From a virus: a DNA stretch of 64,000 nt. How positions within the stretch are numbered: the stretch's first letter is position 1; each line of letters opens with the position of its first letter. The position numbers and the translations under genes were made by a program. Positions 1 through 64,000 of the stretch are shown here, piece by piece. The stretch lies in IMG/VR virus record IMGVR_UViG_3300045988_174371, positions 64,001-128,000 of that record; one strand, given 5' to 3'. The notes under the pieces were generated by a model. That model was not told the origin of the DNA and did not search any database. It saw only the letters and a program-made list of their open reading frames with translations.

Positions 1-72
1 TCTCTTGCGCCCGCATTCTTTGGCGTGCTGTGTGATGCCATCACCCACTTCGCCACATGGGGAAAGGAAAAT

Positions 73-120
73 AAAAGCCGCCCCATCTACCGTATTGAAA
101 AGGTAGATGGGGCGGCTTTT
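73..120. terminator. bidirectional hairpin terminator
   Basis: AAAAGCCGCCCCATCTACC / GGTAGATGGGGCGGCTTTT perfect 19-bp inverted repeat with A/T tracts on both sides, just downstream of CDS 156-878. Confidence 0.7.
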
Positions 121-155
121 ACGTATTAGGGGTAGCTCGCCGGGGTTATATTGCG

Positions 156-878
156 CTACCTCTTATAGACGTACTCTAGAAGCCTCAGAATCTCTAGGTA
201 TACCCAAATGATAGACAGCATCAGCCCAAACGCTAGAGTCCAGCCAAAAGCATCTGGCGCGCCAGCGTCCACCGCCTCACCAATTTCAGTGAAGTCCATG
301 AGGAGGCAGTAGACACCCATGCCGACGGCAAGCACTCCAAGAATAGCGCCAAGGGGTAGACCGAAAACGACGGTATCACTAATACTGAAACCAGTAAACG
401 CCTGTATTGCGATAGAAGCAAACAGATAGATGATGTATGCGACCATGCCGATAAGGACGATGCGGGTCAGCTTCGGGTTTGACCTCGCGCCGAACATATA
501 TGCCGCAAAGACTGTCATAAACGCAACAAGCGTGCCTAGTACAGCCGCCAATGCGATACCGGGGTATCGAGTCTGCGCCCACATGGTTACAGCACCAAGA
601 GCAACGCCCTCAATACCGGCATACAGCAGTACAGCCCAAGCAGGAATATTGCCGCCACTCTTGAAAGCAAGCACTAGACCAAGCACGAACGCGATAAGCG
701 CCGCCGGTAAAGCAAGTACAGGCGTGTACCAGCCGACAATACCACCAAGAAGCAAAACAGCAAACGAAAAGCCTGTCTTTGCGACGACACTGCTAGTGGT
801 TAGCGGCTCAGCGTTAGTGCCATTTAAGCCCGGAATGTCTTTCATGCGACCATTCAGATAGGGGTTACGCGCACTCAC
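156..878 (-). CDS. Bax inhibitor-1/YccA-like integral membrane protein
   Basis: 240-aa ORF with GTG start 7 nt after GGGAGGA; about seven hydrophobic helices; C-terminal IWVYLEILRLL resembles the BI-1/YccA family signature. Confidence 0.6.
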   Translation of the reverse strand: MSARNPYLNGRMKDIPGLNGTNAEPLTTSSVVAKTGFSFAVLLLGGIVGWYTPVLALPAALIAFVLGLVLAFKSGGNIPAWAVLLYAGIEGVALGAVTMWAQTRYPGIALAAVLGTLVAFMTVFAAYMFGARSNPKLTRIVLIGMVAYIIYLFASIAIQAFTGFSISDTVVFGLPLGAILGVLAVGMGVYCLLMDFTEIGEAVDAGAPDAFGWTLAFGLMLSIIWVYLEILRLLEYVYKR

Positions 879-1098
879 CTAAAAATCCTCCCTGCTACAA
901 AACATTACCTATAAGTAATAGCAAGAATGCGCATCATGCCCATTGCATCGTCTCTTACATGTGGGGTATGCCAATTCGGTTACGGTCGCCTGTGCCATAT
1001 TGCGCTCTTCAAGCGCCTATTCGTGCGCACATAAACGCCCTTCCACTCTCTAATTGAAAAGACTCAGCCAGAGTGGAAGGAATGTGACGCTTATCCGT

Positions 1099-1680
1099 TT
1101 AGCCTGCTACGTCTCGCAGGTTCACCGCGTTACCATTGTCATTGCTGGTGGCATTGAGCGGCACCTCGAAGATGACCTCACCATTGGCAACCTGCTCCTT
1201 AGTTCCATATGCAAGGGTGTAATCCCTATCTACAGTAACGACTCGCACCTTATCGCGCGGCACAGTCTTGGTGATGATTTCGCCATCAACACCGCGCAGG
1301 GTGTAGGTGACGGTCACGTCGTAGCGGGTACGGGATTCACCGGCGAGGGGGGTGAAATGACCATTGCTCCAATTCATAATGTGCTCATTGTCTCTGGATT
1401 CGTAGGTGTCGCCGGGCTTGATGCGGTAGGGGTGCATGGTTGCGTCGGTGTAGGCGCGGTTGCTCATGGATGCGCTGATGACGACATACTGCTCCATCTT
1501 TGGGGTGGGGCTTACGGTAGGGGTCGGGTTTGCAGTGGGCGTTACGGTTACAGTGACCGGCTGGGTGGGGGTTTCTGCGTTTGTGGGGGTGGTGCGCGAG
1601 GTGGCGCAAGCGGTAAGGGACGCGGCAACCAGCAGTACGGTGGCTACTGCGGTACGGCGCGAGGACTTATCGGTAAACAT
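1099..1680 (-). CDS. secreted lipoprotein, paralog of 29594-30016
   Basis: ATG at 1680 preceded by GAAAGGAA (the longer ORF-track start has no RBS); signal peptide ending in lipobox LTAC; P/T-rich linker; C-terminal domain aligns with 29594-30016 (QY.V.SA.M ... YTLRG.DG). Confidence 0.75.
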   Translation of the reverse strand: MFTDKSSRRTAVATVLLVAASLTACATSRTTPTNAETPTQPVTVTVTPTANPTPTVSPTPKMEQYVVISASMSNRAYTDATMHPYRIKPGDTYESRDNEHIMNWSNGHFTPLAGESRTRYDVTVTYTLRGVDGEIITKTVPRDKVRVVTVDRDYTLAYGTKEQVANGEVIFEVPLNATSNDNGNAVNLRDVAG

Positions 1681-1750
1681 TGATGTGTTCCTTTCAGAGG
1701 GGGTTGTAATACGTGTGGTGATTGTGAGGTTTCGACCTCTCAATAGGTAT

Positions 1751-1780
1751 ATTGTAGCACAGAATAACCCTTCCATGTAA
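1751..1780 (-). promoter_or_regulatory. family promoter (-35 TTACAT, TGc-TACAAT)
   Basis: matches the recurrent promoter family; lies upstream of CDS 1099-1680. Confidence 0.55.
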
Positions 1781-1810
1781 CGCGATAGACGTGTCATGTA
1801 CATGGAAGGG
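1768..1810 (-). terminator. hairpin after CDS 1829-3088
   Basis: CCCTTCCATGTA / TACATGGAAGGG 12-bp inverted repeat immediately downstream of the stop at 1829. Confidence 0.5.
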
Positions 1811-1828
1811 TTACATGTAAGGTGTTTC

Positions 1829-3088
1829 TTAATTTGCGATAGAGTGCTTGCCATTGATGGTAGCCAGCCCGGAAATAACCCGCTGAACCTCCTCCTCGCG
1901 CTCTTTAACCACGCGCTCAGCGTCCAGGACAGCCTTATCTAAGGTGTCCTGTAGGGCATTGTTGCAGTACTGGATACACTCAACACCATTTCGACCATGC
2001 AGAGAGTTGAAGATAACTTCTAGAACCTCGTAGGCGGTGTCGAAGCCGTAAGAGTTAGCACATTCACTAATGGGTTTATGTGCAATTTCATCAATATTGC
2101 GTAGCTCCGCCTCCTGCCATGCCTGCCACTTTGCGTATGCCGCCTCCTGCTCGAAGCTTAGAGCCTCACTAGCGGTATACTTCTCAATGCATTCAGTGTC
2201 TCCTTGAGAGTCGGTGAGCATGAGCATATCCACCTGCCATACCGGGTCGGAACAGCCGGTGCATACGTCACGTTTCCTATAGTAGCTACCCAAGTCGTTG
2301 ATTGCCATGTCGTCTACATGCGCCAAGTGCTCACGGCGTAGCGTGATGGTGCCTGCCGCATTGCCTTCACTGTCGGCTAGGTAGATGGTTGAGCTATTGC
2401 CGACGGTCACCTGTAGCTTCTTAGTGGCATTGCGGGTCTCCACGGTGATAATGGTACCTTCCATGAAGCAGTAGCCGGTTGCCAGTCCATCTGCATTGGT
2501 GAGCATGTGGAACTTGCCGCTAGAGCCGCTATTGATGGCATTGTACTTGGTGTGCATCTTTGAGTCTGCTACAGCAAGTTCTTCCATCTTCTCACGAATG
2601 AGTGTAAGGGTTTCCAGTAGGGATTTCATGCCGTCATGCATATGGTTACGGGTCGCCACCAATACGTTCGCCTGCACGTCAGAAGTGATGGTGTGCGGTT
2701 CACGCTGGGAGCCTGCCATACCCTTAACGCCCTTAAGAAGCTCTCTTGCCTCATTCAGTAGCTTCACATAGCTGTCAGCTTCACTCTTAGCCGTGTCGCC
2801 TGCAAAGGTCTTGACGAGGGCTACCTGCCAGGTATCGACTTCACGCAAGCATGGCGAGGTTACGTAGAAGTTCTTACGGTAATTAGTGATGAGCTTCTGA
2901 ATGGCGTATGCGCCCTGCTGGTCACGGCTAGGGATAAGGGCATATGCTCCATCATTTAGAATTGCCATATCTCCTGCGTGTGAGGTAACGCTGTAGGCGG
3001 CGTACTTGCGCTCCTTATATGCTTCAAGGTGTTGGGTGGTTTGGGTAACAATTACGCTATCGAGAGTGAGCGCCTTAGCGTTTTCCAT
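1829..3088 (-). CDS. hypothetical protein (419 aa)
   Basis: long ORF; ATG preceded by AAAGGAGAA; no recognisable family. Confidence 0.75.
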   Translation of the reverse strand: MENAKALTLDSVIVTQTTQHLEAYKERKYAAYSVTSHAGDMAILNDGAYALIPSRDQQGAYAIQKLITNYRKNFYVTSPCLREVDTWQVALVKTFAGDTAKSEADSYVKLLNEARELLKGVKGMAGSQREPHTITSDVQANVLVATRNHMHDGMKSLLETLTLIREKMEELAVADSKMHTKYNAINSGSSGKFHMLTNADGLATGYCFMEGTIITVETRNATKKLQVTVGNSSTIYLADSEGNAAGTITLRREHLAHVDDMAINDLGSYYRKRDVCTGCSDPVWQVDMLMLTDSQGDTECIEKYTASEALSFEQEAAYAKWQAWQEAELRNIDEIAHKPISECANSYGFDTAYEVLEVIFNSLHGRNGVECIQYCNNALQDTLDKAVLDAERVVKEREEEVQRVISGLATINGKHSIAN

Positions 3089-3177
3089 GAAGGGGGTTCT
3101 CCTTTTTAGTAGTTTGATGGGGGTGAGTGTTGCCCCGGCGAAGGGCTGGTTCCTTGCCGGGGCACAGTGTGTGAGAT

Positions 3178-3597
3178 TTAGCGGGTCTGGATAGTGAATG
3201 AGAACTGGCTGGGAGCGTCGGTGATAGCTACCAGCTTCTTGATGCCCTTGAAGGTGTTCTCGCGCTTGACGCGGAACTCGAACTCCGGCTCCTCGCTAGA
3301 GCACTCCTTATCAAGGAAGATTCCAATGCGAACGTAGGCTCGGGTTCGCTTAACCTCCTTTGCGAACAGGTTCAGGTCGTCAAGGTTGTGTGCCTTCCTG
3401 AGGTATTCAAGGCTTTCACGCCACACGTAGCCCTTGTCGATAAAACGCTTCCCGGATTCCCTTTCTGCATTGTAGTGCTCGTAGTTGAAGTGTCCGAACT
3501 GTCCACGAAGGGTAACATCCTTCGCCTCGATAGTCTTCTTATTCTTGCCAATGCATACGTCTGCCTGCCAGTCGGTAGTGATGATGTGGATAGCCAT
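3178..3597 (-). CDS. hypothetical protein (139 aa)
   Basis: internal ATG at 3597 preceded by the conserved leader CTACCGAAAGG; family promoter upstream. Confidence 0.75.
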   Translation of the reverse strand: MAIHIITTDWQADVCIGKNKKTIEAKDVTLRGQFGHFNYEHYNAERESGKRFIDKGYVWRESLEYLRKAHNLDDLNLFAKEVKRTRAYVRIGIFLDKECSSEEPEFEFRVKRENTFKGIKKLVAITDAPSQFSFTIQTR

Positions 3598-3662
3598 GAT
3601 AGGGGAACCTTTCGGTAGGAATTGATTGCTGGAAGATTTCTTTACTCTTCCTTTCTGTAAAT

Positions 3663-3692
3663 AGTGTATCACATATTTTAGAAACTATGCAA
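3663..3692 (-). promoter_or_regulatory. family promoter (-35 TTGCAT, TGa-TACACT)
   Basis: consensus match with 18-nt spacer; upstream of CDS 3178-3597. Confidence 0.6.
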
Positions 3693-3868
3693 GCCGTCTA
3701 TTGATGGGGTTGCTGTCAGGTTTAGCGCTTCACCTCAATGTTGCACTCGTCACATTTGTGTCATGTTGGCAAGCTGGAGGACGTGTCGCCGTCACCTTAG
3801 ATGCTATCCTGATAGGTAGTTATTTTAAGGGTGAGGTTTCGCCCACTCCTCAAGAAAGGCTTTGCACC

Positions 3869-4807
3869 ATGTTCCACTACCTATCACTGCCCGCGTGGGT
3901 ACTGGCAACGCTCTACATCATTATCGTGCTCATTGTGTTGTTTATAGGAGTTGCTACCTTAACGTCCTACTTAATGTTGCGACGGCAAAGGCGGAACTCT
4001 GCTGAGATAATCCCTGGCGGCGGCGAAATACAGGCGGCAGGCTGGCGAAAAGCGGTTGCTAGAGTTACTGACATTGAGGCGGTGGAGGGAGCTGGCATTG
4101 TGGCGCTTCTTACAGTCACCCTTCTTGGTATCGTTACTTGCTCACTACTGCTAATGTCGCCAATACTCATTATGGTTCCTTTGGTTGGCATACTGATGTT
4201 TCTGCCCTTGAAAAGCAAAGAGGGTGGATTGTCAGCTTCCGAAAAGTTTGGTTACTTGTCGATTGTTGCGTTGCTTCTATCTATCGCTGTTCCTGCTGGT
4301 GTAGATGCGTACTTCGTTTACAATTCTCATTCATCTGTGACGTACTATCAGGACGCTTCTGGCGGATACCATGAGTCAGCTCAGCGCAACATTCTTGCCG
4401 GGCGGGTTGTTGAGTCTCGCAAGGCGGACGGTCTGGTTGAGTACCAGTGGGGCGAGATAAGCGCGAGGGACGGCAATGTTATATTGCCGAATACTGGCAA
4501 CAGTAAAGATTCCCAGAAGCGCGTTGAGATTGTAGAAGACCTAGCGCCCGGTGAAGCGCCGTATGTTGTTCGCAGAATCGACGTTGCAAAGCCTGTGGGG
4601 GTGCCTGAAAGCTTGCGGCTTTGCCTTGCTGGTCAGGATGATGTGAAGTCGTCGCCCTGCGCCCCTCATCACGAGAGAGTGGACAAGAGAAACGTCAGTG
4701 TTATTAGCAGTATCCATATTCCTGCTGGTGAGCGAGATAAGTATGTTACCTCATCCTTGGCGGACAGTTCAGTAGCTGGTAAGGAGGAGAACTCTAATGA
4801 TTCCTAA
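3869..4807 (+). CDS. membrane protein, paralog family A (multi-TM N-terminus + conserved C-terminal domain)
   Basis: ATG at 3869 follows AAGAAAGG; TM helices; C-terminal motifs DLAPGEAPYVV and IHIPAGERDKYV shared with 6 other ORFs. Confidence 0.75.
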   Translation: MFHYLSLPAWVLATLYIIIVLIVLFIGVATLTSYLMLRRQRRNSAEIIPGGGEIQAAGWRKAVARVTDIEAVEGAGIVALLTVTLLGIVTCSLLLMSPILIMVPLVGILMFLPLKSKEGGLSASEKFGYLSIVALLLSIAVPAGVDAYFVYNSHSSVTYYQDASGGYHESAQRNILAGRVVESRKADGLVEYQWGEISARDGNVILPNTGNSKDSQKRVEIVEDLAPGEAPYVVRRIDVAKPVGVPESLRLCLAGQDDVKSSPCAPHHERVDKRNVSVISSIHIPAGERDKYVTSSLADSSVAGKEENSNDS

Positions 4808-5714
4808 TTTCGATGCTCTATGGCCCGTTGTTCTGCATCTTGCGGGACTGGCAGTGTACGTTGTTGTTGCTACAGTTCTTTATTTCCGTGTTAGGCGGAT
4901 TGATGATGCTGTGGTGGCGCGCGGTAAAGCTGAAAACATTGAGTACACATTCTGGATTTATGGTCTAGGTGGAGGCTTCCTGTCGCTTGTGGTTTCCAGT
5001 ATCTTGACACAGAGCTTAGTCCTGCCTGTAGTTGCTTTTGTGGCTGGCTTTATTGCACTGGCTGTTACGTGTGCGTATGCCTGTACACAGCCAACAATGA
5101 GCAACGGTTATTCACTTCAGGGGCTTGCCTTGCTTCGCACGTGGGTTGTTTTCACGCTTGTTTACGGGACGCTGTTCGCTGGGGTGCTGAGTATGATTGC
5201 TCCGGCTCTTCCTAAGACTTTCTTCTATAGCGCGGATGGCACTAAGACTGTCACCTTTTATCGTGGCGACGGGTTCACCCCGGTAGAGCGTGAGGTGCGC
5301 AATGAGCTGGTTGGCGTTGTTTCGGTACATACTTCGGGTAGGGACGTGACGGCAGGCGACCCTGTGTATGAGTGGGTTGAGCGAACTGATGGCGGCGAGT
5401 TGCGCCCTATCTACAAGAAGTCTAGCGGCGACCTCGGCGCATATGTCCTTATGATAAGCACTTTAAATGAAACGCCTGCCGACACGTGGGTTAGTAACGT
5501 TGAGGTAGTCAGCGACTTGAAACCTGGCGAAGCTCCGTATGCAGTCCATCAGATTACTTACAAGGTACCCAACTCATATGACGGGAAGAGCCCTCTGTGC
5601 ACTAGGTATCATTCTGCCAGGAGTAAGTGCTCAGTCAATGTTGATAGCATTAAAACGAAGGCTACTATCCACATTCCAGAGGGTTCTTACGACCAGTATG
5701 TGAAGGTTTTCTAG
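4797..5714 (+). CDS. membrane protein, paralog family A
   Basis: AAGGAGGAG RBS; overlaps the previous stop by 11 nt; motifs DLKPGEAPYAV and IHIPEGSYDQYV. Confidence 0.8.
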   Translation: MIPNFDALWPVVLHLAGLAVYVVVATVLYFRVRRIDDAVVARGKAENIEYTFWIYGLGGGFLSLVVSSILTQSLVLPVVAFVAGFIALAVTCAYACTQPTMSNGYSLQGLALLRTWVVFTLVYGTLFAGVLSMIAPALPKTFFYSADGTKTVTFYRGDGFTPVEREVRNELVGVVSVHTSGRDVTAGDPVYEWVERTDGGELRPIYKKSSGDLGAYVLMISTLNETPADTWVSNVEVVSDLKPGEAPYAVHQITYKVPNSYDGKSPLCTRYHSARSKCSVNVDSIKTKATIHIPEGSYDQYVKVF

Positions 5715-5726
5715 GAGGTAAGTAGA

Positions 5727-6791
5727 GTGGTTCTGTTGATGAGTGTTGCTGATGGCGTGTACATGTACCCGCTTATCGGGTTCTTGGGGTTGAGTGCTGT
5801 CGCGTTTGTTGCGTCACTGTTTTCTTGGTGGCGTTATCGTGGAGCGGCTGAGCAGGTGAGTTCCGCTATTAACCGCGTGCAGGCGGCTAGGGAGGATGCT
5901 GAGCGGCTACTAGAAAAGCGCGAACAGGAGCTTCTTGACGAGTATAGCCTCAAGCGCAAAGGCTGGGCAGATAGGGGTGATGCTTACTTTGATGAGATTG
6001 AGCGGATGTGGGCTGATTATCGCAAGAACCCGGCAAAGTATGCAGGCGACAGGCTATCTGGTGAGGAGTCTGGTAACCGCAGTAAGCTTGAGTTCATCTA
6101 CAATTCCTACATGGGCGTTGGGTTGCTACTGGCGGTGCTACTACTACTGACTTTCACCGTTGTAGGATTATGGGGTATGGCGATTCTTGCCGGGGTTCTA
6201 TTCTTCCTATCGGCAGGTTGGGCTGTCCTTGATGACTCTGAGCTGAGGGGGACGAAGCTTTGGGCTATCCCCGCTAGTATTGCCGCAAGCGCGCTTGTGG
6301 CGCTATTGCTAATCCCTGTTTCTGGGATGGCGACGAATAGCAACCCGCCGCCGGGATGGATTGCACACACTCATGAGGTTACGCTTGCTCAGCAGGCGGA
6401 CGGCACATATGGTGTAGGTGAGCCTGCTAGGATGCGTCTAGACGGTACGGTAACTAAGAGTAAAGAGCCTGATGCTGACTACTCCTGGGTTGAGCTGGAC
6501 TCACGTAATGTGAAGCGGTCTTACGACTCGTACTATTACAGGGGTGTTGAGAAGCAGGTTCGTGTTATGGATGACCTTGCGGCAGGCGAAGCTCCATATG
6601 TCGTGCATCACCATGTGTTCAATGTGCTGGATGGGTATGCTGATGGTGAGGTCTGTGCCGCCAGGTTTAGTGCTTCACCTGCCCTAACTACCTCATGCTC
6701 TGACCGTAATGCGTGGAGTAAGCGTGATGATGCTGTTATTCATATCCCTAGGGGTGAGTATGAGCGCTGGGTAGTCGCTAAGCAGAAATGA
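5727..6791 (+). CDS. membrane protein, paralog family A (with extra N-terminal coiled-coil segment)
   Basis: GTG start after AGGAGG; motifs DLAAGEAPYVV and IHIPRGEYERWV. Confidence 0.8.
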   Translation: MVLLMSVADGVYMYPLIGFLGLSAVAFVASLFSWWRYRGAAEQVSSAINRVQAAREDAERLLEKREQELLDEYSLKRKGWADRGDAYFDEIERMWADYRKNPAKYAGDRLSGEESGNRSKLEFIYNSYMGVGLLLAVLLLLTFTVVGLWGMAILAGVLFFLSAGWAVLDDSELRGTKLWAIPASIAASALVALLLIPVSGMATNSNPPPGWIAHTHEVTLAQQADGTYGVGEPARMRLDGTVTKSKEPDADYSWVELDSRNVKRSYDSYYYRGVEKQVRVMDDLAAGEAPYVVHHHVFNVLDGYADGEVCAARFSASPALTTSCSDRNAWSKRDDAVIHIPRGEYERWVVAKQK

Positions 6792-6851
6792 TAGGCGGTT
6801 CCCCATTAGCTGTACTCACTGTTCTTGTGGGGCATTTTGATGGGGCATAAA

Positions 6852-6899
6852 GGATAAGCGGCGGAACTTCATGTTTTCTTGAAGTTCCGCCGCTTATCC
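6852..6899. terminator. bidirectional hairpin terminator between convergent genes
   Basis: GGATAAGCGGCGGAACTTCA / TGAAGTTCCGCCGCTTATCC perfect 20-bp inverted repeat. Confidence 0.75.
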
Positions 6900-6941
6900 T
6901 TAGCATTATGAGGGAATGACCTTCTAGCGTTCCGTCGTTGC

Positions 6942-8354
6942 TCAGTCGGTGAAGGCGGCGCTACCAGCTTCCCAAATGTCGTTAGGTGCCCATTCCTGAA
7001 TGCCCTTTCGGGTCTTCTGGTAGCCCTTCCACAGGGAGCGCCAGGCAGGGAGCCCAGTATTGGCAATCAGGGTGTCTTTGTGTTCCTCAAGTGCCTGTTG
7101 CACGTCTTCATACAGCTCGGGTGTTGCGTTGCTTTGCGTCTGGAGAGCACGCAAATACTTTACAAGTTCAGGGATGTACGGAGCGCCCGTCCGAAGGCGT
7201 CGCTGGACAGTATCGCTAGGAGTTTCCCTAAGCTCGTCCATAACGCTTTCGAAACGGCGTTTCGCCTCAATGTATTGTTGCGCCTCTTCGGAGGTGCTAC
7301 CAGGCATTGAGGCAACAGGGTCAAGGGTCGCGTAGTCAAGCCCTTCATAGGTGATGTTGCCGTGACCGTCAGGGGTAATGCAGAGAGTTGCCGTGTCGCC
7401 GTCAGGGAAAGTGATGACGGCTTCCTGCTTGTCAGCATCAACAGCTGTAAGATGTGCCAGGAGGAAGCTTACCGGCTGGGTGGGGTACATGCCTTCACTG
7501 ATGGGCTTGTATGCGTTGAATCGGGTGAGGATGTGGTCACCTTCGTGGAGAGTGCCGCCGCCGGGGATTGCTAGCCCTCCACTGCGTCCGCTAGGTGCCA
7601 CAGGTGCCTGCTGGAACTTCTCCCATTCGTTGCGTGCGTCAAGATACTGCTTGTACTTGTTGTAGGAGCGGCGAAGCTCTGCGAGCGCCGCTTCATACTC
7701 TTCCTTGATTCGTCCAGTGGTTCTCTTAGTTGCGGTACGCATCTTACGGATGGTGTCCGTGTAGTCGAGAAAGAGGCTGAACGCGGTACCTTCGAAGGCG
7801 TAGCCGTCGTTGATGCCGTCTACTACGGCGGGGAGCTTATGGTTGGCTTCCTGGACTAGGCTCTCCTGTGCTTCCCATGCGAGGATTACCTCGTTGATGA
7901 GGGCTTTCTCTTCTTGGGGGATATGGTAGATGTGGCTACAGTCTGCGCTGTAGCGGTGGACGAGGATGTCTTCATCGTACTCATCTCCTTCTTCTAGGAA
8001 GGATAGCTTGTAGATTGGTTCACCAGCGGAGTAGGTCACATTATGGTAGAACTTGCCGGTGTACTGCTTGCCGGTGGGATGCAGGGCTACGGTGATGTAG
8101 CCCTCTGCGTCGATGGAGATGACTTTGAGGATGCTGTCGGCATTGACGAGAACGGGTCGATGCTTAGCGCTTTCCCATGCTTTCCCGTTAAGGTCGATGT
8201 AGCGGGTGGGGTCGAATAGGTTTGCGGTGACGAGAATATCGCCAGCGGAGACGTTGAGTTCGTTGAGTGTCTTTACGATTCCGCTCGTTGTGTTCCTCCA
8301 CTTACCTGTGCGGTAGCGGTGGGGGTAGACGCGGTTAATCTTCGTGCTGGTCAT
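6942..8354 (-). CDS. hypothetical protein (470 aa), member of the GD-motif modular family
   Basis: long ORF; contains NVSAGDILV module and a later DGDTATLCITPDGHG beta-like module similar to other large ORFs here. Confidence 0.75.
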   Translation of the reverse strand: MTSTKINRVYPHRYRTGKWRNTTSGIVKTLNELNVSAGDILVTANLFDPTRYIDLNGKAWESAKHRPVLVNADSILKVISIDAEGYITVALHPTGKQYTGKFYHNVTYSAGEPIYKLSFLEEGDEYDEDILVHRYSADCSHIYHIPQEEKALINEVILAWEAQESLVQEANHKLPAVVDGINDGYAFEGTAFSLFLDYTDTIRKMRTATKRTTGRIKEEYEAALAELRRSYNKYKQYLDARNEWEKFQQAPVAPSGRSGGLAIPGGGTLHEGDHILTRFNAYKPISEGMYPTQPVSFLLAHLTAVDADKQEAVITFPDGDTATLCITPDGHGNITYEGLDYATLDPVASMPGSTSEEAQQYIEAKRRFESVMDELRETPSDTVQRRLRTGAPYIPELVKYLRALQTQSNATPELYEDVQQALEEHKDTLIANTGLPAWRSLWKGYQKTRKGIQEWAPNDIWEAGSAAFTD

Positions 8355-8405
8355 GGGTTACTCTTTTTCTTTACGCACTTAGCGTCTTACAGGTCTGCTT
8401 GCCGC

Positions 8406-9416
8406 TCATTGCTGGGCGTGCTTGTTGATGAATTGTTGAGTGAGGCGAATTACTGCCTCTAGTCGGTAAAGGGTGAGGTCTGTGTCGTGAATTACTGCCC
8501 CTATGTGGTGGGCGAGGGCTTCACGAATCTTGTAGGGTGTGTATCCGTGCCCTGTGGTGATGCAGGTGAGAGCTTTGTGGCTGTAGGCGGTCGGGGTTCT
8601 ACCTTCAAAGGTTGCCCTGTATAGTTTGGCTACTTTGATGCGGTATTGCTCTTGTGCCTTCATGCCGTCAATGTATGCTTGAACCTGCTTGAATGAGATG
8701 ATGGGGACTGGGACTATCGCGTCGATAGGGTATTGCGCGTCACCTGTCACGACTGCGTTTCGGTAGGGGGTTTTCAGGTGTCCTTCCCTGCCGTCACTGA
8801 GTTTGATGCTGACATGCTCAGCTGTGATGTTGGTGACTTGGAAGTATGCGGTTGCGCGGTTGTAGCGGTAGGTGGCGTAGAACTTTCCCCGCTCCACCTC
8901 ACGTGCGTAGTTCTTCTTAACACCTGGGATGATGAGGTTTGAGTATCTGCCGGTTGGCTCCTTGAGGGTTGCAAGCGCGGCGATATACTGCTCTACCTTA
9001 TTGTTGAGCCACTTGGAGCCTTCTAAGAGCTCCCCCTCAATGGCTTCAAGGTGGCTCAACAGGTTTGTTGCTGACTGCTTATCGTTCAGGGTTACTTTTG
9101 AGATGGCGCACAATGCTTCATAAAGGCGCGGGGTGATACCTGCTAGGTCTGCTCCTCTGATGTGTTGTAGGTGCTTGTTTATGGCGCGTGCTTGATGCTC
9201 CTGCCGGTGGTATGCGTCGAGGGTTTGCTTGCTGGGGTTTGGGATGATAGCGGCGCGGGACTCTTGCAGGTTGATTTCCATGACCTTTAGGATTCCTCCT
9301 CGGTTACGGTAGGTGACATGCACGCTGTCGCTGTTCACTGGGGATGGGGTGACTTTTTCGGCTACTATCGCCTCATCTTCAAGGATAATGAGGTTGCCGG
9401 GTGTGAGCGTCTGCAT
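8406..9416 (-). CDS. hypothetical protein (336 aa), GD-motif modular family
   Basis: ATG at 9416 after GAAAGGAAAA; N-terminus MQTLTPGNLIIL; internal module YFQVTNITAEHVSIKLSDGREGHLKTPY matches modules in 22359-23531, 34036-35211 and 31960-33021. Confidence 0.7.
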   Translation of the reverse strand: MQTLTPGNLIILEDEAIVAEKVTPSPVNSDSVHVTYRNRGGILKVMEINLQESRAAIIPNPSKQTLDAYHRQEHQARAINKHLQHIRGADLAGITPRLYEALCAISKVTLNDKQSATNLLSHLEAIEGELLEGSKWLNNKVEQYIAALATLKEPTGRYSNLIIPGVKKNYAREVERGKFYATYRYNRATAYFQVTNITAEHVSIKLSDGREGHLKTPYRNAVVTGDAQYPIDAIVPVPIISFKQVQAYIDGMKAQEQYRIKVAKLYRATFEGRTPTAYSHKALTCITTGHGYTPYKIREALAHHIGAVIHDTDLTLYRLEAVIRLTQQFINKHAQQ

Positions 9417-9492
9417 TGCGTTTTCCTTTCGGGTTAGGGATATGCCCCCCCTGTCACGGTTGGCAACTAGGGGGTATTCGGCTTTATCTCCT

Positions 9493-9945
9493 CTATGCGT
9501 TGAGGCTTTCGGGAGTGGGCATTGTTGCGGTGTGAGCACGCCGGGTAAGTTCCTTGGCGTGGCTGTAAAGGACTTCTTCGAGGTCTTCGGGGTGGTAGAG
9601 TCGGATTTCTCCAAAGCAGACCTCCTCAGCGCACAGGCGGTAGACCTTGTACCACCATTCGCGCTTGGTCTCCTCTGGGAGGGCATCTAGGGCATCCAGC
9701 AGGTCTGGGTGGATGATTGCATTGTAGAGCTGAGTAATGCGCTCCCAATAGATTTCACTGGGCGCGCTCTTGTCGGACATGATAATGCCGCTGGTACCCC
9801 AGACGTAGCCGCCTTCCTTGTCGTAACGCACTGACAGGGTGGTTGGCATCAGGCGCGGCATGAGCAGAAACTCTATTTCCTTGACAGGTACAAGCACGTC
9901 CAGCAGGGGTGTTACAGTTTCTTCGATAGTGCGGATTAGCGACAT
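9493..9945 (-). CDS. hypothetical protein (150 aa)
   Basis: ORF with AAGGAG RBS; no recognisable family. Confidence 0.7.
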   Translation of the reverse strand: MSLIRTIEETVTPLLDVLVPVKEIEFLLMPRLMPTTLSVRYDKEGGYVWGTSGIIMSDKSAPSEIYWERITQLYNAIIHPDLLDALDALPEETKREWWYKVYRLCAEEVCFGEIRLYHPEDLEEVLYSHAKELTRRAHTATMPTPESLNA

Positions 9946-9976
9946 TTGGGTTCTCCTTCGTATGTTGCCATGTTGG

Positions 9977-10453
9977 TTAAATGTAGAACTCTACGCGGTG
10001 GTAGGTCGAGCTGATTTTGCCATTCTTTTCTGCGTGCTCGGGGCGACCGTCGCACACCTGAACGTCGTGGCTAATTTCCCTGCGGTAGGGGTGTTCGTTG
10101 TCGGTTCCTGCGGGGTCTACACTTTCGCGTACCCAGTCTTCGGTTCCGACGTAGCGCCATTCAAAGGTTGCAGGTTCGTAACGTTCCACCATTCGAGAGG
10201 TTCCTTCCCATTGACCCTCTGAGTTGATGTGGTAACCAGCTTCTTCTTCGAACCAGCGCCTAGATGGTTCGAAGTTCTGAATCTCAATGCTTGAGTCCAC
10301 CTGCTTTTCATTGACGATGCAGGTATTGGGTGTAGAGCGGATGCCTAGGATGACTGCTACGGCAATAGGGATGATGGCTATGGCGATTATAAGACCGCCC
10401 ACAATATCGTCGCCTGTGAACTTCACGACCTGCGAGGTGTTCTCCTTAGGCAT
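9977..10453 (-). CDS. N-terminally membrane-anchored protein, paralog of 14843-15310
   Basis: single N-terminal TM helix; NTCI.NE ... FEWRYVGTE.W ... YDVQVCDGR aligns with 14843-15310. Confidence 0.75.
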   Translation of the reverse strand: MPKENTSQVVKFTGDDIVGGLIIAIAIIPIAVAVILGIRSTPNTCIVNEKQVDSSIEIQNFEPSRRWFEEEAGYHINSEGQWEGTSRMVERYEPATFEWRYVGTEDWVRESVDPAGTDNEHPYRREISHDVQVCDGRPEHAEKNGKISSTYHRVEFYI

Positions 10454-10490
10454 TGATGCCCCTTCTGTAAGTGATTTCCTAAACTAATTA

Positions 10491-10520
10491 AAGTGTAGCA
10501 CATAATTCACAGTGAACACA
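10491..10520 (-). promoter_or_regulatory. family promoter (-35 TTGTGT, TGc-TACACT)
   Basis: upstream of CDS 9977-10453. Confidence 0.55.
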
Positions 10521-10589
10521 AGCGCGCAATTCCTTTATATAAGGCAGGTGCAACTATACCCAGTGTGTCACGCGCTACACTCTACCAAC

Positions 10590-10619
10590 TTGCCTGCTAT
10601 TCAAAATATGTGCTACACT
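10590..10619 (+). promoter_or_regulatory. family promoter (-35 TTGCCT, 18 nt, TGc-TACACT)
   Basis: drives the mini-gene 10655-10696. Confidence 0.55.
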
Positions 10620-10654
10620 GTTTATGTAAGCAAATCATATATGGAGGTACAGAT

Positions 10655-10696
10655 ATGGGATTCCTTGGTTTTCTCTTGACCCTCTGGTTCGGATAA
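10655..10696 (+). CDS. 13-codon hydrophobic micro-ORF (MGFLGFLLTLWFG)
   Basis: ATG 7 nt after GGAGG; own family promoter and own terminator; may instead be a small RNA. Confidence 0.3.
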   Translation: MGFLGFLLTLWFG

Positions 10697-10711
10697 CCCG
10701 AATGAACCAAC

Positions 10712-10750
10712 AGTAAAAGCCCCTCAGCTTGTCACTGAGGGGCTTTTACT
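10712..10750. terminator. bidirectional hairpin terminator
   Basis: AGTAAAAGCCCCTCAG / CTGAGGGGCTTTTACT 16-bp inverted repeat. Confidence 0.7.
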
Positions 10751-10826
10751 ATGCCTTATTGGGATTTCCCTGTCTGATGACCAATAAGACGGGGAAATGA
10801 CCATTGATGGCTTTCATGCAGTAGAA

Positions 10827-11978
10827 TTAGTTGGTCAGGAAAGCGACACTAGCAGGCTCCCATTCTTCACCAAGATTCATTGAGTCAATGGTGTAGCTAT
10901 ACCCGGTGAGGTCTTGGTTTAGCGGCATTTCTGCCGTGAGGCAGATAAGCGGCAACGGGACATTGCTTGATGCGCCAATCCTGGTAACTACCGCAGATTC
11001 CTTATTGATGAACGTTACCGTCACCGAACCCCGGCGTTCTACTAGGTTGCCTAGGTATTTAGCGGGGTTAGTGTCCTTGAGGTGGTAGAAGCCTGAGTTC
11101 TCATAAAGGAAGCTCTTAAATGCCCATCCATCACCCTTATTGAAGTCCACGTACATAGGGAGCCGCGTGTAGTTGAGAGCGGGCGCATCACTGTTATCCT
11201 TAGATGCGACGTACATCTCCAGGACTTTAGATACATATTCGGCATCACTGCGACACTGGTTTCGCATAGGGGTGCGCGGTTTATCCCCTTGTAGCTCGTA
11301 GGCAATTCGCCAGAATGCGTCTTGCAGTTCGCTTGCGCGAGACTGCTCCTTAGACTCTGCTACACCCTTCAAGAGGTGGTGGCGAATCTCCTTAGGAATA
11401 GACTTGTCGTACATCATCTCTTTGTCAATGGTGTTCGTGTAGACGGGGACAAAGGTTCCGTATGTGGTAGGTTTCTTGCCCTGCTTTTCCCATCCAAACA
11501 CTCCACGCATACTGAGGTAATCCCTACTGCTGGCAGTGATGCCGCAATATTCCCACACATCAATCCCCGGCGATAGGATGCGTTCTCTATTGGTGCGTGG
11601 TCGATAGCTGTGACTGTCAGTAATCACTTCCATGCCTCGGCAGGGGTAGTCGTAAAAGTGGGTGGCTTTCCCGCCGCTCAGCAGATACTCTTTCAGCCAG
11701 AGGTTATACGCGGCTAGATAGTCAGGTTCCTCCACTTTCTCCGCCTTAACGGTTGCAAAGTTGATTCCAACCCTCCCCTTCAGGCGGTGTGCCCGCGCAT
11801 GGTTGATACGGGGCTCCGGCAAGAGGACAGTACTGGTCTTGCTTTGACTAGGCGCAGTTTGTGCAGTATTCACCTTAAGAAGGGTGATACTGTTCTTAGG
11901 GTCGCGCCATGCGGCACGGTAGGTGTTGCCGCGAGCGCCTGCGTATCGTGCAGTGAATTTCGAGAGCACGTCTTTCAT
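10827..11978 (-). CDS. hypothetical protein (383 aa), paralog family B
   Basis: aligns along its length with 13630-14793 (NFATVKAE.VEE.DYLA, THFYDYPC, YTNTIDKEMM, FVDFNKGD.WAF, LTGYSYTI). Confidence 0.8.
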   Translation of the reverse strand: MKDVLSKFTARYAGARGNTYRAAWRDPKNSITLLKVNTAQTAPSQSKTSTVLLPEPRINHARAHRLKGRVGINFATVKAEKVEEPDYLAAYNLWLKEYLLSGGKATHFYDYPCRGMEVITDSHSYRPRTNRERILSPGIDVWEYCGITASSRDYLSMRGVFGWEKQGKKPTTYGTFVPVYTNTIDKEMMYDKSIPKEIRHHLLKGVAESKEQSRASELQDAFWRIAYELQGDKPRTPMRNQCRSDAEYVSKVLEMYVASKDNSDAPALNYTRLPMYVDFNKGDGWAFKSFLYENSGFYHLKDTNPAKYLGNLVERRGSVTVTFINKESAVVTRIGASSNVPLPLICLTAEMPLNQDLTGYSYTIDSMNLGEEWEPASVAFLTN

Positions 11979-12068
11979 CCTTTCAAGCTCCAGTTAGTAT
12001 GTCGGGTTTCTTGATGTATAACTGCGCAACACATGGCAATAAGAACACCCCATCAGCGGCTTCACACC

Positions 12069-12389
12069 TTACGGCAGATACGAGTGAGAAATCTGTGCTT
12101 GAGCCAAAAACTCTGGCGAACAGGTCACCGTCACATTAGTAAGACCCTCAACCGTACCCCCGAAATTCCCCTCAGCACTAGCGGAAACCTCATACTCGAT
12201 TACTGGCTGAGCATCTGCAACAGTGATAACACGCGCCGGGAACGGCATACGCACAAACTCAAACGTGCGCGATTGACGCGGGACAAAATACACCACCAAT
12301 TCAACACCACCACGCGAACCACGCACGCTACGGTAATAGCGGTGCTCAATCATAAGATGGGTAATATCCCCATAAAACGTACTAGCCAT
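12069..12389 (-). CDS. hypothetical protein (106 aa)
   Basis: ATG after GGAAAGGA; the overlapping plus-strand ORF has an implausible composition. Confidence 0.65.
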   Translation of the reverse strand: MASTFYGDITHLMIEHRYYRSVRGSRGGVELVVYFVPRQSRTFEFVRMPFPARVITVADAQPVIEYEVSASAEGNFGGTVEGLTNVTVTCSPEFLAQAQISHSYLP

Positions 12390-12502
12390 TTAAATCCTTT
12401 CCAAAAACAAAGGGTTGATAGGAGGTTGGGTGAAAATCCAACGATACCCCACCACCATACCAGATGAAGGGTGGCGAGGGTATCAGTGCTCACTGCGTGG
12501 GC

Positions 12503-12892
12503 TTAGTGTTGCCAGTACAGGGCATCTACGGTGAATCGAAGCATATTCTCCTCCTCGGGGTGCTCTTCGATAATCGGGGCGATACCACATACGGAGTACT
12601 GAGAAGCGAAAACGAGGATACCGTCTTCCTTATCACCGTAGACAGTGGTGGCACCATTGAGCATGATGTTCGGGCCCCCTGCATTCAGAGTCAGGGGTTC
12701 ATGTCCTTCGCCACAGGGAGTTAGATACAGCTCGCCAGTGTCCGTATCCTCGTCAATAGTGAAGTAGGTAGCATCTTCCTTCACCTTATTTAGAATCTCC
12801 TGCACGGTGACACCCTCAATCTCATACGGGGCGTACTCAATGACGATGCCCCGAGGGGGGAAGGACATTGCAAGCTTAGGGGTGGCACTCAT
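12503..12892 (-). CDS. hypothetical protein (129 aa) with TPCGEGHEP motif
   Basis: ATG at 12892 after AAAGGAG; family promoter upstream. Confidence 0.7.
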   Translation of the reverse strand: MSATPKLAMSFPPRGIVIEYAPYEIEGVTVQEILNKVKEDATYFTIDEDTDTGELYLTPCGEGHEPLTLNAGGPNIMLNGATTVYGDKEDGILVFASQYSVCGIAPIIEEHPEEENMLRFTVDALYWQH

Positions 12893-12970
12893 GGAAGTCT
12901 CCTTTGTAAAGGTGGTAAATCTTAGGTTGGTAGTTCTTAGTGGGAGGCTTTCTCCCTCACCAACAATTAT

Positions 12971-13000
12971 ATTGTACCACACTTTTAAATGCCTACACAA
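12971..13000 (-). promoter_or_regulatory. family promoter (-35 TTGTGT, TGg-TACAAT)
   Basis: upstream of CDS 12503-12892. Confidence 0.55.
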
Positions 13001-13130
13001 CTCTTAGGTTGGTGGTTTTTGGGAAAATTTTCCAACACTCACCAGCATCCCACATGTGCAGGGAAGCAGGGAAGGGCATCACCATGAAGAGTATTGCCAT
13101 ATTGCCAGGTACTACCCAGTACCAGGATTG

Positions 13131-13583
13131 TCAATGCCTACGGTAGGCATTCTTACGAATCGCAATACTGTAGATTGCGGTAGTAACCGTACTAGTGACC
13201 GCAAGTATGAGCCAGATGCCGTACCCAACCGCCACGCCGCCGCCGGGGGCAACTCCGTTCGCTTCAAAGATGCCCTTCGACAGGAACAATGCGGGCATGT
13301 CGATAGCCACAAAGCACGCCATGCAACCCAGGAATATGATAATCCCATCGAAGAAGAGCGCCACGTCCTCAGAGGTGCCTTCTGGCAGGCTGTCGCTAGT
13401 GGTTCGCAAATTAGCTACCCACACAACGAACAGGAATAGCAGGTTGAACACGTGAGGTAGGGCAAAGAATGCCCATAGCGGCATGGTTCTAAAGAAGTTT
13501 GCGGGGTCTTGGAACAGGTTGAGAAAATCGGCAAACATATCGCGACACTTTCTTTTGGTAAGAGGCGCGGCAATGGCTTGCAT
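13131..13583 (-). CDS. small multi-TM membrane protein
   Basis: hydrophobic ORF downstream of 13630-14793; an alternative start at 13538 (MFADF) has a better purine-rich RBS. Confidence 0.6.
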   Translation of the reverse strand: MQAIAAPLTKRKCRDMFADFLNLFQDPANFFRTMPLWAFFALPHVFNLLFLFVVWVANLRTTSDSLPEGTSEDVALFFDGIIIFLGCMACFVAIDMPALFLSKGIFEANGVAPGGGVAVGYGIWLILAVTSTVTTAIYSIAIRKNAYRRH

Positions 13584-13629
13584 AGCACAAGCCGTTACCG
13601 CGCCTTAATTGCAGGTTTCTGACATGAAA

Positions 13630-14793
13630 TTAGCAGGGCTGGAAAGTGACCTTTGCGGGCTCCCATACGTCGCCGGGTTCCACGGATGCGATGGTGTAGC
13701 TATATCCAGTGAGATTCTGACCGGCAGGCTTGGTTGCCGTGAGGATAATGAGGGGCGTGCGGTTGCCCACATCGCCACCAGTAATGACTGCCACTTTGTC
13801 AGTGATGAACATTGCGGTGGCGTTCCTCATGTGAGATAGGTATTCTGCGGGGTCGATACCTTTAAAGTGGGAGAACTTTGAGTCGTCATAAAGGAATGTT
13901 TCAAAAGCCCAGTTGTCGCCTTTGTTGAAGTCCACAAACATGGTCATGGTCGGCTGACTGAGGGTGGGCGCGGCGCTGTTATCCTTGGAGTTGGTGTACC
14001 AGTTAATAGCGCGTCCTACTCGCTCAGCTTCATTGTCGCGGCTATTGCGGTAGTCCCTACGCTTGGATGCATGGGCGGACTCTCCACTCTTCGCGTATTC
14101 GCACATAATGGAGTGAAAGTCGAGGCTCCATGCGCGGGCTTGCTTCGCTTCTTCTGCTACGCCGTGTCGTATGTGAAGGCGGACACTTTCTGGCACAGAC
14201 TCATCATGCATCATTTCCTTGTCAATGGTGTTCGTGTATGCCGGTACCCAATGACCGTCATAGGCGACAGCGGTTTTGCCGCCGTTAGTCCAACCGTACA
14301 TGTTATTGTGACAGCGGTCACCCGTGAAGTCGCTCACATAGTGGTTGGCGGTAAACTCGCGGGACAGAATGTAGTTGCGAGAATTAGCGCCACACATCCC
14401 ATACGTAGACGATGGGCGCTGGTTACGGGGGTTGGTCACCACTTCAATACGCGGGCAGGGGTAGTCGTAGAAGTGGGTAATCCTGTTGCCTTGCAACAGG
14501 TAGTCCTTGAGCCAGCTGTTGTACATGGCTAGATAGTCAGTTTCCTCTACTTCTTCCGCCTTGACGGTTGCGAAGTTGGGCTTAATTCTTTCTCTCTGGA
14601 GGCGCACCCATGCAGGGTTGATACGGGACTCCGGCTGGAGAGGAGAGCCAGCTTCGGTTTTACTAGGGACAGCTTGTGCAGTATCCACCTTAAGGGGGAT
14701 ACTGTTGCCGGGGTCGCGCCAGGTGGCGTGAAAAACGGTGCCTTGCGCAGTGTCTTCCGTGCCAATAAGTCGGCTAATGAGGTTAGTGAACAT
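13630..14793 (-). CDS. hypothetical protein (387 aa), paralog family B
   Basis: paralog of 10827-11978; conserved CGAAAGGGTG leader. Confidence 0.8.
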   Translation of the reverse strand: MFTNLISRLIGTEDTAQGTVFHATWRDPGNSIPLKVDTAQAVPSKTEAGSPLQPESRINPAWVRLQRERIKPNFATVKAEEVEETDYLAMYNSWLKDYLLQGNRITHFYDYPCPRIEVVTNPRNQRPSSTYGMCGANSRNYILSREFTANHYVSDFTGDRCHNNMYGWTNGGKTAVAYDGHWVPAYTNTIDKEMMHDESVPESVRLHIRHGVAEEAKQARAWSLDFHSIMCEYAKSGESAHASKRRDYRNSRDNEAERVGRAINWYTNSKDNSAAPTLSQPTMTMFVDFNKGDNWAFETFLYDDSKFSHFKGIDPAEYLSHMRNATAMFITDKVAVITGGDVGNRTPLIILTATKPAGQNLTGYSYTIASVEPGDVWEPAKVTFQPC

Positions 14794-14842
14794 TTTCGGG
14801 CACCCTTTCGAGGTGGTTGATAGTGGTTAGGTTTAGGTGTTG

Positions 14843-15310
14843 CTAAATGTAGTAGGAAACAACAGAGCGGTGGGAGCGAATCGAGCCGTTAATGTCGGCA
14901 TACTCTGCGCGTCCATCACAGACCTGCACGTCGTATTCTTTGACTCGACGGTAAGGGGCGGTGTTATCTCTGCCTTCCGGTTCGCGCGACTCATGCGCCC
15001 AGTTTTCAGTACCTACATAACGCCACTCAAAGCTTGCAGGCGAAGAGTACTCAACATCCTTCATGCATGATTCATACTTTGCCGTGGTGGGATTCAGGCA
15101 ATAGCTGAACTCGCGGTCTGTCCATTTACGGGAAGGGGTGTAGTTGCGAGTCTCAATAGGCGTATCCACCACCGTTTCATTGATAATGCAGGTATTGGGG
15201 TAGGTGTAAGTTGAGCACGCCGTCAGTCCCACAATAGGAGCAAGACATAGGGTGATAGCTCCGGCGGCGCGAGTGATGCGCGGCTTAGCGGCAGGCTTAT
15301 TGGCGCTCAT
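14843..15310 (-). CDS. lipoprotein, paralog of 9977-10453
   Basis: ATG at 15310 after GAAAGGAAA; signal peptide with lipobox LTAC; the rest aligns with 9977-10453. Confidence 0.75.
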   Translation of the reverse strand: MSANKPAAKPRITRAAGAITLCLAPIVGLTACSTYTYPNTCIINETVVDTPIETRNYTPSRKWTDREFSYCLNPTTAKYESCMKDVEYSSPASFEWRYVGTENWAHESREPEGRDNTAPYRRVKEYDVQVCDGRAEYADINGSIRSHRSVVSYYI

Positions 15311-15393
15311 GGGTATATTTCCTTTCAATGTGAGGGTTTGTCCCGCCTGACACTAAATCTCAGGTGCCAGGCGGGGTCTAATTGGAAGCTTTA

Positions 15394-15738
15394 CTACTTA
15401 GCTTCGGTGCGATTGGGGACATTGTACTTCACATCGTTCAGGACTGCTACACCTTCCTTACCCCATACAATTTCCTGAAATGCTTCCTGCGGGGAGGAGA
15501 GGTAGGTGAAGAGTGCGAAGTGGGCTTCCCAAGAGTGGTTAATGAGAGGCAGGCGGAACAGGGCTCCAGTCTCGTAGAAGCGAACATCCATAAAAGCATC
15601 GGAGAGAGGCTTAAGGGGAGAGTCGAGCTTCACACCAATTCCTACCACCTTCGGGGAGTAGCCCTCATTGAGAAGTTCCTGGAAACGCTCAGGGATGGAG
15701 AAGGTGAACTCGACGTTGGAGATGGAAATGTTAGACAT
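15394..15738 (-). CDS. hypothetical protein (114 aa)
   Basis: ATG at 15738 after CTACCGAAAGGC leader; family promoter upstream. Confidence 0.7.
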   Translation of the reverse strand: MSNISISNVEFTFSIPERFQELLNEGYSPKVVGIGVKLDSPLKPLSDAFMDVRFYETGALFRLPLINHSWEAHFALFTYLSSPQEAFQEIVWGKEGVAVLNDVKYNVPNRTEAK

Positions 15739-15809
15739 GATGTAAAAGCCTTTCGGTAGGGTTTGAAGGTTTTCGCTTGAGATTTCTACTCTCTCAAGCT
15801 CATATACAT

Positions 15810-15839
15810 ATCGTACCACATATTTTGGGGAATGTGCAA
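15810..15839 (-). promoter_or_regulatory. family promoter (-35 TTGCAC, TGg-TACGAT)
   Basis: upstream of CDS 15394-15738. Confidence 0.55.
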
Positions 15840-15875
15840 CACGTAGTCACGTGGGACACCTCACACCAATTCGAC

Positions 15876-15905
15876 TTGCATACCCCAAATAATCTGTGAT
15901 ACGAT
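15876..15905 (+). promoter_or_regulatory. family promoter (-35 TTGCAT, 18 nt, TGa-TACGAT)
   Basis: divergent from the 15810 promoter; drives the leader plus tRNA-Leu. Confidence 0.55.
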
Positions 15906-15911
15906 AGAGTT

Positions 15912-16073
15912 ATCAACGGTTGAGAAGCCGCCCAAACAAACCCCGGATGGGGTTTAAGGGAGCCAGGTAAGGGGCGCTGGAAAGCCGCTCGGAAGGTTTC
16001 TCACTTACTGTCTTGCCCCGGATGGGGACTACCCGCTAGACACTAAGTGAGAAACCCGCCTAGCTTTGAGTAA
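15912..16073 (+). ncRNA. structured ~160-nt RNA segment co-transcribed upstream of tRNA-Leu
   Basis: no ORF; two CCCCGGATGGGG hairpins and a 13-bp stem GGTTTCTCACTTA / TAAGTGAGAAACC (15996-16057) between the promoter and the tRNA. Confidence 0.35.
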
Positions 16074-16158
16074 GTGCCTGTGGTGGAATGGTAGACACGC
16101 CAGCTTGAGGGGCTGGTGTCCGACACAGGACGTGCGGGTTCGAATCCCGCCAGGCACA
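16074..16158 (+). tRNA. tRNA-Leu (anticodon GAG)
   Basis: hand-folded cloverleaf: acceptor GTGCCTG/CAGGCAC, D-arm GTG-GAATGGTAGA-CAC, anticodon stem CCAGC/GCTGG with loop TTGAGGG, long variable arm, T-arm GCGGG-TTCGAAT-CCCGC; CCA not encoded. Confidence 0.9.
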
Positions 16159-16289
16159 CTAGTCACCCCCTATATGGGGTGGTGAGAAGCTTCAGGCTAA
16201 TCTTCTGCCCCCTGCATGGCTTCATCTCATGTAAACCTGGTGGTAATCCCATCACTGGAGTTAAAAGACCTAACGAAAGGTATGTCATT

Positions 16290-16538
16290 ATGTCCGATAT
16301 TCAGTACCTCGGTAACGACGAGTTTAAGATTTCCCGCAATGAGCTTGCAGGGCTCCTTAAGTCTGACGCTATCCTCTCTGCGCTTGAATGGGCAGGTGTA
16401 GATAATTGGTGTGGCTGGGATGATGCGCGCGGCGATTACGTCCGCGAATACGTAGAAGAGCACGAGGATATGGAAGCCGAAGACCCGTGGTTTGATGAGA
16501 TTGTCGCTCACAAGCTGAAGCTCATCGAAGAGGCATAA
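16290..16538 (+). CDS. small acidic hypothetical protein (82 aa)
   Basis: ATG at 16290 after CGAAAGG; followed by a strong terminator. Confidence 0.7.
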   Translation: MSDIQYLGNDEFKISRNELAGLLKSDAILSALEWAGVDNWCGWDDARGDYVREYVEEHEDMEAEDPWFDEIVAHKLKLIEEA

Positions 16539-16562
16539 GGTAAGTAAACCTCAATAAGGAAG

Positions 16563-16606
16563 TAAGGGAGCCGCCTAACCCGGTATGGGGTTAGGCGGCT
16601 CCCTTA
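16563..16606. terminator. bidirectional hairpin terminator
   Basis: TAAGGGAGCCGCCTAACCC / GGGTTAGGCGGCTCCCTTA inverted repeat between convergent genes. Confidence 0.75.
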
Positions 16607-16655
16607 TGCTCTACATACGACTACATACCGCTTCATGGTACTCTACTCTCAGCTT

Positions 16656-17126
16656 CTAGCTTTGCAAGAACCTTTCCTTCACCGCAACAAGTAGCGCAAA
16701 CCCGCCAATATACCCAAGGATACCTGCACCTGTCCCAAACGTTGCTACGCCAAGAATGGCGATAGTGCCGATTACCACTGCAACGAAGGTGAGCTTCAAG
16801 CTATTGTTTACGTCTTTCCATGTAGCAGGTTCGTCACTTCCTGGGTTCTCATCGAGGAGTACGACGACGCTAAAGAGAGAGGGGAAGAATGCGACCATTT
16901 GAGCGCCATCAAAGGATACCAGCAAGGAAGTTATAAAGAATAGCGCCGCAAGCACCGCTTTATGCGCAGTGAGCAGAGTGCTTGGCTTTCCATGCCATGT
17001 CTCACCATCAGGCGACAAGCCCATATTGGGCGCAAACACTGTACTATTGATGCAGTAGAACATGGTGGCGTTGAACGCCGCCCATACGGTGAGTCCAATA
17101 AGCGGTATTGTGATATTGGCAGTCAT
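16656..17126 (-). CDS. multi-TM membrane protein, paralog family J
   Basis: ATG at 17126 after AGAAAGGGG; N-terminus IPLIGLTVWAAFNATMFYCINSTVFAP aligns with 20104-20562. Confidence 0.75.
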   Translation of the reverse strand: MTANITIPLIGLTVWAAFNATMFYCINSTVFAPNMGLSPDGETWHGKPSTLLTAHKAVLAALFFITSLLVSFDGAQMVAFFPSLFSVVVLLDENPGSDEPATWKDVNNSLKLTFVAVVIGTIAILGVATFGTGAGILGYIGGFALLVAVKERFLQS

Positions 17127-17266
17127 GGTGTGTCGCCCCTTTCTTGGCGTAGACCGTGAGCTAATCAAGTTTGCGCTGAGCTAGAGGCGCGTCCCTTCTA
17201 TTGCTCTCTTGGGGGTGTGGTTTCACATATGCGCTTCTAGGTGATGGTCTAGCGCCTATCTTTCTA

Positions 17267-18073
17267 CTATCGGCTGGTTGCGCCTAGAGTCCCTTGGTGT
17301 AGGTCATCCCAATTCACCTTGAGGTCATGCACCTCACCAATTACGTTATGAGTCTCGTCTACATACTCAACAACTGAGCGCGTATTGTATCCGCCGCATG
17401 TAGTGCGATGCTCTTCCCACTCTTCTACAAGGCGCTGGTTGGTCGGGTCGTCATCAACTGCATCAAGTAGCAGGTTGCATGTTTCGCAGTCGTGACGGCG
17501 CATCACATGCCGCAGGTGACCTACATGCTCATCCTGCTCATTGAAAAGCCGCATATTTCGGTATGCGCGGTAGGTGCGGGTTGCGCCTTCCTGACCATCA
17601 ACCTTAAACTCTACCCGGTCGCCCCTGAAAATGAGCAACTGAGCGTTTTCGCTAAGAGGAATGGGGTTAGAGCTGTCGGCGTTAAACTCACGCAATTCTT
17701 CGCGGTAGGCGCTGGGTACCTTGCGGGGTTCATCTCCTTCTTTCGCTAGGGTCACGTATACGGCAACAGCTTCCTTGTGGGCACCTTCTGGAAGCGTTCC
17801 GTCGTGACTAATTTCGCCTAGGTATATGGTCTTCCTGTAGCCGCTGTACAGACCGTGAGGAGCAAGCAGGGCGGCTAGTACGTCCATATTAGCTACTTCG
17901 CCGGTATCGATGTTCACGTATTCACCAATGATGCCTGTGTCGCCAACGCGCGAGACGCGAATATGCTTACGTTCGCGGTGGGCATCATCTGTAGTAGGTG
18001 ATACTTCTACAATGTCGCCGGGGTTCACGGTTCGGAGAGTGTCGAATGTGAGGTTTTCGAGGTCGGTGGTCAT
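17267..18073 (-). CDS. hypothetical protein (268 aa), GD-motif N-terminus
   Basis: long ORF; N-terminal TVNPGDIVEV; C-terminal Cys cluster CETC...C. Confidence 0.75.
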   Translation of the reverse strand: MTTDLENLTFDTLRTVNPGDIVEVSPTTDDAHRERKHIRVSRVGDTGIIGEYVNIDTGEVANMDVLAALLAPHGLYSGYRKTIYLGEISHDGTLPEGAHKEAVAVYVTLAKEGDEPRKVPSAYREELREFNADSSNPIPLSENAQLLIFRGDRVEFKVDGQEGATRTYRAYRNMRLFNEQDEHVGHLRHVMRRHDCETCNLLLDAVDDDPTNQRLVEEWEEHRTTCGGYNTRSVVEYVDETHNVIGEVHDLKVNWDDLHQGTLGATSR

Positions 18074-18227
18074 GTTGTTATCCTTTCCTGCCGCGCATTA
18101 GGGTGTAGATGTTTACGGGTGGTCTTGCTTGCTGGTGGTATGTATCGTGGGGGGTTCTAAGGGGGAGCCTGCCGAAACGCCTAGCACATTTCGGCAGGCT
18201 CTTGGGTTTAAGTTCTCAGAATGGCGG

Positions 18228-19076
18228 CTAGAGAATAAAGTGCCCCAGAATGAATCCTGCAAGGAATAGGAGTACTAGAAGGAGCGTCACAATGGCGGGG
18301 TGGCTATACACCGCCTGCTTCACCTGGCTCACAGTTACCGTGTCGCTCGAAGCTGAACTGCTCAGGGTTGAACTACTCGGGGGCAACACGGCACCCTTCG
18401 GCTTCTTAGGCTTCTTGGGTTCCTTGGGTTTCTTCGGCTTCTTGGGTTCCTTGGGTTTCTTCGGCTTCTTGGGAGGCTTGAGAGCCGCAATTTCCTGGCT
18501 ATAGTCGCTAAAGTCCAGATAGCCGATGAGCTGTTCATTGTCCCATCCCTGAGCAGGAAGTACTCCAATGCTAAGCATTGCCTTGAGAACAATTTCCTCG
18601 GCTTCCTCAAGAGAGATAGCGCCGCCCTGAGTGGTGTCAATGTACTCAGTAATGCGCTTAAGAACTCTGTCCCTATCGTCCCTTACAGCGAAGTGCTTAG
18701 GGCGCTCCGAACTTGGCATACTGTGAAACTCGCTAATCGCTTCACTAATACTGTCAGGTAGCGGGGTGTACGGCAATTGGTGGGTATTGTATGCCCACAG
18801 GTGCCGCAAGTAATCCTTAGGCTCAGTGGTTTTAAGGGGAAGCTGGATTTTCTTGTGGATACCATTCTCCGTTGATGTTAGGTGGAGGGAGTACCCATAT
18901 TCGCCAAGGTGAATATGCATCTCTCCGCCGCCTTCTTCTACGAATCGCGGGTAGATGTCCTTGAGCGTGCTTTTGAATGCTGGCACCTGCTTAGCTACGC
19001 CAACCATCAGCATAAGAGCCTGGGCATACTGTGCGCAGGAGTTAATGACACTGTAATCAAGGGTGCTTTTAGCCAT
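18228..19076 (-). CDS. tail-anchored membrane protein with Lys/Pro repeat linker
   Basis: 282-aa ORF; PKKPKEPKK repeats; single C-terminal TM helix; start overlaps the upstream stop (ATGGCTAA). Confidence 0.75.
   Translation of the reverse strand: MAKSTLDYSVINSCAQYAQALMLMVGVAKQVPAFKSTLKDIYPRFVEEGGGEMHIHLGEYGYSLHLTSTENGIHKKIQLPLKTTEPKDYLRHLWAYNTHQLPYTPLPDSISEAISEFHSMPSSERPKHFAVRDDRDRVLKRITEYIDTTQGGAISLEEAEEIVLKAMLSIGVLPAQGWDNEQLIGYLDFSDYSQEIAALKPPKKPKKPKEPKKPKKPKEPKKPKKPKGAVLPPSSSTLSSSASSDTVTVSQVKQAVYSHPAIVTLLLVLLFLAGFILGHFIL
18397..18476. repeat. 27-bp tandem repeat inside CDS 18228-19076
   Basis: cttcttgggttccttgggtttcttcgg occurs at 18411-18437 and again identically at 18438-18464, with partial units on both sides; encodes PKKPKEPKK units. 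Confidence 0.9.
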
Positions 19077-19335
19077 TGTGCATCCCCTTAATCTGCTTCA
19101 CCTTTTCCACCAGGACTAGGTTGGTGAGTTCCCGCTCTTCAGGGGATTCACTTGCGATTTCTGCGGCGGCTTCCAGCTGAGACTCAAGCTTCTTAATGTT
19201 TCGGCTTGCGTCTTCACCGCCAAGGCTGTCTGCGATGCTCGATGCGGTAGATGCGCTGTTGGCGATTCTACCCAGAGCTTCTAGCTGGTTGATGTTAATT
19301 TCCAGGGTGGTGATGTTCGCGTCTAGCGCCTGCAT
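19069..19335 (-). CDS. coiled-coil hypothetical protein (88 aa from the ATG)
   Basis: ORF in the same frame as 19384-19869 and separated from it by a single TAG; no RBS before the ATG. Confidence 0.55.
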   Translation of the reverse strand: MQALDANITTLEININQLEALGRIANSASTASSIADSLGGEDASRNIKKLESQLEAAAEIASESPEERELTNLVLVEKVKQIKGMHNG

Positions 19336-19383
19336 GTGGCGCTTGATGTCGTCAATGCTCTTCTTAATGTGCTCAATGGAGCC

Positions 19384-19869
19384 CTAGAGGGAGGTGTAGC
19401 GAGCCGCCATTTCGAGTACTTCCGGGTCGTCTGGGTTGCCGCCGTAGGCGTGGATTTGGCGTGAGAGGGCTTCGTACTCGTTCCTGTAGCTTGCCAGTAG
19501 GTTCTGGAGGTTGCCGTGGGGTTCTGCGACTTCGCCTAGTTCTTGGCGTGCTTGGGCGTGTAGGTGCTTGAGAGTTGCGGTGTTGGGGTGGGTTTCGCGC
19601 ATGTTGTAGAGGTGCTTTCCTTTGAATGCTTGGTACTGGTCGAGGAGGTCTAGTTTGCGGCTTGCTTGTCGGATGCTGATGCGGAATGCGACGCGGAGGA
19701 GTTCTTCAAGGTCTTCCTTGGTGATGCTCTGCTCGTCTGCTTTGAGCTTCTTGTAGTAGTTGCTCAGCGCGTTTGCGAGGGGTGCGCGGTTTCCCTTGTC
19801 GATGGTGTGCATTAGGGTGCGTTCTGCGTCGCTCTGTGCGAAGCGCCTTACGCGAATATCTACGCCCAT
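19384..19869 (-). CDS. hypothetical protein (161 aa)
   Basis: ORF downstream of a family promoter. Confidence 0.7.
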   Translation of the reverse strand: MGVDIRVRRFAQSDAERTLMHTIDKGNRAPLANALSNYYKKLKADEQSITKEDLEELLRVAFRISIRQASRKLDLLDQYQAFKGKHLYNMRETHPNTATLKHLHAQARQELGEVAEPHGNLQNLLASYRNEYEALSRQIHAYGGNPDDPEVLEMAARYTSL

Positions 19870-19909
19870 TGGCTTACTTTCTGTGGGTAATGAATGATTA
19901 CCTGCATAT

Positions 19910-19939
19910 AGTATAGCACATATTTGTGAGTGTAGACAA
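19910..19939 (-). promoter_or_regulatory. family promoter (-35 TTGTCT, TGc-TATACT)
   Basis: upstream of the 19869-to-18228 operon. Confidence 0.55.
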
Positions 19940-19982
19940 ACGGCTATACTGGTTTCCTCTGGGGCAATTTACGCAACTGATG

Positions 19983-20024
19983 AGATAGCCGCTTGAGGCA
20001 CTAGCACTCACCTAGGCGGCTATC
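19983..20024 (-). terminator. hairpin after CDS 20104-20562
   Basis: GATAGCCGC / GCGGCTATC inverted repeat. Confidence 0.45.
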
Positions 20025-20103
20025 TACACAGCATCTTTAGGAAAAGCGACATACTTACTCCACCTCGTGTCACTGGCACGCCACCACACCTTATACCCAC
20101 CCA

Positions 20104-20562
20104 CTAGTCGCTACTTTTCTTGAGCAGGATAAAGAGTGCGCAGATACTGAGCGCAAGCGGTATGAGGACCCCAAGGAAGAGCCATTCAAAAAGTGACACC
20201 ATACTGAGAGCCGTTACCGGGAACATTACTCCAATACACCAATTAACCCCCTTCCAACTTGTCACCCTTGCCCCATCCAGCATCTTGTGCACGAGTACCC
20301 CAATGTAGAACAGCGGATAGAAGAACACCTCGAACGGGGCGGGCTTATATAACCATGTGGGACACAAGGCAATCATTAGAACGATAAGTGCCACAAGGTA
20401 GATTGCAAGTAGCGCCGCCTGCACTCTTCCAGTTGGCTCCTTACCACTATTGGCACCTATCCCAGGGGCGAATGTGGCACTGTTGATGCAGTAATAAACT
20501 GTGGCATTGAAGGCAAGCCACAAGGCGAGACCCATAAGGGGTGTTTCGATACCGGCAGGCAT
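20104..20562 (-). CDS. multi-TM membrane protein, paralog family J
   Basis: ATG at 20562 after GAGAGGAA; aligns with 16656-17126. Confidence 0.75.
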   Translation of the reverse strand: MPAGIETPLMGLALWLAFNATVYYCINSATFAPGIGANSGKEPTGRVQAALLAIYLVALIVLMIALCPTWLYKPAPFEVFFYPLFYIGVLVHKMLDGARVTSWKGVNWCIGVMFPVTALSMVSLFEWLFLGVLIPLALSICALFILLKKSSD

Positions 20563-20793
20563 GTGATATGTGTTCCTCTCTGAGGTGGTGCTACGCGGGC
20601 TACCCATACGAGATAGCCCGCGTAGCATGTTTGGTTGGTGACTGTCTGGGGCTTACGGCTGAAAGCGGTGATAGTGGGCACTTTTTCGGCAATTATTGCC
20701 AATTATTGCACCATAGTGCATAACTCACCGACTAGGGGAAAGGCTCGTTTCTCCGTATACCGGAATACCCATTTTTTCTACCCCTAGATGGCT

Positions 20794-21801
20794 CTACTGG
20801 TAATCCACTTGAACCTTTGAAACATGCGTCGCGATGCACTGCATATTTCGGGTGACAATGACGACAGTCCCAAACTCATCAGGGGCGCTGACACTCCTAA
20901 CGTTCGAATACCTTTCCGAGTCACAGTCATCAGTAATTACCACGTTAATGCGAGGCTCACTGGGCGGCTCCGCGCATACGGTAGGCATAATTTCAAGGGA
21001 TTCAATCTCTCCGATAACCTCAGTAACCCTGCCGCTAGTGTTGAACATAGAAAATGCCAGACCGCCAGATGTATTCTCCTGAATGCACATGCTGACCGAC
21101 CGCACACCTGAAATGCCTTGAACAGGGGTGACAGAGAAGAAGTTATGGTCATTATGATTAACCCAGAAGAAGCGAGGCTCGTCGGGTCTACCGACCAAGG
21201 TAATCTTTAGGCACTCCCCATAGTGTAGGTGTGTGCCTACAATGCTTGCCGCATGATAGGCGTAATCGCGGTATGTAACCCCTTCATTAGGTGCGGGACT
21301 TCCCTGAATAGTGTGTTTCGCCAGTGTGTCTAGAGCGCCTGCGACGGTGTGGGATTCTGCACCCCATCCGCGAAGCTCCTCTGCCAGCGTGTGCAATTGC
21401 ATTTCATTCATGACATGCGGGGATACTTGAGCGATATGCAGTAATGCGGGTGTGCTGGGTGCCTGACTTGCATTAGTGGTCACCTGCTTCGCTAAAGTCA
21501 CCACATTGTTAAGTGCGTTACTTAGGGGTTCGAGTTCGTTAAGGTCTCCAACAATGAGGACTGAGACGATTTCAGTACTCATTTCGAAGAACGCGCCTTT
21601 CCTGTATTTCGTGGGGTAGGTGTAGAGTTCGTGGCGGTGGGTGTGGCAGGTGCTTCGGAACCCGTTCTCTTCGGCAAATGTGATGTAGGTGAAGCTTGTG
21701 CTGATGTGCTCTATGCGGCGTACCTGGTAGGTTCCTGAGTTGCGGTGGTAGAGTAGTGCGGCACTGTTGGGCTTAGTGGTGCTGGATGGGGCGAACTTCA
21801 T
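20794..21801 (-). CDS. hypothetical protein (335 aa)
   Basis: long ORF downstream of the HTH gene. Confidence 0.7.
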   Translation of the reverse strand: MKFAPSSTTKPNSAALLYHRNSGTYQVRRIEHISTSFTYITFAEENGFRSTCHTHRHELYTYPTKYRKGAFFEMSTEIVSVLIVGDLNELEPLSNALNNVVTLAKQVTTNASQAPSTPALLHIAQVSPHVMNEMQLHTLAEELRGWGAESHTVAGALDTLAKHTIQGSPAPNEGVTYRDYAYHAASIVGTHLHYGECLKITLVGRPDEPRFFWVNHNDHNFFSVTPVQGISGVRSVSMCIQENTSGGLAFSMFNTSGRVTEVIGEIESLEIMPTVCAEPPSEPRINVVITDDCDSERYSNVRSVSAPDEFGTVVIVTRNMQCIATHVSKVQVDYQ

Positions 21802-21831
21802 GGGTAGCTTTCTGTAGTGGAGGTATTGGGG

Positions 21832-22062
21832 TTAGTTTGCGGTTGGGGGCGTGTGCTTGTAGCGCTTATCGGTGGCTCCTGCTTTGGCGCGGAGCTTATT
21901 CCATGCTTCTACGTCTTCTAGGGTGTACCCGTACTGGTTGCCGGTTTTGGAGGCAACTTCGAGTTCGCCGCGTTCTCGCGCCTTGTCTACGCCTCGTCTG
22001 GAGAAGTTGGTTAGCTTGGCAACTTCTTCGGTGGTGAGGTAGATGATGGGCTTTTTAGCCAT
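21832..22062 (-). CDS. small helix-turn-helix DNA-binding protein (excisionase/MerR-like fold)
   Basis: 76 aa; IYLTTEEVAKLTNFSRRGVDKARERGEL is a typical HTH segment; first gene of a divergent promoter pair. Confidence 0.6.
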   Translation of the reverse strand: MAKKPIIYLTTEEVAKLTNFSRRGVDKARERGELEVASKTGNQYGYTLEDVEAWNKLRAKAGATDKRYKHTPPTAN

Positions 22063-22179
22063 TTTTTCTCTTTCTGTCTTGTGGGTGTCCGGTTAAGGTG
22101 TGGTAGCTCAGGTTTGCGAGCCGCCACTGGGTGCTGTGGGTAACCATAGGTGGCGCGCTTCACCTTGCCATTTGGGGTA

Positions 22180-22209
22180 ATAGTACCATGAAGGGGACTA
22201 TTTTGTCGA
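22180..22209 (-). promoter_or_regulatory. family promoter (-35 TCGACA, TGg-TACTAT)
   Basis: upstream of CDS 21832-22062. Confidence 0.5.
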
Positions 22210-22263
22210 TATTGCCGCACCTAAAATTGGGGGTGTGCTACTAAACTCTTCAAGTAACACCAC

Positions 22264-22292
22264 TTGCAAAACAGTTCCAACTGTGGTACTAT
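22264..22292 (+). promoter_or_regulatory. family promoter (-35 TTGCAA, 17 nt, TGg-TACTAT)
   Basis: upstream of CDS 22359-23531; leader hairpin ATTGTTG/CAACAAT follows. Confidence 0.6.
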
Positions 22293-22358
22293 TTAATTGT
22301 TGGTTCGAACAGAGCCGCAACAATTAGTTACTAGTCATCTTGAAAGGATGAAACCATC

Positions 22359-23531
22359 ATGCGCAACCTTGACCTCTCCACCCTGAATGCAGGCGACATT
22401 CTGCTCGCAGTGTATAACGACAACTTCGTTCGCACTTTCTGGAAGGGTGTTCACCCTAACCTGCTGGTCGTACACTCTGTAGACCCGGCAAGCTCCACTG
22501 CCATTGTCGCCGCCGCCGGGGAGGGAAACTACGGTATGTACCTGCTGAGCATTAACGAAGACGGCATCACCTTTGAAAGGTTCGCTGATGCCACCGATAA
22601 GTTCGCCCCGGTTCAGGTATTCCAGTTCACCCCCGCCGAAGCTCAGGCACAGGGTTTGGTTCGCCGCCTGAATGCGGAGGGTAAGCTGTTCAAGTTCCTT
22701 GAATCCATCAATGATGACGCTCTTATCCACGACGTGCGCCAGGCGGTAGCAAAGGAATACTCTCTTCACTACTTCATGGGTAAGCCCAACACCCTTCTTG
22801 GTGACCTGGAACACGCCCGCAAGGTAACGCAGAACATGTACACTGTTGCAGAGAATGAGTATGAGCGAATCTTGCGAGAAAAAGGTGAGATTCTGGATAA
22901 GATGGTCGAACTTGTGGATGAGGCTATCGCTAAGGTAAACCCGCTCCTTGCTGGCTCTGGCATGACCTCCAACCGCTCCACTGACGCTAACACCATTCAG
23001 CACCACTTTGAATACACTAAAGACGCTCACACTTTCCGCGTGGGTAGCACTTTCGCTGTACATGATGTAAACTACACGGTTACTCGCGTCTCTAAGTCCC
23101 GCGCATACGTAGTGAAGACTGATACGGGTGAAGATGCTGGCTACGTCACCTACACGAAGAGCCGCGGTGTGCGCCTGCATGTCGGCAATGGCGAGCCCGC
23201 TGTGTCTTTCCGCTATTCCCCTGTCCCGGTTGCTAATGCGGATGACATGCAGGCATTTGATGCGACTAAGCGCGAAATTCACGACATTGCCACTGAGTGC
23301 ATGGCAAACCTTCGAGACCTGCTACTCAAGGTTGCCGTCAGCAATAAGTTTGGTGATACCCTGAGCCGCGTATACCGCCGCAATATCGTACCTCACGGCG
23401 TTACCACCACTACCTCCCTCCTGTATGACCTGCTTTCCGAAATTGAAGCCGTAAAGGAAGCCCTGCATGAGCAGGCTGAGGTGAGCATGTTCAAGATGGA
23501 GCGCCTGATTACCCAGACCTACGGCAAGTAA
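22359..23531 (+). CDS. hypothetical protein (390 aa), paralog family D
   Basis: aligns end to end with 34036-35211 (N-terminal LN.GDI.L, C-terminal F.ERLI...YGK); GAAAGGA RBS. Confidence 0.8.
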   Translation: MRNLDLSTLNAGDILLAVYNDNFVRTFWKGVHPNLLVVHSVDPASSTAIVAAAGEGNYGMYLLSINEDGITFERFADATDKFAPVQVFQFTPAEAQAQGLVRRLNAEGKLFKFLESINDDALIHDVRQAVAKEYSLHYFMGKPNTLLGDLEHARKVTQNMYTVAENEYERILREKGEILDKMVELVDEAIAKVNPLLAGSGMTSNRSTDANTIQHHFEYTKDAHTFRVGSTFAVHDVNYTVTRVSKSRAYVVKTDTGEDAGYVTYTKSRGVRLHVGNGEPAVSFRYSPVPVANADDMQAFDATKREIHDIATECMANLRDLLLKVAVSNKFGDTLSRVYRRNIVPHGVTTTTSLLYDLLSEIEAVKEALHEQAEVSMFKMERLITQTYGK

Positions 23532-23545
23532 CAAACTGAGAGCAT

Positions 23546-23595
23546 AAAAGGTGCCCTAGAAGTATTCCATGCGAGATACTTCTAGGGCACCTTTT
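23546..23595. terminator. bidirectional hairpin terminator
   Basis: AAAAGGTGCCCTAGAAGTA / TACTTCTAGGGCACCTTTT 19-bp inverted repeat. Confidence 0.75.
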
Positions 23596-23820
23596 ATGCA
23601 TCCTGTGCGCTGACTGGTCGAATAACATGTCTACAGGTGACACATGCGCCCCTAAGGGGATAAAGCGGTGATAATGGGTTCTCTACCTCAGTGGTAAAGT
23701 TAGGGGCTTAGGGAGCCGCGTGTAGCTTAGCCCCAATGGGAAGCCCTCCGCTTAAACATCTCTCCATTCAGTCCACTTTTTGCGGTATAATGGAAAGCAG
23801 TCAATCAGAAAGGAGCGAGT

Positions 23821-23946
23821 GTGGTCACCGCTGGAGACATGTTCATGCGGGCTATTGCTGAGGCGGAAGCTATTAAGGCAACATGGGAAGAAGCTGGGCT
23901 AACCCCTCAGGAAGCCCTGGAACTTCTACGCCACCTTCAATACTAG
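23821..23946 (+). CDS. small ORF (41 aa, helical, acidic)
   Basis: GTG 5 nt after AAAGGAG; TATAAT at 23786-23791 upstream and terminator 23953-23988 downstream. Confidence 0.4.
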   Translation: MVTAGDMFMRAIAEAEAIKATWEEAGLTPQEALELLRHLQY

Positions 23947-23952
23947 AAACAC

Positions 23953-23988
23953 AGTAAAAGCCCTCACGACTAGGTGAGGGCTTTTACT
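23953..23988. terminator. bidirectional hairpin terminator
   Basis: AGTAAAAGCCCTCAC / GTGAGGGCTTTTACT inverted repeat; related in sequence to the terminator at 10712-10750. Confidence 0.7.
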
Positions 23989-24068
23989 GTACCTACATGG
24001 GTTACAGGAGCCACCTCAAAGCACAGGGGGGGGAGAAGCTTGGATTATAAGCTACTCTTCCCACTGCT

Positions 24069-24191
24069 GGGTGGGTCAGGGATTTTCCCTGGCGGTACCC
24101 CCCCCCGCCAGCCGAAGCCAGCCTTCCTGGTCTTGACGTGTTAGCGTCCGTTTAGTTTACCCACCTCTCCCAGTCTCTCACAGGCGAGGTG
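24069..24191 (-). ncRNA. unclassified structured RNA, copy A
   Basis: no ORF; diverged duplicate of 60449-60579 with conserved blocks and compensatory changes in hairpins. Confidence 0.5.
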
Positions 24192-24200
24192 TATTGGTTG

Positions 24201-24710
24201 CTACTGCTCCAGGTATTCCAGGAGGAAGCGCTTTACGGATGCCGCCGCGTGGTCAGCTTCGGCATTAGTGTTGCGACTGCGGGTTAGGGCGTACAGGTAT
24301 AGGGCGTATCCTTCCGTGAACTCATCTAGCTCACCGGCAGGCTTGCGTCCGTGCTCGTTAGCGAGGTGTCCTACAAGGGCGAGCTGGGCTTCTTGGCGGG
24401 TCATTTCGGCGGGGTGGGTGTCGGGTCGCCCAACTTCAACATACCTGCCCGCCTTGTTGATACTGAAAAGGGATGCTACGGCGACTTCGTGTGCGTCCGC
24501 ATTTGAGCGGTAGGTCATATGCATCTGCGGGATGTACGCCCCCTCATTGATAGCGTAGCCGCCGTCGGGTAGGGGCGCGGTGTGGAAGCGGGTGGGGTTG
24601 GTGTTGTCGCCTGCTGGGTAGTAGATGTATTCCCACCGCCCGGAGGTGCGGTTGAGGGTTGCTTCGATGTGCTTGTCGAGGAAGTTCTGTAGGGTGGTTT
24701 CGGTGGTCAT
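24201..24710 (-). CDS. hypothetical protein (169 aa)
   Basis: ATG at 24710 after AGAAAGAGAAA; the longer ORF-track N-terminus is Pro/Arg-rich and lacks an RBS. Confidence 0.7.
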   Translation of the reverse strand: MTTETTLQNFLDKHIEATLNRTSGRWEYIYYPAGDNTNPTRFHTAPLPDGGYAINEGAYIPQMHMTYRSNADAHEVAVASLFSINKAGRYVEVGRPDTHPAEMTRQEAQLALVGHLANEHGRKPAGELDEFTEGYALYLYALTRSRNTNAEADHAAASVKRFLLEYLEQ

Positions 24711-24862
24711 GGGTGGTGTTTCTCTTTCTGTGGATGCCCTGCGGGGTTGCAGGGGTTTGTAGTTGAGTGTTTGTTGCGCGCCCCACTGCCCGATGATGGG
24801 TGGTGGGGCGCGCCGGTGGGCGGGTATCCTTTGGTGACCTGCGGGATGCCCACCCAAAGCCT

Positions 24863-25975
24863 TTAGTGGTACTTGTAGAGCGCCTGAACGTCTTCCAGAC
24901 CGTACTCGGTGCGGATGAGGTTCTTCCAGTCGTCCAGGTTGCGGATGCTGGTGGGGATGCGCTTGCCGTCTTTCTTGATGATGAGGGTGTCGCCGCAGAG
25001 CTTGTTGGCGTAGACGTAGATGCCTTCCAGCTCTGCGAGCATCTGCTCTTCGGTCATGCCTGCGTATTCTGCGGGGATGTATTCGGTCAGACCTGCGCGG
25101 TTAAGTAGGTAGCTGATTGCCACAGGGAGACCGGCGAGCGCCAGCGGGGTTACATAACCGCACTTGCAGGGGGTGTCATCGCTGGTTTCGTGGAGCGCGT
25201 TGTTGAGGCAGAAGGTGTCGAGGTTGCTAGTGGGGTTGGGGGTCAGGGGCGCAGATGCTTCTCGGACAGCGTATCGCCATGCCGCATCGGATACCTCGAT
25301 TGCTTCTCCCCACTCGGGGCTACCGTTCACGGTTCCATCTGCGGCGAGGCGGTAGTTATTGACGGTTGCCTTGCCGGGCTCTGCGGACAAGATGACATTG
25401 CCTGACAGTCGAGCGCCGGAGGTATTTACGTCGTACACGATAACCTGTCCGGTGGTGCTGAGTCCTTCATGTTCACCACCGATAACGCTACTGTACCCGT
25501 CAATGACACAGTTCTTGAGGGTGGTTCGCGCGGCGAAAGCGTGACCCATAAGCACGGTGTCTTCCATGTAGAGCTGGTCGAGAGCTACGCCCGCCTTGTC
25601 AATAATGGCATTGCAACCCAGCAGGCGCTTACCCAGCTCATTGTTGCAGGTGTAGAGGTTGTTGCGCACCTTTTCTACCTGGAGCTGGTCGGCTACAGCA
25701 TCAAGGGTCTCAATGAAGGTAGCCTTAGGGCGGACGGAGGTGCCACTGTAGAGTACCGCTCCGGGGCGGTTCAGCATGGCTTCGCGGCGGAACTGAGAGA
25801 GCTCCCGGACGGGGTTGTGGAGGCTCAGGCTGTCCTCATGCAGGCTTGCTTTGTTGGTGGGCATGGTCAAGCCGTGGCGCGCGCGGCTCCAAGCAGGAAG
25901 CTTCATCTGCGCGGTGACGTTCTTGGAGGTCTTGATGATGCAAGCGGTAGGCTTAGTGCTTTCACGAAGGGTCAT
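24863..25975 (-). CDS. hypothetical protein (370 aa), possible beta-helix-like central region
   Basis: AAAGGAG RBS; family promoter upstream; the central G/V/N-rich repetitive segment is only suggestive. Confidence 0.75.
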   Translation of the reverse strand: MTLRESTKPTACIIKTSKNVTAQMKLPAWSRARHGLTMPTNKASLHEDSLSLHNPVRELSQFRREAMLNRPGAVLYSGTSVRPKATFIETLDAVADQLQVEKVRNNLYTCNNELGKRLLGCNAIIDKAGVALDQLYMEDTVLMGHAFAARTTLKNCVIDGYSSVIGGEHEGLSTTGQVIVYDVNTSGARLSGNVILSAEPGKATVNNYRLAADGTVNGSPEWGEAIEVSDAAWRYAVREASAPLTPNPTSNLDTFCLNNALHETSDDTPCKCGYVTPLALAGLPVAISYLLNRAGLTEYIPAEYAGMTEEQMLAELEGIYVYANKLCGDTLIIKKDGKRIPTSIRNLDDWKNLIRTEYGLEDVQALYKYH

Positions 25976-26037
25976 TGGTCAGCTCCTTTGAAGGTAGGTC
26001 ATTCATGATTACTGGTTACTTCCGAACCAATAATCAT

Positions 26038-26067
26038 ATAGTACCACATAATGAACCATCTATGCAA
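26038..26067 (-). promoter_or_regulatory. family promoter (-35 TTGCAT, TGg-TACTAT)
   Basis: upstream of CDS 24863-25975. Confidence 0.6.
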
Positions 26068-26123
26068 GCGCTACGGCTTTCCTTAGATGCTTAAAACATG
26101 CCCCCAAGGAGGAAATATAGATG

Positions 26124-26196
26124 TACCCCTTGCCGGGTTCGAACCGGCGACTTCTAGATTCGGACTCTAGCGCTCTATCCACTGAGCTAAAGGGGC
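26124..26196 (-). tRNA. tRNA-Arg (anticodon CCG)
   Basis: hand-folded: acceptor GCCCCTT/AAGGGGT (G1-U72 wobble), D-arm GCTC-AGTGGATA-GAGC, anticodon stem CTAGA/TCTAG with loop GTCCGAA, T-arm GCCGG-TTCGAAC-CCGGC; position 32 is an unusual G. Confidence 0.8.
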
Positions 26197-26252
26197 TTTG
26201 CCACCCCATACGGGCTTACTATGTATGGGGCGGCGGGTAAGCAGGTCACACG

Positions 26253-27176
26253 TTATGCCGCTTCGCCGGATGCCAGCGCATCAAAAGCGCCCACAATCTC
26301 ACACGTACTTGCGATGGACTGCGTGGCAAAGTTGATGAACACTGGCAGGGCGTACATGTCATCAAAGAACAGACCCATCTTGCGGGGTTTTAGTGCGACA
26401 GGCTTATATGCGCCAGAAAAGCACTTATAAGCAGGCGGGTTACCCTCAATGTCTAGCCCTTCACACCCGCGCATAGCGCTCACATAACGACCATACTCAC
26501 CGCTCTCTTCAACTAGCTCCTTAAGTGCGCCTAGAAGCTTAGGTGAATAGGTTTGGCGGAAGTACTTGTCAGAGCGGCGGTCAGGCAAACCTACGCCCGC
26601 GTGGACAGTGATTATCATGTCGTCGTCACGCCCTGGGTCACCCCACACAAGCCAGCCAGCGGTACTTTCAGGGTATGCCGATACTACCGACGTGTTAATA
26701 CCGGGAAGCTCTGCAAGTTCCTGCGCCCGCTTAGGCTGAATAACGTTACCAATGCATTCCACCATGTAGCAGGGCTGGGAGGCGGGGGTGTCTCGCAACA
26801 TGTCCTTTAGTTCAGGGTATACCTGGAGCGGGTTCACGACCCTCACAGGTGAGTTCTTGACTGCGGAGAAGCTGACGAACGGGTCTGCGTAGCTTGCGGA
26901 GTAACAATGAGTTCCCTGCTCTACTAGGGTTTCTGCGATGCCGTGGAAGTAATCATCAAAGCTATTCACGTTGCCGGGAGACTCAGGGGCGATAACCTCT
27001 GCAAGGTACGGGTGGACGGGGAGGACAACGCTCTGTTCCGCATTCAAGGGTGCGTGGACGAATCCGTGGGTGAACCACAGCTTATCGCCCTCCTGGTCGG
27101 CAAACAGTAGCAGGTTTACGGGTACGCCTTCTGAGACATGGGAGAACGTCTCGAAGTCGATAGTGGGGGAAGTCAT
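26253..27176 (-). CDS. hypothetical protein (307 aa)
   Basis: GGAAAGGAG RBS; long ORF. Confidence 0.75.
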   Translation of the reverse strand: MTSPTIDFETFSHVSEGVPVNLLLFADQEGDKLWFTHGFVHAPLNAEQSVVLPVHPYLAEVIAPESPGNVNSFDDYFHGIAETLVEQGTHCYSASYADPFVSFSAVKNSPVRVVNPLQVYPELKDMLRDTPASQPCYMVECIGNVIQPKRAQELAELPGINTSVVSAYPESTAGWLVWGDPGRDDDMIITVHAGVGLPDRRSDKYFRQTYSPKLLGALKELVEESGEYGRYVSAMRGCEGLDIEGNPPAYKCFSGAYKPVALKPRKMGLFFDDMYALPVFINFATQSIASTCEIVGAFDALASGEAA

Positions 27177-27261
27177 TAGGGGCTCCTTTCCTTATTTGGC
27201 GGTTGTATTCTATGGGTGAGTTGTCTCGTGGGTTATCTCACCTCTGGTGGTGTGCTTTCTG

Positions 27262-27561
27262 CTAGTTCTTGCGGTTGAGCAGTTCGTAGCAGTTGTGGAA
27301 GTTGTCAGGCTTGTAGTAGAGCTGGGGGTATCCGCTACTCGGGGCGGTAGAGCGGAGAGCCCAGGTGAACTTACCTCTGTTGCCGGTGGTGTTGGAGGTG
27401 AAGTATGCGTACTTCTGGTCGGTATGGGTGATGGTGACTGCTTCTGCGCCTTCTTCGGTAGCGTCCCAGTTGATGCTTGTGCCGTCTACGGGGAATAGTC
27501 CGATGGTGTCGCCAACTTTCAGGGGGGAGGTGATGCCGTTGTGGATGATTTCATTGCTCAT
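27262..27561 (-). CDS. small hypothetical protein (99 aa) with LKVGDTI beta-barrel-like motif
   Basis: GAAAGGAAC RBS; third gene of a three-gene operon. Confidence 0.7.
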   Translation of the reverse strand: MSNEIIHNGITSPLKVGDTIGLFPVDGTSINWDATEEGAEAVTITHTDQKYAYFTSNTTGNRGKFTWALRSTAPSSGYPQLYYKPDNFHNCYELLNRKN

Positions 27562-27594
27562 GGTGGCGGGTTCCTTTCTTGCGGTCAGCTTTCG

Positions 27595-27897
27595 TTATGC
27601 CTTAAATAGCGATGCGACAGCTTGGTTGATGTGGTTGATGATGCGAGTTTGCGCCTTGTCCTCGTCTTCGTAGTCCCATTCGTTTTCAGCCCAGATGGTC
27701 GGCGCGCGGTTAGTGACACTGTAACCGATGGGTACTTTGGTGAAGCGGACGGTGTACTTGTCGTCGCCGTCTTTGAGTGAGATGGTGAAGCCGCTCTTGT
27801 TGCGCTCTTCAATAGATGCGTTAAGCGTCGGTAGCGCCGTCTGTAGCGCGTCTTTTACTTTGGCGGGTTTGATGGTGTGGTTGATTTCGTAGTGCAT
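27595..27897 (-). CDS. small hypothetical protein (100 aa)
   Basis: CAGGAGGAA RBS. Confidence 0.7.
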   Translation of the reverse strand: MHYEINHTIKPAKVKDALQTALPTLNASIEERNKSGFTISLKDGDDKYTVRFTKVPIGYSVTNRAPTIWAENEWDYEDEDKAQTRIINHINQAVASLFKA

Positions 27898-27928
27898 GGG
27901 TTCCTCCTGTGGTGGGTGAGTGTGGGTG

Positions 27929-28342
27929 TTACAGCTTCACGGTGAAGTCTGGTAGTTGGAATGTGGTGGTAACGTAAAGTGTGCCTGGCGCAAATTCGTT
28001 ATCGTACTCATAGGTGACTTTGGATGCTTTGATAGGCAGTATGTCTGCGGTGATTGACTTGATGAGCTCAGCTTCGATGAAGTCGTTACCTAGGTCAAGT
28101 TTCTTGGTCACGGTTGCAGAGCCACATGTGAAGGTTGCAGGGGCAGTGTTTCGGCTATGGTCGCCGCTAAAGCCTGTCTTCTCGAACGCTCCTCCGGTCA
28201 GCTCGTGCTTCATCTCACCCACGGCGACTAGGTAGACATCTTCACCGCGTTCTAGTTGATGCGTGATGTCTGCGTCGTAGCTTAGGGCTAGGGTGGTAAA
28301 TGATGGGTTGCTGAACTTTATTTCAGCTGAATAGTCTTCCAT
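27929..28342 (-). CDS. small hypothetical protein (137 aa)
   Basis: CCGAAAGGAAC leader; family promoter upstream. Confidence 0.7.
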   Translation of the reverse strand: MEDYSAEIKFSNPSFTTLALSYDADITHQLERGEDVYLVAVGEMKHELTGGAFEKTGFSGDHSRNTAPATFTCGSATVTKKLDLGNDFIEAELIKSITADILPIKASKVTYEYDNEFAPGTLYVTTTFQLPDFTVKL

Positions 28343-28375
28343 GAGTGGGTTCCTTTCGGTTACGATTCATGTTCC

Positions 28376-28405
28376 AGTGTATCACACATATAAAGGTGAT
28401 TGCAG
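28376..28405 (-). promoter_or_regulatory. family promoter (-35 CTGCAA, TGa-TACACT)
   Basis: upstream of the 28342-to-27262 operon. Confidence 0.55.
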
Positions 28406-28527
28406 ACCATATTTAGGTGGCGTACACCACAATGCCCATAGGTCAAGCACTCCGCCTCACATCACCCCTTACATGGTATTCTAAATGAGGTAAACCCATA
28501 AAACTACTACTCCAAGGAGAACCCCTT

Positions 28528-29448
28528 ATGCGCCTTAGGTTTGTGACTGATTACCCTGACATTGGTGACGGTCTGCTCTATATCCGCTATCCCTCTAGCT
28601 CGTCTGATAGACATGATGTGTCTATTGAGCTCTATGAAGTGTCCAGCGCGGATGCGGACGGTCTGCTCTATGCTCGCAGAGTGAGTGATGCGGGCGGGAA
28701 TGACTCGCAGGAAGTTATTACCTTCCGTTATAGAGATGAGAATGTACATATTTATCCGCCTGTAGATGGGGTACTGCTCGCCGCTGTCGGCAAGCCCACC
28801 ACTGCTGAAAAGGCGGGGTTGCCCACTTCCATGTTCTTTATGCACGGCGGGCGCATTACACATGCGGAAGCTAAGATGGCGTACAGTGATGGTGTCGCAC
28901 CCATTCGAGATGGTAAGAACATTCTCTTTTCAGCTGATGCGTGGCGCATGATTGCCGACTATTTCCACCACACTGTGGGTGACGTATATGGTGGCAGGCA
29001 ATTCCTTCATTCATGGGTTCGGTCTAATGCGGCTGTCGCGGTGACCGATGTGCTCACGTGCCCGGTGGATGCAGACTCAGCTCTGCGGGAGTTCCTGTCA
29101 GACCCATATATCACTGACGCTATTTCACTTCATATTGAGCGTGAAAGGGATGCGGATGAGAGCCGCTGGCGGCTTCTCACCCTGGATAGGGGGCTGATTG
29201 AGAAGCAGACCTGCGTCAAGTTGCTTGACGATGCTTATGATGACTATGGTCTACTCACTGCTGAGCTATCGGGGGACGACGTGAAGAAGCGGAGCGTGAC
29301 AAGGTATCTGACTATCTGGTTTGAGGCATTCCTATCACTAGCTAAGGTGGTTGATGAGGACGTTGCGGAAGCCACTGTTCTCCCAGCCGTCAGTAGGGCT
29401 AGGGGTATTATTGCCACCCTAGTTGCCCGCCCCACGTATTGCAAGTAG
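28528..29448 (+). CDS. hypothetical protein (306 aa)
   Basis: AAGGAGAA RBS; TGGTATTCT extended -10 at 28474-28482. Confidence 0.75.
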   Translation: MRLRFVTDYPDIGDGLLYIRYPSSSSDRHDVSIELYEVSSADADGLLYARRVSDAGGNDSQEVITFRYRDENVHIYPPVDGVLLAAVGKPTTAEKAGLPTSMFFMHGGRITHAEAKMAYSDGVAPIRDGKNILFSADAWRMIADYFHHTVGDVYGGRQFLHSWVRSNAAVAVTDVLTCPVDADSALREFLSDPYITDAISLHIERERDADESRWRLLTLDRGLIEKQTCVKLLDDAYDDYGLLTAELSGDDVKKRSVTRYLTIWFEAFLSLAKVVDEDVAEATVLPAVSRARGIIATLVARPTYCK

Positions 29449-29511
29449 CAATACCTCTGCGGGTTTACGCATGTGTATGTGTGGGTAGGGTGGCTGGAGC
29501 GACAGGAATAC

Positions 29512-29540
29512 TAGCAAAGTAGTTCACCTTGTGGTACTAT
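29512..29540 (+). promoter_or_regulatory. family promoter (-35 TAGCAA, 17 nt, TGg-TACTAT)
   Basis: upstream of CDS 29594-30016. Confidence 0.55.
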
Positions 29541-29593
29541 ATTGTTTGTAGGCGGGATTGAATAGCAGTCCCGCATAGAGAAGGAGAGCTATC

Positions 29594-30016
29594 ATGCTTA
29601 CCCGTAAATCTTTTGTCGCCCTGGCTGTCGCTGGTGTTCTGCTCACCGGATGCGCAGGAACCGCCAATACTCACTCGACTCAGGCACCCACTGGAACCAA
29701 TGTGTCTCAGGCGGCAAGTCCGACCGCTTCAGAAACCGCTAAGCAGAAGCAGTACATTGTGCTTTCAGCGCATATGTTCACTCGCACCAATGATAGTGGC
29801 AAGCAGGTCACTATGATTGCCTATACGTTGCGCGGTCAGGATGGTGCTATTTACAGCCACACCATTATTCGTGATGCTGTAAAGGTAGTTGCTGAGGACA
29901 TGGATTACGCTGTCGCTTATGCTACGGACTCCCAGCTGATGCTTGGTGAGGTAACCTTTGTGGTTCCTAAGGATGGCATTGCTCCCAATATTGACTTCGT
30001 GAATATTGCTCACTAG
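29594..30016 (+). CDS. secreted lipoprotein, paralog of 1099-1680
   Basis: GAAGGAGAG RBS; signal peptide with lipobox LTGC; domain aligns with 1099-1680. Confidence 0.8.
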   Translation: MLTRKSFVALAVAGVLLTGCAGTANTHSTQAPTGTNVSQAASPTASETAKQKQYIVLSAHMFTRTNDSGKQVTMIAYTLRGQDGAIYSHTIIRDAVKVVAEDMDYAVAYATDSQLMLGEVTFVVPKDGIAPNIDFVNIAH

Positions 30017-30023
30017 TGACGGT

Positions 30024-30056
30024 GGAAGCCCTGGCAGATTGCTTGCCGGGGCTTCC
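30024..30056 (+). terminator. hairpin terminator
   Basis: GGAAGCCC / GGGCTTCC stem followed by TTTC. Confidence 0.55.
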
Positions 30057-30078
30057 TTTCGTATTCTCACCTAAATAA

Positions 30079-30108
30079 TTGGCATAATAGTTCCAGATGT
30101 GGTAGTAT
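30079..30108 (+). promoter_or_regulatory. family promoter (-35 TTGGCA, 18 nt, TGg-TAGTAT)
   Basis: upstream of CDS 30163-30531. Confidence 0.55.
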
Positions 30109-30162
30109 TATATTGTTATCGAGGGAACCCCTCAATCATACTTCCAGCAAAAGGAGTCTACA

Positions 30163-30531
30163 ATGTTCCAGGCAGAAACCTTCCAGTACCCCACCGAATA
30201 CACCGCCCGCCTTGCAGTGTCAGCCCAGGAAGCCAGCGACTCATTCCTGGAGCACGACTACTACTACATCGACACGCTCGCATACACCCACAATAAAGCA
30301 AAGACTGAATGGGGTATTGAAGCCACCATTGAAGAGCCTTACCACATTGGCGACGAGAAGCCGGAAGGCTGGACTCCCGAAACCCTCACCCTCACCACCA
30401 CTGAACCCCTTAGCGAAGAGCACGCAGAGCTTCTTATGGGCACCCTAGAGTATGTACAGCGTCACGGCATCGAACTTTCCCTCGACCGTGAAGATGACAC
30501 GCTCTTCGTGGATGCCACCTATACCAACTAA
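30163..30531 (+). CDS. small acidic hypothetical protein (122 aa)
   Basis: AAAGGAG RBS; Asp/Glu-rich. Confidence 0.7.
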   Translation: MFQAETFQYPTEYTARLAVSAQEASDSFLEHDYYYIDTLAYTHNKAKTEWGIEATIEEPYHIGDEKPEGWTPETLTLTTTEPLSEEHAELLMGTLEYVQRHGIELSLDREDDTLFVDATYTN

Positions 30532-30541
30532 CACAAGCCAC

Positions 30542-30582
30542 CTGCTACACCCCGCACCTACAACACAGGGCGGGGTGTAGCA
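30542..30582 (+). terminator. hairpin terminator
   Basis: CTGCTACACCCCGC / GCGGGGTGTAGCA inverted repeat. Confidence 0.6.
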
Positions 30583-30613
30583 ATACCACCACCCACCCAC
30601 AGGAAGGCATGAC

Positions 30614-31531
30614 ATGACCATTCTTCAAAAGTATATGATGGGCTCTTCCGCCGCGCTCCTAACATGCTTCCTAACGGCGGCGCTACTAATCGCCATTATT
30701 GCCTCTGTTCGCCGCTATCTTGATGCGCGGGCGGTAAGGAAGGGTTTGGCTTTACCAAGCGGCGCTTCCTCTTGGTTCACCTACGCATACGGTGTCGTAG
30801 CTCTGCTTCACCTAATCATTGCCCTTACTTTGGCAGGGGACAACCAGGACATGTTTGTCACTGTTTTTTGGACGGGTCTAGCAATACCCTTGATGGTACT
30901 AGTCCTCTATCACGTCATTCAAGGCATAGGTAATGATAGTGCCCCTCAGGATGCCCCCAGCGAATCCGACCTCATATCGCAGTATAAGGCGACATACTTC
31001 GACACTCTTCTACTGACTGCAATATGTACTATCTTTGCGACCATTTTTGCCGTCGTCGGTAGCACTGTCTATGAGAGTAAAACGGTCGTTACCGAGGTTA
31101 TAGATGGGCGAGTAGTGGAGTATCGAGGCGAAATTGAACTCACCTCTAACGGTGTAGCTGTCACTATAGCGCCCGCAACGAGTGAATATGAAGAATACGA
31201 CTATGTTTCGAAGAACCATCAGCGGAGGGAAGCTACGAGCACTGTTGCCACCTGGCTTGAGCGTGACTCTAGCGGCTCTGTAAAGACCGTCTCTATCGAC
31301 ACGGGCGGGCGGGGCGGTTTCAACATTGCCGATGACCTACCTGCCGGTGAAGCGCCTTACGTCACCTACACGCCTCAGTACAGCTTGGATAGTTACAGTA
31401 AGCCAGGTGATGCCCTCTGCGTCATGAAGCGTGACACTGGTTGCCCGCTAAATGCACGCCATATCTATGATTCTGTCACGATACATATTCCTGCTGGGTC
31501 TACAGACAGGATGGTGAGCACGAAAGCTTAA
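30614..31531 (+). CDS. membrane protein, paralog family A
   Basis: TM-rich N-terminus; motifs DDLPAGEAPYVTY and IHIPAGSTDRMV. Confidence 0.8.
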   Translation: MTILQKYMMGSSAALLTCFLTAALLIAIIASVRRYLDARAVRKGLALPSGASSWFTYAYGVVALLHLIIALTLAGDNQDMFVTVFWTGLAIPLMVLVLYHVIQGIGNDSAPQDAPSESDLISQYKATYFDTLLLTAICTIFATIFAVVGSTVYESKTVVTEVIDGRVVEYRGEIELTSNGVAVTIAPATSEYEEYDYVSKNHQRREATSTVATWLERDSSGSVKTVSIDTGGRGGFNIADDLPAGEAPYVTYTPQYSLDSYSKPGDALCVMKRDTGCPLNARHIYDSVTIHIPAGSTDRMVSTKA

Positions 31532-31550
31532 CAGTTGCTCCACTGGACAC

Positions 31551-31596
31551 AAATGCACCCCCTAACGCAAGAACTTTCACGTTAGGGGGTGCATTT
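31551..31596. terminator. bidirectional hairpin terminator
   Basis: AAATGCACCCCCTAACG / CGTTAGGGGGTGCATTT 17-bp inverted repeat between convergent genes. Confidence 0.7.
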
Positions 31597-31611
31597 CGTT
31601 AGGGCTGTGTA

Positions 31612-31845
31612 TTACTGACCGCTCTTAATGCGGGCAATTTCAGCTTCTACCGCCTCTTCGCCGCTCTCGTAGCCGTAGTACCTAAGGATTTCGGAGCGAT
31701 AGTAGCAGAACTCATCAGTCAGGCGTAGCTTATAAGAGCTACTCTTTACGAGCTCAGCATCAATAATTTCCCTGAGCGTATCCTCAGGGACGATAAAACC
31801 AATACCTTCACGATAGGTAATATCCTCGATAATGGGTTTGCTCAT
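31612..31845 (-). CDS. small hypothetical protein (77 aa)
   Basis: ATG at 31845 after AGAGGAG. Confidence 0.65.
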   Translation of the reverse strand: MSKPIIEDITYREGIGFIVPEDTLREIIDAELVKSSSYKLRLTDEFCYYRSEILRYYGYESGEEAVEAEIARIKSGQ

Positions 31846-31898
31846 GCGGGTACTCCTCTTTCTCTGCGGCATGAATCATTGGGGTGAATTACCTCTTA

Positions 31899-31928
31899 AT
31901 TATACCACATATTCAATGCTTGCTGGAA
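31899..31928 (-). promoter_or_regulatory. family promoter (TGg-TATAAT, weak -35)
   Basis: upstream of CDS 31612-31845. Confidence 0.5.
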
Positions 31929-31959
31929 ATACTGGCGTGTAGCGTCCGTCACAAGATAC

Positions 31960-33021
31960 CTATATGCCCGCGTAGAAGTTCTTGAGCTCACTACGCACCC
32001 ACTGCACATGACTGATGCTCTTACGCATATCTAGAATCATTTCGGTGATGCGCTTCAAGATGTGGGCGCGGCAACGCTCAGCACTCAAGTACTCAGAGAG
32101 GGTGCCTTCTAGCTCCCAGCGGTAAGGGAGGCATAGCGGCTTACCTTCACCAGCACTAAACATGTCAAGATAGGTGTTTACGAACACCTTTTTCAGAAAT
32201 GCGTCTGTCATGGATTCATGGGTGAGGTACTGCTGAATATCCTGAAAAGAGCCAATGGGGAGAAGTTCTACCGCACGAGAGTAGAGGGAGAAGTTCTTGC
32301 CGTCTACTACGAGCTTGAGGTTGTGGTGGTAGGGGGTGCCTTCAATGTACCCCTCTCGCCCACCCGCAAAGGTTACATATGCACGCCTACTATTGACTGA
32401 CGTAACACGGGCATAACCAAGCTTGTGTCCAACGATAGTATCTTCGGGGTTGAATCGGTAGCGGTAGATGCCGCCGACGTGAAACCTGTTATCGCCCAGG
32501 CGGATGGACTGCTCACCTAGCTCTGGCTTACTGTAGCTAGGTGCTTTAATTACCAGCTCATTAGCGGCTTCCACCTTAGCGAGGTACTGCTTTCGGGTGT
32601 TTTCAGCCCACTCAATCGCCGCGCTAATATCATTCTCAGCGACTTCTAGATAACTGAACATTCTTCGAGTATCTGCTGAGTTAGCTGAAATGAGGGAGGG
32701 TGCATTTAGTAAGCGGGGGTAATTGTACTTGTAATTGCGTAGCGCCTTGAAGTCCTTACTACCTGCTTCTTCATAAAGAATGTCCAGGATGCGTTCACGT
32801 TCGTAATATGTCTCTGCATCTGCTGTGGAAACGTCGGTAGCATACCGGCAGATTTCAGATTCGGGGTTGTTTACCTCACGGGTGAATACTATCCCATCAT
32901 AGTCTTTCACTCTAAGGACTAGCGTATCATTCTGTGAACTGTTACTTTCAGATACGACTTCCTGCACGTGAAGCACTTCACCGCTTCGGCTGATGATAAT
33001 GTCTTGGTGGTTGATTTCCAT
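31960..33021 (-). CDS. hypothetical protein (353 aa), GD-motif modular family
   Basis: internal module YARVTSVNSRRAYVTFAGGREGYIEGTPY matches modules in family D and in 8406-9416. Confidence 0.75.
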   Translation of the reverse strand: MEINHQDIIISRSGEVLHVQEVVSESNSSQNDTLVLRVKDYDGIVFTREVNNPESEICRYATDVSTADAETYYERERILDILYEEAGSKDFKALRNYKYNYPRLLNAPSLISANSADTRRMFSYLEVAENDISAAIEWAENTRKQYLAKVEAANELVIKAPSYSKPELGEQSIRLGDNRFHVGGIYRYRFNPEDTIVGHKLGYARVTSVNSRRAYVTFAGGREGYIEGTPYHHNLKLVVDGKNFSLYSRAVELLPIGSFQDIQQYLTHESMTDAFLKKVFVNTYLDMFSAGEGKPLCLPYRWELEGTLSEYLSAERCRAHILKRITEMILDMRKSISHVQWVRSELKNFYAGI

Positions 33022-33111
33022 TAGGTTCTTTCTTTCTGCTAGGGGTGAGAGTCATGCAGGGGTGTGTCCCAGTTGCTTACCAGGAAACACCCCTGCATGA
33101 GAGTATATGAC

Positions 33112-33798
33112 TTAGGCGCGTTCAGGTACGCTCAGGCGAGCCGTCCACCATGCGGAAACCTTAGAATGGGTTACCTTGATAGCGTCGCCATCCTTGTCCA
33201 ACAGGTGTCCCTGTCGAGGGACTTCACGCCCCTTGAAGAAGACGATATTGCGGACAGTGTTGGCGAAGATGGCAGTAAGCTCTTCCAGTCCTTCGCCTAG
33301 CGCGCCCTCAACGTAGGTTTTGCGGGGTTCCATCCAGCCAGCACCTACCCACCAGGGGATGTGGCATTCGGGGCAATCTCCGGTTCGGTCGTCAGAGTCG
33401 GGCCAGCGGCGGTGGCACATGCCGCTACCTACACGCCAGTATCCGCCACTACTATTGTTCTGGTCAATCGTAATGCAGTCGTAGGAGACGCGGTTGGGGT
33501 TGGTGGTGGGGAAGATGGCATCTCCCCAATGAACCGTATCCGGCTTTTTATCTGCGGTGGCTGAGTCTCGGTAGGCAATGAAGTTAGGGACGTTTGCAAT
33601 CCAGAAAGTTTCCAAGGTCTTATCATGCTCACACTTCTTAAACGAGGGTGCACTGCGAACCAGTTCATCCAGTTCGATAAGACGTTCTTCAAGGTTGGCG
33701 GCATGGGTTTCTAAAATGCTTCGTTCTTCGCCAGGGGTGTATTGCGAGGCGATAGCCTTAGCTTTTGCGGCGAAGCGCTGAATAGTAGTTGCAGACAT
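33112..33798 (-). CDS. hypothetical protein (228 aa) with a Cys/His cluster
   Basis: AAGGAG RBS; CHRRW...CPECH could bind a metal (inference only). Confidence 0.7.
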   Translation of the reverse strand: MSATTIQRFAAKAKAIASQYTPGEERSILETHAANLEERLIELDELVRSAPSFKKCEHDKTLETFWIANVPNFIAYRDSATADKKPDTVHWGDAIFPTTNPNRVSYDCITIDQNNSSGGYWRVGSGMCHRRWPDSDDRTGDCPECHIPWWVGAGWMEPRKTYVEGALGEGLEELTAIFANTVRNIVFFKGREVPRQGHLLDKDGDAIKVTHSKVSAWWTARLSVPERA

Positions 33799-33863
33799 AT
33801 GTAACGTCTCCTTTTTAGGGGTTTATGGGGTCGGGTATGATGTGCCCATCTGATTACAGTAAT

Positions 33864-33893
33864 AATGTACCACATATTTACTATGCAGTACAA
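33864..33893 (-). promoter_or_regulatory. family promoter (-35 TTGTAC, TGg-TACATT)
   Basis: upstream of CDS 33112-33798. Confidence 0.55.
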
Positions 33894-33940
33894 GAAGGCA
33901 TCCACCTTACTCTTCTTGAAATATTTAGTCCACCCATAGT

Positions 33941-33970
33941 TTGCACTACCCATAAAATCTGTGGTACACT
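33941..33970 (+). promoter_or_regulatory. family promoter (-35 TTGCAC, 18 nt, TGg-TACACT)
   Basis: upstream of CDS 34036-35211. Confidence 0.6.
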
Positions 33971-34035
33971 TATTTTGTGAGCGGGTAAGACACTCGCAAA
34001 CACCATCAAATCATCTCCCGAAAGGAACTTACACC

Positions 34036-35211
34036 ATGCAGTCCCTCAACTTTGAAACCATGAACATTGGCGACATCGTACTGACCAACCCCAAGCTGAA
34101 GTGGCACAACATCGGCAACTTGGGATTGTTTACTGACATGTACATTGTTCAGTCCGTAGATGCTACTAACCGCGCCGTCGTACTCTCGAAGGCAGACAGC
34201 ACCTCCACCAACCTGCTTGTCGCCACCGACGACAACCAGTTCACCCTCACCCCTATGGACGTTGAAGACCCCCAGCCTATTGCTGAGGTGTTCCAGATGT
34301 CACACGATGAGGCTGTGGATATGCGTCTGAGCGAGCGAATCATTTCTGAGCACCTACTGGGAGTTCACCTTGAGTCGCGCCATGACTCCATGCTCCCCCT
34401 CCCTGTAAGTGAGTTCATTGAGAGCTTCTACAAGGAAGCACACTCCCCCGAAAAGGGTACCAACAGCTACATTTCGGACATTACCACGGGCTACCAGATG
34501 ATGCGTCAGCTCATGGATACTGTTCGCGACATGTGCGACAAGGAGTCTGCAAAGGAAACCCGCCTCCTCAACTCCATTATCGAAGAGTCCCGCAAGGCAT
34601 ATGCTCAGATTATGGAACTAGTACAGGAAGCCAACATTGAGTACACCTACAGCGAAGACGTTGCCCTCCTCACTGCTCGGCGCCCGTACAGCATCCCCCG
34701 AGCCTTCCGTGTAGGAACCTCCATCATGCGCGAAGATAAGTCGTACACCATCAGCCGCGTATCTGCTACCCGCGCACACGTCACCGACAACACCGGCGAA
34801 GAAGTCGGCTACATTAGCTCCAGCAAGGCAGACGGACTCAAGTTCACCAACAAGAAGTCCTCTACTGTGGACAAGCTTTACCGCGAATACGGCGACTACG
34901 CCACCTACCCGGCTTCCACCCCCTCCGAAATGGACAAGCTCCATGACCTCACCTGGAAGGTAATCGAAATTGTAGAAGAACACCACCGCAAGATGCAGAG
35001 CATGATTCGAAACGCCAACTGCACCCGCGTAAGCGACTACGGACGCATTGCCAACCACAACACCTACCATGTATCCACTCTCTCCGCCGCCATTGGTCAC
35101 GTTCAGGACTTCGTGAACGCCGCACAGAAGCTCCAGGGCGAACTGACGGACAGTGGCGAGGAGTTCTTCTTCAAGGCAGAACGCCTCATCCGCAAGGCAT
35201 ACGGCAAGTAG
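34036..35211 (+). CDS. hypothetical protein (391 aa), paralog family D
   Basis: ATG at 34036 after CCGAAAGGAAC; paralog of 22359-23531. Confidence 0.8.
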   Translation: MQSLNFETMNIGDIVLTNPKLKWHNIGNLGLFTDMYIVQSVDATNRAVVLSKADSTSTNLLVATDDNQFTLTPMDVEDPQPIAEVFQMSHDEAVDMRLSERIISEHLLGVHLESRHDSMLPLPVSEFIESFYKEAHSPEKGTNSYISDITTGYQMMRQLMDTVRDMCDKESAKETRLLNSIIEESRKAYAQIMELVQEANIEYTYSEDVALLTARRPYSIPRAFRVGTSIMREDKSYTISRVSATRAHVTDNTGEEVGYISSSKADGLKFTNKKSSTVDKLYREYGDYATYPASTPSEMDKLHDLTWKVIEIVEEHHRKMQSMIRNANCTRVSDYGRIANHNTYHVSTLSAAIGHVQDFVNAAQKLQGELTDSGEEFFFKAERLIRKAYGK

Positions 35212-35228
35212 CCACAACACACAATATC

Positions 35229-35262
35229 TCACCCCCTCCCAGAAAGCCCTGAGAGGGGGTGA
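35229..35262 (+). terminator. hairpin terminator
   Basis: TCACCCCCTC / GAGGGGGTGA inverted repeat. Confidence 0.6.
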
Positions 35263-35299
35263 AATGCATCCCCGCATATAGTTTTACCCAAGAGAACTA

Positions 35300-35330
35300 A
35301 AAAGCCCCTAGAGGGTCACTCTAGGGGCTT
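35300..35330. terminator. second hairpin terminator
   Basis: AAAGCCCCTAGAG / CTCTAGGGGCTT inverted repeat. Confidence 0.6.
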
Positions 35331-35704
35331 CTAGGCACATTCTCAGACGGGAACCTTGCATGGCTATGCGCTACTATGCACCACGACGCAGACAGGCAAC
35401 CATTCGGCATGGGGTTATGCGAGAGATGGTAACTACCCACATGTCACCCAGTAGCCACCATCAAGTACTATAGACACCCCCCTGCAAGGCTTGTAAGCCC
35501 AGCGGCAACTCATAAAAGCCGCCCCTCCCTATGGCAGACATTCCGCTTTGACCTCAAGTGTTTGGGGTTCCAGGGTGCATAGCTTGAGTGCCTTGCAGTA
35601 GGTAATCCTTGAGCCACACACAGGCATTACTTATGCGTTGCATGTGGCTCTGGCGGAGTAAGTATTAGTAATTCCTCTTTCGTTATGATTGTTTATGGGG
35701 CGGC

Positions 35705-36187
35705 TCACCACCAGAGGATGCCGCCATTGCGGGCGCGGCGCGCCTCTTCCCTACGCTTAGCTTCCTCGGCTTCGCGTTCGCGGTCTGCGGGCATGGTCGC
35801 GTCCACCCAGAAGCCGGAGCCATAGTAAGGCTCACCATCGGATGCGTCGTTGCCTTCGAAGCAAATCTTGTTGTTTTTCATGAGGATGAAGATTTTGAAG
35901 CCGGGCTCACCGAACTGCTCATCATACTCCGTCTCCTCATACTTAACGTTCATAATGGCGGCATCTAGGGCACCCTTAGCGGAGGGGAAGTCGATAAATG
36001 AGTTGCCCTTACCACAGTCGCAACCATAGTTAGGGTGAATCTTGACAACATAACCATTATCAAGCTCAATGCTTTCATGGGTAATCTGGGTGATTCGGTG
36101 ACCAACAAGGTTATCCTTAAAGAACTTATAAATTTCGCCAGAATCGAAGTTCTCGCGCTGTACGTAGGGGTACTTCTCGGACGACAT
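35705..36187 (-). CDS. hypothetical protein (160 aa) with charged C-terminal tail
   Basis: ATG at 36187 after AGAAAGAGGG. Confidence 0.7.
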   Translation of the reverse strand: MSSEKYPYVQRENFDSGEIYKFFKDNLVGHRITQITHESIELDNGYVVKIHPNYGCDCGKGNSFIDFPSAKGALDAAIMNVKYEETEYDEQFGEPGFKIFILMKNNKICFEGNDASDGEPYYGSGFWVDATMPADREREAEEAKRREEARRARNGGILWW

Positions 36188-36294
36188 GAGCCCTCTTTCT
36201 TGATTACTGGATGAGTTATACCTATTTACACCTGAGGTTGGGAGGCTCATTTTGCAATGTGCCATCTCTTAGCCAGGAAGTGCTTACATGGGCA

Positions 36295-36324
36295 AGTTTA
36301 CCACATATTCTGATGCACGCACAA
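36295..36324 (-). promoter_or_regulatory. family promoter (-35 TTGTGC, TGg-TAAACT)
   Basis: upstream of CDS 35705-36187. Confidence 0.55.
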
Positions 36325-36403
36325 GGTGGCAAACTGAGGCGTGGGCAGGCGTATAAAAGCACCCTAGTCACAAGATACGTGGCTAGGGTGCTTTTATGTG
36401 TGA

Positions 36404-36814
36404 TTAGAAGCGGAACTCACTACGATTGATAACGGACTTGATGGTTGCCCACACCCAGCCGTCCTCATCAACGGTAAACTCGGGGTCAGCTCCAAAGAAG
36501 CCTTCATCCATGAGGTACTGATGGTTCTCGCGCTGAGTAGCATCAACGTCGTCAATGTATGCTTCGATTTCCTGGCTCAGTTCCAGGGGGTCATTGGGGC
36601 TAATAACATCCTGAGTGTCGCCGTCTTCCATAACGAAGTTGAACATGGGCAGACCGTCATCTTCGTAGTCTTCGAAGTGGGGTTCGATGTAGCGGGTGGT
36701 TTCATGCATCGCCAACCATTCAAGGTCTTTGTAGTCAATACCGCTAACGTGCTTGAAAGACAGGCGGAAGGTCATGGGGTCAATTGCGCGCTTCTCAATA
36801 GGGGCGGTGTTCAT
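36404..36814 (-). CDS. small acidic hypothetical protein (136 aa)
   Basis: ATG at 36814 after CTACCGAAAGGTTGCC leader. Confidence 0.7.
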   Translation of the reverse strand: MNTAPIEKRAIDPMTFRLSFKHVSGIDYKDLEWLAMHETTRYIEPHFEDYEDDGLPMFNFVMEDGDTQDVISPNDPLELSQEIEAYIDDVDATQRENHQYLMDEGFFGADPEFTVDEDGWVWATIKSVINRSEFRF

Positions 36815-36873
36815 GGTGGCAACCTTTCGGTAGTGGCTAGATGATTCGTAGCGGTCTTCCTTGCTACATCTAT

Positions 36874-36903
36874 AGTCTAGCACAGATTTAAAACCGTATG
36901 CAA
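36874..36903 (-). promoter_or_regulatory. family promoter (-35 TTGCAT, TGc-TAGACT)
   Basis: upstream of CDS 36404-36814. Confidence 0.6.
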
Positions 36904-36910
36904 GTCAAAT

Positions 36911-36944
36911 ATAGGTGAGGTGGAACACATTCCACCTCACCTAT
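36911..36944 (-). terminator. hairpin after CDS 36982-37371
   Basis: ATAGGTGAGGTGGAA / TTCCACCTCACCTAT 15-bp inverted repeat abutting the next promoter. Confidence 0.65.
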
Positions 36945-36981
36945 ATTTGTTGGCAACAGTCATCTACACTGTAACCCCTAT

Positions 36982-37371
36982 CTACTTCTTTTCTATTGCC
37001 AGAATGAATCCGTGTCGCCTCGCTACCTTAAACCCGACAACATGTCCACCCTCGCCATTCTTGTCTGACACCGTTACACCCATGAGCTTACTAGGGTATG
37101 TCATGGCGCTTTCCGTAACATATCCCAGCACCTCAGCACCATCACAGATGGGCACCATACCTCGACTAGGCACGCCAAACCAGGCACGCTTAAATACGTG
37201 AGAGAATTTCGCGCAAGCGAATCCTTCTTCCATGCTATCCATTGCTTCCATAATGGCATCTATCCCATACTTCCCATCGCCTGATGGCTTGTATGCAACC
37301 TCCAATAGCTCTGCAACCTCGGCGGGGTAAATCTTCTTAAGGGGAAATGCCAGAGTCTTACCATCGACCAT
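36982..37371 (-). CDS. hypothetical protein (129 aa)
   Basis: GGGAGG RBS. Confidence 0.65.
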   Translation of the reverse strand: MVDGKTLAFPLKKIYPAEVAELLEVAYKPSGDGKYGIDAIMEAMDSMEEGFACAKFSHVFKRAWFGVPSRGMVPICDGAEVLGYVTESAMTYPSKLMGVTVSDKNGEGGHVVGFKVARRHGFILAIEKK

Positions 37372-37400
37372 TACTAAACCTCCCTACCATCTCTAAAAAA

Positions 37401-37583
37401 CTAATTGTACGCAATATACGGGACGCCTGATTCAGTCACCAGGGCATCCAGTACTCTGTAGCGCCTGCTATCACCTTCAATCCACTCACCAATGAGTAGT
37501 CGGGGATTCTTCACAGCCTCTACTGACGCATATGCGACAGGCTTGCCGGCGATAACCAGGTCTCCGATGTTTACTTCAAGCAT
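37401..37583 (-). CDS. small protein (60 aa) with NIGDLVI beta-barrel-like motif
   Basis: ATG at 37583 sits 8 nt after AGGAAGG. Confidence 0.6.
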   Translation of the reverse strand: MLEVNIGDLVIAGKPVAYASVEAVKNPRLLIGEWIEGDSRRYRVLDALVTESGVPYIAYN

Positions 37584-37647
37584 TGTAGGCACCTTCCTGT
37601 GTGCATTTGAGATGATTTGTTTCCGGGGCTTCCCGGCTTATATCTAT

Positions 37648-37677
37648 ACTATACCACAGATTTTAAATGCCATGCAA
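37648..37677 (-). promoter_or_regulatory. family promoter (-35 TTGCAT, TGg-TATAGT)
   Basis: upstream of the 37583-to-36982 operon. Confidence 0.6.
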
Positions 37678-37701
37678 GCCAATTTAAGGTGACGTGCAAC
37701 A

Positions 37702-37749
37702 CATCCACCCCCTCCAGGTCACCAACAACGGCGCTAGAGGGGGTGGATG
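37702..37749 (-). terminator. hairpin after CDS 37828-38211
   Basis: CATCCACCCCCTC / GAGGGGGTGGATG 13-bp inverted repeat. Confidence 0.6.
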
Positions 37750-37827
37750 AACGAAATTTACAAGCAAACCTTTCGGTAGGTCTACACCATGTGGTGCAAG
37801 ACCAGCGGATAGGTAGCGGCAGGTATT

Positions 37828-38211
37828 CTACAGCTTTCCACCCAATGCCAATGCGCCATAGGTAGAACCACCCACGGTAACCGACTCATGCATAACGAAG
37901 GTTGCACCGTCACTACTATCGGCGTGCCAAACGATAGGACGGTGTGCTTTCAGCCGGGCGTTAAGCTTCGCCTCAAACGCCCTGAACACGGCGAACTTGA
38001 AGCCAGGTGAGCCGCTAATGGGTGCTGACATGGTGATGCGGTCTGCTGTAGTATCGCGACCTGCGCAAAGGGTGTAGCTAATGGTGTCACCCTCTAGCTT
38101 TACATCTTTAAGAACTGCTTCCGATTCGTTCCATTCGCGGAGGTTACACTCTCCACTGCGGGAGGTTTCCTTAAAATTGAGCTCAACGTAAGCTTGTCGA
38201 GTATTAGGCAT
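37828..38211 (-). CDS. hypothetical protein (127 aa), paralog family M
   Basis: ATG at 38211 after GAAAGGAAAAG; C-terminal half aligns with 41369-41746. Confidence 0.7.
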   Translation of the reverse strand: MPNTRQAYVELNFKETSRSGECNLREWNESEAVLKDVKLEGDTISYTLCAGRDTTADRITMSAPISGSPGFKFAVFRAFEAKLNARLKAHRPIVWHADSSDGATFVMHESVTVGGSTYGALALGGKL

Positions 38212-38382
38212 TTGCTTTTCCTTTCGCGGGAATATGGGTGTGCTAGGTGAATAATCGTTTAAGTTGGTTTGATAGCGCATAGAGTTTCAGTACCCCCGCA
38301 ATGTTTACCCACTCACTATGTAAGTTCAGCCATGAGAAACCTTGCAGGGGTGTTTAGATAAGCATTTCTAAGTGATGGGCAC

Positions 38383-38505
38383 TTAGATAGACCAGGTGAG
38401 TAGCTTGAGTGCTACGGTCACGCCGGATGCAATGATGCTCCAGGTGAGTACGCCTGCTACCCAGGCGCTACCCATTTCCATATCTGCGGGGTTGGCAGTA
38501 TTCAA
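38383..38505 (-). CDS. possible small single-TM peptide (32-40 aa)
   Basis: TTG at 38505 sits 10 nt after CCGAAAGG, with an in-frame ATG at 38481; hydrophobic core WVAGVLTWSIIASGVTVAL. Confidence 0.35.
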   Translation of the reverse strand: MNTANPADMEMGSAWVAGVLTWSIIASGVTVALKLLTWSI

Positions 38506-38532
38506 TGCACATACTCCTTTCGGATGGTCTAA

Positions 38533-38994
38533 TTAGTTGCTCTTGCAGGCGATTTCGCGGAAGGTGATGGACGCTACCATGTTGCCCACACGGTTTTCAT
38601 CCCATTCAATGTCGTATCGCTCGATGGTGCCGCCCATCATGCCAGCACTTGCCAACAAAGCGTCGAATCCTTCGGCTTCATCAGTGATGATGCCCCTCAA
38701 GAAGGTTGTCACGTCAGCATACTCAATGCGGGCGGTAGCGTCGGGTACCGCAAAGTATTCACTCTCCCAGGTCTGCGCCAAATCGTTGTAGTAGCCAGCG
38801 TCAGGGTCTTCTTCGACGTTAAACTCGCCCATCAATTGAATGGCGGGCTTGTGCTTGGACATCCAGTTAGCCAGTTCTTCCACGGCGTACAGGGGCTTGG
38901 CGTTGTTCCTAGTGATGCCTACCTTGGGGAAGTCAATCATGATGGTGAAGTCGCGGTCGAAAGCGATGTTGAAGCTCTTGGTTTCCTGTGCCAT
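38533..38994 (-). CDS. hypothetical protein (153 aa), paralog family G
   Basis: aligns with 47208-47597 (GEF ... AGMM..I..Y). Confidence 0.75.
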   Translation of the reverse strand: MAQETKSFNIAFDRDFTIMIDFPKVGITRNNAKPLYAVEELANWMSKHKPAIQLMGEFNVEEDPDAGYYNDLAQTWESEYFAVPDATARIEYADVTTFLRGIITDEAEGFDALLASAGMMGGTIERYDIEWDENRVGNMVASITFREIACKSN

Positions 38995-39058
38995 GATGGG
39001 TTCTCCTTCTGGTGGATGATTCGGGAGTAGGGGGCATTTTTAACCCCTCAATAAAATC

Positions 39059-39088
39059 ATTGTACCACAGATTTATCTATGCGCACAA
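39059..39088 (-). promoter_or_regulatory. family promoter (-35 TTGTGC, TGg-TACAAT)
   Basis: upstream of CDS 38533-38994. Confidence 0.55.
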
Positions 39089-39095
39089 TATATAG

Positions 39096-39134
39096 AAGCC
39101 CCTAGAAGTTCCTTGTTTGGACTTCTAGGGGCTT
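39096..39134 (-). terminator. hairpin after CDS 39158-40417
   Basis: AAGCCCCTAGAAGT / ACTTCTAGGGGCTT 14-bp inverted repeat. Confidence 0.65.
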
Positions 39135-39157
39135 TATTCGCTGTGAATAACCGGAAG

Positions 39158-40417
39158 CTACATCATAGGTTCCGCATCCTTAGGAAGAGTTAGTTTAGCA
39201 CCCACCACCTCATCGCCAATCTTCAAGGTAGCGATAGCACAAGAATGCTTTGAGTCGGAGGAGTAATGAATGGTGGTATCGTGTGGGAGGTCTAGAATGT
39301 ACTGCCTTCCAGAGGGTGCTAGTAACACTACCTGCCGCGCACCCTTCGACTCTAAAACCCATCCGCCGTACCTGCCGCCATTCTTGAACTTTACCAGCGG
39401 AAACACCCAGCCGCCAGCTAAAGAAATAACAGATTTTTCGGAGTCTGTCAGCATCGGAACCATCTCCCGGCAATAGTCACGCCACGGATTTAAGTATCCG
39501 ACTCGACCTTCGTATCCAATGTATCCACCAAAGGTAAACCCGAAAGAGGTTGCGATAACGGTAAGTGCAAATAAAACACCTATCCAAGCCCATTCAGTCG
39601 TGCTTCGCTGAGATGCAGTAATCCAGCTAGTGAGGAGCCAGGTAGCTAGAGTATATCCAGCAATAGTGGTTAGTAGTATGCCTAAGTAAGGTGCATCCCA
39701 GTCGATTTCAGTCTTCCAAGTATATGTCCGTACCGCCTTAGAATCGAATTTCGGCTCTCTGCCAGTTGTCATGCGGTCAGACGCTTTAGCGTCTGCAAAA
39801 ACAGGTTTCCACCGCTTCGCGTAAGATGCGGGTAGGTGAAGCGTCCACGTAGCGTATCGCGTATCATACTTAATGTCGCTAAGATGAATGTCCATGCGTG
39901 GACTATCGCCCTCCAGTAGGTCATAAGAAACCTTTAGCAGGTCAAGAGGAATGACAGCTACACCAGACTCTAGACCGTCGCCCTTTAGTGACACGACAAG
40001 GTGCCTATCAACCAGCTTAAACCACTCACTAGATGATTCCCTGCGTATCGTGAGAGGGACGGTGAAGCTGTTTACGTAATCATCGCCGCCACGCTTAGGG
40101 ACAGCAACCCCTACGACCCGACGGATGAGACATGTCATCCACCCGCCCACAGCCCAGGAAACACTAAGCCCCGCAATAGCCACCATAAAAGTGTTGATTT
40201 GCGCCTGCCAGAAACCATCTGGGTTACCCGCATAAACGCCGATAACCCAGAGCGCGGTAATTAAGGCGACAGCTGTTCGAATAAGGGGGAGCGAGTAAAG
40301 CTTCGCCTTCCTCTGTGGCTCATGCGTGAGCTGTTCCGTGAACGTGTCTACCGGCAATACCGATACTTGCGGTTGTGTCTCAGCAGGGCTGGCATTTTTA
40401 AGAGATGAAGAAGCCAC
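39158..40417 (-). CDS. membrane protein with duplicated [two TM helices + beta-rich domain] architecture
   Basis: GTG start after GAAAGGA; two TM hairpins, each followed by a ~110-aa soluble segment; reminiscent of bacterial PH-domain (YdbS/YdbT-type) proteins (inference). Confidence 0.7.
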   Translation of the reverse strand: MASSSLKNASPAETQPQVSVLPVDTFTEQLTHEPQRKAKLYSLPLIRTAVALITALWVIGVYAGNPDGFWQAQINTFMVAIAGLSVSWAVGGWMTCLIRRVVGVAVPKRGGDDYVNSFTVPLTIRRESSSEWFKLVDRHLVVSLKGDGLESGVAVIPLDLLKVSYDLLEGDSPRMDIHLSDIKYDTRYATWTLHLPASYAKRWKPVFADAKASDRMTTGREPKFDSKAVRTYTWKTEIDWDAPYLGILLTTIAGYTLATWLLTSWITASQRSTTEWAWIGVLFALTVIATSFGFTFGGYIGYEGRVGYLNPWRDYCREMVPMLTDSEKSVISLAGGWVFPLVKFKNGGRYGGWVLESKGARQVVLLAPSGRQYILDLPHDTTIHYSSDSKHSCAIATLKIGDEVVGAKLTLPKDAEPMM

Positions 40418-40465
40418 TGGCTTGCCATCCTTTCAATCGTTATTCTTGTTCGTCGCTCTTGGCGA

Positions 40466-41332
40466 CTATTCGCTAACCACGGGCACCATCTTATCGACAG
40501 TACCGGCAGGAATGTGGATAATGGTGCGTGCTTTCGTGAACTTCACTGTTTCAGTCCTGTCATCACAGCGGGGGTATAGACCGAAATCTTCGGGAGCATA
40601 CCTGTAGATACATGCTTCCTTACCGGCGGCAATAGCGCCACCCTTCACCTGGTACTCAACAATGCGTTCTACGCGGGCTTCCGTATCGGTAGCTGGCAGG
40701 TCATCCTTGAGTGTGACCTCGTATCGGTCATCGCTCACCTTTTGAACAGAGCGTGTCGCAAGGGCTCCATCTTCCTTGCGTTCTACCCAGGTATAGGTGT
40801 CGCCACTGGTGTTGCTTCGTAAGCTGTTGATGGGGTAGGTGTGGGTATCACCTTCTAGCTTGTGTCCGTTAGCGTCCAGGTGATAGGTGACGGTTTGGTC
40901 GAATGTTGCGTTTGCCGCTTTCTTCGCATTCTCCGTTGTGTTTGAGGATATGGCAAGTCCTACTATTGAGGCTGTTGCGGCTAGGCACGCGATGGCAATC
41001 AGTAGCGTTTTACAATATGCGCCACCAGCGCTATTGCCGGGGTCTACTAGGAAGAATATGCCGCCAAGCACTAACGCGAGAAGCAAAGCAAACCCTGCAA
41101 ACCCAACCAACCCATTCTTGAGCACATACGCGGTGGTTAGGAGCGCTATTGCGCAGGCTACCCAAAAACAATACATGCCCACAAGGGCGTTCATCCAAGC
41201 TTCCTCATCGTCATACTCTTCATCTTTGGTCGCCTTAGCAGATATGCAGATGGGAATAATGCCCGCAAAGATGATGAGGAAAATAAAGCCTGTTACAGCT
41301 ATGGCGGTTAGCCCGGTTTCAGGGTTGGGCAT
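40466..41332 (-). CDS. membrane protein, paralog family A (subfamily 2)
   Basis: motifs LKDDLPATDTEARVERIVEY and IIHIPAGTVDKMV; close to 49139-50017 and 50232-51107. Confidence 0.8.
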   Translation of the reverse strand: MPNPETGLTAIAVTGFIFLIIFAGIIPICISAKATKDEEYDDEEAWMNALVGMYCFWVACAIALLTTAYVLKNGLVGFAGFALLLALVLGGIFFLVDPGNSAGGAYCKTLLIAIACLAATASIVGLAISSNTTENAKKAANATFDQTVTYHLDANGHKLEGDTHTYPINSLRSNTSGDTYTWVERKEDGALATRSVQKVSDDRYEVTLKDDLPATDTEARVERIVEYQVKGGAIAAGKEACIYRYAPEDFGLYPRCDDRTETVKFTKARTIIHIPAGTVDKMVPVVSE

Positions 41333-41368
41333 AGTTACCTCCTTAGTGGTGCGAGTTGAGTGCGCCGC

Positions 41369-41746
41369 TTACGGCAGGTCTTTCATGTCCATAACAATGC
41401 AGGTGATGAGTCCGACAGTGACGTAACCGTTGAAAACATAGTAGGGGTCTGAGCCGGTAATCCAGCAGAGTGGAAGTCCTGACTTCTCGCGGGCTTGGAG
41501 TACCTTAACAAGTGTTTCTAGTAGGGCGCGTTTAAAGGCGCGGGTACCTTGGACGGTGGCGCGCATGATGACTTTGGCGGCGTTCTCACCCTCACCTACC
41601 TTCACGACATATTCTATGATATGTTCTTCGACTTCTGCGCTGACTAGGCGCTGTGGCTCATGGCGCGCATGAAGAGTTTTAACCCCATCATTCGTGGTTT
41701 CGCCATAAAATCTGAGGTTCCTTATCGGAATGTCGCATTTAGGCAT
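41369..41746 (-). CDS. hypothetical protein (125 aa), paralog family M
   Basis: aligns with 37828-38211. Confidence 0.7.
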   Translation of the reverse strand: MPKCDIPIRNLRFYGETTNDGVKTLHARHEPQRLVSAEVEEHIIEYVVKVGEGENAAKVIMRATVQGTRAFKRALLETLVKVLQAREKSGLPLCWITGSDPYYVFNGYVTVGLITCIVMDMKDLP

Positions 41747-41766
41747 GGTTGGCTCCTTTCCTGAAC

Positions 41767-42369
41767 TTATTTCCGCGTGTAGGTGATGAACTGGTATACG
41801 GCTTGGTGCCTACCACCATTACTGTCTAGCAGGTATCCGTGTTCGCTCAGTTCGGGTAGTTGTTGGTTCGTGGCGATTGTCCAGTCGTCTAGGTGTAGGT
41901 TGGGTACTTTGGCGTCACCGGGTATCTCTACTAGGTCGCTTGCGGCGAGTGCGGTTTGCTCTACGACCTGAACACGCCTGTAGTGGGGTAGGTCTTCGCG
42001 GGCGAGGGCTTCAGTGTATAGTGCGCCACCGCCGATAATCCATGCGTCAGCTAGTGAGCCTGCGTTAGTGGCTTCCTGTCCCTTGTGAGCCACCTCTAAA
42101 GCCGCATCCAGGCTAGATACCCAGATACCCCCGTCGCGTACTTCTACAGCACCCACGGAGCGGCTGACAATAATGTTTGCGCGCCTTGGCAGGGGTTTAT
42201 GGGTATCTGGTAGTGATTCCCATGTCCGCCTACCCATAATGACCGGCTTACCGGAAGTTACTTCCTTGAAGTGCTGTAGGTCTTCGGGAATATGCCAGGG
42301 CATTACCCCGTCACGCCCAATAACTCCATCTATGGTTTGCGCCCAGATAGCGCCTAATGTAAGTGCCAT
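41767..42369 (-). CDS. folA: dihydrofolate reductase
   Basis: N-terminus LGAIWAQTIDGVIGRDGVMPWHIPEDLQHFKEVTSGKPVIMGRRTWESLP is a typical DHFR signature; lies in an operon with thyA. Confidence 0.85.
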   Translation of the reverse strand: MALTLGAIWAQTIDGVIGRDGVMPWHIPEDLQHFKEVTSGKPVIMGRRTWESLPDTHKPLPRRANIIVSRSVGAVEVRDGGIWVSSLDAALEVAHKGQEATNAGSLADAWIIGGGALYTEALAREDLPHYRRVQVVEQTALAASDLVEIPGDAKVPNLHLDDWTIATNQQLPELSEHGYLLDSNGGRHQAVYQFITYTRK

Positions 42370-42374
42370 ATGGG

Positions 42375-42914
42375 TTACCCTCGCTGAATGGCTGATTTGA
42401 GCTTGAGCCTCAGGTTGGAGTCAAGTGTAGGTACAGGTGCCCCGCTTGTAATGTAAGCTTTTTCGCAACGGTCAAGGATTTCTGAGGTTACCTCTTCCAG
42501 GTCTTTCAGACTGTAATAGGTGGTAGCGTCGCCCTTGCTCTCGCGTTGTTCCAGGATGCGATACAGTACGGATAGGGCATCAAATGAGCACCACTCTAGA
42601 GTCAGTGAAATGTGGGCTAGGTTAGCACGTCGCGCGCTGTACCTATTATGAGTGCTGAATTTACTCAGGTAATCCACTAACCCAGCAGAGGCTTTCAGCA
42701 TTTCCTCTTCGTCGGCGTGTGCGATTCGGTCGATAGCCTCTAGCAGGTTTCGGTCTTCTACACCGAACTTTTCAGTTACGCCGTAGGGTGTTTCTGTAGC
42801 TTCCTTGTCGAGGTCAATGATTGCCGCCTCAACTTTTTTCTGGAGCTGATGCATACGCTTAATGTAGAAGGCGACGTTTTCAGCGTGCCAGGTAATATCA
42901 CCTACGATTAGCAT
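42375..42914 (-). CDS. hypothetical helical protein (179 aa) between thyA and folA
   Basis: ORF tightly packed between the two folate-cycle genes. Confidence 0.7.
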   Translation of the reverse strand: MLIVGDITWHAENVAFYIKRMHQLQKKVEAAIIDLDKEATETPYGVTEKFGVEDRNLLEAIDRIAHADEEEMLKASAGLVDYLSKFSTHNRYSARRANLAHISLTLEWCSFDALSVLYRILEQRESKGDATTYYSLKDLEEVTSEILDRCEKAYITSGAPVPTLDSNLRLKLKSAIQRG

Positions 42915-42944
42915 TAGTTTTACGTTTCCTTATCTTCTTGAGGG

Positions 42945-43826
42945 TTATATAGCTACCGGGGCGGCGATGCCGGGGTGATGCTTGTAGTCCACTAGTTCGA
43001 AGTCTTCGTACTCGTAATCGAAGATGGAAGCCTTCTTACTCTTGATAACTAGCTTGGGGTATGGGTAGGGTTCGCGTGCAGGGTAGGGGTTGCCGTCCGG
43101 GTCTAGACCGATGCCTAGCTGTTTCTTCACCTGTTCCAGGTGGTTTGAGTAGATGTGGCAGTCGCCGCCCGTCCATACGAAGTCGCCGGGAACCATGCCC
43201 ACCTCTTCGGCAATGAGGTAGGTCAGTAGTGCGTATGAGGCGATATTGAACGGTACGCCGAGGAACATGTCTGCGCTACGCTGGTACAGCTGACAGGACA
43301 GCTCCTTCACTCCATCCGGTCGCTCGTTCACATAGAACTGGAACATGGTGTGGCAGGGCGGTAGCGCCATGTCGTCCACCTCAGCAGGGTTCCATGCCGA
43401 AACGATATGGCGACGTGAGCTAGGGTTATTCTTGAGGGATTCGATAACCCTAGCGATTTGGTCTACCGTACCGCCGTCAGGGTCACGCCATGAACGCCAC
43501 TGCGCGCCATAGACACGACCAAGGTCGCCGTTCTCATCCGCCCACTCATCCCAAATGGTCACGCCACGCTCCTGCAACCACTGAACGTTAGTAAAGCCAC
43601 GAAGGAACCACAACAGTTCAACCGCTACAGACTTGAAATGAACACGCTTCGTAGTGATAAGCGGGAACGACTCACGAAGATTGAACCGCATCTGTCGCCC
43701 AAACACACCGTAGGTTCCGGTTCCGGTACGGTCTTCACGGTTAGCGTTAGCGGCAATGGCGGCGGCATTCTCCACAAGAATTTCCCTGAGCAGGTCTTCA
43801 TACGGGGTCGGAATGATGTCAGTCAT
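42945..43826 (-). CDS. thyA: thymidylate synthase (ThyA type)
   Basis: ATG at 43826 after AAGGGAG; canonical blocks [28 protein letters not shown], catalytic [32 protein letters not shown]. Confidence 0.95.
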
Positions 43827-43959
43827 GAGGGGTACTCCCTTGTTCGGGTGGATAAATTCACCACCCATTATACATGATGCAGAGCGAACATGTGGGACAT
43901 GGGAGTAGGGTTCTGGATGGAGAAATAGCCCTCTACCGCGCGTCGATAGAGGGCTTGGG

Positions 43960-44007
43960 GTGAGCGTGTCCCCGGTGGACTTTATTTACCGCCGGGGACA
44001 CGCTCAC
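43960..44007 (-). terminator. hairpin after CDS 44011-44301
   Basis: GTGAGCGTGTCCCCGG / CCGGGGACACGCTCAC 16-bp inverted repeat. Confidence 0.7.
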
Positions 44008-44010
44008 ATG

Positions 44011-44301
44011 TTAGAAGTTCTGAGCTAGAGCGCGAACGCCTTCCTTGAGGTTTTCGGTAATTGCGTCGAAGTCAAGGTTTTCAATTTCACTCACGTGCTC
44101 CTTGTAGTGGAAGTAGATGTCGAGGTAGCGCTTCCCTTCCTCTCGAAGTGCGCTTGCCTGCGCTTCAATCTTCTCTGCCTCATCCAGCTCACCAAGGCTC
44201 TTTGCAATGCCTTCAAAGGCATCAGTGAGGTGAGCGAAGTCAGTGTACAGAGCGGAAATGATGTAGACCTTTTCGACCTTTTTAATAAATTCTCGCGACA
44301 T
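44011..44301 (-). CDS. small helical hypothetical protein (96 aa)
   Basis: ATG at 44301 after CCGAAAGGGTCAC leader. Confidence 0.7.
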   Translation of the reverse strand: MSREFIKKVEKVYIISALYTDFAHLTDAFEGIAKSLGELDEAEKIEAQASALREEGKRYLDIYFHYKEHVSEIENLDFDAITENLKEGVRALAQNF

Positions 44302-44369
44302 GATTAGTGACCCTTTCGGATGGTTTGCGGTTTCGGTGGCTAGGGCTCCCCCCTTTACCTTACGCCTAT

Positions 44370-44399
44370 AGTCTATCACAGATTTAAAGCCATACGCAA
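44370..44399 (-). promoter_or_regulatory. family promoter (-35 TTGCGT, TGa-TAGACT)
   Basis: upstream of CDS 44011-44301. Confidence 0.6.
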
Positions 44400-44545
44400 G
44401 TTGAATTTGAGTGAGATGCGCTACAAATAATGCAGGTGCCTCAGCCTGCACTCAAACACACAGGAAAGAGTGAGTCCCCCGTGTCGTACATAGTTTCACT
44501 TACGCATCAGGGAGCGAAACTTCTATGTCGATAGATTTTAGGCAC

Positions 44546-44587
44546 GAAAAAGCGAGGTTTCCCTAAGTTACGTTAGAGAAACCTCGC
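44546..44587 (-). terminator. intrinsic terminator
   Basis: GCGAGGTTTC / GAAACCTCGC stem followed by TTTTT on the minus strand. Confidence 0.65.
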
Positions 44588-44797
44588 AAATACCGAAAGG
44601 TGTGAGTTCTCCAAGTTCGGCTCAAGATAGAAGACAATGCAACTACCCTGGCTATTGATTACTCAACAGCAACGCTTCCCCTTGAAGCCTGAAGCTGACC
44701 GCCTCCCTGAGAAATTTTAGTTTCCCAGGAGCCCCGCCATTAAGTCGGGGTAGCACCTGTACAGACGCAGAGGTTTCAGTCTCAGTTTTACTCACAC
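44546..44797 (-). ncRNA. candidate ~250-nt non-coding RNA
   Basis: bounded by a near-consensus promoter (44803-44832) and an intrinsic terminator (hairpin 44552-44587 plus U-tract); no RBS-preceded ORF; several stable hairpins. Confidence 0.45.
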
Positions 44798-44802
44798 AAT
44801 AA

Positions 44803-44832
44803 ATTATAGCAGGCGTAATTCCGTCGTGTCAA
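44803..44832 (-). promoter_or_regulatory. near-consensus sigma-70-type promoter (TTGACA, 18 nt, TGc-TATAAT)
   Basis: read directly on the minus strand; differs from the window-wide family in its canonical -35. Confidence 0.6.
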
Positions 44833-44885
44833 GTCGGTAGCCGCGATTTTAGCCACACTCGACAAAAAGCTGGGCAAGTAGACAC

Positions 44886-45272
44886 CTACTGGTGTACCCT
44901 AACTTTCTTTACTCTCAGAACTATTTCATTGAAGTCGGCACCCTCTTCCAGAGTGAAGCCTTCAATGGTGGCACCCTTCTTTGCCATATCGACCCAAAAT
45001 GAGTAATTGTCTGCTTCATCTGTAATGGTAGCGAATGCCTGCCTAGTTTCATCGGCATTATGGAAGATGATAAAAACCTCATCTTCTTGATGTTTGCCAT
45101 ATCGACCGTGATTTACAATGCCGTAGTCCTTAAAATCCAGCTTGCCAATTACAGCTTCGCAGTTGATAAAGTCTTCGGAGTCATATTCAAATTCTATGCC
45201 GCTTGGCGAAAGCCACCAGCCAAATGCTTCAACAGTCGCGGAGACATTCTTATAAGTTCCATCATGTTTCAT
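44886..45272 (-). CDS. hypothetical protein (128 aa), paralog family E
   Basis: ATG at 45272 after CCGAAAGGTGC; C-terminus NYSFWVDMAKKGATIEGF aligns with 52749-53114. Confidence 0.7.
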   Translation of the reverse strand: MKHDGTYKNVSATVEAFGWWLSPSGIEFEYDSEDFINCEAVIGKLDFKDYGIVNHGRYGKHQEDEVFIIFHNADETRQAFATITDEADNYSFWVDMAKKGATIEGFTLEEGADFNEIVLRVKKVRVHQ

Positions 45273-45340
45273 AACATGCACCTTTCGGTCGGTTTCAAAA
45301 GTTTCTAGGCTTCCGGGTTCCCCATCCACCCTGCACATAT

Positions 45341-45370
45341 AGCCTATCACATGTTTTTAGTGAAATATAG
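45341..45370 (-). promoter_or_regulatory. family promoter (TGa-TAGGCT, weak -35)
   Basis: upstream of CDS 44886-45272. Confidence 0.45.
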
Positions 45371-45555
45371 ACATGGTATGAGATGAGGCTGTGAGCGACG
45401 CGGGCTGACTTTGGGTAGACTATTAGGCGTGCGCCTAAGATGCATGTGTCCCCGGCGGTTTCATCTATCAATAGGGACATATATATATATGGCTTATATA
45501 AGGCGGGAGGCATGTAGCTTTCCACGGGTTGATGCCACGGTCTTAAGCTTATACC

Positions 45556-45897
45556 CTATGAGGTCTTGCCTTCGAGAAGCTTTTTAAGGTCCCCCCATCG
45601 GGGGCGAAGGGGTCGGCGCGGAGCATCGGCGAGGTCTATCATCATTTTCTGATACTCATCTACCCAACGGACAAATAGTTCTTCGGCGGACTTACCTTCA
45701 TACTCGCTACGCGCTAGGCGGTCTGTCTGCTTGGGGAATTGGATAAAGACGGCGGGGCGGTAACCAACATATCCACCATCGGGAACCTTTTCGATTACGT
45801 ATTCTTCCGTGGTGCCACGATTGATAGTGTAGAGATTATCGGTGGGGTTGGAACCTTTAAGTGTGGTGAGGGTGAATCCCTTGTAGGTGGTGGTCAT
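45556..45897 (-). CDS. hypothetical protein (113 aa)
   Basis: AGAAAG RBS; no own family promoter, so probably read through from 46023-46400. Confidence 0.65.
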   Translation of the reverse strand: MTTTYKGFTLTTLKGSNPTDNLYTINRGTTEEYVIEKVPDGGYVGYRPAVFIQFPKQTDRLARSEYEGKSAEELFVRWVDEYQKMMIDLADAPRRPLRPRWGDLKKLLEGKTS

Positions 45898-46022
45898 GAA
45901 ACTTTCTTTTTGGTCGTGAAATGGGTAAGCGGGGGTCTTTTACCCCCTGCTTACTGGTGCTACTATCTAAGGGGTTGCCCCTGGACTGCTTCATGCCTTC
46001 CAGGGGTGGTTATATGGTGTGG

Positions 46023-46400
46023 TTACCATACATGGAGAGAATACATGCCGGTTTCACGGTCGAACTTTACGGGGAACTCGGACTGCTTCTGCATTGCCTG
46101 ACGCAATTCCTCTGCATCTTCTTCGTTGAGGCGGAAGAGGGGCTTGATGAGGTAATCCACAGAGTTAATCTCCACGCATACCGGGAGTTGGTCTGCACCT
46201 TCGTGAGCGTAGAGGGTGCCTTCGAAAAGGCCCGACTCTCCTGCCACTTCTTCAAAATCAATGCTTTCCAGGAAGAGGTCTTCAATGTCCACATCTACCA
46301 GGCTAATGTCATCACCTTCGAAAAGGCGGGCGGTTACCTCGTTCTTGTTATCGACGTAATAGCCGTTGTATGCTACTGCGAGGTGGGAGATGGTTGCCAT
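46023..46400 (-). CDS. small acidic protein (125 aa), paralog family I
   Basis: aligns with the C-terminal part of 56504-56920 (L..P.F.L.EE...EL ... F..(D/E)TG.Y). Confidence 0.7.
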   Translation of the reverse strand: MATISHLAVAYNGYYVDNKNEVTARLFEGDDISLVDVDIEDLFLESIDFEEVAGESGLFEGTLYAHEGADQLPVCVEINSVDYLIKPLFRLNEEDAEELRQAMQKQSEFPVKFDRETGMYSLHVW

Positions 46401-46476
46401 AATTGTTGTATCCCTTCGGTGGGTTGAAAAGCTGACTAGGCTTCGGGTTTCTATTCCCCGACTGCCTTATATCTAT

Positions 46477-46506
46477 AGTCTATCACAGATTTAAAGCTGT
46501 ATGCAA
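46477..46506 (-). promoter_or_regulatory. family promoter (-35 TTGCAT, TGa-TAGACT)
   Basis: upstream of CDS 46023-46400. Confidence 0.6.
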
Positions 46507-46709
46507 ACTAAATTTGAGTGAGGTGCGCCACATCTACCTACACCCAAAAGAGAGTGCAGGTAAATATCTAGGGTACGGCTTGGCAACCAAGGCATCAAAG
46601 CGGGCAACCTTAGTGCTATCACGTAGACTACTGACGATACTCCATTAGCTGTAGCAAGCATGGTTATTCGGGAAAAGGTTGCCCCGCGCCAGGCTTTCAG
46701 GTTGGGAGT

Positions 46710-47102
46710 TTACTTATAGCCGAGGGCGGCAAGGATTTCGGTAAGCATTTTCCATGCATTAGTAGGTTCAGTACCCGCTAGGGCTGGGCATGTGCCGCCG
46801 TGCTCACATTCACCGGCGCAGTACTGAATATACTCGTCCTCGAAGACGTTCACGGAACGGTACGGGTCTTTACTCTCACCTTTAAGGGATAGAACCTGCT
46901 CAAACTCATACGCTGTAATATGGAACCACTCGCCGCCAATGCCGACTGCAATATAAGTGGGGTCTATTTCAGCCACTTCATCTACGGGGACGATACTCTC
47001 GTCCGGGATGAGGTGGTTACTTTCAATGGTACTGATACTTTTCGCAATAACGGGCATTGAGTGATTTTCAGGGAAAGTATATTCGGCACTATAGGGAAAC
47101 AC
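46710..47102 (-). CDS. hypothetical protein (130 aa) with a Cys cluster
   Basis: GTG start after GAAAGGA. Confidence 0.65.
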   Translation of the reverse strand: MFPYSAEYTFPENHSMPVIAKSISTIESNHLIPDESIVPVDEVAEIDPTYIAVGIGGEWFHITAYEFEQVLSLKGESKDPYRSVNVFEDEYIQYCAGECEHGGTCPALAGTEPTNAWKMLTEILAALGYK

Positions 47103-47207
47103 TGATTTATCCTTTCATGGCGTGAACAGGTGGGCTTATAATACCCTCCCTGCTATGCATCCAATCCTTGCGGTTGAACACACATTGGTACTATGTGGAT
47201 GGAGCGG

Positions 47208-47597
47208 CTACCCCATTTTACGGAACGTCAGGCGAAAGAACTTCTTCGACTTGTCTGCCTTAACTTCATATGAGTCAATGATGCTACTCATCATGCCTGC
47301 ACATGCTATGGCGTGCATCAGCCCCGCGTCATCCGCCTCAATGCGACAGATGATATGCTTTCCATCCTGTTTAGCGAAGGCGACATCAGCAACCGGCTCC
47401 ACGGCATACTTCTTATCTGCCTGGTGCCAGCCTGAGTCATCCGTTTCGTATGCAACAAACTCGCCATTTAGCACCAGCACCGGCTTCTCGTCTTTAAGGT
47501 GCTTGATGAGGTCTGCGTAGCGCGTCGTCGGTACGTTGTCGTGCGTGTGAACCTTGATGGTTACGTCGTTGTTGAAGCTGAACGTGTTGTCTACCAT
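47208..47597 (-). CDS. hypothetical protein (129 aa), paralog family G
   Basis: aligns with 38533-38994. Confidence 0.75.
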   Translation of the reverse strand: MVDNTFSFNNDVTIKVHTHDNVPTTRYADLIKHLKDEKPVLVLNGEFVAYETDDSGWHQADKKYAVEPVADVAFAKQDGKHIICRIEADDAGLMHAIACAGMMSSIIDSYEVKADKSKKFFRLTFRKMG

Positions 47598-47664
47598 GAT
47601 TGGAGCCTTTCGACTGGTTTACTGGTTGGTGTTTTAGGGTTTTTCAACCCCTCCTGTTATATCC

Positions 47665-47694
47665 AGTGTACCACAGATTTAAAAACTTACACAA
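47665..47694 (-). promoter_or_regulatory. family promoter (-35 TTGTGT, TGg-TACACT)
   Basis: upstream of CDS 47208-47597. Confidence 0.55.
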
Positions 47695-47874
47695 GCTAAG
47701 TATGGGTGAGGTGTACCACAGGGAGAAAAAGTGAGGGCATTAAGTGATGCTGTGGCAGGTTTGCCAGTTCTACTTAATGCCCTCACTTCATAATGAGGCT
47801 AGGTAGTGGAGGTGTGACAAAGCTTTAGCCCTCCACCAATAGGCATAGGTGCAGTTCAAAGACCCATAACTCTG

Positions 47875-48216
47875 TTATCGCTTAATGAGTCCCAGGAACG
47901 TGCCCTCTGATGTGTGCTGACAGCTTCCTACCTTGAAAGAATCATTTTCCGAAAGCTCGGTATCAATCTGGGCACTATACGCCTCCTTGAGCTCAAGTTC
48001 CATGTCATCGAAGAGGATAGAGGTTTGAGTACACTCAAGGATGATTTTGTCAAAGATGATGGTTGCTTCGCCGTCTATCTTGATGAAGCGAAGAATCGGC
48101 TCAGTACTAGCGGCAACGCCCTGAAAGCGTGACTCGATAGCGCCAAAGATAGCCTCCATAAAGGTATCTTTCTCTTCTTTTGAGCCAATCAGATTAACCG
48201 TGATGGTATCAGACAT
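47875..48216 (-). CDS. small protein (113 aa), paralog family H
   Basis: MSDTITV... and RFIKIDGEATIIFDK align with 55986-56300. Confidence 0.7.
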   Translation of the reverse strand: MSDTITVNLIGSKEEKDTFMEAIFGAIESRFQGVAASTEPILRFIKIDGEATIIFDKIILECTQTSILFDDMELELKEAYSAQIDTELSENDSFKVGSCQHTSEGTFLGLIKR

Positions 48217-48280
48217 GAGGTATCCCTTCTAGTAAGTAGTTGGCAGTTCAAGAGCTACCCATTCAACTCTCAATACTTAT

Positions 48281-48310
48281 AGTGTATCACAGATTTTAGT
48301 ATGGGCGCAA
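48281..48310 (-). promoter_or_regulatory. family promoter (-35 TTGCGC, TGa-TACACT)
   Basis: upstream of CDS 47875-48216. Confidence 0.55.
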
Positions 48311-48344
48311 TACGTGGTAGCCAAAACCCCTAGGAAGTAAGACT

Positions 48345-48373
48345 TTGCAACCCTTCTAGATATGTGGTACACT
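48345..48373 (+). promoter_or_regulatory. family promoter (-35 TTGCAA, 17 nt, TGg-TACACT)
   Basis: upstream of CDS 48438-49058. Confidence 0.6.
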
Positions 48374-48437
48374 TAATTTATTGAAACTTGCGAGGCGAAC
48401 CCGCTCTCGCATAAGCCCAACAGAAAGGCAAAACATC

Positions 48438-49058
48438 ATGGGTTCCTTCTCCTGGATGTATGCAACCCCTAACCCCACCAAGTCCTCGCCTCTGAACATC
48501 ATGCCTGGTGACAAGGTAAAGCTCCTTATCCCCGAAGCTCTGGGAGGCGGCGCTATCGTGGGTACCTACCGTGACTACGGTGATATTGAAACCGCTGACG
48601 GCACTCTGCATGATGTATATGAGCTGGTAGCGCTGTGGAACTCTCCCACGCTCCGCAATATCCTCAAGGAATATAACCCTGAACTTACGGATGCAGACAT
48701 TGCCCGCAAGAGCTATGACAAGGATGCTGATGAGGAGACGAATGACCTTATCCGTTGTATTGGTATCGGCTGGAACTACGGCACCCACGGTGACCGTCTC
48801 TTCTACGGCTTGAAGTTCGCCCGCCTCAAGGACAAGGTGACCTATGAGACTTGCGACCACTTCTCCTCTAGTGACCCGTGGCAGGGCTTCCGCCGCGCCT
48901 CTTTCGCCTCCTCTCGATACCGCAACTGGGATGAAGATGCTTGGGCGCGCCGCGTTGAAGCCAAGGTAGATTGGAACCTAGACGAGGATTTTGTGGAGCC
49001 GAAGGTTCACGACCTGAACGAGCTTGTCCGCCTGCGCTCAATCCTTGAGGGCAAGTAA
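48438..49058 (+). CDS. hypothetical protein (206 aa)
   Basis: ATG at 48438 after AGAAAGG. Confidence 0.75.
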   Translation: MGSFSWMYATPNPTKSSPLNIMPGDKVKLLIPEALGGGAIVGTYRDYGDIETADGTLHDVYELVALWNSPTLRNILKEYNPELTDADIARKSYDKDADEETNDLIRCIGIGWNYGTHGDRLFYGLKFARLKDKVTYETCDHFSSSDPWQGFRRASFASSRYRNWDEDAWARRVEAKVDWNLDEDFVEPKVHDLNELVRLRSILEGK

Positions 49059-49063
49059 GGTAT

Positions 49064-49111
49064 CGGACATAAAAGAGCCCCGCTAAGCACCTGTAGGTGT
49101 AGGTGCTTAGC
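49064..49111. terminator. bidirectional hairpin terminator
   Basis: AAGAGCCCCGCTAAGCACCT / AGGTGCTTAGCGGGGCTCTT 20-bp inverted repeat. Confidence 0.75.
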
Positions 49112-49138
49112 GGGGCTCTTGTGTGGTTTCTGAAGTGG

Positions 49139-50017
49139 CTATTCGCCGGTCATGGCAACCATCTTATCCATACTGCCAGCGGGAATATGGATGATAGTGC
49201 GCGACTTACTGAACTCTGCCCTAGTTTTGCCTTCGTCACATTCAGGGAGCGCGTGGAAGAATCTATTGTATCCGTATCCGTCATTGACGGCGCACACTTC
49301 CTTCCCGGCGGCTACCTCTGCACCCTTCACCTTATACTCTACGATGCGTTCTACGCGAGCTTCAGTGCTGGTGGCGGGCAGGTCATCCTTGAGGGTGACC
49401 TCAAACAGGTTGCCGTCACCCCTATTTACGCTAACGTGCACTAGAGTACCGTCGCCTTTACGCTCTAGCCAGCTGTAGGTGTTTCCATTATTGCTGGTTC
49501 GCAGGTTGCTAATAGGGGAGGTGTTAGGTTCCCCTTCCAGCTTATTATTGTTGCTGTCTAGGTGGTAGGCGACCACCTGATTGTATTGCGCGTCTTCTGC
49601 TTCTTGCGTCGCCTGAGTAACGTTGATGCAGAGCGCTACCAAGCCCGTAATTACCGCGAACGCTAGAAGCAGAAGGACATCTCGCTCGTTTGACTCGTAC
49701 CGCTGACGCGCGTCCATCTTGGCAATTTCCTCAGTCGCAGAGAAGAGGTAGATGATGTAGGCAAGGTATGTCCAGCCGAAACCGAAGATGGCGAACAGAA
49801 TCAGTCCGGGGTTGCCCATGACGATACCTGCAACCAATACGACGGCGAGCCATACTAGCTGAGCATAGTAGAACCGTGTTCGGGCACGCCTATACGCCTT
49901 TTCCTGCTCATCTACCGGCATCTTACTGATACGTGAAGGGATAACCCGCCCATACACAATGAGGGTGGCAATAACGGAAAGGACAGCGAAGCTAATCCAG
50001 ATGATTGCAAAATCCAT
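49139..50017 (-). CDS. membrane protein, paralog family A (subfamily 2)
   Basis: motifs LKDDLPATSTEARVERIVEY and IIHIPAGSMDKMV. Confidence 0.8.
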   Translation of the reverse strand: MDFAIIWISFAVLSVIATLIVYGRVIPSRISKMPVDEQEKAYRRARTRFYYAQLVWLAVVLVAGIVMGNPGLILFAIFGFGWTYLAYIIYLFSATEEIAKMDARQRYESNERDVLLLLAFAVITGLVALCINVTQATQEAEDAQYNQVVAYHLDSNNNKLEGEPNTSPISNLRTSNNGNTYSWLERKGDGTLVHVSVNRGDGNLFEVTLKDDLPATSTEARVERIVEYKVKGAEVAAGKEVCAVNDGYGYNRFFHALPECDEGKTRAEFSKSRTIIHIPAGSMDKMVAMTGE

Positions 50018-50231
50018 AAGGTTCCTTAACTGCGGTGGAGCTGGTCACTAGCCACGCACACAGGGTGGCGTAGCTCTTTAAGAGTATCATATATGGGCTT
50101 TCAGGGGTCTATGTGTGGCAACTTCGCATAAGCGTGTTTCACACTCCTCCAGGATGGCGCTTGCTGTGGTGAGCGAAACCCCCACTAAGTTGTCAATACT
50201 TAGTGGGGGTTTCGCTCTATGTAATACGCGA

Positions 50232-51107
50232 CTATTCGCCGGTTACGGTAACTATCTTGTCCATGCTACCAGCGGGGATATGGATAACCGTTCGGGTCTT
50301 TACGAAGCGCGCCGCCGCCGCACCCTTATCGCAGATGGGAAGGATGCCAAGGTCGCCCCTGCTGAACTTCTCGACACACGCCTCCTTACCAGCGGATGCG
50401 TCATCGCCCTTAACCCTGTACTCAACAGAACGCTCTACGCGCGGTTCCGTGTCAGTTGCTGGCAAGTCATCTTTGATGGTGACCTCATACCGCTCATCAG
50501 GCACCTTCTCCACGGTTCGCGTATCGAAGGTTCCATCCTCGGCGCGTTCCGCCCAGCTATAGCTGGTTCCTTCACGGTTGGTTCGCACGCTGGTTACTGG
50601 GTATGTGTGCGTGTTACCTTCCAGCTTTTGGTTATTAGCGCCTATGTAGTAGGTGATGCTCTGGCTGTACTGCGCATCTTCTGCCGCCTGTTCAGCCCTA
50701 AGCTTTTCGGCGTAACCCGGAAAGCTCATTACAAGTCCTAGCGCAATAAAGATACCAACCCCACTGGCAACAACTTTAAAGTATAACTCTAGTTCACCGC
50801 CACAGTTTTCATCTGCCCAGAGAAAACAGCAGATTATCCCGCCAACAGAAACACCTCCCAGCAGGAAGAACATGCCATCACGAACAATTACCGCAAGTGC
50901 AAAGAGGGCGATAGTGCAGATACCCAGGAAGCTTAGTGCCGCCAATGCCGCCCAACCCAGGAAGTCAGGGCAATCAATCCGTTTACCTGTCTTCCGGTAT
51001 CGCACTACATAAGCTATCGTAACTGCCGGAATGATGACCGCGAAAACAGCGAAGAAGATGCCGCCCGTGGTCATGATTACGTTCAGCCATGCATTATATT
51101 TCTCCAA
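50232..51107 (-). CDS. membrane protein, paralog family A (subfamily 2)
   Basis: TTG start; motifs IKDDLPATDTEPRVERSVEY and VIHIPAGSMDKIV. Confidence 0.8.
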   Translation of the reverse strand: MEKYNAWLNVIMTTGGIFFAVFAVIIPAVTIAYVVRYRKTGKRIDCPDFLGWAALAALSFLGICTIALFALAVIVRDGMFFLLGGVSVGGIICCFLWADENCGGELELYFKVVASGVGIFIALGLVMSFPGYAEKLRAEQAAEDAQYSQSITYYIGANNQKLEGNTHTYPVTSVRTNREGTSYSWAERAEDGTFDTRTVEKVPDERYEVTIKDDLPATDTEPRVERSVEYRVKGDDASAGKEACVEKFSRGDLGILPICDKGAAAARFVKTRTVIHIPAGSMDKIVTVTGE

Positions 51108-51337
51108 ATGAACTATCCTTACGTGTCAGATTAACCCCAAGAATGGGCATACGGTTGAGTGAACGGCTTATCCTCATCATGAGGTGATGCCCCCACCCGT
51201 TTAATCGGTGAGTCTTACCTGCTTATCACAGGTTAGGTATCTTGTGGCAATGGTAGCATCTGCTGTGGTCGCCTGCAATTATGGGGGTATGCATTGCCAG
51301 TGGGCTTTTCCGTCTCTGCTTCATGCCTGGATGCGCC

Positions 51338-51398
51338 GTGAAATGGTACCAATATGTCCCCAAAAGCGGGGTTTGTGCGCATATTGGTACCATTTCAC
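51338..51398. repeat. long perfect palindrome (19-bp arms) after the stop of 51415-52671
   Basis: GTGAAATGGTACCAATATG ... CATATTGGTACCATTTCAC; the loop holds a CCCC/GGGG mini-hairpin; related to 57584-57638. Confidence 0.85.
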
Positions 51399-51414
51399 TT
51401 AGTGTAGGTGACTG

Positions 51415-52671
51415 CTATTCGATGGGGTCGCGCTCTTCCTGCAAGCGTGCTTCGTACTCTCCTAGAATGGCGCTTGCATTAGACAGAACGTCGTACCGCT
51501 TAGCGATGGTTTCGAGTTCACCCTCAAACTCTCGCTGTAGCGCTTTCTTCCCAACTTCACAGAGGGCAGTTACAGTTCGGGGCACACGCCAGGGCTTTTC
51601 CAGCCAGCGATGGATTGCCCATTCTGCGCCGATGTAGAAGTTGAACTTGAACACCTGCTCACCAATAGGGAAGCCTAGGCGGAACGTATTAAACACGGCT
51701 TCCTGCCACTCTACAAGCTTCCCCCATTCCTGAACCTTGTCTACGGCTCCGGCGGGGATGACACTAAACGCTTCTACAGTACTTTCAATGTCTCCGCTAC
51801 TGTTTACGTATTCGATTTCAATTCGTCGGCTAACCCCGTCGCAGTCGTCTGCGTCGTGGAAGTCATTCTCCGGCTCGTATCCTTCACAGATTTCACAGGC
51901 GTACTCGCGAACCACGGCGGTAAAGGTGCCTACCTTGTTGCCGCCCGTGTCCGTGAGGGTGAGGTTGCCGTTTTCTTCGCCGGTGATGATTCCGGCGCGG
52001 CGGGCACCTTTATCGTTGGTGAGTGTGAACTCTACGCCTTCACCGATAAAGAATCCAATGTCGAGCCGGTCGTTTCTCGCCTGGTACTCTGCGGGAGATT
52101 TGAGCATCACGAACTCCCCCAACTTCGTATCACTAGTGAAAGCGGCGAGCTTGGACTGTTCGGCTTGAATGTAGCTATCCGCAATTTCATTGAGGATGCT
52201 GTATTCGCGCTCTAGGGTGCCCTGCTCATCCTGCCGGGAGTCACGTACACCCTTCAAGATGGTGAGACGCTGGGCGCGGGTAAGCTCCTCAGGTGCGATG
52301 AAGAGCTGGGTTTCGCTAAGCTCCTTGAACTGGTTGAGTGCCCAAGTGTGCTGTTTAGCGGCGCGTTCTTCGTCGCCAGGGAAATGTGCTACCACGTTCA
52401 TACGTTCGTTCCATGCGAAGCCTGCGCCGTTGCTACGGGTGTCGCGGGTAGCGGTTTCAACCACAACGTACTCGCCGGTTTCCGTGTCGTTGATGAGTAC
52501 AGCACGGGTGGGGTAGCCGCTCATAGCGGTGTAGTAAATGCGGTCGATTACTACGCTGTTGCCGCCGTGTGCGGCTAGTACGCGAACGGTTTCGTATGAG
52601 CCGCGTTCGCGTGTGGTGTTCATGATGAGATAGTTGCCGGTGGCGATTTTAGAGAAGTCAATGTCAGGCAT
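51415..52671 (-). CDS. hypothetical protein (418 aa), GD-motif modular family
   Basis: ATG at 52671 after AGAAGGAAG; N-terminus IATGNYLIMN. Confidence 0.75.
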   Translation of the reverse strand: MPDIDFSKIATGNYLIMNTTRERGSYETVRVLAAHGGNSVVIDRIYYTAMSGYPTRAVLINDTETGEYVVVETATRDTRSNGAGFAWNERMNVVAHFPGDEERAAKQHTWALNQFKELSETQLFIAPEELTRAQRLTILKGVRDSRQDEQGTLEREYSILNEIADSYIQAEQSKLAAFTSDTKLGEFVMLKSPAEYQARNDRLDIGFFIGEGVEFTLTNDKGARRAGIITGEENGNLTLTDTGGNKVGTFTAVVREYACEICEGYEPENDFHDADDCDGVSRRIEIEYVNSSGDIESTVEAFSVIPAGAVDKVQEWGKLVEWQEAVFNTFRLGFPIGEQVFKFNFYIGAEWAIHRWLEKPWRVPRTVTALCEVGKKALQREFEGELETIAKRYDVLSNASAILGEYEARLQEERDPIE

Positions 52672-52748
52672 GGTGCTTCCTTCTTGCTGGTAATGACAGT
52701 ATACAGTCCCCCTAAGCAATGTTCTAGGGGGACTGTATATGATTGGGA

Positions 52749-53114
52749 CTAGTTGGTTACCTTGACCTTTTCGACCTTCAGAACCTTGTCCCACACGCCG
52801 CCTTCTGCGCTAATTGCGAAGCCTTCAATTACGCCGCGCTTCTTCGCCATGCCCGCCCAGAAGTCATAGTTTTCGTCGTCATTATTGACGATTACGTAGA
52901 CCGCCTTGCTCTTATCGGCATTGTAGAACCAGATGTAGACCATATCGTCGGCGTACTCGCCTTCGTCGTCGTTATACATTTCAACGAACTCCATCTCACA
53001 AGCGACGGCTTCATTGTTGATGAAATCGACGGTTTCCTCGGTGGTCATGGTCTTATTGTATGCCTCAACCTTGACGTTTGCGTAACCGTCTTCAAAATTT
53101 ACTTCGTAGTTCAT
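52749..53114 (-). CDS. small acidic protein (121 aa), paralog family E
   Basis: NYDFWAGMAKKRGVIEGF aligns with 44886-45272. Confidence 0.75.
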   Translation of the reverse strand: MNYEVNFEDGYANVKVEAYNKTMTTEETVDFINNEAVACEMEFVEMYNDDEGEYADDMVYIWFYNADKSKAVYVIVNNDDENYDFWAGMAKKRGVIEGFAISAEGGVWDKVLKVEKVKVTN

Positions 53115-53188
53115 GATTGGGAGCCTTTCGGTAGATGATTAGCGTTTCGTTGTTTCGGGTTTCTATAACCCGCTTGCCTCATGCCTAT

Positions 53189-53218
53189 AGTCTATCACAG
53201 ATTTAAAACTCTTCGCAA
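53189..53218 (-). promoter_or_regulatory. family promoter (-35 TTGCGA, TGa-TAGACT)
   Basis: upstream of CDS 52749-53114. Confidence 0.6.
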
Positions 53219-53279
53219 GTCGCATGTTTGTGGTGTGCATCACCATCTCGGCTCTTGCACACCATCCATGCCGCTCTTT

Positions 53280-53990
53280 CTACCTAGAAAGGAGGGTTAC
53301 CGTAGCGTCGATGGTAAGCTTTCCATCCTCACCAACCCCTACGCGGTCGAACGTATTGCCGTAGGCGTGTTTCTGGTAGAACTTCTTAGAGAAGCGTTCA
53401 CCCACCTTTCGAACAAACTCAGTATCCCCATCCACCTTCGCCACCAGGCACACAGATGCAATAGCGCCATCAAAGTTGATACTGTACTTAATTTCGCCTT
53501 TTTCAGCGTGAATGTCGAAGTAGCCAGAGTAGTAAGAACGCTCCTGCCAGTCTTCAATGCCGCCTTGACGGTGAGTTTCCACGAAGTGAAGGTTTACGGT
53601 TTCCATTTCGTTCGCCCGTTCCACTTCTAGTGGGTTACCCTGTACAAGCTCATTGAACTTAATGACTGCAATGCTGGACACCTCATCTACTTCTACGGTG
53701 TAGTCCTTGACGTAGAGGTCAGCATAAGCGCCGGTAACCAGCAGGTACTTTAGGGCAGTGGTGGTTTCGTGGGCTGTCCTTGTCTTGTAGATAGAGTTAT
53801 CTTCCACATCTACGAACTTGATGTGCGATTTGATGCCTACAGCATCATCACCCTCAGCCCAGGTATCACCTGCAAGCTTGATAGGAAGTTTGCCACTCAG
53901 GATAAGCGCCTTCGCCTCCTCCTTGTCGCCAAGGGAGAAATTGACAGTGAGAGACATTTTATCGGGAAATACTACGAATGGTTTCGCCAT
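53280..53990 (-). CDS. hypothetical protein (236 aa), paralog family F
   Basis: aligns with 60680-61450 and 61609-62343 (Y.KDYT..VD ... F.E...GNPL ... VNLHF). Confidence 0.8.
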   Translation of the reverse strand: MAKPFVVFPDKMSLTVNFSLGDKEEAKALILSGKLPIKLAGDTWAEGDDAVGIKSHIKFVDVEDNSIYKTRTAHETTTALKYLLVTGAYADLYVKDYTVEVDEVSSIAVIKFNELVQGNPLEVERANEMETVNLHFVETHRQGGIEDWQERSYYSGYFDIHAEKGEIKYSINFDGAIASVCLVAKVDGDTEFVRKVGERFSKKFYQKHAYGNTFDRVGVGEDGKLTIDATVTLLSR

Positions 53991-54061
53991 GATTGGTTAC
54001 CTTTCAGGATTATGAGCACGCCCCCTAACTCGCATTGAGCTAAGGGTCGTGTGTGGGCATC

Positions 54062-54391
54062 TTACATGAGGTCGGTAGAGTTATCTACAAGAACTAGGGT
54101 GCCCTCGTGGTAGTCTATGTCTGCAATGCCGCGTTCATTGTTGATGCCGAAGAGCTTGAGCATGTAGAACCAGATGAAGCCGTCTGCGTGAAGCTCAGTT
54201 TCGAAGATTTCGCCGCCCGCCTCAATGCTCATAGTAGCACCGTAGTCGTCTTCGCGTTCAGCGCGAACATCAATGCCTACAATGCGAGGTTCGTGACCCT
54301 CGCCAACCGGGGTGCTCATTTCGCCGGGGGTTTCGAAGCTGAACGCGAGGCTGGAGAAGCTGATGGTGGGGGTGTCGAGTGCAATAGCCAT
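54062..54391 (-). CDS. small acidic protein (109 aa) with TPVGEGHEP motif
   Basis: CTACCGAAAGGTCACC leader; family promoter upstream. Confidence 0.7.
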   Translation of the reverse strand: MAIALDTPTISFSSLAFSFETPGEMSTPVGEGHEPRIVGIDVRAEREDDYGATMSIEAGGEIFETELHADGFIWFYMLKLFGINNERGIADIDYHEGTLVLVDNSTDLM

Positions 54392-54468
54392 GATTGGTGA
54401 CCTTTCGGTAGTTGATTGATAATTTGTGGACTAGCGGGCTTTCTGCACTCCGCTTGCCTAACACATAT

Positions 54469-54498
54469 AGTTTACCACAGATTTAAGTAAGCCTGCAA
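54469..54498 (-). promoter_or_regulatory. family promoter (-35 TTGCAG, TGg-TAAACT)
   Basis: upstream of CDS 54062-54391. Confidence 0.6.
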
Positions 54499-54584
54499 CC
54501 CTCCAGTATGCGCAAAGGTGGGATGCCCAGATGTTTACCATCCAAGCATCCCACCTTAAGTTATCTACTTATGCAAGCGCCTAA

Positions 54585-55007
54585 CTACTCGCCATCGCCC
54601 GTTCGCCCCATTAGCACACACCACCATCCAATAGGGTACTTCAATAACGCATCAAGCACGCGCCACAGAACAGCAACTAGAGCAGTTAGTCCGGTAGTAA
54701 TAAAGCACAGCGCAAGAGACATAACCGGCGCAACCCACAACATCGCCCACAACTCAGACACAGAACTTCTATTAGGAACCACGTTATCCGGGGCAAAGAT
54801 ATGAATACAGACCGCAATACCCGCAAACAGCAACCCGGTAAGGAAGGTCACCTTCGCCAAATTGAAATACTGCCGCCTACCAAATGGCCCATCGTCCATA
54901 TCCATTAGCTTCAACAACTGTATGACAACTCCGGGAAAGAGAGTGAAAAAGCTACCAAACATCGCAAAAAGCAACAAGTGGTCGATAGCGACAGAACTAA
55001 AAAGCAT
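54585..55007 (-). CDS. small multi-TM membrane protein (140 aa)
   Basis: GGAG RBS; about four hydrophobic helices. Confidence 0.65.
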   Translation of the reverse strand: MLFSSVAIDHLLLFAMFGSFFTLFPGVVIQLLKLMDMDDGPFGRRQYFNLAKVTFLTGLLFAGIAVCIHIFAPDNVVPNRSSVSELWAMLWVAPVMSLALCFITTGLTALVAVLWRVLDALLKYPIGWWCVLMGRTGDGE

Positions 55008-55140
55008 GATAAGTACACTCCTATAGAAAACAGTAATTAGTGTCTAGGATACATGTGAAAGGGCGGCTCGGTCAATCAATACATGCCCACAAATCGTTAC
55101 GAATACCACCTTCTGACCCAGCGGGAGTCGTGCCCGTGTT

Positions 55141-55344
55141 CTAATTAAGCGGAAACACCATCTGCACACCAAAGCAGAACATGCCCACTCCGATAACGCC
55201 AATAGTAACGCCTAGAACAGCTTCCATTATGTTATCAAGCTTAGATGAGGTAATCGCGATACCCAGCATACGCAACAACACGCCGACACCTGCAAGCAGT
55301 AAGAAAAATACCGCATGAAATACGGAACCAATACTAGAACTCAT
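55141..55344 (-). CDS. two-TM small membrane protein (67 aa)
   Basis: ATG at 55344 after GGGAG; similar to the N-terminal part of 55383-55676. Confidence 0.6.
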   Translation of the reverse strand: MSSSIGSVFHAVFFLLLAGVGVLLRMLGIAITSSKLDNIMEAVLGVTIGVIGVGMFCFGVQMVFPLN

Positions 55345-55382
55345 GACAGCTAACTCCCAATGCAATGTGCAGGATAGACACG

Positions 55383-55676
55383 TCACAAGCCTCTAACACT
55401 GCCGCCACCACTATTGGTACTCACTGAGCTACTATCCCCCGTACTAGCGGGAAGTACGCCCGCGTTCGGGTTGGACGGAAATGCGTTCCATAGCCCGAAG
55501 AAGAACGTGAAGATGCCAGCGACACCTACAATGAACCCAGCGAAAGCCTGGAGTTTGTGCTTGGCTTGCCAGATATTCACGCACCCTTGGTATGCCAGCA
55601 TTGCGCCAGCACCTGCAAATGTCAAGAAAATTGCTGAATGAATAACGGCATCGAAATTGATAGTTGCGATAGTCAT
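55383..55676 (-). CDS. two-TM small membrane protein (97 aa) with Ser/Gly tail
   Basis: AGGAG RBS. Confidence 0.65.
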   Translation of the reverse strand: MTIATINFDAVIHSAIFLTFAGAGAMLAYQGCVNIWQAKHKLQAFAGFIVGVAGIFTFFFGLWNAFPSNPNAGVLPASTGDSSSVSTNSGGGSVRGL

Positions 55677-55912
55677 ATTGACTCCTAGTAGAAGAATAAT
55701 TAGTGCGCAGTGGTGATGATATGGCGACGCATCACAGGGGATGCCCTTGTCTCACCTTCGCGAGACACCCGATAGTTACCTATGTTTCAAGGAATAGGCG
55801 TAACACATGGTGTAGGTGTCCAGCATCAATTTTAGCACCTATGGGGGGGTCATCCTTATAAGGCGCGCCATACCGAATATTTCCTACTGCTAGAGTCGCT
55901 GTCACTGGTGGC

Positions 55913-55970
55913 TTCAAAAAAGATGGGGTAGGTGCAGTACCGGCTGTTTCGCCAGCATTGCACCTACCCC
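55913..55970 (-). terminator. intrinsic terminator after 55986-56300
   Basis: GGGGTAGGTGCA / TGCACCTACCCC stem followed by TCTTTTTTG on the minus strand. Confidence 0.65.
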
Positions 55971-55985
55971 CTCGCGTCAGAGTTC

Positions 55986-56300
55986 TTAGCCCTTGACCAG
56001 TTCGATGGACTCTACACCGCGACCCAGGGTGTAACCCTGGACAAGGTAGGTGTCCTTGGTGGAGAGGTCAGCATCAGTAGTGATGGTTACCACTTCATCC
56101 TTCTTGAGGGATACCAGGGTGATGCCGTCAATGAGTGCCTTGTCGAGAATGAGGGTGCCTACGCCGTCTACCTTAGCGAAGCGGACTCGCGGGGCAATGT
56201 CCATGACGGTGGATGCGCGGAAGATAGAGTCTACAACGTCGGTGAACTTGTAGTTCTGTGCGTTGGGGGAGGTCGGCTTGATGGTGATGGTGTTAGACAT
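55986..56300 (-). CDS. small protein (104 aa), paralog family H
   Basis: aligns with 47875-48216. Confidence 0.7.
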   Translation of the reverse strand: MSNTITIKPTSPNAQNYKFTDVVDSIFRASTVMDIAPRVRFAKVDGVGTLILDKALIDGITLVSLKKDEVVTITTDADLSTKDTYLVQGYTLGRGVESIELVKG

Positions 56301-56373
56301 GTTGGCGATTCCTTCCTGAGAATCAATGTTTGGCTTGGAGGGGCTTTTCGGTATCCCCCTGCCTTATATCTAT

Positions 56374-56403
56374 AGTCTATCACAGATTTAAAACTGTATG
56401 CAA
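56374..56403 (-). promoter_or_regulatory. family promoter (-35 TTGCAT, 18 nt, TGa-TAGACT)
   Basis: upstream of CDS 55986-56300. Confidence 0.6.
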
Positions 56404-56503
56404 GTTAAATTTAAGTGAGGTGTACCACAGCTATAGGCGGGTGACTCAATCATTACCTTGAGTCGCCCGCCTAGCCCTATGCCACTTTGTAGATACTTCC
56501 TTA

Positions 56504-56920
56504 CTAGAAGGTGTATGCGCCCGTATCTGCATTAAACTCTACAGCTGTACGGCAATAGCGCGAGCCATCACCCCACAACTCATAACCCTCTTCTTCGGTA
56601 AGGTGGAAGATTGGGCATACAAGATACCTTGCGTCTCGAATACTCATCAGCCAAGGGGCGGAGCTGTATTCAGAGTCAGGCTCAGCGGCAACGAAAAGCT
56701 CACCCACACAGAGAGCAGGTTCTTTCCGGCTCTCCTCCTCAATGTCAATTTCTTTAAGGGTGAGGGTGGCAATTTCCTTCTCGATAAGGACTCGCTCATC
56801 GTCAGTAAAGGTAACCTCGACCTTTGGGGTGAAGTTTTCGTCTACCGCAATATGCCCCGCTTCATCCAAGAGGTATCCCCTATATGAGACGGGTCGGTAT
56901 GTGTGCTTGTTGCGCTTCAT
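56504..56920 (-). CDS. hypothetical protein (138 aa), paralog family I
   Basis: C-terminal part aligns with 46023-46400. Confidence 0.7.
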   Translation of the reverse strand: MKRNKHTYRPVSYRGYLLDEAGHIAVDENFTPKVEVTFTDDERVLIEKEIATLTLKEIDIEEESRKEPALCVGELFVAAEPDSEYSSAPWLMSIRDARYLVCPIFHLTEEEGYELWGDGSRYCRTAVEFNADTGAYTF

Positions 56921-57037
56921 AGCGCATCTCCTTTCGTTTAGATTATGATTCCTGCGACTTCACTTTATTACCGCCGCCTACTTGTAGCAGTTTCCAGACC
57001 TTACTTGTGAAGTACTTCGGGCGCTAGTGTAGTACCG

Positions 57038-57445
57038 CTACTTGCGGCGCTTGGCGTCTCCCGCAACACTGGCAAGGGCATCCGTAAGGCGCTGGTTCAA
57101 GCTCCGGGCATTAGAACGTGCAAGAATAATCTCGAAGCGGTAGTCAGTACCTTCTCCCATGTGTTGAAATTCGGTAAAGTTCGCTAGAGTGCGGATGCGT
57201 GCATCCAGTGCATCAGATGCAATGGCGCGCAAACAGCGGGCAGTGTTTGCCTTGCTTTGCATATCTGCGAACACTGCGGGTGCTACAGATGCATTGGCGC
57301 GAAAGAGTTGCGTCTGTGCATCAAGGTTACATTCCTTCACTAGTGCATCAGCGGCGCTTGAAGCTTTAGCTTCAATGTCAGCCAGGGACTTTAGGGCGTT
57401 GTTGGCACGCTCTGCAACCTTGGCATCAAAGTCGGTGTGGGTCAT
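57038..57445 (-). CDS. helical hypothetical protein (135 aa)
   Basis: ATG at 57445 after AGAAAGCAGGG. Confidence 0.7.
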   Translation of the reverse strand: MTHTDFDAKVAERANNALKSLADIEAKASSAADALVKECNLDAQTQLFRANASVAPAVFADMQSKANTARCLRAIASDALDARIRTLANFTEFQHMGEGTDYRFEIILARSNARSLNQRLTDALASVAGDAKRRK

Positions 57446-57520
57446 TGGGTGCCCTGCTTTCTGTGGGGTTGAATGATTCGGTAGCTTTAGGGGTATCTTT
57501 AACACCCGCTCTATGCTTAT

Positions 57521-57550
57521 ATTGTACCACAGATTTACCGAGCACACATG
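57521..57550 (-). promoter_or_regulatory. family promoter (TGg-TACAAT, weak -35)
   Basis: upstream of CDS 57038-57445. Confidence 0.5.
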
Positions 57551-57583
57551 ATGCGCCGCTTGCCGTACTGTATGTGCGCATAA

Positions 57584-57638
57584 AAATAGTACCAATATGT
57601 GTGAAAACCCTGTGGTGAGGCACATATTGGTACTATTT
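57584..57638. repeat. long perfect palindrome (18-bp arms) after the stop of 57655-58647
   Basis: AAATAGTACCAATATGTG ... CACATATTGGTACTATTT; sequence-related to 51338-51398. Confidence 0.85.
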
Positions 57639-57654
57639 CGTTAGAGTGCTGAGT

Positions 57655-58647
57655 TTACGGCTCCTCGGGAGCATCAAAAAGCTCAGAGGCATCTAGCTCT
57701 TCGATAAGCGTCTCAATAAGCTTGCGGGCAATACTTACAGTTGCTCGCTCTTCATCATTAAGCTTGTCTACAGAGATTCGTTCTAGGTTGCCTAACTGAA
57801 TTTCCAGGTAGTTGATAGTGGACTCTAGAAGCTCAAAAGGTTCGCGCCAAACCTGAATATCCTCACTGGTGTAACTGTCATATGGGGAGAGGTTGTCTAC
57901 GAAGCGTGAGTCTGCCTCCCAGAACTCTTCAATAGGTGTAGCGCCGTTCTTCTCGTATTCGCCCCATAGCTGGTTGCCTAGAATGTCGCGGCTCTTTTTG
58001 AACTCTTCTGATTCGATGAGCTTCACAAGAGCGTCGAACGCTTCCTTTGGTAGGAAGTTCTTACAGTCTCGCGAGGTAAGGTTTAGTCCATCCAGAATGC
58101 TCGGCATGTATTGCACTGTGTAATCGTCATACCGCTCTGGGGTGTGTTCAAACTCGGCGGCGTAGAAGCTCTTGAGTAGTTCCAGTTCGCCCGGCGTAAT
58201 CCTGAATGTGTTCACGGTTGAACTGTACGATACGCCGTCGCTGTAGATGTGGCTAATCTCGGCTATCTGCATGTCGCGTTTACGGTATGGTGTGTAGAGG
58301 AACCTGTCATCGTAGCCGGGTTCTTTTGCCTGTACACGCGCGCCAATATGAGCGGCAGGGCAGAAACATAGATTTTCGGGTTCCTGTAACATTAGCCCGT
58401 CGTCTACATAAGAGCCGGTGATGGTTTCCTGAGCTGTGGTGTTGCGGCTTACCTTGGTGGCTGTGAACTCTATATAGTCGTGCCAGTCAGTAAGCTTGGT
58501 GACCGCGTATAGTTCCACCTTGTCTACTGAGAGCGGGCGGGGTTCATCTCCAGCCGTGTACACACCCTCTGTGTTCTTGGGGATGTAGAGTAGGATTCCG
58601 TCGCCTACGTTGAGTTCTGGAACGATATAGGTTCGCTTTGCATACAT
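57655..58647 (-). CDS. hypothetical protein (330 aa), GD-motif N-terminus
   Basis: N-terminus ELNVGDGILLYIPK; long ORF. Confidence 0.75.
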   Translation of the reverse strand: MYAKRTYIVPELNVGDGILLYIPKNTEGVYTAGDEPRPLSVDKVELYAVTKLTDWHDYIEFTATKVSRNTTAQETITGSYVDDGLMLQEPENLCFCPAAHIGARVQAKEPGYDDRFLYTPYRKRDMQIAEISHIYSDGVSYSSTVNTFRITPGELELLKSFYAAEFEHTPERYDDYTVQYMPSILDGLNLTSRDCKNFLPKEAFDALVKLIESEEFKKSRDILGNQLWGEYEKNGATPIEEFWEADSRFVDNLSPYDSYTSEDIQVWREPFELLESTINYLEIQLGNLERISVDKLNDEERATVSIARKLIETLIEELDASELFDAPEEP

Positions 58648-58776
58648 TGGGTGTTTCCTTTCCGCCCACCCCTTTAGCGTATATGGGATGGCTTGCTGGG
58701 TGAGTTTAGGGAGCCCAGCTGAACTGCCCTACAGAGCTGTTCGGGTGGGTTGGTAGATTTACTGAGAGGTGGGCGC

Positions 58777-59061
58777 TTAGTCGCCTACCATGAGGTTCAG
58801 GGTACGGAGTGCTCCCATTGCCTGAACAGCGGTGGTGTACTTTTCGAGGACAACACTCCATGCCTTGTCGCCACCCTTGCTGTCGAGGGCACCTGCCTCA
58901 TCAATCGCCTCATTTATGACCTGAGTAATCAAGCCAGGTTTACCGTAGAAGCTCGTCTCGTACAGCTTTGCCATGCGTAGATGCTCTGCCATCTGAGACA
59001 TGAAGTGTGCCTTATCCTCCGGCGCGCCCGTCTGCTCGTTAATGCGCTCAAATTTCGCCAT
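58777..59061 (-). CDS. small helical hypothetical protein (94 aa)
   Basis: ATG at 59061 after TCGAAAGGGATAG leader. Confidence 0.7.
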   Translation of the reverse strand: MAKFERINEQTGAPEDKAHFMSQMAEHLRMAKLYETSFYGKPGLITQVINEAIDEAGALDSKGGDKAWSVVLEKYTTAVQAMGALRTLNLMVGD

Positions 59062-59135
59062 GATTACTATCCCTTTCGATAGGTATAGAAGTGCTCTAGC
59101 TTCGGGGTATCCCCTCCAGCAAGTCTTACACCTAT

Positions 59136-59165
59136 AGTGTATCACAGATTATCGCTGGGTGCTAG
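59136..59165 (-). promoter_or_regulatory. family promoter (TGa-TACACT, weak -35)
   Basis: upstream of the 59061-to-57655 unit. Confidence 0.5.
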
Positions 59166-59266
59166 ATTTTGGGTGGGTAGCGCCATGCATACCATGATGG
59201 CGTAGCAATAGTGGGTAGACATCAGGGGCTAAGGTGCTTACATAGTGGCACCTTAGCCCCTGAATT

Positions 59267-60232
59267 TCACTTCACATTATTGGCAAGCTCCTGTGCAACG
59301 TCCTCGCTATACAGCTCAGACTCTCTCAAGCTATGGTGAAGCGCCTCTAGCTGTTCTCGAATGCCCACCAGCTCACTCTCAGCTTCCACTGCCGCCTTGA
59401 GTGTCATCTCCGCGAGTGTCGCCAACGCGGTAACATGTATCTGCTTGGTAGACACATGTGGAAGTTCTGTCTCAAGGATAGTGGTACCGACAAAGCCGCC
59501 GTGACAGATGTCTGAGACATGACTCAGTTCTAGGGCATCTAGTCCATAGTTGAGGGTGCTAATGGGGCGGCTTGGGAGGTTCTTCGCGAATTGGGTAAGC
59601 GCCTCGCCGGTGGTTGCGTCACAGGCGACGGTATCACCCCAGGAGCCAGTATGCCCATACTTCGTCCAGAAGCTACTTTTCACATCGCTAACCGTTTCAA
59701 GGATATTTGCGCTAATACCCCCATCAATAAGCAAGTACGGCTCACTGTTGGTCTGCGTAGCAATAACGCCCGCCTTAAACACGTGGGATGCAGTGAGGGG
59801 GTTCTTACCTCCAGGTGTGAACATAGTGTCGCCGGGTAGAATTTCATGCCATGCAGGGTCAGCATCAGCAAACACCGGGGAGCCAAGGTAGCAGGCGTAT
59901 GCAGGGATTTCAGTTTCGCCGGTAAGCGTATGCGTACCTGACGTGTGGGTTGCGCGGGTGCCCGGCTCCAAAGGTGCCCCTGTAAGGGCTTCTAGGCTAC
60001 CCGTAACGGCAAAAGTGTTACCCTCCTGGTTTCCGGGCACACCGACGGTTAGCATAGCTGTAAAAGCGCCTGTAACCCCGTTGAAGGTTTCAATAGTGCC
60101 CATCGCCAGAGCGTAGTGTCCTTTGCGCCAGTCGGTAAGCGTAGGGGTTCCGCCTACAGTAGCGATATTGCGGTCTTTGAGGAGTAGGGCAATTCCATGC
60201 CCAACTAGCGTTTTAGGTGTTTTGTGCGACAT
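59267..60232 (-). CDS. hypothetical protein (321 aa)
   Basis: GGAGG RBS; Gly/Thr-rich N-terminal half and coiled-coil C-terminus. Confidence 0.75.
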   Translation of the reverse strand: MSHKTPKTLVGHGIALLLKDRNIATVGGTPTLTDWRKGHYALAMGTIETFNGVTGAFTAMLTVGVPGNQEGNTFAVTGSLEALTGAPLEPGTRATHTSGTHTLTGETEIPAYACYLGSPVFADADPAWHEILPGDTMFTPGGKNPLTASHVFKAGVIATQTNSEPYLLIDGGISANILETVSDVKSSFWTKYGHTGSWGDTVACDATTGEALTQFAKNLPSRPISTLNYGLDALELSHVSDICHGGFVGTTILETELPHVSTKQIHVTALATLAEMTLKAAVEAESELVGIREQLEALHHSLRESELYSEDVAQELANNVK

Positions 60233-60303
60233 TACGCCTCCATAAGTGAGAAACTGGCACCAATTGGGCTTGATACCAGTTTATTAGAGCGGCAGGTTAG
60301 CCG

Positions 60304-60395
60304 CTACCTGCCACTAACAGTCACAGGGGTATCTAAGGTAATTTCCCCGTCTACAATGCTTACACACTCAAACTTTCCACCTCTGCTACTAGGTG
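60304..60395 (-). pseudogene. 3'-terminal remnant of a fourth family-F gene
   Basis: nucleotide-level match to the last ~27 codons plus stop of 60680-61450 (translates ...GGKFECVSIVDGEITLDTPVTVSGR*); no start or N-terminal part. Confidence 0.6.
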
Positions 60396-60448
60396 TGTGG
60401 ATGAGCCGCGCACACTGAGAAGGTTCTTACCCATGAGCCACCCATTTA

Positions 60449-60581
60449 GGTGGGTCAAGGATTCTCCCTGACGGTAACCCTCCAGCCAACCCAAGGGTTA
60501 GCCTTCCTGGTCTTGACGCCACCCGAAGGCAATGCCCGTTTAGATTATCCACCTCTCCCAGTCTCTCACAGGCGAGGTGCT
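60449..60581 (-). ncRNA. unclassified structured RNA, copy B
   Basis: no ORF; diverged duplicate of 24069-24191; extended -10 directly upstream on the minus strand. Confidence 0.55.
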
Positions 60582-60585
60582 AGTT

Positions 60586-60596
60586 GGATTATACCA
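60586..60596 (-). promoter_or_regulatory. extended -10 promoter TGGTATAATCC
   Basis: read on the minus strand immediately 5' of RNA copy B; no clear -35. Confidence 0.5.
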
Positions 60597-60597
60597 T

Positions 60598-60648
60598 CTC
60601 AAAAGCTGACGGCGCGCGATTTAAAGCCACACACCGTCAGCTTTTGAG
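60598..60648. terminator. bidirectional hairpin terminator after 60680-61450
   Basis: CTCAAAAGCTGACGG / CCGTCAGCTTTTGAG 15-bp inverted repeat with U-tracts on both strands. Confidence 0.7.
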
Positions 60649-60679
60649 GCTATTTGAAGGGCTTGTGGCGTGCAACTTA

Positions 60680-61450
60680 CTACCTGTTGCTAACAGTTAC
60701 CTGAACATCTAAGGTAATTTCCCCATCCACAATGCTTACACACTCAAACTTCCCGCCATTTCGGGGTTGGTGGTCGTAACAGAATCCGTCTAGGAAGCTC
60801 TTAAGAACCTTTTCGCCAAACTCTTCGTCGCCCTCAACCTTTGCTAATAGGCGGGCATAGGTGCCATATAGCCCATCATGAGGCTTGCCCAAGTCAATAC
60901 CGTAAACAATGACACCTTTTTCAATGTAGCCTTCGCCATTGGAGTAGAAGGCACCCCTGGAATAGTAAGGGTAGCGCCTCCAGTCTCCCAGGTGATTGAT
61001 TCGGCTAAGCTCTTCGTCTACTACGAAGTGAAGGTTTACGGTGGTCGTATCGCGCTCACTCTCACCCGTGAGCGGGTTACCCTCGACTACCTCTTCAAAC
61101 TCGATGGTGGCAGTATGGGATTCGTAGTCTACAGTAATAGTGTAGTCCTTGATGTAGATGTTGGCGTGTTCTCCTAGCGCGAGAATGTGCTTCATTTCTT
61201 CGGTTGTTTCAGGTACGCCCGTGGTGGGGTAGGCAACCCTATCGCGGGCATCTTCTACGAACTCAATGTTTGGTTCGATAACGACGTAAGGGAGGTAGTA
61301 GTGCCCATCCCATTTCTCGTCCACATAGGTTTCGCCGTTGAGCTTGATAGGTAGGTGCTTGGTTAGGATTTCTTGCTCCGTGTAGGAGCCGGGGTCGAAG
61401 TGGACGGTTAGGGTCTTCTTCTTAGGGAAAATGATGTATGGGTGAGTCAT
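60680..61450 (-). CDS. hypothetical protein (256 aa), paralog family F
   Basis: aligns with 53280-53990 and 61609-62343. Confidence 0.8.
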   Translation of the reverse strand: MTHPYIIFPKKKTLTVHFDPGSYTEQEILTKHLPIKLNGETYVDEKWDGHYYLPYVVIEPNIEFVEDARDRVAYPTTGVPETTEEMKHILALGEHANIYIKDYTITVDYESHTATIEFEEVVEGNPLTGESERDTTTVNLHFVVDEELSRINHLGDWRRYPYYSRGAFYSNGEGYIEKGVIVYGIDLGKPHDGLYGTYARLLAKVEGDEEFGEKVLKSFLDGFCYDHQPRNGGKFECVSIVDGEITLDVQVTVSNR

Positions 61451-61543
61451 GGTGTGTCGCTCTTTCTGTGGCTTATTGATGGGGTGGAGCTACGCACCTT
61501 AACCCTCATAAAAGGCTGAGGTGCGTAGTCGCTAAGGATGTGG

Positions 61544-61589
61544 GTGGTGGGCGGCTATGAAGTGTTCTTGCTCCGTAGCCGCCCACCAC
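61544..61589 (-). terminator. hairpin after 61609-62343
   Basis: GTGGTGGGCGGCTA / TAGCCGCCCACCAC 14-bp inverted repeat. Confidence 0.6.
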
Positions 61590-61608
61590 CTATAAATCGT
61601 ACCCGCTC

Positions 61609-62343
61609 TTATGCCTTCGGGACAGTAAGAGAAACGTCAATGGTGATGGTGTCACCCTCAACGTTCACGTATTGTGCGCTTTCGCGTGCCTTTGCGTAGA
61701 AGTCTCGCTCGAAGCGGCGGGCTACTCGCTTGACTCGTTCCGGGTCGCCGTCTACCTTTGCTACCATGCGTGCTCCCTTGCCGTAGGTTTCATGTCCACC
61801 GTCGAGGCTGATAATGTACACGATTTCGCCTTCTTCGGCGTAGCTGGCGAGGCTTGCGGAGCTGTAGGGGTACTTCTTCCACAGTTCCATGTCGCCCAGT
61901 GAGCTGTAGTGCGTATTGGGGGTGAAGTGGAGGTTTACTTCCTCTACGTCGTTCGGGTCGATTTCGAGGGGGTTACCCTGGTAGAGTTCGTGGAACTTTA
62001 GGGTGCCAGTCTTTGCTTCTTCGTCTACATCCAGGGTGTAGTCCTTGATGTGGAGGTTTCCCTTGGTGCCTGCAATAATGAAGTACTGCAAGGCTTCGGG
62101 GGTGTTGTCGTCTACATAGAACTGCGCGAGCGTGTTATCAAAAGCGTCTACGAGGGTAAGTTCAGGGTATGCTACCGCTTCATATGAGTCGTAGTAGCTG
62201 TCGTAGTCCTTTTCAGCACTGACGTACCCGTCCAGCTTAATGGCAACCTTGTCGCTGTTGAGGTCTACATTATTCTCGTCTATGCGATAGTTGGAGAGGT
62301 TGAGGGTGACTCCCTGCGGGAAAATACAAATGGGCTGAGACAT
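61609..62343 (-). CDS. hypothetical protein (244 aa), paralog family F
   Basis: aligns with 53280-53990 and 60680-61450; TCGAAAGGCAC leader. Confidence 0.8.
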   Translation of the reverse strand: MSQPICIFPQGVTLNLSNYRIDENNVDLNSDKVAIKLDGYVSAEKDYDSYYDSYEAVAYPELTLVDAFDNTLAQFYVDDNTPEALQYFIIAGTKGNLHIKDYTLDVDEEAKTGTLKFHELYQGNPLEIDPNDVEEVNLHFTPNTHYSSLGDMELWKKYPYSSASLASYAEEGEIVYIISLDGGHETYGKGARMVAKVDGDPERVKRVARRFERDFYAKARESAQYVNVEGDTITIDVSLTVPKA

Positions 62344-62391
62344 GATTAGTGCCTTTCGATAGATGCTTGCCTAGCTTTTCGCTACACCTAA

Positions 62392-62421
62392 AGTGTATCA
62401 CAGATTCACTTGACTATACAA
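62392..62421 (-). promoter_or_regulatory. family promoter (-35 TTGTAT, TGa-TACACT)
   Basis: upstream of CDS 61609-62343. Confidence 0.55.
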
Positions 62422-62514
62422 GACATCTACTGTGAGCTGTACCACTAGGGCGCATGTGGGGCGCTGGGGTTAAGAAATGCCACCACATACGCCCATAGGT
62501 GATGGTCTATGCTC

Positions 62515-62568
62515 AAAAGGAACAGCGTCTCACGCCCCGTAGATGGGTAGTGAGACGCTGTTCCTTTT
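62515..62568 (-). terminator. hairpin terminator after 62575-62949
   Basis: AAAAGGAACAGCGTCTCAC / GTGAGACGCTGTTCCTTTT 19-bp inverted repeat. Confidence 0.75.
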
Positions 62569-62574
62569 CAGGCA

Positions 62575-62949
62575 TTAGTCGGCGTAGCGAGTCAGAAGTT
62601 TACGGACTGCAAATCCGACAGAGCCGGTAGTGTCGCCGTATCGGTGGGGTCCACAGCAGGCGGGGCAGTCATCCTCATCGAAAGGCTCTTCCTCTGCGTC
62701 GTACTCTTCCTCGTTGTAGGTGCAGTCTTCGTCGTCATCGAAACCTGCAAAGGTTACTTCGCGGGATTCGTCATCGAGACGGTAGATAGAGAATCGTTCG
62801 CCACCGTCGAGTTCAAACTCAATGAGTCGAGGCGCGTTAGCGGTGTCCATTTTGTAGCAACACAGCGATTCCTCTGCTTCGATTGCCTGCGCGAGAGTTT
62901 CGAGCTCAACGCCTTCGCGGAGAGTGAAGCCAAATTCGGGAGAAGCCAT
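62575..62949 (-). CDS. very acidic small protein (124 aa) with C-terminal Cys pair
   Basis: CTACCGAAAGGGTAAC leader; long D/E runs (DDDEDCTYNEEEYDAEEEPFDEDD). Confidence 0.7.
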   Translation of the reverse strand: MASPEFGFTLREGVELETLAQAIEAEESLCCYKMDTANAPRLIEFELDGGERFSIYRLDDESREVTFAGFDDDEDCTYNEEEYDAEEEPFDEDDCPACCGPHRYGDTTGSVGFAVRKLLTRYAD

Positions 62950-63025
62950 GATTGTTACCCTTTCGGTAGCTGGTTAATGATTTACGGCTTAGGGGTTTTT
63001 TCGCATCCCCTTGCCTTATATCTAT

Positions 63026-63055
63026 AGTCTACCACAGATTTAGAACTACACACAA
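63026..63055 (-). promoter_or_regulatory. family promoter (-35 TTGTGT, TGg-TAGACT)
   Basis: upstream of CDS 62575-62949. Confidence 0.55.
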
Positions 63056-63138
63056 ATCGGTTTTGCGTGGGTTAGCTCACACTCTAGGCGGGTAAAGCGC
63101 CCCTCCAATATATACATGCTCACATCCTCACCACACCG

Positions 63139-63963
63139 CTACATGAGCCCATCCTCTGCAACCCACCCCTCTACTGCACCCGCATGTTCATCCCAGTATG
63201 GGCTGTCTTTAAAGTTGCCGCTCATGTAAGCGTTCATATGCGCCGTATCATCCGCCCAGCCTTTACATTGAGAGTAGGCAAATGAAAGGGCTTGTTGATG
63301 CTCCTTGCCTAGCTTCACGTATTCCACCGGCGATACGTACCCAAGGGTGACATGCGGTGTAAACAGCTTCACCCAGGAATCACTACCAGCGACTTCATCA
63401 GGTACCCACCGCATGAGCTCTGCTACATGCAAAATAATTCGCCCCTCTGCATTGAACTGCCTTGCCGGGTATCGTCTACCTTTTGGCGTTACCACGGACA
63501 GTATACTACCCCCGGCATTCCGGGCATATTCTTCCTCTAGCTGACGTTTAGTAACCTTCAGGGATTCTGCCACCGCTTCACTTGTCAGCATTTCTCCCGC
63601 TAGGGATTCAGGGATAATGCTGGACGACCCACGGTCACCACTAAGTGCCTGCGTGTACTTGTATCGGGCGGCTAAGGTTGCCACAGGCGGCAAACCGGCA
63701 ATACCGCCTAGTACGGCAATGTTTTCGCTTCCACCTTGCAGACTGCCTCCAATGCTTGCCGAAGGTAAGGCGGCGGTATTGATGAGGTCAAGAATTGGGC
63801 GCACCTGCTCAGCGTCTTGCGGCTCAGGATGCCCTTTATGGGTGAAGTACTGGAAGTACTCATCGAATAGGTGGACGAGGCTGTCTGGGGTGGTTACCGT
63901 GTCGAAGGTTGCAGTGATGTATGTTAGCGGCATATTGACTGCCATGTCGTGCAATGTTGTCAT
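63139..63963 (-). CDS. hypothetical protein (274 aa), possible HTH + antitoxin-like C-terminal domain
   Basis: GGGAGGA RBS; MLTSEAVAESLKVTKRQL looks like an HTH; the following W..LFTPHVTLGYVSPVEYV resembles Xre/MbcA/ParS-type (DUF2384) C-terminal domains (weak, by eye). Confidence 0.7.
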   Translation of the reverse strand: MTTLHDMAVNMPLTYITATFDTVTTPDSLVHLFDEYFQYFTHKGHPEPQDAEQVRPILDLINTAALPSASIGGSLQGGSENIAVLGGIAGLPPVATLAARYKYTQALSGDRGSSSIIPESLAGEMLTSEAVAESLKVTKRQLEEEYARNAGGSILSVVTPKGRRYPARQFNAEGRIILHVAELMRWVPDEVAGSDSWVKLFTPHVTLGYVSPVEYVKLGKEHQQALSFAYSQCKGWADDTAHMNAYMSGNFKDSPYWDEHAGAVEGWVAEDGLM

Positions 63964-64000
63964 AGGTAGTCATCCTCCCTGTTTTATAGGTATAGGAAAC

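Follow-up and report, generated by a model that had tools for sequence, protein, structure and literature searches.

RNA-A, a predicted stand-alone structured RNA gene in an exchangeable cassette of uncultivated jumbo phages

What is encoded, if anything, in the long gap between the 96-aa and 128-aa genes of an uncultivated jumbo phage? The gap lies in a 64,000-nt stretch (positions 64,001 to 128,000) of the IMG/VR record IMGVR_UViG_3300045988_174371, hereafter called the window. An earlier note, made from this sequence alone, described it as a compositionally distinct spacer of 430 nt and suggested a decayed gene slot now expressing an sRNA. The inter-CDS gap is in fact 584 nt long (44302-44885), and its supposed AT-richness does not stand out: GC content of the putative RNA unit, which we call RNA-A, is 0.470 (10th percentile; window mean 0.516), and the flanking CDSs are about as low or lower (0.481 and 0.429).

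The signals noted on the minus strand were found as described. TTGACA and an extended -10 element are separated by 18 nt (Table 1) and form the sole sigma-70 match of at least 11/12 within the 64-kb window. It scores 12/12 plus the TG, while the chance expectation for the window is about 0.018 matches at 12/12 and 0.0011 once the TG is required. Among the relatives the -10 hexamer is TATAAT, TATACT or TATAGT, with the TG, the 18-nt spacer, A2 and T6 kept in all nine distinct sequences; TTGACA, the spacing, TG and TAnnnT survive even the divergence to the relatives L034 and L042. RNA-A thus has a predicted promoter of the primary-sigma consensus type, appropriate for a stand-alone sRNA gene. 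The intrinsic terminator expected about 250 nt downstream is also there, a 15-pair stem followed by TTTTT, and provides a predicted Rho-independent 3' end. Together, the promoter and the strong terminator strongly imply a delimited transcript of about 250 nt. We infer that RNA-A would be made by the host RNA polymerase as a discrete, stable, trans-acting RNA.

Table 1. Predicted features of the RNA-A locus (window coordinates; RNA numbering starts at 44797)
Feature	Coordinates	Strand	Remarks
Upstream 128-aa gene, no assigned function	44886..45272	minus	adjoins RNA-A in 13/13 copies
Conserved block	44527..44885	minus	runs from the upstream gene's stop codon to a point 19 nt beyond the U-tract; holds upstream region, promoter, RNA-A and terminator
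-35 TTGACA	44827..44832	minus	same in 9/9 distinct sequences
Extended -10 TGcTATAAT	44803..44811	minus	hexamer TATAAT 44808-44803, TG 44811-44810
Predicted transcription start	G 44797 or G 44795	minus	6-8 nt past the -10; from promoter geometry
RNA-A predicted transcript, ~251 nt	44547..44797	minus	RNA position = 44798 - coordinate
P1, 5' strand	44790..44797	minus	RNA 1-8; inner 5 pairs (4-8) invariant, outer 3 pairs vary
P2	44689..44785	minus	RNA 13-22 pairs with 100-109; encloses P3, H4, H5, H6
Hairpin H5	44732..44750	minus	RNA 48-66
Hairpin H8	44651..44670	minus	RNA 128-147; GNRA tetraloop 44662-44659
P1, 3' strand	44600..44607	minus	RNA 191-198
Single-stranded linker	44588..44601	minus	RNA 199-210; anti-RBS ACCUUUCGGUA at RNA 197-207 (44601-44591)
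Intrinsic terminator hairpin, 15 bp	44552..44587	minus	Rho-independent; homologous to RNA-B cassette terminators
U-tract UUUUU	44547..44551	minus	5 or 6 U in L034/L042
Downstream cassette	44011..44379	minus	family promoter 44365-44379, RBS CCGAAAGG 44312-44319, 96-aa gene 44011-44301

The predicted transcript has a minimum free energy of -98.5 to -100.5 kcal/mol (z = -6.1), and none of 200 shuffled sequences was equally stable. All hairpins listed in the earlier note are part of the minimum-free-energy fold (-98.5 kcal/mol). In this predicted fold P1 closes a core of about 200 nt consisting of P2/P3 and hairpins H4-H9, one of them GNRA-capped, and the core is followed by a 12-nt single-stranded linker and the terminator hairpin. 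The abundance of G-U pairs identifies the minus strand as the folded one.

Thirteen copies of RNA-A, representing nine distinct sequences, were found on contigs, up to 354 kb long, of related uncultivated phages. The conserved block is 96-100% identical in L001, L002, L006 and L008-L012, and its limits coincide with those of the RNA-A transcription unit: in L002, L008, L009 and L012 identity drops to 77-95% in the adjacent spacer and to 80-90% in the downstream CDS. For the unit itself, close relatives show 97-100% identity, compared to 77-91% for its flanks. L001 has about 99% identity to the window throughout, flanks included. Recent recombination, instead of selection, could be part of the cause of the high identity among close relatives. 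Phage mosaicism is evident across the whole locus. The copy in L032, a contig of 3x coverage, carries several pair-breaking changes and has CCUUUCUG in place of the putative seed considered below, with flanks that are 99-100% identical.

Variation among the first five, near-identical haplotypes was too low for a covariation test. More informative are L034 and L042, in which RNA-A is 78-79% identical to the window copy and the fold is retained. Standard pairs make up 96.1% of the pair cells across the nine RNA-A sequences. There are eight double-sided pair changes, compared to 3.1 +/- 1.4 in shuffled alignments (0/500 reach 8) and 0-3 in slid controls; all of the compensatory ones come from the single divergent L034/L042 lineage and hence represent few independent events. 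Covariation is strongest in H5, H8 and the terminator. H5 of L034/L042 has three double-sided changes (C-G to U-A, G-C to A-U, and A-U/G-C) and a UACG loop. The loop of H8 is GUAA or GCAA, i.e., GNRA in all nine sequences, and its pair 130/145 changes from U-A to G-C, while four pairs of the terminator stem are altered on both sides in L034/L042. P2, H6 and H9 have wobble-compatible changes only (P2 pair 18/104 is A.C, A-U, G.U or G-C, and pair 14/108 is U-A or U.G), and H7 and the outer part of P1 receive no support from these nine sequences. The 5' domain (positions 1-49) is nearly invariant, L034/L042 included. The natural variants are 4-10 kcal/mol more stable than the window copy; random mutants with matching base changes fold worse, and only 1-4 of 200 match the stability of the natural variants. 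Judged by covariation, RNA-A appears to be an evolutionarily conserved structured RNA.

RNA-A matched none of the families searched. At the gathering threshold, none of the 4227 models of Rfam 15 matched the window or six related loci, and at E <= 10 only chance-level matches, none of them to a riboswitch family, were obtained for positions 44200-45000 of the window and 3400-3760 of L034. The best of these was the drum RNA (RF02958), which scored 18.3 bits against a gathering threshold of 43 (E = 0.36) and was dismissed as a chance match: it lies on the opposite strand and covers the terminator module only, the alignment in L034 consisting of a hairpin followed by a GGGUU-containing stretch. 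Neither ARAGORN nor Rfam finds a tRNA or tmRNA at the locus; the only tRNA genes reported by ARAGORN in the window are tRNA-Leu at 16074 and tRNA-Arg at 26123. When the spacer was compared by BLASTN to 50,697 phage records nothing matched, and with a 6-kb query the only matching part was thyA. Thus the Rfam and phage BLASTN searches advised in the earlier note point to no known family or phage record. An IMG/VR search with the two flanking proteins did not find the relatives, and an exact 21-mer of RNA-A had 0 matches in genome, metagenome and viral collections; the metagenome copies found afterwards differ inside this 21-mer. Nothing relevant was found in the literature searched for a described equivalent. 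A type I toxin-antitoxin RNA was rejected as there is no overlapping hydrophobic ORF, and a type III one as no tandem repeats are visible in the sequence of the unit, its BLAST and nhmmer self-matches being the terminator palindrome only.

The relatives also show what else can be found at this place. The slot between the 128-aa gene and thyA exists in three states: empty (L035), occupied by RNA-A, or occupied by an unrelated structured RNA, RNA-B (L022, L023, L037 and L039), whose terminator is homologous to that of RNA-A. When the RNA-A cassette of L034 is compared to the RNA-B cassette of L022, promoter and terminator are homologous and the cargo is unrelated. The RNA-A locus was matched in none of the sources by BLAST with RNA-B or by an RNA-B nhmmer profile, nor did a profile of RNA-A pick up the RNA-B core. 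The homology is confined to the promoter and terminator modules. In L021 RNA-B is fused straight to the thyA start as a 5' untranslated region, and in other jumbo phages it is interleaved with tRNA genes. Since the slot may be empty or hold either RNA between homologous promoter and terminator, it should be regarded as a dedicated exchangeable RNA-gene cassette and not as the decayed gene slot proposed earlier. The comparison strongly implies that the RNA-A unit is accessory.

The neighbourhood gives few functional hints. Pfam and PHROGs searches with 20 large ORFs and neighbours recognised DHFR alone: none of the 20 large neighbouring proteins has a Pfam match, and the ten of them that were also checked in PHROGs have none there. 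The 128-aa protein matches neither Pfam nor PHROGs and its AlphaFold2 model is unusable (pLDDT 36.6). thyA (thymidylate synthase) was recognised from its BLAST matches to annotated phages and from Pfam labels precomputed for the relatives. In the window 245 nt lie between RNA-A and the next gene, and this interval includes a family promoter; L034 and L042 lack the downstream 96-aa-gene cassette between RNA-A and thyA, so that the terminator is located about 150 nt upstream of thyA. A TATAAT hexamer lies immediately upstream of thyA.

A possible function is suggested by the linker. The earlier note had read the opposite strand as an orphan gene cassette. An RBS-like CCGAAAGG is indeed present there, but only 1 nt separates it from the start codon, where real cassettes have 9-10 nt, and the divergent L034/L042 have not kept the promoter-like motif. 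The durable part of this idea is that RNA-A carries ACCUUUCGGUA, the exact complement of the phage family RBS TACCGAAAGGT, in its only long single-stranded stretch, each position of which is unpaired in the predicted ensemble with a probability of about 0.8 or higher. TACCGAAAGGT occurs on the sense strand of the window 13 times as an 8-mer, 7 times as a 10-mer and 4 times as an 11-mer (expected 1, 0.06 and 0.02). Complementarity to phage mRNAs, proposed as a check in the note, is thus present: exact matches of 8-11 nt reach the RBS motif of at least nine promoter-bearing cassettes in the window. Within the related loci the seed 8-mer is located on the sense strand in RNA-A alone. CCUUUCGG is retained in eight of the nine sequences, though both its flanks have changed; the chance of an 8-mer remaining unchanged at about 80% identity is roughly 17%. 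Predicted duplexes with the cassette RBSs have energies of -15 to -18.6 kcal/mol versus -7.5 to -9.8 on the same sites for an assumed 16S rRNA 3' end sequence, which may differ from that of the host. An unconstrained RNAduplex scan (<= -14 kcal/mol) hit 15 of 91 translation-start regions versus 272 of 2983 random windows; this enrichment is weak and is left out of the evidence for pairing. RNA-A is predicted to expose a segment complementary to candidate target RBSs.

Translational control in trans via anti-RBS pairing is our leading mechanism, which taken on its own we put forward only tentatively. The exposed ACCUUUCGGUA would pair with the Shine-Dalgarno region TACCGAAAGG(U/G) common to the many small-gene cassettes of the phage, in competition with the 3' end of 16S rRNA (CCUUUC), and translation would be damped or timed, or stability altered, for this entire class. 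The folded core would stabilise the RNA and might also act as a conformational switch, with the seed masked when a GCCGAA/UUCGGU hairpin formed in place of P1. Shine-Dalgarno pairing of GAAAGG as proposed would need a CCUCCUUUCU-type 16S tail in the host, and a seed-disrupted form of RNA-A for this model would have CCUUUCGG changed to GGAAAGCC. The 200-nt structured core exceeds what a simple antisense RNA needs, which counts against such a role, and the ability of RNA-B, lacking an anti-RBS, to replace RNA-A counts against this mechanism. More speculatively, RNA-A may be a phage mimic of the 16S anti-Shine-Dalgarno tail, a global governor titrating the TACCGAAAGG sites of dozens of single-gene cassettes, with the seed toggled by P1 and the alternative hairpin, and with the cassette swappable with the tRNA-array-associated RNA-B; we regard this elaborate version as doubtful.

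Several other explanations of the locus have to be weighed against an RNA gene. A small protein could be translated from a leaderless GTG or ATG at the transcription start: the GTG ORF (44795-44652, minus strand, 47 codons in the window) begins at a predicted start site, GTG is replaced by ATG in L008, L010 and L011, and the first 13 codons are nearly conserved. As the earlier note stated, neither this ORF nor the 7-codon ATG ORF of the unit has a Shine-Dalgarno sequence. The GTG ORF is, moreover, frameshifted by a 1-nt deletion or prematurely stopped in six of the nine distinct sequences, giving products of 47, 25 (with two different tails) or 19 residues with differing C-termini. Its variable sites have no third-position bias (four first-position and three third-position changes, counted on alignment A2), and the sequence is constrained as paired RNA instead. 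The unit therefore appears to hold no conserved ORF, and we find a protein product hardly credible. It is only slightly easier to believe in a neutral relic, i.e., a decayed or inverted gene slot with a fortuitous promoter and terminator, conserved through recent recombination alone. The opposite strand does resemble a family 5' UTR with its promoter-like motif, hairpin and RBS, the L032 copy looks degenerate and the locus is mosaic throughout; but compensatory changes preserve the structure at about 79% identity, the promoter elements are conserved, the block edges match the transcription unit and the inverted promoter-like motif is not conserved. We consider this very improbable. Less far-fetched, yet still unlikely in our opinion, is a cis-acting leader (riboswitch, attenuator or processive antitermination) governing read-through of the host RNA polymerase into thyA and the DHFR gene. 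Each of the 13 copies precedes thyA in the same orientation, the distance to it is short in L034/L042, RNA-B of L021 is fused to thyA as a 5' UTR, and the core is aptamer-like, being closed by the P1 helix. On the other hand, the terminator is strong, generic and common to the RNA-B cassettes, and the window has a complete cassette with its own promoter between RNA-A and thyA. The TATAAT just upstream of thyA persists when the slot is empty, and no riboswitch family matched even at the relaxed threshold. A transcriptional riboswitch or attenuator was rejected, since L034/L042 no longer have the sole antiterminator candidate of the window, pairing of GAAACCUC with GAGGUUUC: their terminator arm has changed and its partner has not.

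The alternative that we take most seriously, while doubting it, is a protein-binding or decoy RNA, the core of which might, for example, sequester a nuclease, a defence sensor or an RNA-binding protein of host or phage, while the anti-RBS would be incidental. This would suit the large compact core with its GNRA loop and the 5' domain that hardly varies even in L034/L042. It would also suit the cassette's ability to carry RNA-B, which is complex and elsewhere tRNA-interleaved, in place of RNA-A, and the statistics behind the antisense model are weak. No partner is identifiable, however, among neighbour proteins without Pfam or PHROG matches or from the unusable model of the 128-aa protein; repeated protein-binding motifs of the CsrB/RsmZ type are absent, and such a role leaves unexplained why the one long unpaired segment carries a perfect 11-nt complement to the family RBS. 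Overall, the best explanation, to which we give a probability of roughly 0.55, is that an uncultivated jumbo-phage lineage carries RNA-A as a true stand-alone gene for a non-coding RNA, one that acts in trans. The sRNA reading of the earlier note is, then, well supported, if indirectly and by sequence comparison, by the 13 copies of the block, the compensatory changes and the lack of ORF conservation.

Among known systems, anti-Shine-Dalgarno sRNAs of Gram-positive bacteria include RoxS/RsaE, S. aureus RNAIII and the Spr-type sRNAs with UCCC loops. Similar to these, RNA-A is organised as a separate gene between a primary-sigma promoter and an intrinsic terminator, and has an exposed pyrimidine-rich motif complementary to several Shine-Dalgarno regions, with RBS occlusion predicted. 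There is no Rfam-level homology; RNA-A is encoded by a phage and predicted to target genes of that phage via one shared 10-11-nt RBS motif, and its core, at about 200 nt and six hairpins, is far larger. The phage antisense and immunity RNAs, P1/P7 c4, P4 CI, P22 sar and lambda OOP, are about 70-80 nt long and act as cis-antisense RNAs or at one or two sites within the same operon. RNA-A may resemble them as a small phage RNA that would base-pair to leaders or ribosome-binding regions of phage genes and so affect timing or immunity, whereas it is about 250 nt long, is antisense to no annotated neighbour and complements an RBS motif found in at least 9-13 genes of the 64 kb. The tRNA cluster of phage T4 contains stable RNAs without known function, rnaC/rnaD ("species 1 and 2"). 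By description, RNA-A is likewise a structured phage RNA that is neither tRNA nor mRNA, and RNA-B shares with the T4 RNAs its interleaving with tRNA genes in other jumbo phages; RNA-A itself is located away from tRNA genes (the nearest at 26123 and 16074) and has its own promoter and terminator, in contrast to processing from a tRNA precursor. Listeria SreA/SreB are trans-acting sRNAs derived from riboswitches. RNA-A has a comparable aptamer-like, P1-closed domain followed by a terminator, and its terminated product would pair in trans; it differs in matching no known aptamer class, in having no conserved antiterminator and in giving no sign of a ligand.

Regulatory RNAs encoded by phages have been described for a few model phages, and to our knowledge almost nothing has been described about those of uncultivated jumbo phages. 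RNA-A adds a well-delimited new RNA family with comparative support, and its target hypothesis is testable, as it sets one RNA against one RBS motif common to a whole class of phage genes. The work on RNA-A also led to RNA-B, a second and better-sampled structured RNA family in the tRNA arrays of other jumbo phages, and both are candidates for Rfam and for in vitro study without phage culture. In these phages, conserved promoter and terminator modules appear to frame cassettes in which one structured RNA gene can be exchanged for another.

RNA-A, a predicted non-coding RNA of about 251 nt, has its own promoter and terminator. The TTGACA hexamer, the 18-nt spacer and TGcTATAAT are present on the minus strand as the earlier note claimed, and so is the terminator it placed about 250 nt downstream. 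No second site with at least 11 of the 12 sigma consensus positions was found in a scan of both strands of the whole 64 kb, where 0.018 perfect 12/12 matches are expected by chance from base composition, or 0.0011 when the TG is required. With its full consensus -35, RNA-A is an exception among the genes of the window. The gap between the neighbouring coding sequences, reported in that note as 430 nt and AT-richer, is in reality 584 nt long; the unit has a lower GC content (0.470) than the window on average (0.516), yet not a lower one than the flanking coding sequences (0.481 and 0.429).

Features located in the window and in related loci (L numbers, uncultivated phage contigs)
Feature	Position	Strand	Remark
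-35 of RNA-A	44832-44827	-	TTGACA, read from the sequence
-10 of RNA-A	44808-44803	-	TGcTATAAT, 18-nt spacer after -35
Terminator hairpin	44587-44552	-	15 pairs, TTTTT directly after
Family promoter GTGATAGACTATAGG, examples	44365-44379, 45336-45350, 46472-46486, 53184-53198, 56369-56383, 63021-63035	-	
thyA, thymidylate synthase	42945-43868		recognisable gene
DHFR	41767-42369		recognisable gene
tRNA-Leu(GAG)	16074-16159	+	
tRNA-Arg(CCG)	26123-26196	-	
RNA-B, window copies	60380-60587, 24001-24199	-	
RNA-B, elsewhere	L009 1396-1635; L021 5585-5812; L022 2894-3119; L027-L031		
Hairpin GTGAGCGTGTCCCCGG...CCGGGGACACGCTCAC	43960-44007		long, perfect, between 96-aa gene and thyA; U-tract absent
Third TGnTATAAT, TGGTATAAT	31899-31907	-	~27 nt before ATG of 86-aa ORF (31612-31872)

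With related contigs as long as 260-354 kb, the window looks like a portion of an uncultivated jumbo phage, and the lineage is a very "dark" one. None of 20 large ORFs (244-470 aa) scored above threshold in Pfam, none of ten of these same ORFs matched PHROG, and thymidylate synthase and DHFR are the only recognisable genes. Of the database checks proposed earlier, BLASTN against 50,697 phage records returned similarity for thyA and nothing else, and Rfam gave no match. The majority of the window genes are minus-strand, single-gene cassettes, each composed of a family promoter, a roughly 50-nt 5' UTR, the family RBS TACCGAAAGG(T/G), 9-10 nt and ATG. The family promoter, present in 13 minus-strand copies (17 hits in all against 4.4 expected), reads as an extended -10 (TGaTAGACT) without a -35, a form that suggests either a separate temporal class or a polymerase modified by the phage. 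The third TGnTATAAT of the window may be another host-type promoter.

Forty-two related loci were gathered via homologues of two flanking proteins and a scan of metagenome contigs. RNA-A was found in 13 sources, the window counted (the others being L001, L002, L006, L008-L012, L032-L034 and L042), as nine distinct sequences. Over most of the region L001 and L002 hardly differ from the window; L001 has a 3-nt insertion in the loop region of the hairpin matching 43960-44007. In the close relatives L008-L012 the block 44527-44885, whose ends coincide exactly with the upstream stop codon and a point 19 nt beyond the U-tract, is 96-100% identical to the window, while outside it the spacer just downstream is 77-91% and the downstream coding sequence 80-85% identical. 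RNA-A of L034 and L042 shares 78-79% identity with the window copy, a divergence similar to that of the neighbouring protein genes, and its promoter keeps TTGACA, the 18-nt spacer, TG and TAnnnT (TATAAT, TATACT or TATAGT). The copy in L032 (3476-3733), a 3x-coverage contig with flanks 99-100% identical to the window, is 90% identical (adjacent coding sequence 99.2%, promoter region 100%), carries several pair-breaking changes in H5, H7 and H8, and has CCUUUCUG as its seed, the single-stranded stretch before the terminator; either decay of the copy, a recombinant allele or errors in this low-coverage contig would explain the differences. Small cassettes form a hypervariable array throughout the region around the RNA-A cassette: L008, L009 and L010 (~3085-3570) encode a 160-aa SocA_Panacea (PF13274) protein two genes upstream, in a position occupied by other genes in the window.

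The predicted transcript (44797..44547) has a folding energy of about -100 kcal/mol; relative to dinucleotide shuffles its z is -6.1 (-4.6 for the opposite strand). Pairs were counted over the nine distinct sequences on a hand-specified structure comprising helices P1, P2 and P3, hairpins H4-H9 and the terminator. Standard pairs made up 96.1% of the pair cells, and eight pairs had changed on both sides (shuffle mean 3.1, 0/500 shuffles reaching 8); sliding the partners by 1-3 columns left 0-3 such changes. The double changes, which come essentially from one lineage, fall in H5 (three pairs, alongside which the loop turns into UACG, of the UNCG type), H8 (one) and the terminator (four). P2, H6 and H9 show one-sided, wobble-compatible changes only, and this count gave no support for H7 or the outer three P1 pairs. 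Pair 18/104 is seen as A.C, A-U, G.U and G-C, and the H8 loop is GNRA in every sequence (GUAA or GCAA). The numerous G-U pairs would turn into A-C mismatches on the other strand, which identifies the minus strand as the one that folds. Five near-identical haplotypes tested earlier were uninformative for covariation. Among close relatives, natural variants exceed the window RNA-A in folding stability; random mutants carrying the same base changes have poorer folds, only 1-4 of 200 being equally stable. Conservation of the fold through compensatory pair changes disfavours the view of the unit as a neutral relic. A coding reading is disfavoured as well: the GTG ORF from the predicted transcription start has 47, 25 (with two different tails) or 19 residues among the nine sequences, lacks a Shine-Dalgarno, as had been noticed earlier, and shows no third-position bias at its variable sites.

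The slot between the upstream 128-aa gene and thyA exists in three states: empty, with RNA-A, or with RNA-B, an unrelated structured RNA of ~200-230 nt. It is empty in L035, where thyA follows within ~95 nt after the 128-aa gene with a TATAAT hexamer before it. RNA-A stands immediately upstream of thyA in L034 and L042, which miss the 96-aa gene cassette intervening in the window; RNA-B fills the slot in L021-L023, L037, L039 and L041, and neither RNA was detected in L036, L038 and L040. Global alignment of L034 (RNA-A) with L022 (RNA-B) revealed homologous promoters (GGCTTG.CA.AAC..GCCTGATATrGTT) and a homologous terminator with downstream sequence up to thyA (TAAATGCGGGGwACCACTAAyAGTAAATGGTGGTGCCmCGCATTTTT..GyGCCTAAAAC...), the 200-230 nt between them being unrelated; the common terminator was also found independently by nhmmer (E ~5e-5). 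Homologous control elements around unrelated cargo favour a discrete RNA product and argue against a specialised riboswitch expression platform. Together with the slot states, they also speak against the "decayed gene slot" of the earlier note, whose opposite-strand promoter-like motif is seen in the window and is not conserved in L034.

RNA-B likewise has no hit in Rfam. In an alignment of 13 copies, 14 of the 33 predicted pairs have compensatory double changes. Of the two window copies, the one at 60.5 kb is preceded by a TGgTATAAT promoter of its own (60596-60588), which lies just past a terminator hairpin. Two jumbo-phage contigs from IMG/VR (307 and 319 kb) have RNA-B interleaved with tRNA genes; L028, for example, holds five copies and 13 tRNAs within 5.7 kb. 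One RNA-B-like match comes from a MAG contig carrying the label Acutalibacteraceae, a weak hint at the host. In L021 (5575-5860) RNA-B is devoid of the terminator module and continues into thyA, ~40 nt before the ATG; its promoter would drive thyA, with RNA-B serving as the 5' UTR.

This fusion and the position of RNA-A relative to thyA suggest a cis-acting leader for that gene. However, the terminator is generic, the sole candidate antiterminator pairing is lost in L034 and L042, and independent promoters are located downstream of RNA-A.

Since Rfam has no family for RNA-A, its function was inferred from its anatomy. The only long single-stranded segment in the predicted ensemble is the 12-nt linker from P1 to the terminator (unpaired probability ~0.8 or more at each position). 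Together with the final two P1 nucleotides it forms ACCUUUCGGUA, which is perfectly complementary to the family RBS consensus TACCGAAAGGT. Sense-strand targets in the window number 13 for the 8-mer (1 expected, 1 antisense), 7 for the 10-mer (0.06 and 0) and 4 for the 11-mer (0.02 and 0), and nine of the 13 8-mer sites precede the gene of a promoter-bearing cassette, 8-10 nt before its ATG. Among the related loci, sense-strand occurrences of the 8-mer CCUUUCGG are restricted to RNA-A, and this 8-mer is kept in 8/9 sequences despite change in both flanks; the likelihood of its chance survival at ~80% identity is roughly 17%. Predicted duplexes of RNA-A with cassette start regions reach -15 to -18.6 kcal/mol, compared with -7.5 to -9.8 kcal/mol at the same sites for an assumed 16S 3' end sequence, which may not be the host's. 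A 16S tail of the CCUUUC type, which may likewise differ from the host's, would be the pairing partner of GAAAGG. Unconstrained duplex energies show weak enrichment of start regions.

We propose, on this circumstantial evidence, that RNA-A may act in trans as an anti-RBS RNA against the cassette gene class. The main alternative is a decoy or protein-binding RNA: the anti-RBS motif is absent from RNA-B, and the large conserved core of RNA-A suggests additional or different functions, e.g., protein binding. The proposed anti-RBS RNA might also switch conformation, with P1 alternating with a GCCGAA/UUCGGU hairpin that appears in the alignment fold.

Phage genes for small or structured RNAs that carry an intrinsic terminator and a promoter of host type are a kind of element already known. 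The RNA-A family itself is new, as neither Rfam nor the phage database contained a match and literature searches gave no relevant equivalent. Unusual features are the swapping of cassettes and the complementarity to a genome-wide RBS motif.

Follow-up and report, generated by a model that had tools for sequence, protein, structure and literature searches.

A Cas12n-type guide RNA scaffold joined to a truncated gene copy suggests an RNA-guided weapon or gene drive of large phages

Within the 64,000-nt stretch of virus DNA analysed here (the window; positions 64,001 to 128,000 of IMG/VR record IMGVR_UViG_3300045988_174371), a structured RNA element, copy B, lies between an intact gene, F, and a remnant, F′, that matches the 3′ end of F (Table 1). 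The locus raises the question of whether F′ is a passive scar left by the arrival of the RNA element, as a first-pass annotation proposed, or whether the point at which the RNA meets F′ has a meaning of its own. The evidence set out below suggests that the scaffold-F′ junction belongs to an RNA-guided weapon or gene drive of large phages against the same gene in rival phages.

Table 1. Features of the F locus and of RNA copy A in the window
Feature	Coordinates	Strand	Basis and remarks
RNA copy A	23946..24191	(-)	nhmmer E 2e-35, sequence, fold
Copy A, scaffold and handle	24191-24007	(-)
Copy A, guide position	24006-23987	(-)	UGUAACCCAUGUAGGUACAG
Copy A, terminator hairpin	23986-23946	(-)
Downstream 321-aa gene	59267..60232	(-)	conserved F neighbour in relatives
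Resident spacer, two hairpins	60233..60303	(-)	alignment and fold; directly after single F in L001 and L060
F′ part 2	60304..60380	(-)	last 25 codons and stop TAG (60306-60304); frame differs from part 1; the remnant of the first-pass annotation
F′ part 1	60381..60433	(-)	F nt ~560-611, in the F reading frame (GKNLLSVRGSSTHLVAEVE)
Guide position of copy B	60414..60433	(-)	UGGGUAAGAACCUUCUCAGU; start (20 nt) of the truncated F copy; counterpart in uninterrupted alleles at F nt ~565-584
RNA copy B scaffold	60434..60579	(-)	stems 1-5, minimal stem 5 (CCACC-UAAAUG-GGUGG), 3′ handle GGCUC-A; nhmmer E 5e-42
Extended −10 element of the RNA gene	60588..60596	(-)	TGGTATAAT; read from sequence
22-bp hairpin after F stop	60598..60648	(-)	−36.6 kcal/mol, z −9.5; apex and left arm are like the standard promoter cassette's upstream half
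Family-F gene (256 aa), functional, mosaic allele	60680..61450	(-)	ORF; 16 homologs at 57-91% identity
Divergent block in F (F nt ~440-650)	60801..61011	(-)	spans sites matching the guides of the window and L002

Judged by its sequence and fold, the RNA element is a Cas12n-type guide RNA scaffold, homologous to the tracrRNA/repeat region of the Rothia dentocariosa type V-N CRISPR-Cas12n system. The copy B scaffold, ~146 nt long, has five stems and a CUC/GAG pseudoknot and ends in a 3′ handle of the form GGCUC-N; the handle of copy B (60439-60434) carries A at the −1 base, where C is usual. Compensatory changes are found in 17 of the 32 scaffold pairs (RNAalifold). Two copies are detected in the window by nhmmer, and at least 57 distinct copies in related contigs. 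Rfam, searched with gathering and E-value thresholds, holds no family for the scaffold and returns only two tRNAs and hairpin noise, and the scaffold core has no match in GTDB genomes. On the R. dentocariosa chromosome, the phage scaffold HMM matches the tracr region of the cas12n locus, which overlaps the 3′ end of cas12n (E 2e-5); common blocks include TCTAAACGGAC, GTCAAGACCA, GAGGGTCACCGT and CCCATCTA. In addition, handle and loop covary, being UUC/GAA in the host and CUC/GAG in the phages. The chromosomal locus runs on into an array of 15-19 repeats, whose spacers match neither the window nor the phage loci.

The related contigs tie the scaffold to a nuclease and to arrays. Specifically, in L029, L011 and L045 a scaffold copy lies directly after the stop codon of a 521-aa protein with domains PF07282, PF01385 and PF12323, which matches R. 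dentocariosa Cas12n (PDB 9J09; E 3e-177, ~58% identity). After many copies come 28-nt repeats that reproduce the scaffold 3′ end exactly (..CCCCGUACAYGCGGGGAUGGCUC in L029, L047, L020, L031, L052 and L011), with spacers of 20-33 nt between them. Copies A and B each form one covalent unit, in which stem 5 is closed and a second repeat is lacking, rather than a separate tracrRNA and crRNA. Truncated stem-5 sgRNAs of RdCas12n still work (PMC12216341), and the minimal stem 5 of copy B is thus compatible with activity. The carriers are a clade of jumbo phages of ~215-380 kb, with Rothia or other Actinomycetota as probable hosts. The Cas12 "hacker" family, which has a GTN PAM, was considered and is a different family.

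No cas12n gene lies within the 64-kb window. Furthermore, L052, a contig 95% identical to the window elsewhere, has no cas12n at the position of the L011 gene, although six or more scaffold copies remain within 10 kb, and Rothia chromosomes encode, beside the homologous tracr region, a Cas12n that is 54-60% identical to the phage enzyme. These observations would fit scaffolds that load host Cas12n as decoys or hijackers, either blunting immunity in the manner of an RNA anti-CRISPR or redirecting the enzyme against rival phages. We regard this explanation as quite improbable: a decoy needs no guides with PAM-adjacent matches to rival phage genes, many relatives hold their own cas12n beside the scaffolds, the phage handle and pseudoknot differ from those of the host, and the genomes are seen in part, so that cas12n may sit elsewhere.

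The remnant itself is real. Positions 60304-60380(-) match the last 25 codons and stop of F over 78 nt with 83% identity (self-BLAST, E 4e-18) and also match at the protein level (tblastn, E 8e-9); the peptide, GGKFECVSIVDGEITLDTPVTVSGR followed by a stop, reads as first annotated, and neither an N-terminal start codon nor an RBS survives, as was also noted. The end of the remnant, placed earlier at 60395, has to be moved. The adjoining stretch 60433-60381 is sense F sequence: its identity to F nt 560-611 is 85-87% for the alleles of other phages and only 54% for the window's own F. F′ therefore extends from 60433 to 60304, and its 5′ end falls exactly at the 3′ end of the RNA scaffold. Parts 1 and 2 are joined by an out-of-frame deletion of ~80 nt at a GGNGGAA microhomology. 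With both parts derived from F, ~27% of the gene was originally kept, from the first base after the handle, instead of the 10% implied by the claim that about 90 percent had been removed. Since the internal deletion shifts the frame, F′ is decaying and its guide might be obsolete; outside the guide position, F′ is a decaying pseudogene. The same layout recurs in three independent assemblies (L014, L021 and L033). An exact 19-mer, CGTCAAGACCAGGAAGGCT, has no match in IMG/VR, and GenBank phages give none by megablast, blastn or tblastn.

Three other accounts of this stretch were discarded. GAGAAGGTTCTTA, a 13-mer running antisense to the F codons for EKVL and considered as an inverted fragment or antisense guide, is part of a stretch that is sense F of another allele. 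The second GGCTCA (60406-60401), considered as a degenerate CRISPR repeat, corresponds to the RGSS codons of F and is found in all alleles. A simple insertion of ~375 nt between 80-nt direct repeats was dropped because the tail is F-derived right up to the scaffold.

The first-pass annotation attributed the remnant to a fourth family-F paralog in an ancestral tandem, a proposal that the relatives do not bear out. Every RNA-less relative examined has a single F gene here, which runs straight into either the spacer found after the remnant in the window (L001 and L060) or a 139/143-aa gene (L005-7, L057-59 and L061), and none carries an intact fourth copy. True F paralogs are only 32-39% identical at the protein level, whereas the remnant in L002 shares 99% identity with F of L056. 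By these identities, the remnant is an allele of F itself and looks like the F orthologs, not like an older paralog. It may stem from a recent tandem duplication of F in which the second copy was later decapitated. F has no Pfam match.

Because F′ follows the handle directly, its first ~20 nt occupy the position of a guide. Consistent with this placement, uninterrupted F alleles carry AAC or AGC just upstream of the matching site. The best of them for the copy B guide, in L056, reads ATCGAAC followed by TGGGTAAGAACCT, with 13 uninterrupted matches and 17/20 overall. No sampled F allele matches all 20 nt of the guide, 17/20 with a 13-nt seed being the best, and in several the motif is AGC rather than AAC, or guide position 2 or 5 is mismatched. 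RdCas12n prefers an AAC PAM and tolerates AAH (PMC12216341). The junction seen in uninterrupted alleles after an AAC/AAH PAM likewise places the first 20 nt of the remnant at the guide position.

The same arrangement recurs at other genes. Several copies in relatives have the 3′ part of a phage gene immediately after the scaffold end. Uninterrupted counterparts elsewhere could be paired with 14 independent sequences that adjoin a scaffold or a repeat; AA precedes the counterpart in 12 of the pairs (P 1.4e-13) and AAC in nine, the motif published as the RdCas12n PAM (PMC12216341). Genes in L020 are matched, with the same PAM, by spacers from the L047 array. The window contains uninterrupted, AAC-flanked matches to the guide of L017/L044/L050, at 57179(-), and to that of L022, at 52558(-); the L043 guide has a match at a third site, 56860(-), but the flanking bases there are AAG and lie outside the AAH reported for RdCas12n. 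In L002, the same cassette is present with its scaffold joined to F at another PAM-adjacent site (TGAAT/CAGTGG, F nt 473).

The earlier suggestion of a mobile or recombinogenic cassette is supported. In relatives, copies replace 0.5-0.9 kb of window-type sequence, comprising the promoter and the 5′ part of a gene, and keep the 3′ part of the gene; window positions 53270-52567 are replaced in L022 and ~57654-57180 in L050. In no case is the left flank intact as far as the motif; the sequence upstream has been lost or exchanged, and copies differ in their left ends.

Upstream of copy B, the hairpin that follows F is probably both the terminator of F and the left end of the cassette, and, from its sequence, plausibly contains half of a standard promoter cassette. 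GATTTAAAGCCA is present at 60618-60629 and has one other exact site, at 44381; with one mismatch allowed there are three sites against 0.38 expected. TTTAAATC is the conserved spacer of 14 promoter cassettes, and the left arm of the hairpin is in register with the cassette at 44380 (11/11 and a CTCAAA block). The earlier observation of a 12-nt cassette piece in the terminator thus stands, except for its assignment to the loop: the stem is 22 bp and the loop just 7 nt (CUUUAAA), which puts most of the 12-mer in the stem. The hairpin apex as a whole is inverted relative to the RNA in L002.

The half promoter cassette in the hairpin, the replacement of promoters and gene 5′ parts in relatives, the frameshifting deletion in F′ and the missing perfect target among sampled F alleles would all agree with a passive scar, in which an ancestral tandem of F, cassette promoter and F-family gene was hit by the RNA cassette, lost the promoter core and most of the gene, and was left functionless, the position of the junction being meaningless. 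This reading is, in our view, unlikely. The RNA-less relatives examined have no second F copy here, and F′ is allele-like (85-99% to orthologs) rather than paralog-like. A random deletion end would not give PAM+1 junctions in 12 of 14 independent cases, and the window and L002 show two different PAM-adjacent junctions in one gene. The remnant begins exactly at a Cas12n-type guide position, and in uninterrupted alleles this site has an AAC PAM just before it.

A guide that continues into flanking DNA recalls the omega-RNAs of IS200/IS605 TnpB, for which TnpB-driven homing was reportedly described by Meers et al. in 2023. In both cases a long scaffold precedes a 3′ guide that is element-flanking DNA, the uninterrupted allele carries the motif and a guide match, and the logic predicts that the empty allele is cut and the element copied by repair. 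Unlike such elements, the phage cassette shows no transposase in the loci read and no retained left flank, its target would be the homologous gene in a rival phage rather than a sister chromosome, it replaces sequence instead of inserting cleanly, and repeat-spacer arrays coexist with it. TnpB omega-RNAs (reRNAs) and TnpB-driven homing are reviewed in PMC13565253.

These likenesses also allow for a non-autonomous IS200/IS605-type element (an omega-RNA-only PATE) that is moved by TnpA and inserts 3′ of AAC, so that the guide-like flank would be a by-product and the duplication of the F end a later event. The guide is identical to the right flank in the window, L002, L050, L022 and L043, empty alleles have a fixed motif ahead of the site, as with TnpB omega-RNAs, and the nuclease is of the TnpB/Cas12 lineage. 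We nevertheless consider such an element very improbable, as filled and empty sites differ by the 0.5-0.9 kb replacement with variable left junctions rather than by a clean insertion, no left-end hairpin was seen to be conserved across copies, no tnpA was noticed in a non-systematic look through the loci read, and copies head true repeat-spacer arrays.

We judge, with moderate confidence, that copy B is a stand-alone natural single-guide RNA gene of a phage type V-N (Cas12n) system, placed beside its truncated target and aimed at the F gene of rivals. The allelic variation of F agrees with this. The divergent block of the window's F has 33-57% nucleotide identity to other alleles, against ~96% upstream and 77-90% downstream, is common to the F genes of the window and L002 (97%), and covers both target sites; the window's own F contains no counterpart of the copy B guide. 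What the sequences show is the RNA family with its covarying structure, its link to cas12n and arrays in relatives, the PAM+1 junction and its recurrence at other genes, and the divergence of F alleles; we infer expression and processing of the RNA, cleavage, homing, and a source of nuclease for the window phage. During co-infection, a nuclease loaded with copy B RNA would cut the uninterrupted F alleles of rival genomes, while the carrier's intact F would escape through its strongly divergent block at the target site. The cut would either exclude the rival or trigger repair from the carrier. Intact F upstream and F′ plus spacer downstream could act as homology arms, so that the cassette and the resistant F block would be copied in, as in a gene drive.

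More tentatively, and as a possibility to which we give somewhat less than even weight, this may be a general RNA-guided gene drive of Rothia-type jumbo phages, in which dispersed Cas12n single-guide genes beside decapitated targets are copied into rivals together with a resistant allele, and guides arise without Cas1-Cas2. New guides would then form by recombination or deletion that brings the scaffold end to a PAM-adjacent site, and the system would stand, as a living intermediate, between TnpB with its flank-derived guides and CRISPR with its spacer arrays.

In T-even phages, intronless homing is carried out by free-standing homing endonucleases (Seg, Mob). As proposed here, the donor phage cuts a conserved gene in a relative that infects the same cell, its own allele differs in sequence and is thereby protected, and flanking markers are co-converted, which produces mosaic alleles of the kind seen in F of the window, L002 and L033. 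In contrast, recognition in the phage system would be done by RNA, the mobile unit encodes the guide instead of the nuclease, and a truncated duplicate of the target stays behind.

The closest known system is type V-N RdCas12n (PDB 9J09/9UDI; PMC12216341). Beyond the nuclease of the relatives and the sequence blocks in common with the host tracr region, the two share five stems with a pseudoknot of 3 bp that pairs the 3′ handle with the stem-1 loop, a repeat 3′ end of GGYUCC type, and the AAC/AAH PAM. They differ in that the phage tracr-like part and repeat form one covalent RNA, a natural single guide; that the phage RNA genes are dispersed, each with its own promoter and usually no array; that the phage guide is the start of a truncated target-gene copy, not a 30-nt spacer between repeats; and that the phage system resides on jumbo phages, with no nuclease gene within this window. 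The locus also resembles virus-borne mini-CRISPR arrays and huge-phage CRISPR in inter-viral conflict (PMC11656645), which are short cas-less viral loci with guides matching close relatives. The copy B guide, unlike theirs, is part of a long colinear gene remnant rather than an acquired spacer, and its scaffold is a tracr-like structured RNA of ~150 nt rather than a leader.

If correct, the proposal would mean that a Cas12-family system can run on naturally fused single-guide RNAs scattered over a viral genome, taking a guide from an adjacent truncated target copy, as TnpB omega-RNAs do, with true repeat-spacer arrays in the same genomes. It would bear on the evolution of type V CRISPR from transposon nucleases and on guide acquisition without Cas1-Cas2. 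It would also provide an RNA-guided counterpart of the marker exclusion caused by homing endonucleases, helping to explain the mosaic genes and variable regions of jumbo phages, and offer compact natural sgRNA designs (~146 nt, minimal stem 5) for an editor with an A-rich PAM.

The second RNA gene of the window, copy A, has a guide whose search in IMG/VR returned chance 16-mers only; relatives hold different guides at that locus. A consensus promoter and terminator scan detected no −35/−10 pair and nothing at the copy B locus. The RNA's own extended −10 element is present after the hairpin, as first annotated, and elements of the GGTAYAMT type occur in other copies as well, where their distance from P1 is similar but varies slightly.

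Gene F, which encodes 256 aa, is followed at its locus by an RNA element and a remnant of family-F sequence (copy B and F′; see table). The remnant proposed in the first-pass annotation is real, with positions 60380–60304 corresponding to the last 25 F codons plus stop (78 nt, 83% identity, E = 4e-18; tblastn E = 8e-9). It extends further than proposed, since the 53 nt at 60433–60381 are also F, in sense orientation. This block was overlooked because its similarity is to F from other phages, and not to the F of the window itself. Specifically, it is 85–87% identical to eleven other F alleles versus 54% to the window's own F, matches loci from related contigs at 16/16 nt (L057–59), 13/13 nt (L056) and 22/23 nt (L005–7), and translates in the F frame as GKNLLSVRGSSTHLVAEVE, the counterpart of GKNLLTVRGSSAHLVAEVEG in other alleles. 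Between this block and the last 25 codons, an internal deletion has removed ~80 nt at a GGNGGAA microhomology, leaving the two parts in different frames. F′ (60433–60304) is a decaying pseudogene, a 5′-truncated copy of F that at first retained about 70 codons from the end of the gene, and its first base lies directly after the last base of the RNA scaffold. The same arrangement is found in three independent assemblies (L014, L021, L033), which excludes an assembly artefact.

Features of the F locus, in locus order, and RNA copy A
Feature	Position	Strand	Remark
Gene F	61450–60680	minus	first in locus order
Spacer after F	31 nt	minus	between F and hairpin
22-bp hairpin	60648–60598	minus	−36.6 kcal/mol, z −9.5
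TGGTATAAT	60596–60588	minus	between hairpin and RNA-like element
Conserved RNA-like element	start 60579	minus	then remnant
Spacer with two hairpins	60303–60233	minus	3′ of remnant
321-aa gene	60232–59267	minus	last in locus order
RNA copy A	23946–24191	minus	starts 9 nt past stop of 218-aa gene (24201–24857)

The RNA element has no match in Rfam. Two copies were detected in the window by nhmmer, at 60579–60434 (copy B, E = 5e-42) and 24191–24007 (copy A, E = 2e-35). A 19-mer of the invariant loop occurs in two further stretches of one IMG/VR contig and in 46 stretches of metagenome contigs, 8 of the latter being chance matches outside the RNA family; large contigs each hold several matches, and a relaxed pattern gives at least 57 distinct RNA copies. 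Alignment of 17 diverse copies yields a consensus of 32 pairs, 17 of them with compensatory changes. Stem 1 (CACCUC...GAGGUG) carries the invariant loop GCCUGUGAGAGACUGGGA, stems 2 (variable), 3 and 4 lie between stem 1 and stem 5, stem 5 (CC(R)(Y)C...G(R)(Y)GG) closes around a highly variable insert, and CUC with one further base forms the 3′ end. Stem 5 of copy B has shrunk to CCACC-UAAAUG-GGUGG; RdCas12n sgRNAs with a truncated stem 5 stay active (PMC12216341).

In the related locus L029, the RNA element lies directly 3′ of the stop codon of a gene for a 521-aa protein with TnpB/Cas12 domains (PF07282, PF01385, PF12323). This protein matches Rothia dentocariosa Cas12n (PDB 9J09/9UDI) with E = 3e-177 and ~58% identity over 506 residues, versus only 1e-35 for ISDra2 TnpB. 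A truncated RNA copy and three 28-nt repeats with 33-nt spacers lie 5′ of the gene, and in many other copies the 3′ end of the scaffold itself (..UUCCCCGUACAYGCGGGGAUGGCUC) recurs once or twice downstream as further repeats, separated by 20–33-nt spacers. In the chromosomal cas12n locus of R. dentocariosa, a match to the phage scaffold HMM overlaps the cas12n 3′ end (E = 2e-5); the common blocks are CTCGCC..GGGGAGAG, TCTAAACGGAC, GTCAAGACCA, GAGGGTCACCGT, CCCATCTA and CCTAGTCAGCAAGC, and the scaffold-like region continues into an array of 15–19 repeats of GTCTGCCCCGCGTGTGCATGGATGGTTCC. These host arrays vary by strain (2, 15 and 19 repeats; L245–L247, 4700–5900), and no cas1 or cas2 was called within the 3-kb flank on either side. 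The RdCas12n sgRNA has five stems and a 3-bp pseudoknot of positions −4 to −2 with the stem-1 loop (PMC12216341); this pairing is UUC with GAA in the host and CUC with GAG in the phages, a compensatory change. The L029 protein, the repeats, the R. dentocariosa match and the pseudoknot covariation together identify the RNA element as the Cas12n guide scaffold. Here it unites the tracr-like part and the repeat in one covalent RNA, a natural single guide.

We checked all sequences 3′ of a scaffold handle (the 3′ end GGCUC-N) or array repeat for uninterrupted counterparts in other genomes. Among 14 independent junctions with such a counterpart, the counterpart is preceded by AA in 12 and by AAC in 9 (for example TGAA-C, CGAA-C, ACAA-C, GCAA-C and TCAA-C), an AA preference with P = 1.4e-13 given the window AA dinucleotide frequency of 0.059. 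RdCas12n prefers a 5′-AAC PAM and tolerates AAH (PMC12216341). The base at the last PAM position often differs between RNA gene and naive site while the bases beyond agree, indicating that it is part of the PAM in targets and forms position −1 of the handle in RNA genes. The rule is valid for true array spacers, both L047 spacers matching L020 genes, and also for flank guides, in which a long colinear stretch of a gene follows the scaffold.

The handle of copy B, GGCUC-A, ends at 60434, placing UGGGUAAGAACCUUCUCAGU (60433–60414) in guide position. The aligned site in uninterrupted F alleles follows ATCGAAC in L056, L003, L061, L050 and L033, and ATCGAGC in L001, L060, L005 and L057. The best match, L056, has AAC and agrees with the guide without interruption over 13 positions from the PAM and at 17/20 overall; none of the sampled F alleles matches perfectly. 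In the window's own F the guide has no counterpart, as a divergent block covers the site. This block, present in the F of the window and of L002 (F nt ~440–650; window 61011–60801), has only 33–57% nucleotide identity to all other alleles and encodes FYSNGEGYIEKGVIVYGIDLGKPHDGLYGTYARLLAKVEG in place of YYEPPKKKGEKGRIHYGIELGKNLLTVRGSSAHLVAEVEG; the intact F of both, and not F′, is thus the unusual allele. L002 has the same F allele as the window and a homologous hairpin, promoter and scaffold, and its scaffold–F′ junction lies at a different PAM-adjacent site (CTGAAT, then CAGTGGAGG; F nt 473), where L002's own F no longer has the PAM or the complete match. One gene thus shows two distinct PAM-adjacent junctions. 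L033 carries the window-type cassette and F′ alongside an F allele of the ordinary type with 7/20 differences from the guide, indicating a recombinant that is still not self-targeted.

No GenBank phage resembling the window was found; its relatives are metagenomic contigs of 215–380 kb. The F locus falls into four states: (a) F, an 85-nt spacer and the 321-aa gene (L001, L060); (b) F followed by a promoter cassette, a gene of 139/143 aa and a downstream gene (L005–7, L057–59, L061), with L006, L007 and L057 having the 321-aa gene at this last position and L005 and L061 a different gene model; (c) F, RNA cassette, F′, 139-aa gene and 322-aa gene (L002); and (d) F, RNA cassette, F′ and 321-aa gene (window, L014, L021, L033). 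The window spacer 3′ of F′ is the one 3′ of the single F gene in state (a). In L002, F′ and the sequence beyond are of state (b) type, F′ being 99% identical to the L056 F gene and only 67% to L002's own F. The remnant had been ascribed to an ancestral fourth family-F paralog. No relative examined has an intact extra paralog at this locus, and the true F paralogs in the window (61609–62343 and 53280–53990) have only 32–39% protein identity to F; F′ is thus a duplicate of F itself and belongs to the ordinary type of allele.

The best-supported reading is that copy B is a free-standing gene for a Cas12n single-guide RNA, with the start of F′ serving as the guide. Its RNA would guide the cutting of ordinary F alleles carried by co-infecting relatives, with the carrier shielded by the divergent block in its own F. 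A cut rival would be repaired from the carrier, with homology to intact F on the left and to F′ plus spacer on the right, so that the resistant block and the cassette are copied in, a process of RNA-guided marker exclusion or homing. This model fits the mosaic alleles seen in the window, L002 and L033, as well as the presence of the cassette in two downstream backgrounds. The first F–cassette–F′ arrangement could have arisen through a recent tandem duplication of F with decapitation of the second copy, the route originally proposed, or through insertion of a recoded F 3′ segment and the cassette as a unit at the cut site. More speculatively, a deletion in an L002-type ancestor may have brought the handle beside another PAM-adjacent site, giving the window-type junction; if so, guides could be renewed cheaply. 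Cas12n systems, flank-derived TnpB guides, TnpB-driven homing and viral mini-arrays against related viruses are already known. In the literature searched, we found no description of dispersed natural single-guide Cas12n RNA genes in jumbo phages, of guides made by a truncated copy of the target gene, or of a resistant allele accompanying such a guide.

On whole-locus comparison, relatives have the cassette in place of window-type sequence and retain what is 3′ of a PAM. In L022, the counterpart of window 53270–52567 is replaced (promoter, 121-aa ORF and first ~230 nt of a 459-aa gene); in L050, L017 and L044, ~57654–57180 is replaced (promoter and 5′ two-thirds of gene 57038–57625), with the scaffold fused to ..TEFRHMGEGTDYRFEI; in L043, the scaffold fusion lies within the next gene. 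Removal of a promoter core and most of a gene, as the first-pass annotation envisaged at F, is therefore the usual footprint of this RNA family. Three genes of the window have uninterrupted sites for these guides, AAC-flanked at 57179(−) (L017/L044/L050) and 52558(−) (L022) and AAG-flanked at 56860(−) (L043), and its phage is a potential target in the same conflict.

The 12-nt promoter piece described in the hairpin loop is present, mostly in the stem. TTTAAATC is the conserved spacer of 14 highly regular promoter cassettes (..CTCAC..aaaTT.aaCTTGCaTAc.gYTTTAAATC-TGTGATAGACTATAG; window 3673–63036), all of them 5′ of genes and on the minus strand, and the left hairpin arm is in register with cassette 44380. 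Relative to the RNA, the apex in L002 (~4805–4850) is inverted compared with window 60598–60648, with the stem compensated. Long palindromes invert easily, and the difference is a flip of the palindrome apex; the inversion argues against present promoter function of the piece.

No cas12n lies within the 64-kb window. L052, from a contig that shares 95% identity with the window over another region, has no cas12n at the very position this gene occupies in L011: between L052 5317–6285 and L011 4435–7381 (reverse complement), cas12n and the start of the adjacent scaffold are missing, and the surrounding mini-arrays and tRNA genes, with at least 6 scaffold copies, are retained. The nuclease is thus variably present in the clade. 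For the window phage, the enzyme may be encoded elsewhere in the genome, by a co-infecting phage, or by the host as its own Cas12n. Rothia chromosomal homologs are 54–60% identical; a Rothia host is suggested solely by nuclease and RNA homology, and host spacers gave no match to the phage sequences examined. Another TnpB-like gene (L061 5065–5771, minus; 534 aa, PF07282; motifs AVEDLS, CHVC..CPKHG and DRDVNAAANI) lies ~1.8 kb downstream of F, beyond 140-aa and 234-aa genes, in a relative without the RNA cassette; tblastn detected no similarity of its product to the Cas12n-like protein.

In copy A, the 20 nt in guide position are UGUAACCCAUGUAGGUACAG, followed by a strong terminator; no target was found for this guide. 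Relatives (L015/24/25, L041) have the scaffold at this locus with quite different guides. Copy A may be impaired, as it departs from the near-invariant GAGGGUYACCG motif (G9 run) and has a short stem 2.

The window carries tRNA genes Leu-GAG (16074–16159, plus) and Arg-CCG (26123–26196, minus). In L027, L032, L035, L042, L045, L046 and L051, many scaffold copies lie within tRNA gene arrays. Some of these are followed by tRNA 3′-end fragments (for example ATCCCGTTGGGAGTA after the handle), which suggests that tRNA genes also act as junction partners or targets.
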